From: Peribolospora baueri
Taxonomy: Eukaryota
NCBI GenBank assembly: GCA_029717555.1
Contig: JAMDHS010000038.1
Location: 1 to 64,000, forward strand
DNA length: 64,000 nt
Direction: 5' to 3'
The position numbers were made by a program, and so were the translations under genes. This document shows, piece after piece, positions 1 to 64,000 of this stretch; within the stretch, counting starts at the first letter, position 1, and the number at the start of each line of letters is the position of its first letter. The notes beneath the pieces were generated by a model, which was not told the origin of the DNA, searched no databases, and saw only the letters and a list, made by a program, of their open reading frames with translations.

Positions 1-1367
1 TTTTTTCTTTTTTGCTTGCCGTTCATGCATTCGTTAGCGGGAGCGGACGGTGTGTCGTGTCTTGCTAGAGCCCGTCTGTCGTCGGCTCTTGTGCGCGCCA
101 AGACTACTGACTGGCCCGACGGCGCGCAAGCGCAGGCCATCCATCATCTATCTATCTCATCATCTGTCGCTGTGGGCAGACGACCAATTTGGCGCAGTCC
201 AGTTCCACGTTGCACCACCGACCGGGAGACACGAGCGGGAGACAGACAACTGTGCGCAATGCCGTCATCGTCTGTCGTTTGCGCTACCTACAGCAAATGG
301 CGAGAGATGGAGAGCGAGGCCAGGTTGGCGAGGAGGATGATTGCGTGGCGAGCGGGCAGAGCGATGGATGGAGAATCTGACCGAGCCGAGCCAAGCCAAG
401 GAGCACACCAACACTTCCTCTTCCCACCATGTGCATCGTCTTCGGCTAGCCCGTCTGCCCGTCAGTAAAAGCGTGCAGCGGTCAGCGCAAAATATAAATA
501 CTTACATACTTTTTTCTTTTTCTTTTAAAAAAAACAGCGGAGTTATCTAATAAATAGTCCAACCGTTTGCCATAATGATTTGAATACCTAGTCTGTACGC
601 TTTTACACAGTAGTTTCCATGCTGTAATTTAGCGCCCGGCCAAGCCCAAGCCCCAGCTGAGCCGGGCCCCAGCTGGGCGAGGATTGGCTCCGCTCCGCTC
701 GCGTACGCAATTACGCCTCGTTGTGTCTCGCTGGCGTCGGATGGGGAGCTGTTGTTCCGCACCCCCGGACTGACGCACGGACCAAGTGTCGCCTTGTTAC
801 CCACTCACAGGCTCAGGAGTGGACGGTAGAGGAGAGAAGACGAGGCGATACAAGAACGGCGATCTTGGCCAGGCTCGGGAGGTGGTATACTCGCTCGCCT
901 TCTTCTCTCGCACCACCGTCGCGACGAGCCAAGGCAGCCTGCGCTGGCCGCTGCGCTCTCTTCTCATCGTCTCTTTTCTTCTCTTCCCGGCTCGGCTCGC
1001 TTTCCTTCTTCGTCTCAACTAGAATTTCCCCTTCTTTCGTTTCTCTACTCGCTCGCTCCCCTCGCCAAGTTCTCGTCCGACTCCGAGTTGCCCTCTCGCT
1101 CGCACGCACGTCTTACGCTGCCCCGGCTATCCTCACCCCGGTCCCACCTCTCGCTCTCGGGTGACAGATTGCCTCGGCAGTTTTCCCGAGAGAAGCAGCC
1201 TTTTCCGATCCTTCCTTCTTTCCTTCCTTCCTGCGCCGAGAAATTCTCCACGCAGCAATCGTCTGCGCCGCGCCCGTCGCAGTCGCCCGCACCCCGCTCC
1301 CCGTCCCCGTCTCCCCGTCTCCGAGTGCTCTGGTTAGTGCTGGACCTCGCCCTCGCCCTCGCAGCTC

Positions 1368-2167
1368 ATGGCCCGCTCGTCACCGCCCTTGCTGTTTACT
1401 CCGCCAAGGCGAGCACAAGGCGAACGACGGACGCGTACGGGACGTGGCGACCACCGACGGACCACCGCCTTGGCCTCCGCACTCGGCCGGCCATTTACGG
1501 TGGTCACCGCAGCTGCGCTTGACCGATCCCGCGCTTCTTCATCATTTGCCTTGCCGCCCTCGACTTTGCTCTTGCTTAGCAGGTGGGTCCTTTTGCTCAC
1601 TCGCTCGACCGTGCGTCGTGTCATCTGTTGCCGCGACGACGACGACGACGACGACGGCGAGGCGACCTGGCTCGAGGGAGCAGATGGACGCCGCGGATGC
1701 ACATCGATCGCATCGAGCACGAGCACGAGCAGCAGGAATCATTCTCGCGCCCGTCTCCGGTTCTCTTCGGCCTCTCATCAACGATGTAGTCCATTGGGCC
1801 CGCTCTGCCCGCTCTGGGCGTACCTGCCCTGGCGTCCCGTCGATGCTTGGCCGCCGGAAATATACTGCGCCCGGCCCGCTCATCACGCGGCGACGCAGCC
1901 ATTGATACGATCCACAGACCTCCGTCCTGCGTGGTCTGTGCGGGCACCCCGCACCGCGCACCCGCACCGGGCCGATCGGTGGGTGGCAAGGCAAGGGAAG
2001 CAAAACCAGTTAACCTCGTGCGCACTCACGCTTGGCTCGCATCGCAATATTGGCGGACATCGCTGCGCTGCTGCTCGCGGGAACCATGTAGAGGGCGATG
2101 GCGACTGGTATGCCGTCGTCGGTCGCTCTTGATAAACCTGCGACGAGGTCTTTTTGGCCAAATCATT

Positions 2168-2200
<33 letters not shown>

Positions 2201-5200
2201 GTCGTCTACTTCGTCCCTTGGCGCTGACCGACTCCTCTCTTTGATTTCATTTTCCCTCCTCTTCTCCTCCACCGCCCAGGCCGGGCCCCGTCTTAGCCGC
2301 TCGCGCTCGCATGCGTGGCTCACCCTCGAGCCGCACCACCGGACCATCCCCGTCTTTCGCTCAACAACCCTCTTTCCTCCGAGCCGCCGTGAGCCAGCTT
2401 TCACCGACTGAGCGCCGCCGCGGCCGTCGATGGTATCGTGCAATATCTCCGCGCCACTCGCACGACGACGACACCACACCGTCTCTCCCGCCGTGGCTTC
2501 GTTACTCTACGACGGTCATCACCACTCCCTTCACCACCACCTCAACAGCTACCTTGTATAATCCAACGCTCCATCCGACAGCCCCGCCATCGCTCAGCGT
2601 CACCACGTTCTCCGGTCTCACCACCGAGACCGATGTCGGCATCACCTATGGCACCCTCACCCATTGTGGAAGTCACGACATTCCCCTAGGTCCCGCATGG
2701 GCTAGCTGCGCGTCGTCGGCACCTCTAGCGTCCAGCGCATCCTGCTCCTCTGCCCCCACCACCGCTCAAGCGTCGTCGCCTCCTGGAAGCCTCGGGCAAG
2801 GTCCCTTGACGATACCAATCTCCACCGCCGTCATCACGTCGACACTGTCCAATGGCTCTCTCGCCACCCTCTCCAGCACACTCTTTTCCACCTCCCTGCC
2901 CAGCGCCACCTCGGCCTCTATCGCTCCCTCCTCCACCCCGCCAACCTCTCCGCCCGCGCCCGCGGCCCAGCACGGTGCCCAACTGACGCGCGGTGACATT
3001 GCTGGGATCGCTATCGGGACAACATTCGGAGTCTTCTTCATCGCATTTTGTCTCTTCTACGCTTGGCACCGGTACGGAAGAAGCAGGCTCGGAGCCGTAA
3101 ATGTACAAGCGGGCCCGGAAGCAAGGGAGGACGGAGGAAGGCTTGATGAGTTCAACAATGTCGGCAGACACGGCGCCTGGGGAGCTGGCACGGGAGACAT
3201 GGTTCAGTATCGCCCGGGAGTTGTTGCGGGAGTCGATTACAGTGCCCTTGTCGGCGTTCCTCCGGTGTGGACGTCTTCTCATCTCACGCAGGACTCGGAG
3301 GAGGAAGAGGTGTTGGCTGACGACAGCAACGGCAGAGCCAATGGAAACGGAAACGGAAACGGAAACGGCGACGGCGGCGGCCGTAGTGGCTTTGATGGGC
3401 CACCTTCCTTACCCAGGCGGTATCGCATGCGATCGTCGTCGGGTTTGGCTCTTCCCCTTCCCTCCCCGTCCGCCTCTGTCAGCTACCTCGACGACCCTTC
3501 CTCCTCTCGTACTTCTCCTTCCGCCTCTTCCTGGAGCAGTAGCATTCTCCAAGACGTAGGCATACTCACTAGTTTACCAGTCGGCACCGACACATCTAGC
3601 CTTTCCGCCTCCGACCTCCCGCAAGCGCGGGCCTCTACTCCGACGCTCGGTTCCGAGGAGGTCAGCGAGCGAAGAGGCAGCGACGGATCTTCACGATCCG
3701 CTCCGATGAGGCGCGGAGGGGGAGGGGCCGTCAGTGAGCAGGAAGACGTTCTCGCCGGCCGCAACTCCTGGAGTGAGAACAGCATGGCCGGAGGAGGGCT
3801 ATCGCCACCTCCAAGAAGAAGTCGCAGTCGTGCTAGCGTCACACTCCACGACTCTTCTTCTTCTTCTTCGTCTCGCGCCGACCCAGACGTCATCTTCGTC
3901 CCTTCCACCCCGCCCGGCGGCGGAAGCGGGAGCGGAAGCGGACGCGGCTCGCTCAGCTCTGACGGCATCGGGAGGGGTTCGGCTGGCCGAGGGAGCGTCT
4001 CGACGGAGGCTGGACAAAGTGGAAGCGGACGAGGAAGCGTGAGCACGGACGAGAGATGGTTGCTCGCAAGCAGTAGTCTCGGCCACACTTCCCCTGCCGT
4101 CCCTGCCGCCGTCGCCGCGCCTCCTTCTTCCCCACCGAAGAGACCGCCTACGGTGCAGCGAGAAGAGCGAGAGCGAGGAAGGAGCGAGTGGCCAACAACT
4201 CCCCCTCGAGAGCGACAGCGCAAGACTCCTTGGAGCAGAATTGCCCGTGGACGCGCCGCCGCCGCCCCTCCTTCTTCTCCGTCTCCTCCGTCTCCTCCCT
4301 CTCATCCGTCTCCTGCGTACCGGCCGTCTCCGTCTCCTTCCTCCACCGTCCCCCGACACGACGCTCCGGGCCCCTTCTCCCTGGAACCTTTCCAGACCGG
4401 TTTTGGTCAGGGCTCGCTCGATCTCTTCACGGACGCTCCTTCCCGCCGCCATCCACATGGTGTAGAGCCAGGACAGTTCTTCTCCGCTCTGTTGCATCGT
4501 CACCCTGCCCACGTGCGAGGAGGAGGGACCACTGGACGCCGACCTGGAGGTGGAGGCGAACCGTACCCTCTCCCTCCCACAGCGCAGAGGGGCGCTTCAC
4601 GCCTTCCCACTATATCCAGTCTGTCTTCTCTTGATGACGAGGACGCCTCCGCTAGGGCTCGGGCAGGAGGTCGTGCACCCATCTTCTCCACGCCGCTCGA
4701 CATCGACGACCACGAACTGGCCGGCTTCGGCGGCGGAGGTCGTGGCGGAAGCGACAGTCCGGGGCGATACCGTTTCGACGACGCCGTCAGGACGCCCACG
4801 CCCGCTCACTCTGCCGACGTGCGAACCGGCGACGGCGACGGCGACGGCAGCGCCAGTCGTCGTGCGAGCCGCGCATCCACGTCCGCTGCCTCTCAGCCCT
4901 CTCGGCTCTCTTGGCTCTCTGGCTCCGGGTCGCCGTCCGCGTCGGCGTCCCGATCGCAAACCACTCGCTCGAGGTCGGGCTCAGGCGACTCTGATGACGG
5001 GCCTGTGGATGGAGCCGTGCTCGAGCAAGAGCCAGAGGCGAGGAGGAGACCGTGGTCGATTTCGGAGGAAGATGACCCCGTCCCGGACCCGGACCCGAAC
5101 GTGGACAGGAACGGTCTGCGTTCCGACGAACGACAAGAACACAGAGACGAACCTGAACCTGTTCCCGTTCTGCCGCCCAACGTAGGCAACATGGGCTCTT

Positions 5201-5364
5201 TCGGACGCGCGTCGGCATCGCGCTCACAAGCAAGTGGTGGTCCGCACTATTCGGCTGACGACGATGATCGCTCAGCACCACGTGCGGCTTCTGGGCCCAC
5301 GGCAGGGAGCGGAGGGCGCCGGACGGGGAGACAGACGAGGGACGCTTTACCTCGGTGGAGCTAG
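1368..5364 (+). CDS. Single-pass membrane protein with Ser/Thr-rich ectodomain and long disordered cytoplasmic tail (Mid2/Wsc/mucin-like topology); proposed join(1368..1582,2280..5364)
   Basis: ORF 2311..5364 has a T/S-rich region, then TM IAGIAIGTTFGVFFIAFCLFYAW followed by basic HRYGRSR. Donor AG|GTGGGT at 1583 and branch GCTGAC + pyrimidine tract + CAG ending 2279 join ORF 1368 in frame. The first exon is less certain than the main exon. Confidence 0.7.
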
Positions 5365-5895
5365 CGGGGCAGCTTGGGCTCTTGAAGTGGCCAACGTCAG
5401 GAGCGGACATTTTTTTTTCCTTCCTTCCCTCTCCCTCTCCTTCATTTCGCATTTCGCACGGGCTGGCCTTGTTTCATCCATCCATTGTCCTGCAACTCAC
5501 TTTCTAGCTCTATCGTCTATCGACCCGCCGTTGGCCTCTTGACTCCTTGTCAGGACCCACAGGAGGCGGAACCCGTCCCATATTCACGATAATGCCCAAT
5601 GTCTGCAATTATTGGATCTGCTCGATAGTCAGCGTCTGGACGGACTGCTCCTTTGAATGCTCTTTGAACCAGAGGCGAAAAAGTTTGAAAAGTCGAAGGC
5701 TATTTTGATCCTCCTCTATTTATCCAGTCCTCGCGTCCAGAGGGATAAAAAGGGTAGAGGTAGCGTACAGGGCACAAACGGGCTGAGGTCGACGTGCATG
5801 GGTGCTTGCAACTGCATCGTAGGGAACAACAGGGCTTGAAGAATCGCTGGACATGTGCTATGCATGAACGTTGCGCCGGCAGGACTGCCAATCAA

Positions 5896-8496
5896 TCATT
5901 GAAGGTAAGGCTTAAGCTGCGCGGCCGAAAGCAGAGGACGAAAGGAAGACCTCCAAATCATGAGCCCGCGAACCGACTGGAAAAGTCAACACAGCAAGAG
6001 ACGGACCTTCTGCAACCTCCTTCCCGCTTCCCGGAGAGTCTCCTTGTCCTTGCAGAAGGAAAATCGGGTATAGTTGGCGCCCTGAACCGTCAGAACACCG
6101 AAGGAACGAGTCAAACGAGACGGGATTGGGCAGCGATCAGAAGATGGACGCGTAGATAAAAGAATGAGAGGCCATGGCCACCGACGGGCTGACGGTCACT
6201 CACGATCTCAACGTGTTCCGTACTGTAGAACTGGCAGCCATGATGTACAATACGACATCAGCCCTCTTGCTCGACAGGAGGCTGTATACTCCAGAGCTAT
6301 TAGCGAAGAAAGAAACGGACCGCTCACCTCGCTAGGCGGAATGGTCACCACGCCCGCCTTCTCCGCAATGAACCACGAAACGGTGAAATCTCTAGGCCTG
6401 CTCCGAACATGTTCCGGCACAACGTAATCCTCCGGAATCTTGATCCGTCGATTGTCCACAAGCACAAAGTAGGAGCCGTGTGGGATCGTGTAAGGGAGGC
6501 CGAGCTCGTCTAGGGCGGAGAGGAGGATGTCGCGCCGGGCCAGATATTCTTGGACTTGGTTAGGGAAAAAGTTTTGCGCGGCCGCTTGCTCGAAGCCGAC
6601 GGCAGCTGAGTTTTTGAAATTGCCGTTAAAGAAAAAGAGGGAGCGATCGACGTTTAGGTCCATTCAACTGCGTCTAACACCGACTAATGGTGCCCGCATG
6701 CTGGAATGCAATAGAATTAGTCTGCTCACTGGCTTCCTGCATGATCGAGTTGACAGTAAAAACGATCCTGGTTTGCGCAACGAGAGCCGGATGAACGAGC
6801 TCCTTGGGACCAATCAGCCAGCCTACGCGCCATCCGGTGGCGGCAAAAGATTCTGGACAATCAAATTTTTACCGTCAGATCAACGGTTCATGCACAAATG
6901 TACGATTATTCTCGTGCATATTATGTGGCTGTGCATCCAGCGTTGATGAGGAACAACGAACTCACTTCCAGCGCTTCCAACAGTAATCGTCCTTTCCCAC
7001 ATCCCCGGTAAATTGGCAATGCGAACATGCTCATGAGGTGGGTAAACAAGGCTTTCGTACACTTCGTCAGACATGACCAAGAGGTCGTGCTTAATCGCGA
7101 GCTCCGCGATGCGCTCGAGCTCGGAGCGAGTGAAGACCTTTCCGATCGGGTTGCTACATGGCGGGCAGTTACAGGAATCAAGGGTCAGTTTGGTCTGTTC
7201 AAGTCAGAGCTAGGCAAGGGGAGGACTAGACCCACTGCGGAGTGTTCAACAATATCATCTTCGTCTTTGGAGTAATCGCACGCTCGAGCTCGTCAAACTC
7301 GACCGTCCATTCTGAGGCCTCCGCGTTTCCGCGCGTCTTTGGTGGATGTAAAGACACGTAAACGGGGACGCTGGGGAGGAAGATAAAAAATCGGTTGGGA
7401 ACGGCAATTTGGAAGTGCTAAAAATAAAAGGAGAACCCACCCTCCATTAAAAGTAGCCTGAAGACAAAAAAGGGGAAAGGCACGCCTATTAGCACGGATG
7501 CTCCTCCGGGAGCAGCATGACCACACAGCATTCAGGTTGAACACTGACGTTACAAATGTATTGATCGAAGTAGCTCCTGGGCGCAGAGATGGGAGACACG
7601 AGCAGGACATCCTTGAGCACAGCCACGAGCCACACAATTAACTCGCAGCGACGTCGATGTGAGCTCACTCAAACAAGATGACCTCATCGCCCTCCTCAAG
7701 CCAGGCAGTCTTGAAAGCATACATGCCCTCGTTTGCGCCAGCAGTGACTAGAATTTCCGTTTCCGTATCCAGCTTCCGATCTCCGATGGCTTCCTTGAAG
7801 AGGGGCGAGTAGAACTCGGAGAGCGCTTTGCGGAGCCGAGGTCGTCCCTTGGGATGCGAGTAATGGTGAGTGTCGATGCCTTTACTTACAGCTTCATCTG
7901 CTGCCTTTCGAATGTATTCTATATAAGAAGCGATGCTTGGAATCAGTGGTGTTTCATTGCGAATGAAGCTAAGGTCGTTGGTGGGGGAAGGAGGACAAAG
8001 GCGCGGGGGGCTTACCAGCAGGCTGATATAAGAGAAGTGAGACGGAAATGAGGATGTGAAACAAGAAGAAGCGGAAACTGGTCAGATGAATGGCCCTGAC
8101 CACCTCGCCCTCGTTGGTCCGCTTTCTGCCACCAAATGCCCGAAATGCCATTGGTGGACAGTCCACTCCCCCACCGGACTTCCTCTTTTTCCGACCGCCT
8201 CAACAACGTCGCCCTCGGACGTGCGCACTCACAGCCCAATTCATAAAACCTTGACCAAGGTTGATGTTCTTGTCCGGAGGCCAGACAGTGGGATTGAACA
8301 TGCTCCAGACGTCGGCGCCCCTGTTAGCCTCTGCGTTGATGCGAGAGCTGATTTGGTGCTTGCTCTTCGCGGTGCCTGGTGCGGCGGCGGGGAGAAAGGA
8401 CGTGGAAGAGGTAGACATGGTGCAATTGCCAACTCGAAGGGCAAAGGAGCGGAATGGAAGGAGGCGGCAGAGGCGTGAGCGAGGAGTGACGAACAT
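5896..8496 (-). CDS. BNA3: Kynurenine aminotransferase / class I PLP-dependent aminotransferase (multi-exon)
   Basis: Spliced motifs INLGQGFMNW, HYSHPKGRPRLR, LLNTPH|NPIGKVF, VMSDEVYE, ERTITVGSAG(K)|SFAATGWRVGW (PLP lysine split by an intron), PHGSYFVLVD, RFSFCK; last exon LKPYLQ* ends 5896. In-frame ATGs at 8496 and 8418. Confidence 0.93.
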
Positions 8497-8715
8497 GGAG
8501 GTGGTTGTCGTCTCTAGCGCTCGTCGCCGTCGCCCGACCTTCAGGCGAACTTCGCCCCGGCATGGCGTGATCGGATCGGCCTGGGGTAGAGCGGGGGCGC
8601 CTATCGCCGCGTGTGTCCGTTGCACCGACGCACAGACCTCGTTCAGCCGTGGAGAGCAACCAGAGACGGAACAAGCCACGTCCACTGACGTCTTCTCCTT
8701 CATCCAGACGTCAAG

Positions 8716-11048
8716 ATGGCATTCGGCATGTCCTACGTGGCTCGCCGCGTGCATCGCTGTTTTCGCGTTGTTGAGAAGTGGGCGGACAGGATCACCGGCG
8801 CAGCTGGGCCCATATTCGTCGCCCTCGCTTGGATCCTCATCTCACTTTGCTTCTGGGCATACTGTGAGTTTTGCTTTCCCTTGGGGGAGAGCGGAGTGGA
8901 GTTCGGCTGGAATCTCTATGGCTGGAAATCTTTGTGGCTGGAAGTCTTTGTTCAGAAGATTGAACTCCACCGCCTTGAATAATGAGGGTGTGGCATGCAA
9001 GAAACAGGCTGACCGAACATGCTTTCTTCGTCCCGCCGTGCAACAACAGTCACCGTCGTCCTCCCGAGCGCCTTTCCCCAGCCCGGCCCTCTAACGCCCG
9101 CATCTCTTCTTAACTCCCCTTCTTTCCTTTTCGCCACTCTTTGGTCCCTCTACATTGTCTACTCCATTGTCTTTCACTACATCTCCGCCATTCGTGTCCC
9201 GCCTGGAAGCCCATTGGCCGGTCTCAGGTTTCCGTCAGCAGTACCGGTCGCGAATTTGGACGCTCTAGCGAATGGCGGACACGCAGGAGCTGGAAGGGCC
9301 GTATGGAGTACAACCGGAGGAAAGACGCTTGAAGGAGACCAGGGCAACTCGCTAGAGCCCCAAACGCGAGCCGTCTCCAGCGGCATAGATGATCTTCGGG
9401 GTTCTACACTCCCCTCTTATCACCCATCCCCGGACAGCATCCGAACACCGCCCCAACCTACGCGATCATGCCGAAAGTGTCCACCGGTACCCAAAGCACT
9501 TGCTATGGCTGCTCTTCCACAAAGGATACGCCTCGCGGAAGAGCGTAGGGAAGCCGAAGATGCCCCGGAAGGAGAGGGAGATAGGGCGAGCGGTGTGAAT
9601 GTTGATGGCGTACCGGAGGAGATGGTACGGTCTCCAAAGCCGGAGAGGACGCATCATTGTTCGGTTTGTAAGGTCTGCGTGTTGAAATTCGTGAGTGTAG
9701 CATAGTACAGAGACTTCCCACGCATTGAAGGCGGGTGCTTCAGAGGTTCCTCGTCGACACGAGATACAAGCTCACCTGTCCTCACCCCATCTGTCCTTCA
9801 TTTGTTTACTCTTTCCTCAAAGGATCACCACTGCCCATGTAAGCCTCAACAAATCTTCTTAATCAACTGGCCTTTTCAAATCTTTACCTTACCGACGAAT
9901 TTTTCTATTCATATCTTTACGCACAACACAGGGCTCAACCAATGTGTCGGCCTTGGAAACGAGCGATATTTTGTTCTTTTCATGTAAGTGAGCACTTCAA
10001 CTCAAATTGGAGTGATGATCAGTTGGCCTGACGCGAACGGTGCCTTTCGTGTGACGATCCATGCCTTCCCTGTTTGGCACACAAAGGACCTACCTCTCCA
10101 TAGGTTGCGCCTTTGTTGTCTACTGGGGATGGCCCTCCTTCCTTCAATGTCTGTCTTTCGGCGACGTGAGTACCCCCTTCTCGCTTTCCATGCGCACTTC
10201 TGCGTTACTTTCGATCTTGTCGTTCACCACCACGTTCGGTTTTCCCCTTCTCTTCTATTACTTCCAGTGGCCTCACCCCTACACCCCGCGCCTGCTCGTG
10301 CTCCTCCTCTGGGTCATATCCGCAGCATTGGGCTTCGCGGTCGGCGTCATGGCCGTTTGGCAGTTCCATCTCATCATGAAAGGAGAAACGAGCGTGGAGA
10401 GCAATGATAACGGTGAGCAACTGGCTCCAACCCTGGGGGTCGAAGTCTACTGGTTTGTGGGGGCGGCAGAAGGTGGCGTCTCCTGTGCATCCTGACCCTG
10501 CCTATTTTCTTCCCCTCGTCTTCAATGTTCCGGAACGGATAGGTTACTACCGACAACTGGCGAAATCTCGGGGACAGGTGAATACCGCCGTCTTCGCCGA
10601 TCATCACTCTCCCTCCCAGCCTAACGCGTCCGAGTATTGACTTTCCAATCTCCCATTTCATTGCCACCGTCCCGCGACCGTAGACCTTCCAAAACGTGTA
10701 TGACCTCGGACGGATATGCAATCTCCAGCACTTCTTCAATGTCGGACCTGGATCTCCTTAGTGAGCTGCTGTGTCTTCTTTCCGTGTCTTCATTACCAAG
10801 ACCCATTTAAACCGAACAGCTAGTATCCCGAGCTGACTCTGTCGCGCATGACCACATCCTCGCCCCACCACTTCATCGACAGTCCCTATTACACCGTTTT
10901 ACTTCCCATCCGCATACCTCCTTACACCGACGGCTGGACTTGGGACAAGCGAGCAGGTTTGGGAGGAAGGCACGTCGGCGTGACGTGGGAGGAGGAACTG
11001 ACTGATGAGGAAGAGGCGGATGAGGGCGACGGGGAGAGGTTGGATTGA
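8716..11048 (+). CDS. DHHC protein S-palmitoyltransferase (ZDHHC16-like), multi-exon
   Basis: PKPERTHHCSVCKVCVLKF|DHHCP|WLNQCVGLGNERYFVLFM, hydrophobic TM segments, ETSVE motif, NVYDLG..NL..FF, C-terminal YTVLLPIRIPPYTDGWTW. Confidence 0.93.
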
Positions 11049-11582
11049 TGGAGATGCACCGGCATGCAATGCACGCTGCTTTCATCGCTTTTCTTTGCTC
11101 ACTCTGACCACCTCTCTCGTGTTCGTGTTGATCCTGATCGATGGATGGCTACCGATGTCATCAGGGAATACACTCTTTCGAAAGTGTGCAGTGTGGAGGG
11201 GTAAGAGACGAGCCTGGGTAAGCGGCTCCCTTTTACGCCGTATCCGTGTTGGCCCTATCATGAACTGTATCATGAGACTTGTCTCCTGCATTTGTGTCAC
11301 TGCGTTTGAATTTTGCTCCCGAAGGCATGGAGAAGAGTTTTGAATTGAGGCGGCGGAGGTGAGGAACGAGCAAGCGCGTAAACGAGGGCGCATAAATGCG
11401 GGTCGCCTCGTAACCCTACCGGTCGGCCCGAGTGATCGGTGAGCGCAGCCGCTCGTGGACGCTCCTGTCCCTTCCATTGTACCCAGCCCTGCCTTCTGCC
11501 TCGCCTAGCCTCGCGCCGTCGCCTCCTCCATCTTCGCCTTGTAGCTTTGGAAGGGCAAAGTTGGTGGAGAACAGAGGAGGTC

Positions 11583-14500
11583 ATGTACGACACCAACGAT
11601 GCCCAAGTCGCTCTCAACGTACCGCAGATCGTCCAGGTTCGTTCGGGCTTCGGACATTTCTTCTGCCCACCGGAGCCTCGCTCAAGAACATTTTGCTGGA
11701 CTTGAACCCACCACGCACATGGTATTTGCACAGCTGCTGCACCGTCTCTACACCGCTGACCCCACCAACCCGTTGCGGCCCGGCGAAACGCAACACATCG
11801 AGGGCTTGCTGCTCCAGGCCCTTAGGAGTCCTGATGCTTGGGGTTTGATCGAGCCGCTGTTAGGACACGAGGTGGGTAAATATGGGTGTTCGACAGCTTC
11901 TTGAGCTTGTAAAGGCAATAGATAGAGGTATACAGTGTCTTACTGCTGTTATTTTGTTTGCTATGTATTCGCCCCCGTCCTCCAACTGCGACACTTTTGA
12001 ACACGAACAGGAAGCCCACGTTCGTTTCTTCGGGGCTCGAGCGGCTCAGATTAAAATCTCTAGAGACTGGTTCGTTTTCATTTCTTTAGCTTTCATTCTC
12101 CATTACTGCCTCTCGACTACTGAGAATCACACTGAAATGTTCATGTATTCACTTCACAAGGGATACCTTGCCTCCTGGCCAGATCCTCGCCTTCCGCGAT
12201 CGTCTTGTCGAGTGGACATCAGCCTTTTCCGCTCGACAGACCCAAGAAGATCGTGCAGTGCAAAGGAAACTCTGTGCAGCTGTGAGATTTGACACGGGCG
12301 GCGTGGAAAGGAGGACATGTCGGTGGGCGACTCTGATGACGTAGCTTGATTTCTCGGTCTTCCTAACCTCTACTGGTATATACGCCGTGCAGCTCGCCAA
12401 CCTTGCTACGAGACTCCTTTCTCCTCCTCCGACCACCGTACGATGGGAGGAACCATATCCAAAATGGAACGACTGGCTGCTGTCGACGACGCTAACCATG
12501 GTCGGCAAGGGTGCGTCTAGGGAAGCTGTGCTGGAGTGGATGAGGATCGGTGTTGAGGATGTGGGCGGCGCTGAGGTAGTTGGCGATCGGTGAGTGCGAG
12601 CAGCTGGATCCGGTGCATGTGCGTTTTGAGGTCCTTAATGAAGGGTATGTGCCACCACGTTGTTGTTCCAGATCGAACCTCGAACAGTCTTTGCAAGAAT
12701 CTTCTCCACACGTCGTTCGCACCATTGTAGACGCGCTTTCGGCTGTTCCCCTGCCACAAACCCCTCTGGGAATCTCTCAGCAACGCGAGGTGAACGCTGC
12801 CCTAGCGTGCTCGGGTGCATGGGTGCGATGGGGTTTGAAGGGAGAGTGAGTGTGACTGCGGGGACGAGCGAAAGATCTCTGCGACTGACGGGTTCGGTGC
12901 GTTCTTGGTCAACAGAGAGATCCTCCCCATCGTACCGGGCTTGTTTCAGACACTAGCACACCCGTCCACATTTGCAGGAGCAGCCGATACACTTGCAGAG
13001 TTCTTGTCCTCCTCTGCACTGGGGCCGAACCTGAGAAAGGCAAACCTGGACGGCCCTCTGAACGCTTTCTGGCAAAGCACTTTTCTACAAGAAATTTTGC
13101 GAGAAGGTGCCGAAGGTAAGTGGCGGAAACTGTTTCCGAACGTTTTGCGTACGTCGGCGGATTGATCTTTGACCTGGTACGGACCTTCAAGCTGAAGTAG
13201 ACGCCATCATCTGCTGTCGCCATTGCAGATAGCTCCTCTCCAGCTCTTCACTCTCTCTCGAAACTTCTGACTACATACTGCGAAGAAACACTGGACAACA
13301 TCGCGGACTCCTTGCTTTCCCCAGAAACGCATCAGCTCTTCAAACTCCTCCTTCAACTAGCCGCATTTCCTGGCTGTGGGAATGTTGAAGAGAGGGCTTC
13401 CGAGCTCACGCTCAACTTCTGGACGTACTTTCAGGAGAAGTGTTTTGACGAGGGTATTTACTTGCCGGCGCAAGGCGAGGCGTCCCAGGTGCATGCCAGT
13501 GACGGGAACGGGGACGAAAAGCGTTTACAGGCTGCGGTCGTCCGGGACGTGTACAATCGAGTCGTCCACACTTTTCGGAAGAAGATGCAATGGCCCGCGC
13601 CGGAAGAGCTGGCTGACTGGACGAAAGGTACGTTTTGGCATTGAACGTTCGAAATAACAGCGGAACACCACTCTAACCATTCCTTCTTGCGCGCTACTTT
13701 TTATGTCTCCTGGACCCGTTCAGACCAGAACGCAGAATTTCAAAGCTATCGCAAAGACGTGGGCGACAACGCTCTCCTTCCTGCTTATTACCTTTTGCGG
13801 GAGGACTTGTTGGCCGCGCTTGTGGACACGCTGGTGGGGCAACTGTCTTCGCCAAGACAAGTGGGTCAGGGCTGGGAGGTGAGTCGCTTGTCGAGATAGT
13901 TACCTTACGTCTCAACGCTTATTGAATTTGCATTGGCGTCTTTCTTCCTGTAACACAGGACGTTGAGGCGACGATGTGGTGCATGAACTCGGTGTCCGAG
14001 GCCATTCCGGAAGACGAACAGGTCCATCTGCCGCGACTGTTCGGCAAGATTTTGCCTCAGTTCCCCGCTGGGCATGATGGGGAACGTTTGAGGATAACAG
14101 CGTTAGGTTTGATCTGTGAGTTGTGCAAGCTGGGACTTGGTTGGAATGATCGCTGAAGAGCCCGTGTGGCTTCCTTCTTCACCACAAGTCAATACGGCCG
14201 AGTCATCTCAATGGTTCGCCAACGACCCGGACAATTTGCGGCACACGCTCGACTTTGTCATCAGCTCCTTCGCATTCGCCAGCCCAGCCGTCTCCAGCAC
14301 AGCTGCGAACGCCCTCAAGGGCCTAACAGACAAGTGCCGTTCCCACCTCGTCGGGTACGCCGAGGCGTTCGTGGGACTCGAATCGCAGCTGAACGATAAC
14401 GTCGAGCCCGAGGCGCGCGCGAAGGTGCTGCAAAGTGCGGCGCACGTTGTTCAGGCATTGCCGTTGGATCAGGTTGCCGAACTGATTGCAGTGCGTCCCA

Positions 14501-16140
14501 TGATCATCTGATTCCTGCTAGCCGAAGTCTTGAGGTCGTGGACTGACACAAGACGGCGCCCTCGCGTTGTCCTCTCGCATTCCCGTTTGGCAGCGACTCG
14601 TTGACCCAACGATCGCGAAGTTGTTCGCAGTCCTGCAGCCTGCCCATCCGGTGAGAGTATCTCATCTCTTCCACTCCAGCATTGCGACGATCGCTGAGAA
14701 GACCATCAGTCTCGGTTCCTACAGCTGCACCCTGACGAAGCTCGAGGGTTAGTAGTGGCTCAGCTTGACTGTCTTACAGCAATCCTGAGGGGCATGGACG
14801 AGCCGGGCAGCGACTTTGGAGAGATGTCGGAGGAGAGACAGGCTCAAATCGAAGCGACGGTATCGCATCCAACCATCTCGCGTCTGCGAGAGAATCTGTT
14901 CAACGCAATCCGCTTGACCGCGGAGAAGGCGAATGAAGGAGATGTAGCCGAGGTCAGTGAAAAGCGCCATACGTCACCTGTCGGACGGCGCCTTACCTTC
15001 TTTCCAATTTCTCTTCCTTCGTACAGTCTCTGAGCCGCCTAATGAAGGCCTCATCCCTCTGGCCCCGAGAGCTGCTGGCCATAGACCCCTTCCTCCTCCT
15101 TTCCGTCGCCGGTAACGCGTTTGCAGTACACGGCTCGGCGATATGGCTCTCCCTCGTCTCCAGCTTGGTCAATAGATTACCCAAAGGGGACGAGCTTCCT
15201 GTCGAGCGGCGAGACCAGGTCCGGAGCGTCGTCGCTTTGGTCGCTCAGAGCATGTTCGGCACCGTTGGCAACTCTGAGGCCATGGACGAGTACCCAGAAT
15301 TGGTTCAGACTTTCTTCAAGATGATGACGGATGTAAGAGCTGAACATCGCCGCGGCCTTGTCGATGTGACCGGTGACGTGACCCGCTGCCTTCCTTTGGT
15401 TTCGTCCATTGACCGTCCGCTCGCAGCTGTTCTCGAAGGTCGGCCAGGTGTCGGAAGGTCTGCCTCCAGACGAGCTAGAACACATTGTACAGTTCGCCAT
15501 CGTTGGTCTCGGCATGCAAGAGCGCAATGCTTGCCTTGCCGCGATCGGCTTTGTGGTAAGCAAAGATGCTGGCATCGATTTTATGAACTGGCCGTAACTG
15601 TACAGTAACACTGACAGGTCATGGTTTCTATTACCGGCTGACAGTCCGCCAGCTACAAAGTGCCAAGCGTCAGCCCGTCGTCGCCATTTGCGCAGGTGTT
15701 AGGCCCCATCGTCCGTGCGCACGTACCCGATGCCCTCTTCGCTGTCCTGCGCGGCGTGGGTGGACATTCACTGAGCTCGACCGTGAAGCCGCTGGCGCAG
15801 GTGTTGTATCAAGTCAATCTGCGATATCCGGACGAGAGCAGAAGAGCGATCGTGCAGTTGCTCGCGCAGGTGAGTGGAAGGAGAGCTGATCAGGGAGAAG
15901 GAGTGAGCGGCCGGTCAAAAAAAACTGACGTTGGGGTATACGACCCACGTGCACTCTGTCCGCGTTGCCCAGGACGGGTTCCCATCCCCACGAGCGACGC
16001 CAGAAGGCAAGAAGACGTTCCAACAAGGCGTGCTGTCCTCGCGCTCAGTACGCAAGACGGAAAAGCTCACGCAGGAGTTGAGCCTCGTCTGTCGCGGGCT
16101 GGAGAACACCGCGTTTGGGGCCGCCATGGGGTCTTTTTGA
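11583..16140 (+). CDS. Importin-beta family karyopherin (importin-13 / transportin-SR / Mtr10-like), many introns
   Basis: Spliced N-terminus MYDTNDAQVALN|LLHRLY...LRSPDAWGLIEPLL..|EAHVRFFGARAAQIKISRDW; SELTLNFWTYFQE; FQSYRKDVGDNALLPAYYLL; DVEATMWCMNSVSEA; C-terminal LVCRGLENTAFG. Confidence 0.88.
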
Positions 16141-16647
16141 CGTGTGCGCCAGGAAGCAGATAGTTGGCTAGACTGCGCTCTACGGAAAGCTCGCGTAGTT
16201 TACAGTTTCCGTCTCGCGCTCTCGAAGATCGGTTCGCCGTGGGGGCTCATCGCCTGTCCTTCCTAGTTCCCAATCCCATCCCCATTCGCCATGCCCCTCC
16301 CCCCCCTTCCGCTTCGTCTCACCGGATTTCCTTCCCGCCAAGGCCTCGCGCGCGCCCCGCAACGATACCATCCACGCTGGCATCTTTCCTTCGCACCAGT
16401 CAGTAGTCCGCTCCCATCGTTCCTTTGTAACACTAGCGTTGAGTGAAGCGCTAGATAAGTGGTGATCTTCCCAAGGAGTGCGCACGTATCCATCCGCGTC
16501 TCGCGTCGGGAGCGAGCAAAGAAGAGAGAGAAGTGTCGAGTCGAATTAGCAGCGAGATAGATTTGGACATAGGATATAATATATATCGATCGATCGATCT
16601 GGCAATAGCAAATGTCGATATCAACCGCCCATCCCATTCTCTCTTTC

Positions 16648-16765
16648 ATCTGCGGCCATAGGACCATGAAAGCACTGCATCCCGTCCGATCTGCAAAGTT
16701 AAGCATGGTACCGTTGAGTCAGTACTGCGGTGGGGGACCACGCGGGAATCCTCAATGCTGCAGTT
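16648..16765 (+). rRNA. 5S rRNA gene (solitary, 118 nt)
   Basis: ATCTGCGGCCATAGGACCATGAAAGCACTGCATCCCGTCCGATCTGCAAAGTTAAGCATGGTACCGTTGAGTCAGTACTGCGGTGGGGGACCACGCGGGAATCCTCAATGCTGCAGTT. Contains conserved CCCGTCCGATC, AGTTAAGC (box A region) and AGTAC. Helices pair: CTGCGGC/GCTGCAG, ACCATG/CATGGT, GTTGAG/CTCAAT. Confidence 0.96.
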
Positions 16766-16803
16766 TCGTTTTCGTTTTCGTTTTTTGTTTTTGTTTCTTT
16801 TTT
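16764..16803 (+). terminator. RNA polymerase III oligo(T) terminator tract
   Basis: Repeated T4-T6 runs directly 3' of the 5S gene. Confidence 0.8.
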
Positions 16804-17571
16804 CCTTCCTTCGCCTTCCTATTTATTACTTTTACTCCCCTTTTTTTGGGTAGCAAGAGGGAGGAGGAAGGAGCGGGACGACCGGATTTTTCAAAACAGG
16901 CGTGACTAGAGAATGCAACAAGAACGAGATTCCAAAGAGGCTGACCGACGGGCCGTGAGGACGGCGGTGCGAATAGGGCACAGAGACAAGACAGCAAGAG
17001 CGAGGCGGACGGACAGGAGGGAGGAAGGGGAAAGGAGGGAGGCGACTAACTAGCGAGGACCGGCACGGACGGAGGTGGCGTATGTATGACGGGAACGGGC
17101 GACGTTCGCTCAAGGTGGTATGAAGACAAATGGGTTGAAGAATCGGCGAGCCGGAGGCTGGCAGAACTAGCTGAACGGGGGCGGTCTGGAAAGCGAAAGG
17201 AGGGGGGATCGAGAAGCGGGAGGTGTGCAAGGAACGGAGACGACGATCGATGACCGAAGAGATGAGCAAGAGGCGAAGAAGACAGGAGGGAGACGAGGAG
17301 CCTCCTGTGGGGCGAGGCGAGGCGAGGGATGGAGGGATGAGAAAAGGATAAAGGAACGAGATTGCCGGTTCCCAGGTTCCCGGTCCCGGTCGGGAAGAGG
17401 GAGTTTGAAGCAGAAAGAATAGCAAGCGGGGGGATCGAAGGTGAAGATAAAAGAACGAATGAGCGAAAAGCGCCAAAAGTCCGAGGAGAAACGAGCGACC
17501 CAGGGAAGGGAAGAAAATGACAAAAGAAGAGGATAGAAAGAAAAGAAGGAAGGAAGGAAGGAACGGTCGCT

Positions 17572-20500
17572 TCAAGCAGCGTGGATGGTAGAGAATAGGC
17601 CCTTGATGTGGTTCAGCTCGGCGAGGTCCGGGTTGAGCAAGGGCGGCGGTGGATCGCGTCCCGGCTCGCGTCCCGATCTCGTCGCCCCTCCTCCTCCACC
17701 ACCGCCGCCGCCCGGCAGCACCTTGGCCTCGTCCTTGGCGGCAGCGAGCGGCGTATGGCCTTCAGCGCCGGCGTCGTGGCAAGACGTCTCGGAGACGGAG
17801 GAAGCGGAGGAGGAGGAGGAGAGGTTGACAAAGCTGCTCCCGGGCGACGTGGTCGCGCCGGGCGTCCTCCTACCGCCTCCGCCGCCGCCGCCGCCAACGC
17901 CTTCCTCGCTGTCGTGCACGACCATCGACCTCGAGCGCAAGGTGTAGGGCGAGAGCGCGGTGCCATCGCCGCCTGGCGCCGGTCCGGATCCAGGCCCATG
18001 TGCGGGTCCGGGTCTGGACGCCTGCAAACCCTTTTCGCTCCGGCTGCCGGGGACGGACGCATCGGTCGACTCGGCCGCGGCGGAGAGGCGCGAGGGAGCC
18101 CTGCCAGCCGGCTTGGGCGCGTCGGAGGGCTGACCGAGAAAGGAGTACCTCGTGGCGGCGACGGCGACGGCGACGGCTCCGTTACCGTGAGAAGAGGTGG
18201 AAGAGGAGTCGAGCGAGGTGGTAGAGGTGGCGAAAGTGGATGAGGAGGAGGACGAGGCTGCGGTCCACTTTGGCGTCGTCACGCTGGGCGGTTGAGCTTG
18301 GTGAGCTGCGAAATAAGAATCGGTGGCGCCCACGCCGACGGGCGAGCGGGGATAGATAGGACGGGAGGAGGGGAGTGGTGGGGGAGCGTCGTGGAGCTCC
18401 CTCTCGAGCATCCAAGGGCTGCGTGGCTCGCGGAAGGAGAACCTGTCGGTGGTGGGCGACGAGCGGGACGAGCCACTGGGCGAGATGGGCAACGACAACG
18501 GCAACGGTGGATCGAAGGAGACGGAGACCATGCGGCGGAGCGCGGCCGCTTTCGATTCGGGCCTGGCGTGGGGAGAGGAGGGGACGGAAGGAGAGCGAAG
18601 AGAAGACGACGACGACGACGACGAGGGGCCGCCTCGGCCGCGGGACACGCCACCGCCAACGGACTCTTGCCCTCGACCTCCTCCTTCGCTGCCGCCGCCG
18701 GCGGTCGTCGTCGAAGTCTCCTCGGTGACACCAAGGCCCAAGCTGGCAACCACGTCTCTGCTCCAGTCTTCCGCCCTGTTCCTCCCCGAGCCCGACTTTT
18801 TCTTTTTCCTTCCCATCGAACCTGCGCCACCGCCGCTGCTGCCGCTGGTGGGGCGAGAGGACGCGTGCGAGCCAGTTCCTGCCGTGGAGGGTCGTACGGG
18901 GGGACGAGAGGACAAGGAAGAGAAAGAAGTGGGGCTCGTGGCAAACCTGGGGCTCGAGGGCAACGCGGGCAGGGTGGAGCTGGAGACGCTGGCGGGCGAT
19001 GCGGCGGAGCGGGCGAGGGAGGGAAGCGAGGACAGCGGTCGGGGCTGGTTGAGACGGGCGCGAGAGTGCGCGTACGCGGCGGCCGTCGCCGGTTCCGGAG
19101 GGAGGGGCAGGGGGATGGGAGACGACGAGGGCGAAGTGCGGGGAGCGCTGGCAAAGGTGGGAGCGCTGGGGGCAGGCGGCGTGCGACTGAGATCGATGAA
19201 CGAATGGGACGAAGGCGCTACGTCGTCATTGACGGTGTAAGACCGCGAACGCTCCGCGCGGGGCGTTCCCGGCATGGCTACGGGTACGGGTAGGGGGGCC
19301 GCTCGATCTGCGGAGCGACCGTCGGATGGAAGGGGCACGTCGTCGGTTTTGGGGCTGGGCAAGAGCGTGGAAGAGGGGTATGACCTCATGGCCGGCCTGG
19401 TGGGAGGAGAAGGGCGACCATCACCACGGCCAGGACGAAGATGGGAGTGGCTCGTCCTGGGCGTTTCCATCTCAGCGACGCCATAAAAGTCGTATCCCTC
19501 ATAAAGAGACCGTCCGCCGGCGCCCTTGTGACCGGTAGTAGCATGATCGGCCGCCTTGTGCCTCCTCAAAGAGCTGCTGGACGAAGAGCGGGGTAGGAAG
19601 GGGTCGGGCATGCGACGCGTGGGAACGCCTGCTCTGGAAGGCGGCGGAGAAGGGTGGGGTAAGGAACCGGCCTTTGTTGCGGGGCTGCTGCCGCCAGAGC
19701 CATGGCCAACGTCGACGCCGACGATCATCTTGGTCTTGCCGGTGTTGGAACCGCCTTGTTGGCGAGGGTAGTTGGCCGCCTCGACCTCACTGACGCCGTA
19801 GTAATCGAACTCGGAGCCTCGCTTTTCTGCCTCGCCGCCGCCGTCAACGTCTTCAGAGGAGGAGGAAAGGCCGGACCGATTGTGAGGAACGTGGCGTTGA
19901 CCAAGGCCGGGAGCGTGATGGCTCGTAGCTGCGGTGGTGGTGGAGGAGAGGGCAGTGCGGGAGGTAGTAGGGGTGAGGTCGAGAAAGTCCTCGGAGCCGC
20001 TTACGCTCTCCGGAGTGCTCGCCCGACACGTCGAGTCCCTCGTTCTCGATCCCGACCCCGATCCTGATCCAGGACGCCGTCCCGTCCCCGTTCCCGTGGC
20101 GGTAGCGCCGACACGTGGAAAAGAGGTGGTCTCGTGAGGGGCGGACGGCAGCGGGTGTGTGGGGTTAGAGACGGGGGAAGCGAAGAAGGGTCTTCCGGAG
20201 GAGGAGGTGGCGGGGAGCGAGTAAGCATCGGAGAAGCTCGCGGACCGAGTCCTTTCCTTGCCCTCGACGTCGGAAGGAGAAACGGCGCCGAAACTACCGA
20301 TGAGGGTCAAGACTTTTTTCTTCTTCTTCGACTTGGCCTTGGCCGTCGTCGTCGTCGTCGTCGCGGCGGCCGTCCCCCCAAGGTCGTTGTCACCCGCCGT
20401 GCCCGGCTGGTCCTTCTTCCTTCCCTCCTTTTCCGCCTGCTTTGCCTCCTTCTCCTCTTTCTTCTTCCGCCGTTTCCTCTCCTTCTCCTCCGTCTTTAGC

Positions 20501-21507
20501 CTCGCCTTGACAGAGGAGTTGAGCACGGGCGGAGGCAGAAAGTCGCCCGAGAGCTCGTCGCGCACTCTCCGTGCCGTACGTTCCACTGGAGATCCGGGCA
20601 CACCGGGCGCTCTCAGATGGTCACCGGAGAAGTGGGAGACGCTTACGACGCGGCTCAGGGCGCGGCGGGCCCTGCCCAAGCTGCGTCTTCGCCTGGGCTC
20701 CGTTGCGGAGGCTTCGGCGGCGGCGGCGGAGGTAGGAGAAGGTGGTGGAGGGGAAGAGAGGGCGGAGGGGGAAGAGAGGGCGGAGGGAGAAGGAGGTACG
20801 AGACCGTCGGTGGAGGGTCGGGTGTGGGAGTGGAAAGGAAAGGCAGAGAGAGAAGCAGAATCCCTCTGGACGTCGAACGAGGCTGCGCGGCGGCCGGTGG
20901 AGAAGGGAGAGAGGGAGGCGGAAGCGTTGGAGGAGGAGCGGGAGAGGAAAGAGAAGCGAGAGGAAGAAGAAGCTACTGAGGAGGAGGCGTGGCGGGCGAA
21001 AGTGCCGATGGAGGCGGGAGCGGTGGCGAGGGAAGAGACGGAGGGCGTGGATGCGGAGGCGGTGGTGGACGAAGCGGAAGCCGAGTCGGGGACGTCGCAG
21101 AGAGCCTCGATGGCGCAAGAAGACCGCGAGTCCGCTTGGGGGCGACGCTGGACGGGCAGAGCGTCGAGGGCTTGACGTCCGTGGCTGTCGTTGTCATCGT
21201 CGTTATCGCCATCGTTGTCGCGTCGACGGTTCGGATCTGGCCGAAGCGCCGGCTCTCGTCCGTCGCCGTCTGCAGAGCTGGGCCGCATGGCGACCGATGA
21301 TTTCCCACCGGCCACGGCTGGCGCAGGAGCGGACGAGACGTCTTCGTCGCCGTCGTCGTTCTCCGTGAAAGAGGCGTCGCGGTCGATGCGGATGACGGAG
21401 GAGGGAGAGAGAGGCGACTGCGAGGGGAGGGGCGAGCGAGGGCTGTCGGGAGCCGAGGGGTCGTCGCGGCGTCGCTTGCGCCACTTCCAGGGTATCATGT
21501 TGGACAT
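17572..21507 (-). CDS. Hypothetical 1311-aa low-complexity (Ser/Pro/Ala/Gly-rich) protein, intronless, with basic NLS-like clusters
   Basis: Uninterrupted 3.9-kb ATG-initiated ORF; clusters WKWRKRRR, KERKRRKKKEEKE, KSKKKKK; no recognisable domain. Confidence 0.75.
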   Translation of the reverse strand: MSNMIPWKWRKRRRDDPSAPDSPRSPLPSQSPLSPSSVIRIDRDASFTENDDGDEDVSSAPAPAVAGGKSSVAMRPSSADGDGREPALRPDPNRRRDNDGDNDDDNDSHGRQALDALPVQRRPQADSRSSCAIEALCDVPDSASASSTTASASTPSVSSLATAPASIGTFARHASSSVASSSSRFSFLSRSSSNASASLSPFSTGRRAASFDVQRDSASLSAFPFHSHTRPSTDGLVPPSPSALSSPSALSSPPPPSPTSAAAAEASATEPRRRRSLGRARRALSRVVSVSHFSGDHLRAPGVPGSPVERTARRVRDELSGDFLPPPVLNSSVKARLKTEEKERKRRKKKEEKEAKQAEKEGRKKDQPGTAGDNDLGGTAAATTTTTTAKAKSKKKKKVLTLIGSFGAVSPSDVEGKERTRSASFSDAYSLPATSSSGRPFFASPVSNPTHPLPSAPHETTSFPRVGATATGTGTGRRPGSGSGSGSRTRDSTCRASTPESVSGSEDFLDLTPTTSRTALSSTTTAATSHHAPGLGQRHVPHNRSGLSSSSEDVDGGGEAEKRGSEFDYYGVSEVEAANYPRQQGGSNTGKTKMIVGVDVGHGSGGSSPATKAGSLPHPSPPPSRAGVPTRRMPDPFLPRSSSSSSLRRHKAADHATTGHKGAGGRSLYEGYDFYGVAEMETPRTSHSHLRPGRGDGRPSPPTRPAMRSYPSSTLLPSPKTDDVPLPSDGRSADRAAPLPVPVAMPGTPRAERSRSYTVNDDVAPSSHSFIDLSRTPPAPSAPTFASAPRTSPSSSPIPLPLPPEPATAAAYAHSRARLNQPRPLSSLPSLARSAASPASVSSSTLPALPSSPRFATSPTSFSSLSSRPPVRPSTAGTGSHASSRPTSGSSGGGAGSMGRKKKKSGSGRNRAEDWSRDVVASLGLGVTEETSTTTAGGGSEGGGRGQESVGGGVSRGRGGPSSSSSSSSLRSPSVPSSPHARPESKAAALRRMVSVSFDPPLPLSLPISPSGSSRSSPTTDRFSFREPRSPWMLERELHDAPPPLPSSRPIYPRSPVGVGATDSYFAAHQAQPPSVTTPKWTAASSSSSSTFATSTTSLDSSSTSSHGNGAVAVAVAATRYSFLGQPSDAPKPAGRAPSRLSAAAESTDASVPGSRSEKGLQASRPGPAHGPGSGPAPGGDGTALSPYTLRSRSMVVHDSEEGVGGGGGGGGRRTPGATTSPGSSFVNLSSSSSASSVSETSCHDAGAEGHTPLAAAKDEAKVLPGGGGGGGGGATRSGREPGRDPPPPLLNPDLAELNHIKGLFSTIHAA

Positions 21508-22227
21508 GGTTGGGCTTGGGCTTGGGCTTGGGCTGGATCAACGAAAGGAATGGTGAGGCGAGGAAAAGTGGGGGAGGGCTACGATGACGGTGGTCGACGT
21601 GGCAGGAGGCGCATGAAGCGAAGGGGAGGGAGGTGGTGGTGGAGGGCAAAGAGGACCGAGTCGGGTCGAAGTCGACTTTGATCTGATTTTCTTTCTTTCT
21701 TTCCCGCTGGCTGGCCCGCGAGACGAGACGGGGCCACGACACGCCAACACCCGCGTGGCTGGCTGGCGCAACAGAGAGATAGAAAGATGGCTGTACTAGG
21801 TGTGCGTGCGTGGAGGCGAGGTAATGATGATAGATGATGGCGAGGGGGACCGGAGTTGCAGGGGGGCGGGAGGGAGGCGGTGAGGGCGAGGCGATGGTGA
21901 TGGTGATGGCGATGGTAAGAGTGACGGCGATGAGAAGGCTGAGCCGAGGACGATGTGACGAGGGAGGAAAGGAGGGAGCAAGAGCGAGAGGAGGCTACTC
22001 TAGCCGGCACCCGTCCAAGCGTCCGTCTCCGTCTGACCGGGGGCGAGGCGAGCAGGGAGGCGATGAGAAGGGCGGGGCGCTGGCCGCTCGTCGTGGTCGT
22101 GGTCGTCGTGGAGGAGTAGGATGACGAGGAGGAGAAGAGGGAGCGTCTCCGGGTGAGCTCGCCGGGCAAGGTGAGTGAGACGAGACAAGACGAGCGAGGA
22201 ACGAACGTCGAGGGAAGTCAGACGGCG

Positions 22228-22309
22228 GTAGTAGTAGTAGTAGTAATAGTAGTAATAGTAGTAGAAGTCGAAGTAGTGGTAGTAGTAGCAGTAATAGGAG
22301 TAGTAGTAC
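22228..22309. repeat. Imperfect (GTA)n microsatellite
   Basis: GTAGTAGTAGTAGTAATAGTAGTAATAGTAGTAG... seen directly. Confidence 0.85.
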
Positions 22310-25300
22310 AGTATATTTACTCGAGTACAGGCGAGGGTTAGCGAGGTATACAGGCGAGCCGAGTAAGTAAGTAAGTAGTATATACCCGGTGGGAGGGGAG
22401 GACGGCCGTCGACGACGACGCTTCCATCCATCTCTCCGCCCCCTCCTATCTCCTCTCGGCCCATCTCCTCCCGGCCCATGGCGGGCCGGCGAGGGGGAGG
22501 AAAGAATAGAAGAAAGAAGGAACGAAGCCCGATCGATGTCATCGTCGCCTCGTCGGGGCCGTCGCAGCAGACAGACGCAAGCCAGCCACGTCTGCCCGCC
22601 GTTGTCTCTCTTGTCTTCCTTCGCCGCCCGTTCCTCTCCTCGGCGACCCAGGGCCAGGCTCGACGACGAGGACGAGGAGGACGACGAAGGGCAAGGGCAA
22701 GAACGACGGAGCAAGTGCTCCCGCCGGGGCGGCCGTCCCGCGTGTCTCACCTCGGCGACCCGAGTGCGTCCTCCACAGGCACACACACCACCCGCACCCG
22801 CACTCGCACGCCCTTTATTATTATGTGCGCGCTCGACCGTGTGACCTACCTCGCTCGCTCGCTCCATCGACCAGCATAGCGTGCACTTCGCCTCGCGCTT
22901 GCGCTCCCTCGGCTTGCACTGCACGTGCGACTGCGTAACTGTGCTGCGCCTGCACATGCACATGCCCTTGGCACGTACACACACACACAGAGGCGTTATC
23001 CGTCCGTCTCTCCCTCCGCGTGGACTGGGACCGACGCGGACGGGGGACGGCGGGCGGGTGTAGCTGGGCGCGGGCGCGTGTTCGTCGTCGCCGCTACGAC
23101 CGACTTGGCTTGGGCTTGACTCGACTCGACTCGACTCGACGTAGCCGGGACATGCCGGAAGGTAGACTGTGATTTCGCCCCGGGCTCCGGCTCGGGGGAG
23201 GAGGGGCGAGAAGGAACGAAGGGAAGGGGGAAGACGAATACGAATACGAACACGAAGACTAAAGAAAATAAACTAAAAAAGGAAGAAAGGAAACCCACAT
23301 CGCATTGTCTCCGCGAGCCTAGCGAGCCTGACACCGGTCGGACCCCGCCGGCGACGTCCGAGGACGACGGCTGGCTTGCTAAGCTTTCCTGCTTCAAGTC
23401 GTTCTAGTTCGTCGGTCGAAGCCGGCGCGGCGCTCTTGCTTCTCCTCGGCTCGGCTCGGCTCGGCTTGGCATCCCCGCCCGCCGTCGACGCGATGTGAGT
23501 GGGTCCACTCCGTCGTCATCTATCTCATCGCCCGCCGTCCGTCGCAGTCGCTTCGCCCGCTCCTTCTGTCCGTCGTCTGCAGACACACACGACACTCCTT
23601 GTGGCCCAGCGACGCCACGGACGGCGGTCGCCCGTGCCTGTGCCTGTGCCTGTGCCGGTGCGGTGTGCGTCGCACCACTGCACATACAGCGGTTATCTCA
23701 TGAGATCAGCCACGACAATCCCGATCCGAGGACGAGGACGAAGCTGAACCGGACGGGCCGACGGCACACACACGTGCGCACCCAAACACACACGCCGACG
23801 CACCGCCATCACCGCCTCGGACGCCACACACACCGAACTAGCCGAGCCACTCGCTCGCTCCACCCCGCCCGACGGATGCGCGGCCGGCGTCGCATCCGTC
23901 GGGCGTATGCGTGGTCGGGGGCGAGCGACGGACGAGCGAGCGAAGGAGCGAGGAAATGAAAGAATGAGCGGGAAATGAAGGCATGGACGAACGACGAACC
24001 GACGTCGCTTCGTCGGAAAAATCGCCATCACACCGCTCGTCCCTTCCACGTACTCTCGTCGTCGGCGCGGACGAATGGACGGACGGACGACGCTCTGATC
24101 CATCCTCCCGGCGTCACAACCTCGGCCCGCCTTAGCGTCGACGACGCGGGTGTCACAGCAGACCGCCGGCCGGCGTCACCGTACCGTCCGCCGGGGTACG
24201 CTATGGGAAATAAGAATAATGATAATAATGATAATAATAACGACGAGGACGAGGGGACGCTGGCCACAACATCGCCCGCCTCATCGAATCCCGCCCCTTC
24301 CCGCTCGCCTAGCCGCCCCGACGTCCCTCATCATCCACCCTCCTGCGCTCGCCAGACCGACCGCCCGATCACTCGGACTCCGGACTCGGGACCGTCCAGC
24401 CGGCTCGCTCCGCGCTCACTCCACCGCAGCCGTGTACGAGGGGACAACGATAGAAGGAAGGAGGGATCGCGCGCTTCCATGCGTTCTTTCCCCCGCGCCC
24501 TTGCTTTCCTCCGCACTTCGGCCCGCATCGCATCGCATGTGCGAGATAGCGGCGAGCAGGAGGGTCGATACCTTGCCGTCGTCGCGTCGCGGCAAGACAT
24601 GCGTGATGGAAGTTGATCGACCGCCGACGTCGACATTTGTCGCTGCGGCACGAACGGGACCAGACGCTGCCGCAGCACGACCCTTCCTTCCCTCACATCT
24701 GACGGGGTCGCCAGACCAGACCTCGCCAAGGTCAAGCAAGATGAACGGATGGACGGACAGACGAGACGGCTGGTCCGTCGTCCAGTATGACCCACAATCG
24801 GTCGCCGTTCTCATCTACCTGCACACCCGCTTGGTACCGTCAGCAGTCGCGCGCACGCGCCCGTCGCACCGTGCAAGCCAGCACGAACGCTCGACTCCGT
24901 GCAGCGATAGAAGATGGTTGGGTCTGCGACGCGCAGAGGGGGCGCTTCCTCCCTCTCACCTCGTCTTTGCCTTCCCAGTCTCCCTCACCGCCTCCTCTTG
25001 GCTGCGCACACGATGGACGAGACGTGTGGCCCTCGCGCACTCATCCCTCTTAATTACTCGCTTCCAACAGCACGCCTTCCGTCCATCGCTCCGGCGCGCC
25101 CTCCTCTCGGGCCCGCCCTGGCCACCCAATGTCTGACCGACGAAACTCGTTCAACCTCCTTGTCTTCTCCCCCCACAGCTCCCTATTCCAGGCTCAACGG
25201 CAGGGCGAGCCGTGGCCGTGGCCTCCATGTCCGGCTTTCTTTTATTTACGCCTCCTGCTCCCCTTCCTTCCCTCGCGGGTCCTCTTCTTCGACGACCACA

Positions 25301-25669
25301 ACGCTCGGTTCACCCCCTTCCGCCCGTCATCTCCTTCTCCTTTCTTCTCATCGGTCTGCGACCTCGCCTTTTTGCTTCTTCTATCTTTGCTCTCTTTCTC
25401 GCCAGTCGAGACAGCCGGCAGAGCCGACGACACGTCGAGCGCAGCGCGCTCCATCCGTTCCAGCTCAACAAATTCAATCTTGTCGGGCCTTTTTTTTTTC
25501 TTTTTTTTTTGCTGCTACCCGCACCGCGAGACTTCTCGACTCGGCAGCTTGGTTGGACGGCTGTCGTCTTTTGGTGCTTCGGTACACCACATCCTTTCTA
25601 TCACCTTCCTTTCCTTCCCCTCCTTTGCGTTGACCTCAGTTTCCGAATCTCGCTCAAATCCGGTTAGAG

Positions 25670-27106
25670 ATGCCCCCGGGCCAAGCAAACCCCTCATCTC
25701 TGCCTTCCACCTTACCCTCCCCCGTGGCCATCGCCTGGTCCGACTTTCCTGACCGACGTGTCCCGCAGATCCCGACCGACTCGGCGGCGCCCTCAACGTC
25801 GCTTAACGTTATGCACACCGCCCCGTCCATCTCTGCCACTGCCACCCGGGTTCGAGCACATCCCTCCTCGGCATCATCGCCCATGTCTCCCGTCGCCACT
25901 CGCGTCCTCCAAGCCGACGACGGCTCCACGTCCGCCGCCCCGACACCGTCCGGCGCCCTCGCCATCATGCACAGCCCTCTCGTAACGGCCGTGCTCGCCG
26001 TGGCCTTGGTCGCAGCGTGCGCCGCCGTGGCCGTCGGAGTGTACAGCGTCGTGCGGCGCTGCCGCCGTCGTCGCCGACGACGACGACGGGAGGCGCGTGC
26101 GCGGGAACCGGCGACGCCCGCCCTCGAGGACGGCAGCGCGTGGGGCGAGAAAGAAAAAGCGGCGTACGCCTCTTCTCTCGTCGGCGATGACGACAGTGTC
26201 TTTGCTCGTGCCAAGGCCGCCAAAGATCTCGAGTATGCCGCCTCCTTCTCCGCTTCCCCGCCACCTCCGCCCTACCATCACAACCACGACGACGACGACG
26301 AGTGGCGCGTGGATGTGACCGCACACGAAGGAAACGTGTCCAGATGGAGAAGGTTCCTCGGCCGCGCTCCTCGCGCCGCGAGGAAGCAACAGTTCCAGGC
26401 GCCCCGTTACGAGCACGACGGTTACTCCTCCATCGGAGCCAGCACCGCTGACCTACCCCGCGCACGACGGTTGCCGAAGGGAAGCGGCCGATTCCTCTGC
26501 GACGTCAGCTCGAGCAGCGAGGACGGCAACTCGATCCGGCACGGACACGGACACGGACACGGACACGGTCGTCCCCGTCTTGGCGACTACCAGACGCCGG
26601 CCTTCTTCTTCCAACACGACCTCGCCGTTTTCTCGTCTATACTCTCGCCCTCGTCCTCCCCCTTCGCCCCCGCACCGCTCATCCGGCCCTCCGACTTGCC
26701 CCCCGAAGCGCCCGCGCTGGCGCCCTTGCCGAGCGCGTGGATGAGAGCGAGGGCCGATGGCGCTCAGCGTGCGAAGCAGGCGGTGACCGGCACGCCGGCC
26801 TACGTGTCACCCCTCCCCTCCCTCCTTCCGCCTACACCCGCCCTCGGCCCTCTCGGCAAGCGGCCTCGCCATCTCTCCTTGCTCACCGACCGGTCCGAGA
26901 GCGAAGGCGGCCCGCTCGCTGTGCCCCCGTCTCTCCTCTCCCGAGGATCGTCGGCCGCCGCCTCCTCGTCCCACCACCCCGTTCCCGCCGTCGTCGACAG
27001 CGCGCAAGAAGCGCAAGATGGACACAAGCGCGACGCCCTCGTCCGCTCCGTCGAGTCCTGGAGGCGCAATCAGTCCGCCTGCACGGACGGGCCGACGCGG
27101 CCACAA

Positions 27107-27138
<32 letters not shown>

Positions 27139-28210
27139 ACGCATGCTCACATCGAGTCGTGCGTCCTCGTCCGGCGCTCAAGGCGGCCAAGGTGGGGCAG
27201 ACTCGCGGTCGCGAGAGAGGAAGGCGTCGTTGAAGAACCCTTACTTTGACCCACGCGACCCGCTGAGCGACGTGGTGGAAAAGCGCGGTGCCGGCGGCGG
27301 CGGCGGCGGCGGTATGGCCCCCTTGCACAGGGGTCATAGCATCCGGCCTCAGTTTGCGACCGCCCTAGACGTCCTCGCCCCCATCGCTCAAACTCCGGAT
27401 CCTTCCACCGCCTCTGATGCCTCGACCGCCTCCTCCTCCTCCTCGTCCTCTTTGAATCGCCTGGTGGCCGAAGACGGCAGCTGCGTGACCTTTACCGCCG
27501 GCGGTACTTTTGGCGCCCCCTCTCGGTCCTCGTCCGTCCTGACCGGACCTCGCGCACCGCCGTCCTCCTCCTCCCACCTCGCCGTGCTGCCCCCCGCGGC
27601 TCTCGGAGTACGATCCCGCGCCTCGACGTCCACGACACGCTCGAGATCGAGCGCTCTGACGAACCCACATCAGGACAAGTACGACTCGGACGACCTATTG
27701 ACGCACGCCCTGTACCAGCGTCAGCGCCAGCGCCTCCGTCGAAACGGCACCTTTTCCTCCTCCTCCTCCTCCGCCTCGACCTACTCCTTGCCCTCCATCT
27801 CTCCGTCCCAGAACGCCCTTTACCTGGCCCGACGCCAGTCGCCCGCTCTTCTTTCGGATCCGTTCGACGTTGACGCCGTGCGGGCGGCGATGCAGAAGAC
27901 GCGGCGCTTTTGGGACGATGCGAGCCGCGGCAATGGCGATAAGAGCACGGACGTGCGAGCTGGCAGTACCGACAGCGACAGCGACGATGGCAGCGACGAC
28001 GACGACGACGACGACGACCCACCTTCCCTTTCGTCCAGACGCACCAGGCTTCCGGGACGCTACCGGGGCAGGGAGCAGAGCCAAGCCCGAGCGGGATGCA
28101 GAGTCGGCGAAGCCAGAGCCAAAGTCGAAGGAGCAGTCACAGTCGGAGGAGCAGGACTCGGTCCACCACCACCAACACCAAGGGTCACAGACGGTCGGCG
28201 ACGGCGGTGA
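25670..28210 (+). CDS. Hypothetical single-pass membrane protein with disordered tail; true end may be 28394 via a +1 frame change
   Basis: 846-aa ORF; TM LVTAVLAVALVAACAAVAVGVYSVV followed by RRCRRRRRRRRR; HG, QT and D repeats. Confidence 0.72.
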
Positions 28211-28873
28211 CGGGCCCGAGGCGCCATGGCTGAGAAGGAAGGGGCTTCGTCGGAAGGAAGGAAGGACGGGCGTAGCTAGTCAGCTGGCTTCACCCGGGGT
28301 CGCCGCACCGGCACCGGCGAGGCATGACAGGGCAGCCCGAACCCCCGTCGTCGCAGGGTTACAAAAAAGCGCCTCAATCGTCACCTGTACCTAGTTCCCT
28401 CCACGCGGGCCTTCTTCTATCTTTCCCCTTTCTCTTCGCTGCGTGGGCGCACGCATACGTCAGAAACACATTCGGCGTCCGCACGCGGTCCCAACGACTT
28501 TTCACCCGGAATTCGCTTGTCGGGCGAAAGAAATGCCCAAAAATGGTTCGGCTGGGCACCTATCGAGGACTCGTGCTGCGACTGGGATTGGTTGGGACGA
28601 GTTCCCATCCTTCTGAGCGGCCAAAGGAGGAACGAGGTCAGACGGTATTTTACACGAGAACGCGAATGTGCAAAAGATATGATTCTACCAACTAGAACAA
28701 AACGACACAGAGAGAGAGAGAGAGAGAGAGAAAACCGAAATGGACAGAGAGAAAGGTGACAGGTACGCTGAAAGGTTATCTCGACCTTGAGGAAATCCCG
28801 TCGAACTGCGAAAAGAAAAAAAGGAGAAAGGGCGGGAGCCGGCCCAAGGAGGCGAGGAACATTGGCGTTTGTT

Positions 28874-31800
28874 TCAATCGAGGATGGGCCGAGAGCCGCC
28901 GACACATCGACCGTTGACGTAAACTGGAAGAGGAAAACCAGGGGCGAGCGCGAAGAGAGAGGGCGGAACGAGTCAGTTGGCTCTCTGAACCCGATCTCGA
29001 CTTGGGCGGACAAGGAAAGAACAGGCGGTCAGCTCCGCTCGGCGCCCAAGCCCCACTCACCAGACGCCATATTCCGATCGTCTCCGCAGAAGAGCCATTT
29101 CTCAAAGATGGTCTCGATCGAGTCGTCCTCTTCGATGTAGAGGTTCGGGTTGGTCGAGTCGTACGTGGTGGCGAGGATGGCATCGAAATCCTTTCCGGGC
29201 GTCAGCGTGCCGATCCGGTGAGGCAAGCTCGCCACCTCTGCACCGCCAAGGGTGGCCATATAAAACAAGGTGGCCACCGGAAGCGGTCTGCCTGCAAACG
29301 GTTGAACATCGTCCGCCGGTGTGCGCGCCACGCTGCTGTCCCGACTTCGGACGGCGGTAGGCGTGATGCCGCCGCTTTCGCTGGCGGAGAAGGGGGCGCT
29401 CCTGTGGCCATTGTTTTCCTCGGCGCTGATGGCGCTCGAGAGCGGCGAGGGACCAGGCAGAAGTCGATTGCCAACGTCACCACCGCCGTCCGATTCGCCA
29501 GGAGGGGAGTCGCAAACCGTCGGCGTTTTGGCCAGCAGGCCATTGGCATCGCGCGTTTCGAAATCGAGCACCTTGGCGACCACGGAAGCCTCTCGGATGG
29601 CCGAGAGCATCGACATGCCGAAGCCGCCCGAGATGCTGTGAATCGACGGGCGGGGTATGAGTTCGCCCGGTCAACGCCAGAGCGATCGGCGAAAAGGGGC
29701 CTAACACTGCACTGAGATTGGACTCACTCCGTGCCAAGGCCGACCTTGATGCCGCGGTCGAGCATCTCTCCGACCCTCGATACGCCGCTTCGCAAGTTGC
29801 TAGGGGGTCCACACGGATGGACTGAATCAGCGACCGTGCGAGGAGGAAAGCAAGCGAAGGGAAGTAAGGGGCCTCTCGCACAGGCGCCGGGCATACTCAC
29901 AAGTTGCTCGAGGGGCAGTGGGAAACACCGCATTTCCTCGCCTTGATGAGCTCCATCTCGCTCTCGTCCTAAGATCATATGAGAAGAGCGAGAGACGGGA
30001 AGGAGAAGACAGAACGAGGGACGGTGAGTGGAAGTGGCAGCCGGCGCCATGGCCCGCGAGTAGCGAGGATAGGAAAGTGTCTCCGCGCTCACCAAATGAA
30101 TCGCATGCGCCAAGATAGTCCTCGAGTTCATGAGGCCGTAATAGTCGTATACGCTGGTATAGTTGTTCGCGAATGGGAACAGGCTCTTCGTGAAGTCGAC
30201 CTCCGCGGGACTCTCGCTGAGGTGCGTCTGGATCATCAGCGTCGGGTCTCGGTTCGTGAGAGCGCTGATGCTGGCGAGGAGGGCGTCGGAGCAGCTGATG
30301 GCGAACCGGGGCGTGAGGATGGGCTGGACGAGCGCGTCGGGATTGTGGGCGCGCCACCGGGGAGAAGTTGTCGCGCCATCGAGAGCGGCGACGCGGGAGA
30401 GGGAGGAGGAGGACGGTGCGCGGTGGTGAGCCACCGAATTGGTGGGGCTGTGGCTGCCCGTGCTCGTGCCACGGCATTTTTCTTGGGCGCTGGACATGAT
30501 CACGGCGCTGCCGTCGCCGCCGACGGCAGACGAAGAAGGACCAACGGCGTTCGCCTCCTTGTTCATGCCGTGCACATGCATGGTCTTTTGCATCGACGCC
30601 GCCAAGCGGTCCAGAGCTTCGAGAGTAGGCGAAGACTGGTCCATAGGCGACGTGTCTCCGGGTGTGGAGCCCTCGTGGCCGAGGCCGCGAATGAATTGGA
30701 TGAGCTCCTTGGTGTCTTCGATGGACTGGGACGCGTTTTTCTCGACCTGCCGATTCGGAACAGTGGAGGTCAGCCAAGAAGAAGACTGCGCCGCGACGAG
30801 GCTGCCATTGGGCTAGATTCTACTCACGTAGTCCAGCGGCGAATTTCGATCCATTTGACATTTGCCGATGAAAGCCCTTTGGCCTGTGCGACCGTGTTGG
30901 GGTACCGGGGGGACGACGGTCCATTTGAGCACGAGCGCCGTTTCGACTTTCTAGAGAGAGCTCCCAATCGAACGCCGACCGCGCTCACCTTTTTCATAGC
31001 ACACCTCAGCGAGGATCTTGGTTGCCTCGAGGTGCAGCGTCGCGAAATAGCAAGCCGTCGTCGTCTGTTCCGTCTCGCACGCACACGCGAGATGAGCACA
31101 GCCGTCGGAGCGAGGGAGAGAACGAAGAGCAAGTGCTAGCTCACCCCCGAATCGAGCAGCCTTTGGACGACGCTCGAGTACGTTCTTCGCGCATACATCG
31201 GATCCTCGAACCGTTTCTCGGTGGGGAAGGTGATCTGCGCGGTACAGCGGGCCGTCCAAAGCGGAACAGAGATACGGCGCAAACAGTCGGTGAATGCGCT
31301 CCGACGGAGAGCAAGTCGGCAAAGAACCAAGTCCAGGCGGCAATTATAGCCACAACTTACGTTCTCAAGCCAGTCCATAAGTTCGTACTGCTGTCCAACG
31401 CCGATGTTCGGCACTTGACAAGCGTGCTGTGATGGAGTGGGGGGGAAGCGGGAGAAGATGCGAACGTCTTCGGTCAGACAACGCAACCCGGCCAACGCTT
31501 GCGCTGTCACCGGATCACCGGCCATTCGGACGGAAAAAACGCAAAAACCTCACCGTATGTGTATCGACGAAGCCTGGGCACAAAAATTGTCCGCTGTCCA
31601 ACCTGATCACGCGACATTCTTCCAGTTTCCACCCGTGCCTCTCCACTCGTTTCCGGATCCATCGTTCCTGCTGCGCGTCGAACGGGCCGGCGCCAGTCCA
31701 GAAGCGGCGAGACGGGGCTTCAATAGAGGAGCGGGAAGAGGAGGCGCCAGGCGAGGAGAGGGGTGGGGAGGAGGTACCTGCTCCTACGCCGGAAGCGGAG

Positions 31801-32399
31801 GAAGCGCCTCGAACGCTGCTGGCCGTCGCGGGGCGAGAGGGCGGAGCGGACACCGTCTCGGTAGGGTGGCCGGGATTTACGCTGGAGGAGAGGGCAGAAA
31901 CGGCGGTAGGGAAGGGCGGAGACCGAGACTCGGACTTATCCCTCGGTCGACCGGCCCTGACCGCCTCTTCGTGCCGCATCAGGCCTTCGGACGCCGCCTG
32001 TCTGACCCTCTCCGTCGCCCCTCCCGCCGCGCGGTCCTCTCCGTTTGTCGGCCTCGATGCTCCGTGGAGGAACGAGTCGGGCACGTCGTCGTCGCCGGAG
32101 ACGGGCCTGTCGAGGTCCTCGAGGAACCGAATGACTCCTCCGCTCCCGACGCCCAAGAGGGCGTTCTGGATGACGTCCATTCCCCTGGGACCTGTGCTGT
32201 TCAAAACCGGGCCGACGAAGATACGTCGAGGGAGACGGGAAGGAGGGAGGCGGAAGGGACGAGGGAGACCGCTGCCAGGGCGGCCGTACTGATGAGTGTG
32301 GGTGCGGCCCGAGGAGGCGACAGAGGGGGAGACGGAGGCGTCGGACGCGGCTGAGGAAGGCGGACCGCCGCCGCGGTCGGCGCTCGAGGAGATGGACAT
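28874..32399 (-). CDS. GUD1: Guanine deaminase (amidohydrolase superfamily), multi-exon, with low-complexity insertions
   Basis: GQFLCPGFVDTHT|HACQVPNIG, LMDWLEN|ITFPTE, G|TTTACYFATLH, PILTPRFAISCS, IQTHLSES, TILAHAIHL, IKVGLGT, YMATLGGA, GKDFDA, FCGDDRN; last exon VYVNGRCVGGSRPILD*. Confidence 0.94.
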
Positions 32400-32959
32400 G
32401 GCTTGAGCGTCCAATCGAGGTGGTAGGACTGATGGCCGTCCTGAAATGGGCGAGGCAGGACGAAGAAGAGAAGGAGGAAACGAGAGTGTGAGCTATGGGG
32501 GACGACGACAAGGGACAGGGCGACATGGAGACGATGTCTGTTGGCCGGCTCGACACGCGCCACGAGGGCGAGCGAGAAGAGAGCACGTTCCTCCACCCGA
32601 TGTGAAACCGGGCGTGCAGGTCGTCGGTCTTCTTGGGCCCTGGGTACGAGTGAACAATCGTTCCTCCTGCGACGACGACCAGGGCATCCGACCGACGACA
32701 GGGTGCTCACCGGCGCTTTCAGATGGACGTCCGACGGAGAGGTCGCGGTGGTGCGGGCGAGAGAAGTGGGAAGGGATAAGAATGCGGAGCGGTGGACGCT
32801 CGGGAGGCTGGTAAGACTCGGCGGCGAGAGAGGAAGCGAGGAGGGATGGGCGAAACGTGGGCTACGGTTGGTGTTGTGGTCGTCGCCGTCGTTCGTCGCC
32901 GTCGTCGGCGGTGGGAGAGGAGGACGTCCTGCGCGGCGGAGGGGACGATGGATGAAGAC

Positions 32960-32960
<1 letters not shown>

Positions 32961-33008
<48 letters not shown>
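32961..33008. repeat. (CGT)16 microsatellite
   Basis: Perfect trinucleotide run. Confidence 0.9.
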
Positions 33009-33015
<7 letters not shown>

Positions 33016-34346
33016 TTCTTGTCTTCTCTTCTCCCCTCTCTCTCCTTATCGCGTCGTGATCTCGCCTCTGACTCTCCGGTCGACTGCGGCACGTCCCATT
33101 TCACTCGGCGTCCCGCCTCGGCAGGTCCGACGGCCGACGACGACGACATAAACATACACGGAGACGGACGATGAACGACGGACGACATACAACAACGACG
33201 CCGACGCCGACGCAAGGACGGGCCCGACTCCCATCGGCCTCTCCTCCTTCTCGCTCCCTCCATCGCTCCCCACCGCCCAGCGATCGTCCCTCGCCCCTCC
33301 GTCCCGCACGTTCCTTTTGTCCGGCCGGTCGCCATCTTGCGCCGCAGCACCTTGGCATCACGTGACAACCGCGCACGAGCCATCCCCTCCTTCCGTCCGC
33401 GACGTGGGACGGTGGCGGCTGTGCGTGCGTGCGATTTGCAACACAAAGTTTGTCGCTAGCCGGCAGCGCCAACTCCCATCCCGGAGACAGACCGTGATGC
33501 AGACAGAGTACGCACGTCCGTTTGGCTACCCGTTGTACAAAAGCCACCTAGGCACGCCGGTGGCCCCGGTTTGGGCGAGTCGAGTCGAGCAGCAAGCTGC
33601 TCGGCGATAGCATGGCAGCGGGCAAGTGTAGGGCGATCCGGCATCGTCCCCCTCGGGCCACTCGACTCGACTTGACTCGACTCATCTCAACTATATCCCA
33701 CCTACGCCGCACCGCAGAGGAAGAAAGGGTGGGTGGGGGTGAACGCGAGCGAGCGGGCCGAGCCCGGCAGGGTCCATCCGAAGCCGAAGCCGAATACGGA
33801 GGACTGCATTTGATTTGAGACGAGACGAGACGAGACGGGACGGGACAGGATAGGAAGGGACGGAGGACGGCGACGGCGGGCCGAAACGGCACTATATATT
33901 GTACAAGAAAGTGTCGTGACATGGACCGCTGGTGGCTGGCAGGGTGGATGGGTGGATGGATGGACGGGTGGATGGCGTCGTGTCCGCACCGGACAAGACC
34001 AGACGGCGCGGCGCGTGAGAGCGTGTGTGTATCGTCAGAGCGAGCCAAGCCGAGGGGAAAGGAGGACGACAGATGGACGGACGAGGGTGCAAACGAGATG
34101 GACGAAAGCACGGACGGGCGGACGAGATGAAGACCGTAGAATTTCCAGAGCGATAGGAAAAATGTCGAACAGAAAAGCAAACTAAAAGGGGAAGAGGGAT
34201 ATCGACGGAGGGCGGTAAATGGAAAACTATCCCGGGCTGGGTCCGCCGGAATGGGGGATCGAAAGAAGACGCAAGCTGGCGTCGCACTGGGGTGGGGGAT
34301 TGAGTAAAGGAGAAGACGCGGAGAGGAGCAAAGAGATGAATGAATT

Positions 34347-34406
34347 GGATGGATGGATGGATGGATGGATGGATGGATGGATGGATGGATGGATGGATGG
34401 ATGGAT
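34347..34406. repeat. (GGAT)15 microsatellite 3' of the kinase gene
   Basis: Perfect tetranucleotide run. Confidence 0.9.
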
Positions 34407-34569
34407 GGACGTAGAGACGGATGAATGGTCGGTACCGATGAATGGGCGGACGGATGGATGGCGAATGACGGAGGACAGAGGACGGACGGACAACCAAGCG
34501 GACTGGACGAAGCCGAAGCAGGAACGAACGAACAGGAAGCAATCGGCAGGCGAGCGCTAGGGCAGGACT

Positions 34570-37354
<2,785 letters not shown>

Positions 37355-38207
37355 GTTGGCTCGCCTGGACGGTGGCGAGGGACGAGGGAAGAGACGAAGG
37401 CGCGAGAGAAGTAAAGACTGAAAGGGACGGGGAAAGAGTGGCGAATACCGAAAGGTACGGGGAAAGAGTGGTAAGGGTAGGCGGGGAGTGGGAGAGACGA
37501 AGACGAAGACGGAAGGGGCAGCCGGCGAGGGCAGAGGTGACGACAGCGGGCAGGAGGTAGGCGTGTACGTAAGACTAGGTGAGTGTGTGGGTAGTGGGGA
37601 CGTGTGGGACGAGAACGGGGACGGGGACGGGCGCTGATGGTGACGACGACCCCACCCACTCCCTCACTCACTCACCTTGACGTAAGGTCTGTCCCTGATG
37701 GCGGACGTGGATTGTCCCGGCGTCGTGCGAGTGCGAGGTGACGGTAGACGATGGGTGGGCGCTAGTCCTAGGCTGGCGGTGAGGGCGATCGGCGGTCGTT
37801 GGCGTCGTCGGTGGAGGGGAATAGGGGAGGATAGGGTGTGGGAAGAGGGGCAAGAGGGGAGTTGAGGGGGCGAGGGTAGGGCAGCGAGATGGGAGATGGG
37901 GAGGAGAAGGAGAAGGGGAGGAGGATGGCGATGGCGATGGGGACGGGGATGATGATGATGAGGATGTTATGGGAGGTCGAGGCGACACGCACAAGCAGCA
38001 GCAGCAGCAGGTACGACAAGGATATCGTCCGTCGTCCAAGTCCAGCCAAGCCAAGCCACGAGGCCGAGGCAGGCCCTGCGGCTGCTTACGGTAGACGTTG
38101 AACTGGGTGGGCGCAGGGCAGGGCGGGTGCGCGTCGAGCGGCGCGTCGAGGCGGTGGCCGGATGGTGGTGGTGGTGGTGGTGGTGGAGTTGGTATTGGTA
38201 TTGGTCT

Positions 38208-38242
<35 letters not shown>

Positions 38243-39288
38243 TTAGTCGTCGTCGTCGTCGTCGTGTGCGGGCGGCGGCAAGGACGGGTGGAGGCGGGAG
38301 AAGGTTAGGCGGGTCCGTTGGTGGCTAGCTAGCTAGGTCGACGGCGCGGCCAGGGCTAGGCTGGGCTGGACGAAGATGGCGATGGCGATGGCGACGGCGA
38401 CGGCGACGGCGAGCGGGGCCACGCAGGCAGGTCAGGGCAGGCCAGGCCAGGCCAGGCCAGATGAGGCAGGTCAGAGTCAGCCAATCCCGTCCATCCACTC
38501 CAAGTCCACTCCGTCGATCGTCAGCCTGGACGTTCATTAGGGGCGCGGCAGCCTGCACGACAGTTACGGCGGTCGATGGTCCGTGCAAGACGGGTGCTTG
38601 CCAGGCGACATGAGAGACATCATCGTATATCGTATGTACAAGCCACACCACATCGGCGTTCAGCGCTGCGCAGGAGAGAGAGAGCGCCAGACAAAGACGG
38701 GCGAGGACTGGCAGGACAAGACGCCGTGGCCTTCCTTCGATGATGGACGACGGTTGATGGTCGATCGTTGATGCTGGCCAAGACGTCGACCGACCGACCG
38801 AACTACCGAACTACCGAACTACCGAACCACCGACCCCCTCCACCGCTCCTGCCGCAGTCCCCCGGCTCATCCTGGACGCCGACGCCGACCATCGCCTGGC
38901 TGCGGTGCGCGGCGACACGCGGGAATAGGCGGCGTTATCACAAAGGCCCATGCCCATCGAGCCGAGGGCCGAGGCGAGGTGCGAGCCACTGATCCGCACC
39001 GAGGTGGACATCGTTCGTTTGCTCATCCCCTTTTGCCTCCTCTTTTTTTATTTTATTCGCATCCCTTCTTCTTCGCTCGGCCTCATCTCCGGTCAGGCGA
39101 GCCTCCGCAAACCCCTCCTCCACCTCCGCTCGGCACGCCCCACCACCGACCGACCAGACCAGACCAGCCGGACACGCACGCGGCCGACGGCGTACCACCT
39201 GGCCGACCGACGAGATCACCGCTACCTCGCCGTCGCTCCGGCTCTTGACCAGACCACTCCGTCCACCCTCGTACCCCGCCCGCTTATC

Positions 39289-40970
39289 ATGTCCTCCCCA
39301 TCTCCCTCGCCCGCCCCGCCACTTGGAGCAGGAGCAGCACCGGCCACGCTCGCCCCCGTTGCGCCGTCGCCTTCGCAATCCGTCGCACCGGCGCCGAAAC
39401 CGGCGTACAAGGTCAGCACTGCTGAGGGGTTCGTCGTCGGTGCTCTCTCTGCTTGGTGAGTCGACGTCTATGTCTTTGCATTGAGTATAGCTTTGGCCGT
39501 CGGCTGTCATGGCGGAAAGGAAGGAGGGAAGGATGGCGGAAAGAAAGAAGGCGATCGACACACACCGGTGGCTGACCTTCGGCCTCGCATCATCTCCCCT
39601 TCCATGTTTGTCCCCCAGCACAGCGTACGTCCATCCTCTCCCTCTCCCGCACCTCCGTTTCGTCCCACCTCCCACCGTGCTAACACACCTACCCCTTCTT
39701 CCCCATCTCTCCCGCCACAGAGTGACAGTGACCAACCCGATGGAGGTATGCAAGACCCGATTGCAGCTCCAAGGTGAACTCGCCACCGGCGCTGGCGCCC
39801 CAGGCCAGAAGCGGCTCTATACCTCTGCTTTCGATGCCTTGTACGTATCCTCTCTGCAACTGACATCCAGTCGCTCGCACGTCTCACCCATCGATCCTCT
39901 CCACAGCGTAAAGACAGTCCGGTCAGAAGGCGCTCGTGGCATCCAACGCGGCCTCGGCGCCGCGTTCGTCTACCAAATGGCTCTCAACGGCTCCCGACTC
40001 GGCTTCTACGAGCCGTTTCGCAAGTGGATCAACAAGTACGTCGGAGGTCGGAGCGAGAAGGAGGTTTGGGCGCCTGCTGCTTTTGCGGCCGGAGCCAGTT
40101 CGGGGGTCGTTGGTGGTGAGTGGGGTCGCTCCGCCCGGTGGTCGAAGCTTGCCGACGCTCATCTCCATTCCTCCCATCGCCCACCTGCCACAGCCGTCTT
40201 CGGAAACCCGCTCTACCTCGTCAAGGCCCGCATGCAGGCCTACTCGCCCCTCCACACCATCGGCCGAACGCAGCATCACTATCGCAACGTCTTCCACGCC
40301 CTCGCCACCATCGTCCGCACCGACGGTCTCAGAGGCCTCACACGGGGCGTGGACGCGGCCATGTTGAGGACGGCGATGGGCAGCTCGGTGCAACTGCCGT
40401 CGTACAACTTCTTCAAGGCACAATTAGTCTCCCACGGTCTCTTACCCGCCGACAGCTTCTGGACTTACCTCGCGGCCAGCACCTTCTCGGGCGGATGCGT
40501 GTGCGCGGTCATGCAGCCCGCCGACACGGCGTTGACGAGGATGTACAACCAGCCTACCAAGGTGGACGGTGAGTGCGGAGGCCGTGTCGCGCTTGCTCTT
40601 GTTCTTGCTCTTGCTGCACGGCGGCGGACTGAATTTGCCGTGGTCTTGTCTTGCGCTCGTTTGCCGACCGGAAGCCAACGGCGTGTCCCGCGGAACGCTG
40701 TACAGGAACCCGATCCACTGCCTCTACCTCACCTGGAAAGCCGAGGGCGTCCGCGGTTGGTACAAGGGCAGCACGGCCCATCTTGCCAGGATCGCGCCTC
40801 ACACGGTGAGTCCCTCTTTCCTTTTCCCTATGTCTGTCGTCCTTCCTTTTCGCTGATCCGACCCCGCCCCGCCCTATGATCAACTACAACAGGTCCTCAC
40901 CCTCGTCATGAACGAAGCCTACCTGCGCTGGTACCAGAACGTCCGCTCTGGCCGGCCTTTCTTCGCATAG
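39289..40970 (+). CDS. OAC1: Mitochondrial oxaloacetate/sulfate carrier (SLC25 family), multi-exon
   Basis: GALSAC|TA|VTVTNPMEVCKTRLQLQGEL, GIQRGLGAAFVYQMALNGSRLGFYEP, NPLYLVKARMQAYSP, RTAMGSSVQLPSYN, MQPADTALTRMYNQP, WYKGSTAHLARIAPHT|VLTL. Confidence 0.95.
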
Positions 40971-41089
40971 TCCCTCCCTCCCGACACCCGGGCATGTCAT
41001 TTCGTTTGCCGACGGCCTCTGGGTTTGGGTGGAGGGAAGAGGGAGCGCCGGGGTTGGATTTTGGATTTGGATTGGGATCGGATGGCCAT

Positions 41090-41131
41090 GGATTGGATTG
41101 GATTGGATGGGATTGGATTGGATTGGATTGG
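41090..41131. repeat. (GGATT)n pentanucleotide microsatellite
   Basis: GGATTGGATTGGATTGGATGGGATTGGATT... seen directly. Confidence 0.85.
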
Positions 41132-42128
41132 AATCGGATTGCTCCGCTCCCTCTCGCTTCCTTTCGCCCCCCTTCTCCTCCCCTCCCGCTCTATGCCGTG
41201 CCGTATTCGTATCGTATCGTATCCCCCCCTCCCCCCCCCCACCTTTCCTCGCGCACGAAAATCGACTCGGCCCACACCACATCCGTACGTACGCATACGC
41301 ATATCAGGCAGTCTTTTGTCTTTGTCTTGTTTGTTTTAGAGGCGAATCGAATCGAATCGAGAGTTCGATTGGTCGTTGCATTTCAAGCCCAAGCCAAGCC
41401 AAAGTAGCCCGTCCGTCCGTCTGATCGAAGCCATCCCATCCCATCCCATCGTCTAATCAGTCAGTCAGTCAGCTGATCTGATGAGGGGTACGGACGGGCA
41501 GGCAGGGCGAGACGGGGCAGGACTTGGGACCGAGGTGGGGGTGGGGGGTGGCGGAAGGAAGGAAGGAAGGACGAGTGCGGGGTACGGAGGTGCAGAGATG
41601 GTCGACTGACACATATATGTACCCACCTTAACCTTCATTTTAGGGCGAGGAGAAGCCGCCGGCCGGAGGCGAAACCTCCGCTCCACTCCACATCGCACCG
41701 CACCTCGAGCGAGAGGTCGATAGGTCGATATAACTCAGGTCGATCGGCCTGGCCTGGCTTGAAAAGCGCGATTGGGAAAAAGCAGAAAGCGCTGCTGGAC
41801 GGCGCTTTTGGGAGAGAGAGAAAGAAAGGCGCCCGACGCCGAACGAAACGTTTCGGGCGGTCAGATTGGTGCAACGCTGGGAGGGAGGGAGGAAGCGAGT
41901 GAGAGCGCTAATGAAACTTCTTCACGTCCTACCAGACCAGAAAGACAGACAGACAGACGGACAGGCGTCGGTCAGCGCCCTTGTCGTCTCACTCCATTCA
42001 AGTCGACTCGACCGGCATGGACATGGACCTCCACACCTATTACGAGGCCTGGTCGCCCCATGCAGCCACCTTCGTCCCCCTTCATCCTCCTCGCTCTCAG
42101 TGCCGCCTGGCTCCTGCCGCATTTTACA

Positions 42129-42216
42129 TTGAGCTTCAAAGTCGACGTGCTGTTGTTGCCGGTGCTGCTGAATTGCTGTGAGCCGCTGTCGGAACTTGGC
42201 GAGCTCGTGCCCTACC
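42129..42216 (-). repeat. Left copy of a ~90-bp dispersed inverted repeat (gag-like fragment)
   Basis: Reverse complement aligns by hand to 43944..44034 with 9 mismatches in 88 positions plus one 3-nt gap. Confidence 0.85.
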
Positions 42217-42457
42217 AATATCAGAAGGGCCCTGAGAGCGGAAATTCGCGACCCGATCACAAGCAGGCTGCGGCACAGCCGCCGGCCCGCCACGTTGTCG
42301 ACGGCTGCCTTCACAATCTTCGGTCCATCTCCGTGAAATGCTACGTTGGTACGTGCCAGCTCGTCGTGGAACTTGAAGGTTTGGCTCTTCTCTGAACGGC
42401 TTGTCTCCCGCAAGCTTGCTCATGATGACAGTTAAGCAGCTCTAAATTTGTATCCCG

Positions 42458-42488
42458 ATCTTAAAGTTTATGCCATAAACTTTAAGAT
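42458..42488. repeat. Perfect AT-rich palindrome (15-bp arms, 1-nt centre)
   Basis: ATCTTAAAGTTTATG-C-CATAAACTTTAAGAT. Confidence 0.92.
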
Positions 42489-42820
42489 ATTATTTACTAG
42501 ATGTATATGGTGGAGTACCTACAACAGTAACCACATGGTTAACTATATTGTGCCTAAAATTTCCATTTTTATCTGTTGCTTTCGGGACGCAGCGCCACAT
42601 GCAGGACCATGCGCTTTCTTCTCTTCCTGCATCCCCGACAGCTTGACACACTCCCTTCTTATACCCCGCGTCGAGTCGAACCGGCCGTCGCAGCTTGCTC
42701 TCCTTCGCCAGCGCCGTCGCATCTGGCTCGCCTTGTAAGTCGAGCCCACCTCGGTCATGATTTGCCGCTCTGGCGCTTCCTTAGCCTTCGCTCCTCACGG
42801 CTTTCCTTTCGCCAGCCGCA

Positions 42821-43758
42821 ATGAAATCAAGGGCGACGAGCGCGATCATCACAGGGGTGGCGGCCGGAATGGCCTTGGCGGTGCTGCGCGCGCAAAAGGC
42901 GGCGGCGCGAGAGAAGTACGCGCTGCTCCGGGAGACCGGTATATCAGTTTCAACTACAGCTGCTCGACGGCGTTCACCGACGAGTACGAGCAGGACAACT
43001 GCGTGCTGACCAGCCTCCAGCCGTACATCTCTGTCGGCTCAGCCCTCCTGGGACTCGTCCCCGCGGCGATCGAAGCGATCGCCGGTCGACAAGCCCTTCC
43101 GGCCGGCGGACAAGTTCTCTCTTCGGTACTTGATCGCGGAGAGCATGCTTAATGTCGGTCGCCTCGTCGATTACAGGAACGAAAGGTCCCCCAAGAAGCG
43201 CAAGCTGGCCATCGCAAGGTCTTGGCCCTGCACATTGGTGGCGGCGATACCCTACCTCGGCGTCGCCGCTTACCTTTTACTGGCTCGGCTCCCAAACGTC
43301 GGTGCCGTGGAATCCTTCGGGTACCGTCTGGTACATCCTCTGGCCCGCCTTCCTCGCCTTGGTGCCCTTATTCCGATGGGTCGCTCTCAAAACCCTGGGC
43401 CTATCGTCCATCATCGGAGATCGCGCCGTCTACGTGGCCAATGTGTGCGCCAACATCCTCAACGCCATTTGCATCCTCTACGCGACCGCCGTGATGAGCT
43501 CGACCTTGTTTGGTCGACAGCCTCTGGGCACTGGTGCACATGCTCGCCATGCCGGTCTACTTCCTCATAATTGGGTTAGGCATTCAGTTGCTCAGCAAAC
43601 GGCTCGAAGGAGTTTCCTTGCTCCCAGGCGGCTCCAACGTCGCTGGAGCGGGCACGGGCACGGCCAGCAACGCCCCGGTCAACAGCCCGGCTGGTGCGGC
43701 AGTGGCCAATGGCGGCGCCGGGGGTCCAGACATCAAGATGACTCGTCAGAACGGCTAG
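42821..43758 (+). pseudogene. Intronless multi-pass membrane protein gene disrupted by about 4 frameshifts
   Basis: Consecutive hydrophobic, coding-like segments hop between frames across ORFs 42821, 42757, 43130, 43152 and 43510 with no room for introns. Confidence 0.65.
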
Positions 43759-43943
43759 GATGGCAACGGAGGCGCAGCGACGGCTACCTGTGAGTTTTTT
43801 GATTGATCGAAATGTTTCCGAGGCAGCATCTCGGGCGTTCCTTGCATATAGAGTACTGACTTTCTGGCCGGCTCTCCTCGCTCAAGGGTGGCTCGAACGT
43901 CGCCACTGCTGCCATAGGACGCTGCATCCCGTCCAATCTGCAC

Positions 43944-44135
43944 GGTAGGGCACGAGCTAGCAAAGTTCCGACAGCGGCTCACAGCAATCCAGCAGCGCTA
44001 GCGGTAACAACAACACATCGACTTCGAAGCCCAAGGGACTCGGCCCCCTGCTTCGTCTGCGCCAAGAAGGGACACTCGGCGCAGGACTGTCCCCATGAGA
44101 AGAAGCCAGGGAGTTCCCCGAGGCGTTGCTGTAAA
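43944..44135 (+). mobile_element. Degenerate retroelement gag/ORF1-like remnant with CX2CX4HX4C zinc knuckle
   Basis: 44049..44090 encodes CFVCAKKGHSAQDC, followed by a possible decayed second knuckle (RCCKRGG) and a stop; its upstream part is duplicated in inverted orientation at 42129..42216. Confidence 0.6.
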
Positions 44136-45380
44136 CGCGGTGGTACATTGTAGAGGAGAACGATGTTGTTTCCGCAATCAACGTCGTTTTCGCCTCGTCG
44201 TGCTGTGATGAACCGAAACCGAACGGCCTGCGTAGGTCGTTCCATTCGCTCGAACATCATCACCCTCCTCGGCCAGCCGGTAAAGCTCCTCCGCGGCGCT
44301 CGACGAAGGAGACTGCCGTGGTTAACTTGCAGCGCTGTTCCTCCCGCTGCCCCTTAGCGACTCGAGAGTCTGCAACGCCCTCCTGTATGCTGGCCCTCAT
44401 GGCGGTTGACTTGGTCGACCATGATGGCGGCGCACTCTTGGAAGGAAGGGGCGAACAAAGCCATGGGATCCCAAATCCTGAATCGGAGCGGCTAGGAATG
44501 GTCGCTTCCGTAACCGAGATGACGTCGTGCGTGCTCCCGTGGTCGCGACGCTCTCCTTCCCGCTCAGGGGATGCGAGTCCACACGGACCAGACCAAGCTA
44601 AGCGGCCGTCCAGAGAGTACAGAAAGGATCGTTTGCAGGTGACGCCGGTCTCGACGACTCCCCCTTCCATCCATCTCTGGATGGCATGATAGGCATCTGA
44701 GTATATATATATTTGTATTATAACTACCACGGGCCGACGCGAAAGTACGACTCGCGAGACGGCGGCGAACGAACGGCTAACTACGGGCGAGCCACTGGGC
44801 CGACTGATCCGATCCGTAAGGCGGGAAGGGAAGGGAAGGAGGACCGACGGATAGACGGACAGACGGAAAGCAGATGTACGAGCGAGCGAGCCAAACAAGA
44901 CTTGGCAAACAGGCGGGCAAAGAAAGGGCAGCAGACGCGGGGAGGGGGAGGGGGGGAGGGGGGGAAGTGGTCCAGGGGAGGCGAGGCGAGGAAGGGCAGA
45001 CGATCTCGGACCGACGAAGAAGACAAAGACGAAGACGAAAAGCGGCGAAGTGCAAAGAGGGGGGCATTAGGGCGAACGATCTACAAGTAGTGTAGGAAGA
45101 GCCGACGAAAAAACCGGGAAAAAAAAAGGCGGGGGTAGAGTGAGGCTACATATTGGACACGCGAAGAACGATGGTGTCGGGGACGAAACGCGAGCGGGAG
45201 AGTCCAAGAGCAAACGGAGCGGTTGAAGCTGGTCGGTCGAACGGTCGGCCGGACCGACGGTGGAAGGCGAAGGCGAGATTGAACGCAGAGGGGAGGGGAC
45301 GGATAGATATAGGTGCGAATTCGAACGAAAAAGTGGGACGGACGAGCGGATGACGGCCTACGACGAGCTGAAGTGAGTCG

Positions 45381-47354
45381 TCAGTCGTCGACCAAAGACC
45401 TGCGTCTGCGCATCGGCGTAACCGTACTGGGAGCCTCGCGCCGACCTCCGGCGCCGCCACGACCTGCGAGAGGCCGCCTGTTGACCTTGTTGCTCGTCCC
45501 CCCGGTGCTCCGTTCGAACGAGGACGAGGACGAGGCCACGTTCGGCGCAGGCGCAGGCGAACAGGCGGCGGGCGAATCGCTGCCGCTGGCGTTCGAAGAG
45601 GACAACGGCGACGGTGACGTGGCCGAGGCAGATGAAGCGGACGCGGACGGCAAGCTGAGCGACGACGACGACGAAGAGGAAGATGTCGACGGGGCGTTGG
45701 CGGCGAGGACGGCGTGTACACGGGCGTGCTGGTTGAGGTTATCGTGCCTACTGAACCGTTTCCTGCACCCCGGGAACGAGCATTCGAACGGCTTATCTTC
45801 GGTGTGAATGCTCTTCACATGTCGTTTCAGGTGTTCTCTCCGCTTAAAACACTTTCCGCACCCGGGCACGATGCATCGGTGAACCGTCCCACTCTTCCCC
45901 AAGTTGCTGACCAGTTCTGGGTCGCTCGGCACCCGCCGTCCGCGCGATCGCTTTGTGATCATTCCCACCCCGCCCTGGGGTGGGAAGAACGGCAGCGGGA
46001 CGACCTGCGTCGCCACAGCCCGTTTCACGGGCGACCCGGTCACCGGAGCCGCCGGCGACGACGACGACGCCGCGACCGGGCTGCTGAAGGAGGGCGAGGG
46101 TGAATCGAACGCGCCAAAGGCGGATTCCGAGAGGTTCGACGTCGATTGCGAAGCGGGCGGCGAGATGTATGCCGGGTTGCACACTTGTCCGTCTTCGTTC
46201 GCGTCGTACCCGGCCACGTCCGGAACGCCGGAGAAGACATTGGCGACGGTCATGGCGATAGCCGACTGGGCTGGGTAGTCGATGGAGCAAGGGGCAGTGA
46301 CGCAGAGGGCGGAGGCGAGCGTCGTATGCGTGTGCGACAAAGGATTCTCCGCGCCGAACGCGGGGGAAGAGGGGCCAAAATCGGGCATCATCGGGCTCGA
46401 AGCGACGTCGGCGGACAAGACGGCGGGATGGTCGAGGTCGAGCTGGTCGTGGTGGCGGAGATGATGGAGCTGGCGCTCATGGGCCAGCGGGTAGAGGCCG
46501 TGGTTGTCCGGCGTGGAGGGCAAAGAGTACATGGTCGAAGTAGGCGAGGAGAGGGGTGGCAAAGAGTGGATGGCGTCCAAGGCCTCGACGCCGGTGGCGC
46601 CCAAGAAGCCCTGAGGGATGGCAGCGCGACGAGGATGGACGAATCCGCGCGTATAGGGCGTGACGGTCGCGTTGGAGAGCGTTGACGTGCGTGAGCTAGG
46701 GCCGCGTATGGTGGCATCCAATGTCTGCAGGTGATTCGTAGCGCCGTCGACGGTGGCGACGTGGTCGGTCCCCTCATTGTCGTGGCCGTCAGAGAGGAAC
46801 TCTGCAAGGTTGAACGGCTGCTGGATCTGCTGGACGGCCGTCGGAGACATGGGCTCGGACGTGTGAAGGAAGACGTCGGAGGCGGTGGCGCTGCCGAGCT
46901 CGCCCATGCCGAGGGCGCCGAACATCTCCTCTGCCTCGGTGAGGGACCGACTGGGCGAGCTCATCGCCACGCCACCCATCCAAGACGCCACGTCGTTGCC
47001 GCTTATCGAGCTGCCCGCCTCGGTATCGGCCTCGGACGCGGACGCGGATGGTGCGGAACTGCTGCCGACGGAGGAGGCAAGGGAGAGACGATTGGCGCTC
47101 CATTTGCGGTTCTTGCTCAATACGAAAAGGTCGTCCTCGGGCACGTCGTCGCCGAAGCCGATGACGCTTTGAGATGCAGAGCCGTTGCCTGTCTGGCCGT
47201 CGAGATCGAAGATGGTGGCGTTGGGGTCGGAGAGGGCGAAGGAGGAGAAGTAGCCGTGAGAGAGACTGGTGGACGGGTCCATGTTGTCGGGGGAGATAGC
47301 GGCGCTGGCGGGGAGAGAGGGCATGACGGACGGGTAATTTATGTCGTCGTCCAT
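45381..47354 (-). CDS. C2H2 zinc-finger transcription factor, Msn2/Msn4/Seb1-like
   Basis: HRCIVPGCGKCFKRREHLKRHVKSIHTEDKPFECSFPGCRKRFSRHDNLNQHARVH near the C-terminus; acidic/Ser-rich N-terminus. Start placed at MDDDINY (47354); an upstream donor near 47732 suggests a further 5' exon. Confidence 0.88.
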   Translation of the reverse strand: MDDDINYPSVMPSLPASAAISPDNMDPSTSLSHGYFSSFALSDPNATIFDLDGQTGNGSASQSVIGFGDDVPEDDLFVLSKNRKWSANRLSLASSVGSSSAPSASASEADTEAGSSISGNDVASWMGGVAMSSPSRSLTEAEEMFGALGMGELGSATASDVFLHTSEPMSPTAVQQIQQPFNLAEFLSDGHDNEGTDHVATVDGATNHLQTLDATIRGPSSRTSTLSNATVTPYTRGFVHPRRAAIPQGFLGATGVEALDAIHSLPPLSSPTSTMYSLPSTPDNHGLYPLAHERQLHHLRHHDQLDLDHPAVLSADVASSPMMPDFGPSSPAFGAENPLSHTHTTLASALCVTAPCSIDYPAQSAIAMTVANVFSGVPDVAGYDANEDGQVCNPAYISPPASQSTSNLSESAFGAFDSPSPSFSSPVAASSSSPAAPVTGSPVKRAVATQVVPLPFFPPQGGVGMITKRSRGRRVPSDPELVSNLGKSGTVHRCIVPGCGKCFKRREHLKRHVKSIHTEDKPFECSFPGCRKRFSRHDNLNQHARVHAVLAANAPSTSSSSSSSSLSLPSASASSASATSPSPLSSSNASGSDSPAACSPAPAPNVASSSSSFERSTGGTSNKVNRRPLAGRGGAGGRREAPSTVTPMRRRRSLVDD

Positions 47355-49208
47355 GATGAGGAGCAGGTCTTGAAGCGAGAGAGGGTGGTTGTCCCCACCG
47401 ACGAGAGGTTCACTTGGCGGTGGGGTGGGGTCTATTTGGCAGCGTCGCCTACGTGAGCGTTTAGGTGCGAAGGGGAGACGGCAGGTGCGTGCGACGTAGT
47501 GACGTCGGTCGAGGCCGTTTGCGAAAGCGCACATAGGCCGGGGAGTGAGTGCGGAGGAGGCGGAGGCACACGAGAAGCGTACGACAGGCGGGTCGGCGAC
47601 GGCAGAGCGCAAACAACAGGGCGAGGAGAGGAAATGGGGGTTGACGACGTGAACGTCGATCCAGTCAAACAAAACAGAGATCAGCTAGCTACCATCGGCC
47701 GGCTGCACTGAGCGTGAGCGGGCGGGCTCACCTGGTGTGGACAATCGCGCGCTCAGGGTGAAGAGAGGATGGACGGAGTGTCCGGAGGGTCGTAACAGAG
47801 GTGAAGATGGCCGAGGCAGCAAAGGTCGTTAAAGGTCGTTAGGGGGACGAGGCGGGGTCGGATGTGATGGGCGATCGGGGAAAGGAGCGGGATGGGTGGG
47901 TGGGAGAGGTGGAAGCGATGGCGAGCTTTTGGTCGTCACAGTTCGTGGCTGGGTCGTTCTGTTGTCGTCGCGCGTCCGTCGTCCGTCCGTCCATCCGTCG
48001 ATGTTGATGTCCATCCATCGATGTCCATGTCCATGTCCATGTGTCCATGCGGAGAGAAAAGGGGGGCGGGAGAGGTGAGCGAGGAGGGCGAGAGAGCGCC
48101 GGTGGAGAGGAGCACGGCTGGGAACGAGCGCGGACATCGGTGGCGGCGGAACGAACGAGCGTCGCACGGCAACGCAGAGCGACGGGCGCACAAGAAAAAA
48201 AGAAAGAAAAAAGAGCAGCGAACGGCGAACGGCGACGACGGTCAACATAGCCGATACCATCCCACCCATCCCATCCGCCCATCCATCCAGCTATCAATCC
48301 GCCGTCGATTCACATGCACAATCCGAATCCTGACCCCGACCGGGGGAGCTCGGCGGACACTCGACTCGGCCCAGGTCAGCGGATCGGGGCAGGCACAGAG
48401 AGAGGGATGGAGGGGGGAAAGAGGTGGGGACGAGGGCAGGACAGGGCAAGGCAAGAGACAAGACGAGACAAGACAAGGCAAGGCAAGACAAGGCAAGGCA
48501 AGGCAAAGGCGGGGCGGGGCACGGACGAGCATACCTCGCCCTCACGCCCGATCCACCGAGGCACGCCGTCCAGTCCAGACAGAGGGAAGGAAGGGGGCCA
48601 TGTCTGTGCCTTGCACCGAACCGGGCATGCACACGTAGACAGACACAGAACAAGGGACGACAAGACAAGACAAGACAGAACAGAACAGAGAGGGACGACG
48701 ATCGAGCTAGCTAGCTACGTTCATGTGCGGGAAGGGGAAAGGCGGGCAGGGCAGGGCAGCAAGACTCACACTGGTCGTGGCAGAGGTCGTCACGAGAAGC
48801 TGGCTCGTGTGTCCGTGAAGCGCGGAGTGTCCTGATGGACGGGGAGCGAGGGAAAAGACGGTGGTGGTGGTAGTGGATGAGGAGACTGACGATCCGGGAT
48901 CATCGATGATGGTTACAACCGAGCCGAGCTGAGTGCGCCCGTGATCTGCGGCCGCCTCGCCTTGCCTTGGCTCACGCCGTCGGCATCGGCTGATCGGCGG
49001 CGGAGGGGATATAGAGACGACAGAGACGGGCAGACAAGATAGACAAGACAGACAGATGATAGACGGACAGACAAATGATGATGACGACCTCGACTCGACC
49101 ACCACCTCCCCGCCTCTCCTCTCCGCCTACCCCGCCGCTCTCTTTTCACCTTGACCCACCCCTCCACTTGCGTCAACGTCCGCCGCCGCCGCCGCCGTTT
49201 GTCATTAC

Positions 49209-49253
49209 CACTGCCGCTGCCACTGCCACTGCCACTGCCACTGCCACTGCCAC
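49209..49253. repeat. (GCCACT)n hexanucleotide repeat
   Basis: CACTGCCGCTGCCACTGCCACTGCCACTGCC... seen directly. Confidence 0.85.
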
Positions 49254-51921
49254 GTCCCGTCTGCTAGCTAACTACAGGTCACCGCCACGCCATGCGTTCA
49301 CGGGTCGGAAGGATCGATGGGGCACGCTCCTGACTGACTGGCCGACCGGATGGCGGACTGGTCAGGCTGGGAACCTGGAACCATGACGGCGCCGGAGACA
49401 CCCCATTCCATTCCATCTTGGCGAGACCAGCGATGGCGACGGCGACGGCGGCGAGGCGGAGAGAGGCGAGACGGCCAGCGGGGCCGACTAGCGGGCGGAG
49501 CGGAGCGCGGGCGAGTCACGAAACCATGATATGATATGATGATGATCCTCCTCCGGTCGGGCTCGATGGCCAGCGAGTTTTCCGATTCGATTCGATTCGT
49601 CCGTTTCGCCGATTGAGCGGAGTCTGCCTTTGATTCGCACCCACGGTCGGGACGGAGCGGTGGCCGTGGCGGTGACGGTGACGGTGACTCGCACTCACAC
49701 TCACATTCACCTCGCACTTGCAGGTCCCCCGAATGGGTGTCATTGGATCATCATCGCCCGCGATGCTTGCTGTCGAACGCGCGCACCCATGTACTGTATT
49801 GTATGTGCAGTTGGTTGTCCGTCTCCGTCCCGTATGGACTCGGCGAAAGCGAACCACATAGACCGTTCGTTAACCTCCGCTTCGTGTCTCGGAACACGAT
49901 CCATAGAAAACTAGTACTCCCTGTAGCGAGCCCGCGGTGGACTCGCCGCAGGTTGGTTCGGTACGATACGATACGATACGGTACGCATCACAGATACAGA
50001 TGCCGTCGCGACGGACGGACGACCCGTCTGAACCGCTGCGTTCCAGAGCACCGTAGCCTGGGAAACGGCTACGAACGAGGGTACTTACAATACACATAGT
50101 ACACCTTGCCGCACTCGCTCCCTTGGTCTCCGACGGGACCATGGACACATCACATCGGCCCCCGTCCATTCGTCCAGTCTCCCGTCGACGGTCCCGTCCG
50201 TCTGCTTAGCCGGGCCCTCGACTCGACTGGACGCACCTCGACTCGACTGGCTGCCGACATCATCCGCTTAGCTCCCGAGCCGGACCGCGCCCGCGGATTC
50301 TCCCCTGCTTCTGCTCTGGCCGTATCCTGTCCGTCACGTCCTCTTCTGTGCTCGTACACACGCCAGCGAGGACCGCGACGGCGACGGCACACGCGTCCAG
50401 TTCGACCTTGCCCATCATGGCAGGGGGCCCGCAGTCGCCCTCTTCCTCGTCGTCGTCGTCGTCGTCTGACGAATGCGAGAAAGGGGTAAGGGAGGCTTAT
50501 TAAGTGCGCTTGCGTTTTTTTTTTTGGATCTGATCACTCAACTCTCTCAGCGTCAGACCAGACCGGCCCTGGCGGCGTGATGAGCCGAGGAGGCAGACAT
50601 TTTTTTCATTTCGCTTCGTTCCAACTCCTGGGCCGCTCACTCTTCCCGCAAGACATTTTCCTGCAGCTCCAGGTCGGAGCTCGCAGCGCCCGGCTGTGCA
50701 TACACCAGTCACCGCGCAAACCCTTTCTCGTTCGGAACACAGTCACCATAGGTACGCGTGCATCGCCACCCGGCTTCGTTCCCTCCCACACGTTTTCAAC
50801 CTGGTATACCCCTTTTTTAGCCTGCACAGTAGGGGAGATGGCCGGTGGCCATTGTCGGCGGCGATGTGTGCGCGACCTATAGGGGACGGACAAGAGGACA
50901 GAAAGGAACGCTGTGTGGTCCAAGGAGAATAGGACAAGGTCCTCCTCCATCCAACCCACCATGACGGTGAGAAACACAGGTGCATGGAAAGGGAAACTGC
51001 CTTCTCCAGCACAGTCATTCACGCTCGCCCCCCTCCACCCCGCTCAGGTCAATTGCGTGCACTCGCAGCCTCATCTCCCCACGGCGCGGACTACGCGGCG
51101 GACGACAACCGAGATCGCACCGCGCGACCATTCAAGCGAAAGGTTCCAACCAACGCTCGCACGCGTTCTCGTAAGTAAGGTGGGCGCGAGACCGGCGAGC
51201 AACCCCGCATCGCCGCACGGACCGCTGGTCAATCAACTGCACACAGCCTGAACAGAAAGCTGCTGCTGCTGATGACGATGACGATGATGACGATGACGAT
51301 GACGATGATGGTTGTTCACTCCACCGTGCTTTGCTCGAACGGATAGTGGACCGCACGTGACCGACTTCCGCACGCTCGCGCACGCTGCTCCTTTCCCCAC
51401 CCACAAAGCAACGTCGCACACCGAGTCGCCCCCTGGAGGCCTTCGTCCGTCCCATCTGCGCGAGCAACAGCGGCCAGAAAGAAACCTGCGCTTTGGCCGT
51501 TCCATAACGAGACGGACGCGGTGGAGATGAGCGAGGCAGGCGGTTGGGCCGAAGCGAGTGCAACTGGAGCGGCGATGGTGGCAGAAGGGAAGTCGTTGTG
51601 TCATACATACATAGGCCGGGCCGCGCCTGTAGTGTTCCTCATTCTACGGCTCTCCAGGCCGCCATAGATGCGACGTTGTTTCATGTTCGAACTTTAAGAG
51701 ACCAACACATCGATGACGAGGGCGAGAGATCTGGACGGCCGCGGTCACGAGTGATCGCTCGCTCGGCTCCGTCGTGCGACCGAGTCTGTCCTTTCCGAGT
51801 CTTGTGAGCAGATAGGGAAAACGTCGAACTGGTGCCTTCCATCGTTACACCATCATCATCCCAGGTATCGACCTCGACGTCTGTACCAGCTGCGCTCTGA
51901 AAAGCAAGACGAGGTGACCGC

Positions 51922-54900
51922 ATGCCCACCTTCGTCTCGCTCTTCTTCCTCCCACCTCGCGCCGGACCAGCATCGGCCCTGTCGACTCGCCTGCTTCCTC
52001 GCCTCGCCCAACCGACGACCTCCTTCGTCGCCGCCTCCTACCGCACTGCCGCTCTCCCATCCGCTTTCCCCGCTTTTGCGCCTCCCTCTTCCCTCTCCCT
52101 GCCCTCGACCGCGCGGACGAGACACCTTGCAACCATTTCTCCCAACCCGTTCACCAACCCGTTCTCGCGGGGAACCGGTTTCACCCACCCCCTCAGCAGA
52201 CGCTTCGCCTCGCTAGCCGCCTCCGCCGCCGTTCCTCCCGCTCAGCAGGCGGAAGACAAGACGAGAGAATACTTGAGCAAAGGACAGGAAGGAGAAGGAG
52301 ACATGGGAGCTATCAATACCGGCAAGGTCGATACGACCAAGAGGCTCGAAAGGCTGAGGCAGCTGATGAAGGACAACGGCGTGAACGTCTAGTGAGTCGA
52401 CGTCCATGCTGTCCTTTGTGGCCTCGCTCGCCACCCTCCTCACCTTGCTCTTCCCGCTTCGTCGCCCCTTCGCCCCTAAAGCGTCGTGCCTTCCGAGGAC
52501 GCTCACGCTTCAGAGTACCCCGCCCTGTGAGTCCGCTGCCCCGCTTCGCCCTGATCAGAACCTCACCTCTCTTCCTGACGATTTCCCATCCCATCTCATC
52601 CCATCTCGTCTTAACATTTCCACTCGACTCCCGACCGCCTGCCTGCCTGCCTGTCGCACCTGTCCCTAGCGCCGACCTTCGACGCCAGTTCATCTCGGGC
52701 TTCTCAGGCTCGGCGGGCTGTGCGGTGGTGACGGACACCGAAGCGGCCCTGTTCACCGATGGCAGGTACTTCTTGCAGGCCAGTCAGCAGCTGGACGATA
52801 ATTGGACTCTTATGAAACAAGGTCTTCCTGGTGAGTTTGGCGTTTTCTTTTTTATTTCCTTTTTTTCTTGTTGGTTGGGGCGAAGGTGGAACTCTGTAGG
52901 CTCCCGGGGAAAAGGGGGGGAGTTCCGTCAGGATGATCGTCGACTTTGAGATGGAGACGGGTCCTGGGACTGATGCTTTGCGTCGGATGTGTTCATGGTC
53001 TCCCTTGCCTCGCCTCTCTACGTGCTGCGATTTCCGCCGAACAGACGTGCCCACCTGGCAAGAATACCTGCAGAAGAACGTCCCCGCCGGCTCCAAGATC
53101 GGTGTCGACCCGACGCTCGTCTCCGCCCGTGCGTATTTTCACCGTGAGCCAGGCGGTCCGTCGCTAGCCTTGTAATGATGCTCATCGACTCCGATGCCCG
53201 CCTCCATTTCCTCGGTACTCCGACGCCCGCCTCCATTTCCTCCGTCAGATGATGCCGACGCGCTCTCCGATTCGCTCAGCCAGCGCAAGTCCTCCCTCGT
53301 CTCGCTCGGCGGCAACCTCGTCGACGTCGTCTGGAAAGAGGACGGAAGTAGGCCCGAGAGGCCCAAGGAGAAGGTGTTCCTTCTCGGCGAGGAGTACAGC
53401 GGAAAGTCTTTCCAGGACAAGGTGGCTGAGCTGAGGAAGGACTTTGAGGACAAGGGCGTCAAGGGATACGTCGCGCCCATGCTCGACGAGGTCGCATGTG
53501 CGTTGTCGGCGTGCGCAGTCGGCTATCCCATGCTTAGGAGACCCATGCTGAAGTTTTTGTGTCACATTGCCCTTTCCGCTCTTGCTTCTGCCGACACAGG
53601 GCTCTTCAACCTTCGCGGCACCGACGTGCCCTTCAATCCGGTATTTTTCTCTTATGCCATCGTCACCCTAGACGATGTCTTCCTCTACATCGACCCCTCG
53701 CAGGTTGATGACGCTACCAAGGCCCACCTCGAGGAGGGAAATGTCAAGGTTCGCCCCTATGAAGCGATATGGGAAGGCTTGGGCGACGTCAGGAGCACAC
53801 TGAAGGAAAATGAAAAGGTGAGCGCTTGGATCCGGACTCAAGCTCTTCCCCGATCATCGGCTCCCTCCGCTTCGCGCTCCGTGCTAGCCCACTCATCTGG
53901 TCGATTGTTCCCCTGACGACTTTGCCCAACAGATTCTCCTCTCCAACCGCGCCTCCCTCGCCATCTCCGAAGCGCTCGGCGGCAAGGCCAACGTCAAGAT
54001 CGGTCGCTCGCCGGTAATCGATTTAAAGGCGATCAAGAACCCTGTCGAGCTGGAGGGCTTCCGCCAGTCGCACGTGCGTGACGGCGCCGCGCTTGCCAGG
54101 TACTTTGCTTGGTTGGAGGAGCAACTGGAGCAGGGCGCGAAGCTCAGCGAATCAGAGGGCTCGGATATGCTGGAGAAGTTCAGGTCGTGAGTGTCCGTCT
54201 CTGGTTTTGCGTCTGGCTACCATCCTGTTTCGCAGACTCACTCCGTCATCGATCGGGCCCCTTCGCGATCATTTCAGAGAGAACGAGCACTTCCGCGGCT
54301 TATCCTTTCCGACCATCTCTTCAGCCGGTCCGAATGGAGGTGAGCGAAACGTCGACACCTTTGTGATCACTCTCACCGGTGCCAGCCTGATTGTCCTGCT
54401 CCGCTTCCTCGCACAGCCATCATTCACTACTGTCCCGATCCGGCTAACTGCGCGACCATCGTCCGGGCGGAGGTGCGTCTCCATGTGCGCCTTGTTGATG
54501 CTAGCGAGTATAGCTCATGCCTCCCGGCGGTATTTCCTTCAGATGTACTTGTGCGACAGCGGCGCTCAATACACGGACGGCACCACGGATGTCACCAGGA
54601 CTTGGGTGAGTCACCTCGGTCTGCCGGAACGGTGGCTAATCTGGTTTGAGAGTCCATGGCTGACGGCCTGGTTGGTCTTCTTCTACGTTGTAGCACTTTT
54701 CCACTCCCACCAAGGAGCAGATCCGTGCTTTTACGAGGGTCCTACAGGGTCGTGAGTGGCTACTTCCGATAGCTGGAAGCGTCGATAGAATGGTCCTTCA
54801 CTATGACTCATGACGAACTATGTTCGTTGCGATCCGCGTGTGGCTAGACATTGCCATCGACACTTCCATATTCCCGCAGGGCACGACCGGTGAGTGGTGA

Positions 54901-55774
54901 TTGGCTCACCCTCCGTTTCTCTTGGACTACCTTCTCCTGACCCTTGTCACATGGTCCCATTGCTGTCGACACTGCTCCAGGCTATCTCCTCGACCCCTTT
55001 GCTCGTCGGGCTCTTTGGGCAGATGGCCTTGACTACCGCCACGGCACCGGACACGGTGTCGGCTCTTTCTTGAACGTCCATGTGAGTTTCGTTTTTACCG
55101 AAGGCGTCTGCGAAGGCTCATATTGATCAGACGTGGAGTTTTTCTTTTGGTCGATTTCTTAGGAGGGTCCTCATGGCATTGGTACGCGGGCCGCTTTCAA
55201 TGAAGTCAGTTTGCGCATTGTTTGCGATCCTAGCTGCCGGAATATCCACTGATGACACCTTGGGACTGTTGATGCCTCCTCCCTCGGACCACAGACGCCT
55301 CTTAAAGAGGGCATGATCGTCTCTAACGGTACATGCTGTTTCGCGCTCTCCCGATCTGTCTGTCGATAACAATGCTGACATGTGCCGACGGCTTTGGGCA
55401 TGTTCAGAGCCCGGTTATTACGAGGACGGGAAGTGGGGCATTCGCATCGAGAACTTGGTGGCCGTTAAGAAGGCCAACACGCCTCACACGTTCGGCGATA
55501 AGCCGTACTTTGGTTTCGAGACTCTGACGATGGTGCGTCCTCTTCTCAAGATCGCCTCCGCCTCGTCCTCCACTAATTAAATGCAACGCGCGTTCCATCC
55601 CCAAAGTGTCCTGTCCAGACTTCACTCGTCGACTTCTCCCTCCTCAGTCCTGCCGAGCACCAGTGGGTGAACGACTATCACAAGGAAGTGTACCGGAAGG
55701 TGGCCCCGTTGCTCGAAAAGTTTGGCGACGTGAGAGCGCTCAAGTGGCTCGAGAGGCAGACGAAGGAGGTTTGA
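51922..55774 (+). CDS. Xaa-Pro aminopeptidase P (M24B; XPNPEP1/Fra1-like), many introns
   Basis: [120 protein letters not shown]; stop at 55772-55774. Confidence 0.95.
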
Positions 55775-56746
55775 GGTATACGCGTCCACATATCACCAAC
55801 GTCTTGCCATCTTTCTCGATTAAGGCCTCGCCTTTTCGCCCTTTCCTTTCCAACCTTCAAGGTCCAATTGAGATGTGCCATCCGTCCCCGTTCCGTCACG
55901 TTTGCGTTGCATCACCATGCTCGTCGACCATTTTTTCCCGTCGCATTCTTGCCGTACCCTCGCAATCTTGTCTTGAGGCGTTCATGTGACCCAGTTTTGC
56001 TCACATCAAGAATCATTGTTTGACCGTCGCTGAGCAGAGTGGGAAGTCGGTGAGAACCGCAGTGCGAGCTGCTCTTATTGTCGAGTTTTGCTCGCCTGAA
56101 TGATTCGTCGTGTAGGAACACCGACCGCTACAGGAGACTGTCACCAGTCCAGTCCGCAAGCGCTTTCAAAAAGCTTTCTTTTGTCTGACCGTCGCTGCGG
56201 AGTTCGAAGGCGCGGTCGGGATTGGGGCGGGCATAGAAACACGTCGCAAGCAAGAGTTCGTGGTCACACTCACACAAACCCCTCTTCGCCTGCGTTAAAT
56301 ATAAGGACATTTCAATCCGTCTCCTCCACATCTCGTTAGCCGCTTCGGTGGGTCCTTTTGACTTCTCTCACCGAAACTTTGCGACCTGGCGAGGATTCCT
56401 CAGGGCTAACTCTAATAAGGGGCGAAAACCCGACTATGCGCGCGGGCGTGTCGCTCCAACAAGACGGGGAGCGCGACGACGTTGGCGTTGGAAGGCTCCG
56501 CTGAAGGTCAACGTCGTCGTCCAGCAGGCTCTCTCACTGGCTCCCATTGCGGGTTCCAACGTACATCGAGCGCCGAGTGAGAAATGGTCCATGTCGGGCG
56601 CGATCAGCGCGAAAAAGACAACCTCGTAGCGATGGTCGTGATGGGAGATAGGCGCACTCGCACGTGGTCCGTGCGTCGGAGCATGCAACTCGGCGTCGTC
56701 GCTTGACTCGGCTCATTTTCTCCTCCCACATCTCCTCTACACGACC

Positions 56747-58767
56747 ATGGGTACGTCCCTCTCCCTCCTCAACCAACGCTCCCAGTTAGACGGCTTTTTA
56801 CGGGGACCGGCATGTTGCTCCCGCAAGAAAACCGCGAGGAAAGCGGTGCGCGCTCGTCGCCCGCTAAGGGTACGATGACCCCCAGGTCGACGGTCACCCT
56901 CCGGACATCGGCCATGAACGACTACTTTCGCGAGGACGGTGGGTTCCTATTGCAACGCACACTCTTTGGTAGAATCGTCTTTGGCGGCTGACCTGACCCC
57001 AGTCGATGACGTTCTTCTTGCCTTTGTACGTTCAAAATCTTGGACGTTGTCTTGCCCTTGTCCTCATAATGGACCAATGACGCTCGGAAGGCGGTCGCAA
57101 GTATCATGCTACGGAGAATCCGTACGCTCTACCAAGCGACGATCAAGAGGCAGCACGTCTGGACTTGCAGCACCTTGTATGTCCGAGGCTTGCGGGCAGG
57201 GGGGAGTCAGCGAGGGCGGGATTGTGTCGACCCAGGAAGCCTTAGTTTGCCGTCCTTTTTGCTCTCGCCTTCCTCCTCCGCACGCAGATTCATCAGACAC
57301 TTTTAGGCGACAGCAACTACCACCGAAAGGCACCCGTGCGCCAAGTTCTGACGAACGATTCATGTCGCCGTCGAAAAAGGAGTATGTCGTATTGCGCAAG
57401 CCACGAGTGCGTAAACTGCAGCTGAACGTTGATTTGCCGACTCCATTACATCAGTCCTCGACGTGGGCACTGGCTCAGGTATTTGGGCCATCGAAATGGC
57501 AAGCTTATTTTTTCGACGCCCACCTACGCTTCTGTGTCCTATTTGCTCATCGGCGAGTCCCTCCTTACAAACAATCTTCTATTCTTCTGAAATCTCCTTG
57601 CACAGGGGATCGAGTTTCCTATGGCTGAGGTGGTAGGCATGGACGTGGTACCCATCCAGCCTCGCGAAGTGCCTCCGAACGTTACCTTTGAGATTGATGA
57701 CCTCAACAAGCCTTGGGTGAGTGTGTGGTGCATAGCGACTGCCCCTCCGTCGCTCTTTCTTCCTCCTGACGGCCATCTTGTCCTCTTTTGCTCATGTCGT
57801 CTAGACGAGAGAACACGAATCCTATAATCTTGTCCATGCTCGAATGGTATCGTGAGCCGAGACCAACCTCTTTCTTTGCCTTTGTCTGTCGCCTTTTAGC
57901 TTTGGAGCTGAGACGAACCGCACTTCATACCTTTCCTGCCTCAAGCTTTGGCGTGAAGGACTGGTCGGCGTACGTCAACGGTGTAGCCTCCGCAATAGCG
58001 CCAAGAGGTCTCGCCCTTTTTTGCGAGCTCTGGGACTTGCCAGCAGATCCGGAAGAAAGAAAGACCCCTGCCCGGGCAGTCTTGCGTTGGCTTGAGCTGT
58101 TCCGGCGATTGATAGAGGCAAAAGGCCCGTCGGCAGTAGGGGTGAGCACGGCGACCATTGAGCCATTTTGACGTGGACCCCGATTGCTTTCCCCTCATGA
58201 CAATCTTTTCCTACGCCCTTAACAGGGGCGAAAGCTTCTCCCTTTGCTGCAAGAGCATCCAGACCTGTATGATGTCGACTACGAGATCATGGACTGGCCG
58301 TGTGGCCCACACCCAAGCGGTGGGCATCATGACGTACTTTTGTGCGAGCAGGACGTCCTGAGAAGGACTCACCTGAACGTACAACCTTGGCATCTGCAGA
58401 CCCCGTGAAGAATAAAGTAGGGATCTGGGTCGCGAAAGATACGGAGGACATCATACCCCTCGTTCAGTAAGTCTTGTTCGGCGTTGCATGCAATGGATCG
58501 ATGTCGCCGTCTCAACTCACTTTCCCACTCTAACTTGTTCGTAGCCCCCTACTTGTCAAAGACGGCTACGGAGAGGCGTAGTGAGCCGACCTTCATCATT
58601 CCTAAGTGTTGAAGACGTGAGCAGAGACCAACTAACGCCGGTACGATGATAGCATTGCCCACTTCTTTTCGCAAGTGCGGCAGGAAATGTGGGACCAGGA
58701 CAAGACTGTCCATTCATCCATCTTGTGGGCATGGGCCCGCAAGAAGGACACGTCATCGGTTTCGTGA
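56747..58767 (+). CDS. SAM-dependent methyltransferase, LaeA-like / TAM-domain family, multi-exon
   Basis: GRKYHATENPYALPSDDQEAARLDLQHL, RILDVGTGSGIWAIEM|GIEFPMAEVVGMDVVPIQP...NVTFEIDDLNKPW, YNLVHARM, FGVKDW, C-terminal WAWARK; the exons join without frameshift. Confidence 0.9.
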
Positions 58768-59190
58768 ATAGTGTTACAAGATGGCTCGCGCTTCTTCTTC
58801 TTTAACGTGAACAGGCTATTCCTGGAAATCGAAGAAGCGATCGTATTCGGGTTGACTTGACGTTGAAGAATAGGGGCTTTGAGCTTTTGCCCTGTCATGG
58901 TGGCCGTTTTTGACTCCATCACAACTCTTGAGACAAGGTGATACCTTTGTGGATACCGTTATGAGAATTCCTATCAAGTTGTGCTTGTTCTTGCATTATG
59001 ACTGGACTGAGATGTGTCAGCGAAGAGCGATCTGATCTAGCGTCTAGGCGAGCAGCTCACCAGCCAGATTTTGTTAATGAATTGACGGAAGGCTGTGAAT
59101 ACAGCTCAGGTGGGATCATGCCAGGAAGAACCGCTTGCGGGGCGGCGATTTTCCTCATGGAGCGGATACGGCATTATTTCTGGCAAAAAA

Positions 59191-60518
59191 TTACAATGAT
59201 GAACTTACATCCCCACTGAATGGAAAGGCCAACTGTCGCGGTAACCCGCGTCTCCCTATTGCTCTCTCCTCATTGGTCGGACGGATGCACGAGGGGGCAA
59301 GAGGGGGCAAGGTGCATGTGATCATCCGATCCGACCAATGAGGAGAGAGCAATAGGGAGACCAGGTTACCGCGACAGCCCCCAGTTAAAAAGAAAAACAG
59401 AAAAGAAAAATGGGGGAAGCGGAGGGAGAAAAAGAAAATGAAAGGAAAGAGCAGGAAGAATGAGGATAGAAAGTGGATGACGGCGGCGTGCCTGCGTGCG
59501 GTGTCGCCGGTGCGTCTACTACCTCCAGTCAGAGGGAGTTCTTGAGCATAGTGACGCTCGTACCCAGCATCGCGGTGATCGGACGGGGGGTATTGGTGTC
59601 CGTTTTTCCACCATTCTTGATCATAGCGATGCTCAGATGCCAGCGGAGCGAAGTAGGAGCTATGGTGAACCGATGGAGGATGTTCGGCGGATGGGGTGTG
59701 TGCGGAGTTATCGTACGGATACGCGTGGGGCTGCCCGGGCGAAACGCGTGGCTGTTCAGGCGAGGGCTGGTGCGCGTAGACGCTTTGCGGTTGAACTGGG
59801 ACAAACGGTGGAACCGGAGCCTGCGAGGGTGCGTTGCCTTGAGTCACGAGGGGTTGAACGCGTGTCGTGTTGATTAGGGCGAGCATGGCCGCATTTGTGG
59901 CTTTCATTTCCTCGAGAAGCTTGGCGAAAGGATCATCTTCGGCGGTGTTCTCGGTCCGATTGTCCTGCGGCGAATCGGTGGAGGATTCGTCGCAAAGATG
60001 CTGACAACCTGCCGCGGTGGATGACGGAGGTGTCTTCATTAACGAGGTGTTCGCCGTCGGCGCCGACGGCGGAGAGGTTAGCGGCGAATCGGTAGGCTTC
60101 GCTGGTGAGTGAGCAGGGTCATGTTGCGCTTCATCCTGGCGTTCTTGTTGCGCCGACACATCGAACCTCTAGGCGGGGAATTCGTCGGTCACCAGTCCGG
60201 GTCGAGCATTATCAAACTCGCGGATGTACCCAAGACGCTGTGCGCGATGAACCTTGATGAGGCGGCGCCCAAGGTTCGAATATTGGATGGTCGAGGTTGT
60301 TTTGTTGAAAGTGCCATATGACGCGGTGGCAAATCACGAGCCTCATCGATCCTGATGGAGGGAACAAAGTAATAGTCCTGTCCCTCCAGGAGCTTCCTGG
60401 TGCTGAATTGCACAGGGACAGTGCAATGTTGATGAAGTCGGACGACCACGGTGCGATCGGATTTGACAATCACCTTGCCGACGTGATCTCCGGGCAGTCG
60501 ACTAAATGTTTCCGGCAT
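59191..60518 (-). CDS. Orphan hypothetical coding region (ORFs 60518..60189 and 60159..59191; gene structure unresolved)
   Basis: Pro/Ser-rich ORF with helical segment DDPFAKLLEEMKATNAAMLALIN; possible short intron (GTACAT...CTAG) near 60170-60230; no recognisable domain. The 3' part of the ORF runs through a pyrimidine tract and the hairpin and may be non-coding. Confidence 0.4.
59233..59377. repeat. 145-nt long inverted repeat / fold-back
   Basis: 59233-59246 pairs with 59364-59377 (14 bp perfect), 59250-59281 with 59330-59361 (32 bp perfect), 59282-59287 with 59323-59328; the loop contains (GAGGGGGCAA)2. Confidence 0.95.
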
Positions 60519-61229
60519 CGAGGGTCGTGTGGGTGTCGGGAAAAGGCTCCGACGAGGTAGGTCGACTCTGAGGGGCTGTCGGACGGGGATGATGAGGGCA
60601 CCCGTAACAGGAAAGGTTCGTTGACGTCGGTGAGAAGGCGAGCCGTCCTCGATTGATGAAGGAACCAACGGTGGAGAGACTGAGAAGTCGCCGACGACGG
60701 TGGATCAACTCGAGAGGACCCGGAGGGACAGAGGAGGAAAGAACCCTTGACTTGCGTGGTCACAAGAGGCGGAGGTCGAAGATCGGTGCCCGAAGAGAGG
60801 TACCTAGGAAGAAGGGGGTTGCTGACAGGCGGATAGAAGGAGGTCGCCCTTGACTTGTCGAAGACGAGAGGTGAAAGTCGGATAGAGGTCGGTCGTTGGA
60901 CCCAACGCCTTTCTGATCAGATGACTACCTCGCTTGATCAGGTTTTATGAGACGGTCGGGAGCGGCGAGTGCCATGTGAAGGAGATCAGCCGGGTTTAAC
61001 AGCGGCAATGGGATCCAGTGCAGACGTTGCCCTGCACGCAGAAGCAAAGTGAACGGGGGTAAGGTGCGAAGAGAGGTGACACTGTACTCACTGTGCGCCG
61101 ATGGCCACCCTCTTTCGTCGATACCACCCTCGTACGATCGCAGCACGTGCGTTCCATTCAGACCGCGTCGGTCATCTTCTCGCGTTCGCCGCTCCGTCGT
61201 CCCACTTCCCCCTTCCATCCCATACCATC

Positions 61230-62991
61230 ATGCCAGACCCCGTCCCAATTCACGGCAACTTTCGCGGGTACTACTCCAAGCGCAGCGCCGCTGGTAGAGA
61301 CCCGAGGCTGTTGGACGAAAGGGTAGAGATGGTATTGCGGTACCTCTTGACCCGAGCGGCGCGAGGAGAGGAGGCAGAACCTGCGGTGGAGCACTTTGCA
61401 GGTGGATTAAAAGGAGAGGAGGTTGCGGAAGAGACGACATCGGCCTGTAAGGAAAGAAGGGGGAGAAAACGGCGTAGGATCAAACAAAGGGACGAGGGAA
61501 CGACTGCACCCGCCGAGGATCTTCATCCTACATCTGTGCCTGGCCTTGCCCGCACCCGCTCCAGCAAGGAGCGTCTTCGAGAGATTGGAAGAGGGATGCG
61601 AATCCTCGATGTCGGCTGCAACTCGGGTAAGGTTACCGTCGAGATAGGTGAGCCATTTCTGTTTCCTCTGGCCCTGTTTGGGCAATGTCTTCGGGGATGA
61701 ATGCGCGCTATTCGATCCGACTGGCCCGTCAGACTTTGTCCAAATGCTTAACTCAATCCACTCTTCATCACTCGTCTCCATTCGACTCACAGCCCGCACT
61801 CTCAGCCCAGCACACGTCCTTGGCGTCGACATTGATCCCGAACTGATTCGGTTTGCGCACAACCATCTCCGACTCGTCTGGTCGCGCATGAAGCCGGCTC
61901 AAGCTTCATGTTTCGTTTCCGTGACACAGGGTGAAGCGACGGTTGGGGACGAGCGTGGAGGGCGGCGAGAGTCGGGATATCAAGAGAAAGAAGAGACGAA
62001 GAGGGGGCGGCGGAAACGCAAGAGTTCGTCAAGCCGCCGAGGAGGAGAGGAAAAGCCAGAAGACGGCATAAACAGATCTCCGGAGCGGGACACGGCCGCA
62101 GAGGATTACAGAATCGACATGATATCCCTCTATTTTGCGGACGCCGAATACTTCCCGCTCTCGATGCCACGCATGTTCGGTCACCTCCCCTTGCCGTTCA
62201 AACCGCCCCAGCCTCAACTCAGGTCGGAGAAGACAGTCCAACGCTTTTCAGGCGGACAAGCCCATGGCGGAACGACGATGGCGGAGACGACGGCCGCATT
62301 TCCATACAACGTGTCTTTCAAAGCCGCTGATTGGGTCGAGCAACGTCTTCCGGAAGATGACCAGGGATATGACATCGTTCTCGGGTGCGCATCAAGCATC
62401 TGGCCGCTGCCTTTGACTCGGCCGGTCTGCTTGGTATCCGTGGCTTGCTGATATCCTTGCTGACCTTACATCCTTCACGCTCTCTCCCCCACCTGTCACC
62501 AGCCTTTCGCTCACCAAATGGATTCATCTCAATGGACTGGACCAGGGCCTGAAGAGATTTTTCCAGTGCGTTTTCAACGTGCTCAGACCGGGCGGGTTGT
62601 TCATCTTGGAGAGGCAGGAGTGGGCCAGTTATGGACAGGCAAGAAGGATTAGTGCAGTGAGTTTGACGGTGAAGAGCAAAGGATGAACGCGCGTACGCAC
62701 GGGTAATTTACATTGCCGATCCTTTCACACTCGGCCCTCAGGATCTTCGCCGGAACTACGACCGCCTCGAACTACGCCCGGACGACTTCGATCGTACATT
62801 GATCGACGAAGTCGGCTTCTCGGGTTGGGAAAGATTGGGCACTATACCGGGAAGAGGTGGGTTCAGCGGTAGAGACGTCTGTCTGTGGCTCATGACGGTC
62901 GCGTCTGACGTATGGCTTCCGTTTGGCTTTGGCTTGCCCAGGCTTTCGTCGCCCACTAGACGTCTTCATTAAAGGTGCTGAGAAGAATTAA
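61230..62991 (+). CDS. BIN3: Bin3/MePCE (Bmc1-like) RNA methylphosphate-capping methyltransferase
   Basis: HGNFRGYYSKR..DPRL, ILDVGCNSGKVTVEI|A, VLGVDIDPELI, FPYNVSFKAADWV, YDIVLG|LSLTKWIHLNGLDQGLKRFF, LRPGGLFILERQEWASY, LRPDDF, GFRRPL. Confidence 0.93.
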
Positions 62992-63671
62992 ATTGGCCTA
63001 GCTATTCTCCGAGCCAGTGGGCGACACTGCCGTTCGGATGATCCACCATGGCTTTGTCGATCGAAATGATGGACACGGGGGCTGCTCATAGACGGGAATT
63101 TGAGGTGCAGGGTCCGATGAATGGAGACAGTGAAGGTTCGCACCCCTTCTCCTCCACCGGCACCCTTGCCAGCCGAACCGCCATCCGCCTCCGCGATGGG
63201 AGCGCGCGCCATCGCTATAAACAGATTCGAGTACAAATGCAGCAGGGTAGTACGGACTTTAGACATTGTTCTGTTGCGCTCCAGACGCCGTGCGGAGCGC
63301 GATCGTGGTCTTTCGGTTGGGACGGTACCTCGAGCACCACGCGAGTACTGCCCGGATCTTCGTCGGCACGTATGCTTACCTTATCCGCCCCGCTTCGCAG
63401 TGCGCAGCGCGCTGTTCAACAATACGATGCGATGGCGAAGCGATGCGATGGTCCCGTCCGCCTCTCAGTCTCGAACAAAGCTTTCTAAGGCGGGGAAGAC
63501 ATCTGTGCACGGAAGGCCCATGAGACGTCATTGACCACGTAGACGAGACCTTCCTTCACGCTCACGAAGTCACATTATCAACTCCATCGACCATGTGACT
63601 GCTTATCTGGTAATGCGAGTCCGTGCACGTGATACCACTTCTAGGTTCATAGTCGTCGAGGTTTGGCTCGA

Positions 63672-64000
63672 ATGACGCAGCACCTTCAACCTTTAACCTG
63701 CCTAGAGAACGACGACAACGACGACGGTCACGGCAACAAGAGCGAAATCAGACCAATGACGCCCTACCAAGCCCTTCTTGCCCGCGTCCCTTCTGCAAAG
63801 CTTGACCCCGTCACCGGCGAGCCTCATCTCCCCATCCTCTTCCCTCCCCGACAAGCCTCAGCAGGGCGCATTGAGGCTGACGCCATGGAGAGAGGGCGAT
63901 GGTGTTGGTGAGCGGACGGTAGAAAGAAGGCCTTCTGGACGCCATGGCGGACGGCGACGCTGACCGACAGTCCTTCGTCCTTCGTCCTTTCTCCTAGCCA
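63672..64000 (+). CDS. 5' part of a probable GNAT (RimJ/RimL-type) acetyltransferase, truncated by the window end; apparent +1 frameshift
   Basis: DPVTGEPHLP (resembles N-termini I recall from basidiomycete GNATs), then LRLTPWREGD in the +1 frame; intron GTGAGC(63908)...CTAG(63997). Confidence 0.5.

Follow-up and report, generated by a model that had tools for sequence, protein, structure and literature searches.

The 145-nt fold-back at positions 59233-59377 of the window (the whole 64,000-nt stretch of DNA that was analysed) is best explained as one copy of a very-low-copy, non-coding palindromic repeat, a decaying non-autonomous DNA element of MITE-like or foldback type whose ends are TG...CA, and we put the probability of this reading at roughly 0.6. 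The finding is an ordinary one, an unclassified miniature repeat family of a kind that is already familiar. We compared the locus with contigs from four public DNA runs of a single study. Two of them, X1 and X2, come from organism A (0.92 of words) and may be the sample from which the window was assembled, and the other two, X3 (0.33) and X4 (0.30), come from organism B; among recorded RNA runs, none was found to contain the stretch. The fold-back itself is real: the 32-bp perfect stem, the 14-bp outer stem beyond a 3x2 internal loop and the 6-bp inner stem across a 1-nt bulge, which a sequence-only reading of this DNA had described, were all found, each where it had been placed. The parts of the element are as follows.

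59234..59376, no strand: repeat unit, 143 nt, 5'-TGTCGCGG...CCGCGACA-3', with TG...CA ends; other copies match from TGTCGCGG inward and differ before it
59233..59246, no strand: outer stem, left half, 14 nt, 100% complementary to 59364-59377 (repeat search)
59364..59377, no strand: outer stem, right half, partner of 59233-59246
59247..59249, no strand: internal loop between the outer and long stems, left side, CGC, opposite CA at 59362-59363
59250..59281, no strand: long arm, left, 32 nt, 100% complementary to 59330-59361 with 48 nt between the two (repeat search)
59330..59361, no strand: long arm, right, containing CCAAT; G>A at 59357 in organism B
59282..59290, no strand: inner arm, left, C GGATGCAC, pairing in the fold with 59312-59317 and 59323-59328
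59312..59329, no strand: inner arm, right, made up of GTGCAT, a 5-nt extra GTGAT, CATCC and GA (from the fold and the arm alignment)
59291..59311, no strand: loop with the tandem GAGGGGGCAA twice

The inner stem, which lies inside the long one, is continued in the minimum-energy fold by 4 further base pairs across a 2-nt bulge, for a total of about 57 pairs in one stem. Folding bore the hairpin out. As RNA, the 145 nt reach -108.2 kcal/mol, against -48.7 +/- 4.3 for shuffled versions (z -13.9; 0/200 shuffles as good), and as DNA they reach -64.3 kcal/mol (z -14.4; none of 200 shuffles as good). When the left half is compared with the reverse complement of the right half, the differences are CGC/CA, C/GA and the five extra bases GTGAT. 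The two long arms are the sole matches of the 32-mer in the 64-kb window at up to 3 mismatches, with 0.00 expected from shuffles; the 14-mer by itself is within chance (at least 2 matches at up to 2 mismatches in 13 of 100 shuffles) and counts because it adjoins the long stem. A search of the whole window for inverted repeats of at least 20 nt within 3 kb returned the hairpin as the sole compact, perfect pair of complex sequence. One more pair, I11, is 100% complementary as well, a run of CGA/GTC trinucleotides with 512 nt between its arms, and a pair unrelated to the hairpin, 42148-42216 / 43944-44012 (69 nt, 86% complementary, arms 1727 nt apart), looks coding-like and may perhaps represent two facing, diverged gene copies. 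The tandem previously noticed in the loop was recovered by TRF as a 10-nt unit with 2.5 copies at 59287-59311; by eye, the loop resembles the inward sequence of the other copies, which are without this duplication.

The case for a dispersed repeat comes from the contigs. These were aligned to 58000-60800 at 80% likeness, giving 12, 12, 21 and 21 records for X1 to X4, of which 7, 7, 6 and 9, respectively, lie only partly on the stretch; junctions, loose ends, letter differences and indels are counted here among the matches listed. All 30 depth bins at the locus are covered. In X1 and X2, contigs with 0 differences carry the left flank and 23 nt of the left arm, to 59272, and the right arm and right flank, from 59332, and among the contigs listed none spans the whole hairpin. 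The main contig of organism A ends at 59272 and the next begins at 59332, as happens in a k-mer graph when the words of 59243-59361 also occur elsewhere. In X1 and X2, two contigs from each run show unlike flanks ending in TGTCGCGGGA and are then aligned from 59243, and one contig from each run departs from the left arm at 59280, continuing into inward sequence that is related but not the same. Another contig, 209 nt long, has 170 letters that are unmatched in 58000-60800 and then joins the right arm at 59323-59361 with 1 mismatch. Its depth (105.9 in X1, 93.9 in X2) equals that of the main contig (110.8 and 90.8), which assigns it to a single-copy locus of that genome; it is neither an allele nor contamination.

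Contigs that share the arms, carry unlike flanks and stand at single-copy depth thus define a discrete dispersed repeat, and the suggestion of a MITE-like element made in the sequence-only reading gains support, since likeness begins sharply at TGTCGCGG with unlike DNA before it. Arms with other flanks, seen as loose ends and partial contigs at single-copy depth, occur in all four runs. Organism A would hold about one further copy, about two in total, as its four junction contigs are the yield expected of one more palindromic copy. For organism B, the matches listed place three X4 contigs at '59323 before' and further junctions at 59242, 59243, 59281 and 59359; counted from the junction contigs listed, it would have about two further copies and about three in total. 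One X3 contig starts exactly with TGTCGCGGGA, which sets the repeat boundary at that T and the unit at 59234-59376. This agrees with the TG...CA ends that had been pointed out one base inside the fold-back, where TGTCGCG...CGCGACA can be read directly. The inward sequences from both arms of the other copy are related in reverse complement, with CACGCGGGCGCA and CGTGAT in common (by eye), and contigs run 170 and 242 letters inward from an arm without matching the window. The palindrome probably extends further in a longer family member, a reading weakened by the breaking of contigs at repeated words. At the ends, both window arms have T, against GA in two contigs of the other organism-A copy. 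Within the 64-kb window there is no second copy; apart from itself, the hairpin has no blastn-short match above 13 nt there.

Organism B is about 3% diverged from A and carries the element at the same locus, minus most of the left arm and the loop:

59256..59316, no strand: 61 nt missing from organism B; one X3 contig and one X4 contig show the joint 59255->59317

One organism B contig aligns to 58000-59255, with 33 differing letters in 1256 nt (2.6%), and passes directly from 59255 to 59317, with contiguous coordinates, 37 letters beyond and no shared letters at the joint; a second covers 59327-59763, with 14 differing letters in 437 nt (3.2%). Since the element is at the same locus in B, its insertion is older than the A/B split. 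On the right side, B has G>A at 59357, an additional G after 59361 and A>G at 59363, and reads GACGCGGGTTACC, the exact complement of the left GGTAACCCGCGTC, with GCG against CGC (by hand). The 3x2 loop therefore arose in A's lineage, and the ancestral stem was unbroken over at least 49 bp. The 84 nt of the element kept in B show 2 substitutions and 1 one-base indel, which is the rate of the flanks; B's form of the element would measure 85 nt, against 145 nt in A. Three events distinguish the stems of A and B, namely A's CA for GCG, B's G>A at 59357 and B's 61-nt loss, and all three break pairing; no compensatory change was seen among them. Nothing in the two sequences would indicate selection for the fold since the split.

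The surroundings of the element are those of non-coding DNA. The neighbouring features are listed here.

59191..60159, minus strand: orphan ORF, 322 aa, with its tail over the element; the tail translates the pyrimidine tract and the palindrome
57433..57636, plus strand: exon of the upstream methyltransferase gene; Methyltransf_23, E 7.3e-4, 19.7 bits, below the cut-off of 27
59387..59460, plus strand: flanking purine tract, 74 nt, outside the element, 93% purine; TRF reports AAAAAG at 59387-59410

The hairpin indeed overlies the 3' end of the orphan ORF, next to a long purine/pyrimidine tract, as had been noted. The gene on its other side had been called LaeA-like; a plus-strand methyltransferase exon does lie upstream, with a Pfam match below the cut-off, and the more specific name is plausible. 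For the 229 residues of the orphan ORF encoded by 59473-60159 we found no Pfam family and no homologue among proteins of 125-401 aa, and for the ORF no homologue at E <= 0.001 among 1.84 billion representative proteins. In organism B an additional A after 59532 shifts its frame, 113 codons before the stop. The sole frame across the 143-145 nt of the element is thus an unconserved tail that is frameshifted in B, which puts the element in non-coding DNA. No transposase was found in the 28 scanned of the window's 99 ORFs of at least 170 aa, which are ordinary genes instead, and the same scan gave no autonomous partner.

Several further observations were made in this neighbourhood. The segment 59386-59411, in the purine tract to the right of the element, is skipped in the contig alignment as a repeat where reads seem to be cut. 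Two contigs at 59711-59766, one of 47 nt with roughly doubled depth (210 vs 111) and one of 368 nt, share 59728-59766 and then diverge, so that a short piece of the orphan ORF, which is Pro/Gln-rich, is present a second time in organism A, at another place. Downstream of the methyltransferase exons, the 49 nt at 58221-58269 are matched with 5 mismatches by a 29,483-nt contig in X1 and X2, with matching loose ends at 58221 in X3 and X4 and at 58269 in X3; this is a short motif common to another locus. The segment 60162-60800 is rich in indels between A and B and is overlapped by several short contigs; organism B skips 155 nt there (60416->60572) and a further 81 nt (60671->60753), with 16 other letters in place of the latter. 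These indels are accounted for by no tandem or direct repeat, and direct or tandem repeats were not found at 59.4-61.4 kb. The plus-strand ORF 61648-62451 has weak matches to Methyltransf_31 and Methyltransf_25 (E about 0.003, below cut-off). We considered the methyltransferase-like regions at 56-59.2 kb and 60.8-64 kb as possible duplicates and rejected this, as neither tblastn nor blastn gave a match. The gene-poor interval 59000-61000, which holds the element and the orphan ORFs, has a sustained positive GC skew of +0.2 to +0.3.

Taken as a MITE-like or foldback-type element, the hairpin would have the following history. Before the A/B split, it would have inserted into the non-coding gap between the plus-strand methyltransferase gene and the unconserved minus-strand ORF, as an almost perfect palindrome whose stem would have measured 49 bp or more. 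Decay at the neutral rate would have followed, with A gaining the small internal loop and B losing 61 nt of left arm and loop. We infer that the family spread via a transposase acting on the inverted ends, that this element has become immobile, and that its folding is a by-product with no function. The traits by which MITEs are recognized are largely present: it is small and non-coding, its terminal inverted repeats consist of the 14-nt, 32-nt and inner stems, and its dispersed copies have unrelated flanks and a sharp common boundary, with a copy number that is very low.

The target-site duplication is the missing trait, and it bears on how the repeat spread. The sequence-only reading had seen none, and we likewise found by eye no direct repeat of 2-9 bp in the flanks (...GGCCAAC / TGTCG...CGACA / GCCCCCAG); among the differences listed for organism B, none falls in those flank positions. 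The pair GCCAAC/GCCCCC, identical at 4/6 positions, was considered and set aside as a chance likeness reached after trying many lengths, and is unconvincing because it requires two old changes among 12 nt beside arms that remained almost perfect. The missing duplication would favour a dispersal that needed no transposase, for instance through ectopic gene conversion or through capture as filler DNA during break repair, or else an origin of the arms by a one-step local template switch. The very low copy number speaks for the same, as does the sharing of a variant by both ends of a copy (T/T vs GA/GA), which fits arm-to-arm copying. We nevertheless consider such an origin rather unlikely, because the repeat boundary is exactly the palindrome end in both organisms, as fits a mobile unit and not random capture. 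A local template switch is moreover made unnecessary by the other copies in A and B, which carry arms too; for the same reason we rejected a template-switch origin of the left arm in A, which had been considered since B is without that arm at this locus. A fold-back assembly artefact is hardly credible. Chimeric reads can make palindromes, and the lack of a listed contig across the hairpin would allow one here, but the independent X1 and X2 contigs each join an arm to its flank without a difference over fully covered depth bins, both outer stems and the right arm are present in the independent sequence of organism B, and the two sides lead into different unique flanks, unlike an artefactual fold-back.

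Three readings had been offered at the outset, and it is the MITE-like one that the contigs favour. The proposal of a larger mobile element that includes the orphan ORF(s) and ends at the hairpin went unsupported, and we hold it to be very improbable. It could draw on the ORFs to the right being without relatives and on the indel-rich interval at 60.2-60.8 kb between A and B; however, the contigs over 59332-60800 are at single-copy depth (131.5 and 110.7 vs 110.8), one other copy in B (X4) enters unlike DNA on the right at the loose end '59359 behind', there is no second terminus within 59378-64000, and the palindrome is complete in itself. The third reading, a hairpin-RNA or milRNA-like gene, to which a MITE exapted as one may be added, supposes that a read-through stem of about 57 bp is cut by Dicer and that the small RNAs act on complementary transcripts. 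The fold is very stable with few unpaired bases, and the hairpin lies between convergent reading frames, so that read-through could include it. Its single stem has small bulges and no secondary stems, and no loop in the duplex exceeds 20 unpaired bases, which are the structural traits given for milRNAs in a passage of PMC9757828; the hairpin also has a sub-threshold likeness to miRNA precursors, the best being MIR1846 at 30.4 bits (E 0.0018). That resemblance is due to hairpin shape alone, and all 5 Rfam matches lie below the gathering threshold (best 30.4 vs 77.5 bits). Moreover, organism B is minus one arm and the changes between A and B all break pairing, none being compensatory; a complementary target was not found in the 64-kb window, where no other match exceeds 13 nt. 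In the fungal re-analysis, a passage of PMC9757828 treats a dispersed repeat as grounds for exclusion, and RNAi is not universal among smut relatives, Ustilago maydis being without Dicer and Argonaute according to a passage of PMC10512261. Together these points make a small-RNA gene an unlikely explanation.

The MITE-like or foldback-type element can be set beside several known systems. It shares with MITEs its 143-nt non-coding unit, terminal inverted repeats, dispersal with different flanks, proximity to genes and folding into a hairpin. It differs from them in the absence of a target-site duplication, in its copy number of about 2-3 per genome as opposed to tens to thousands, in inverted repeats that fill nearly the whole element, and in an autonomous partner that is not among the scanned ORFs. 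Foldback-type elements (Drosophila FB, Galileo, Tetris), as described in passages of PMC3573991 and PMC4079207, likewise consist nearly entirely of long inverted ends, vary in length and form an unstable palindrome. According to those passages, FB, Galileo and Tetris reach kilobase size, their ends are internally repetitive, their target-site duplications are known, and a P-type transposase belongs to Galileo (PMC3573991, PMC4079207). The arms here, in contrast, are about 60 nt long and not internally repetitive.

Ginger transposons offer another comparison. Passages of PMC2836005 give them TGTNR termini and inverted repeats of 40-270 bp, and report a Ginger2 vestige in Malassezia globosa, a smut relative; the TGTCG ends found here fit TGTNR, and arms of about 60 nt fall within 40-270 bp. 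The target-site duplication of Ginger is 4 bp, CCGG/CCGT, or lies within AT-rich RTATAY, according to the same source. The present element differs in that it has no 4-bp duplication, with CAAC on the left vs GCCC on the right. TG...CA ends are also widespread, occurring in LTRs and in IS3/IS481. A relation to Ginger would be a lead and not a placement.

MITE-derived plant microRNA genes (a passage of PMC8862332) and fungal mi/milRNA loci (a passage of PMC9757828) share with our hairpin a precursor-like size and an almost fully paired, transposon-derived stem-loop. They differ from it in that the hairpin is not kept in the sister organism and has no Rfam family at threshold. We found in the literature no MITE or foldback family of this sort in smut fungi; the passage of PMC9603552 mentions only the use of MITE Tracker. 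None of four short sequence strings from the element was found in print in papers. A metagenome scan with a 22-mer of the arm gave 0 loci, as did viral contigs. The sole match to the terminal pattern, metagenome locus L001, was rejected as a chance 23-nt match in high-GC sequence with no hairpin, and is probably bacterial by composition.

There is a slim chance that the family is something newer, a fungal fold-back element with TG...CA ends, no duplication and arms copied from one another, using a hairpin-templated or integrase-type mechanism undescribed in Ustilaginomycotina, whose transcripts might feed small RNAs. Two oddities stand out, the missing target-site duplication and the matching variants at both ends of each copy, and if the absence of a duplication and the TG...CA ends hold genome-wide, the mechanism of transposition merits attention. 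For annotation the locus carries a caution, as by structure alone such a hairpin would pass as a miRNA-like precursor, and it also breaks k-mer assemblies, contigs having ended inside the arms in all four runs. It is, besides, a clean natural case of palindrome decay, in which an ancestral near-perfect stem acquired a small internal loop in one lineage, and a single 61-nt deletion, with no microhomology, removed an arm and the hairpin loop in the other. For this poorly sampled, smut-related fungus, the element adds an unclassified miniature inverted-repeat family to a sparse transposon catalogue.
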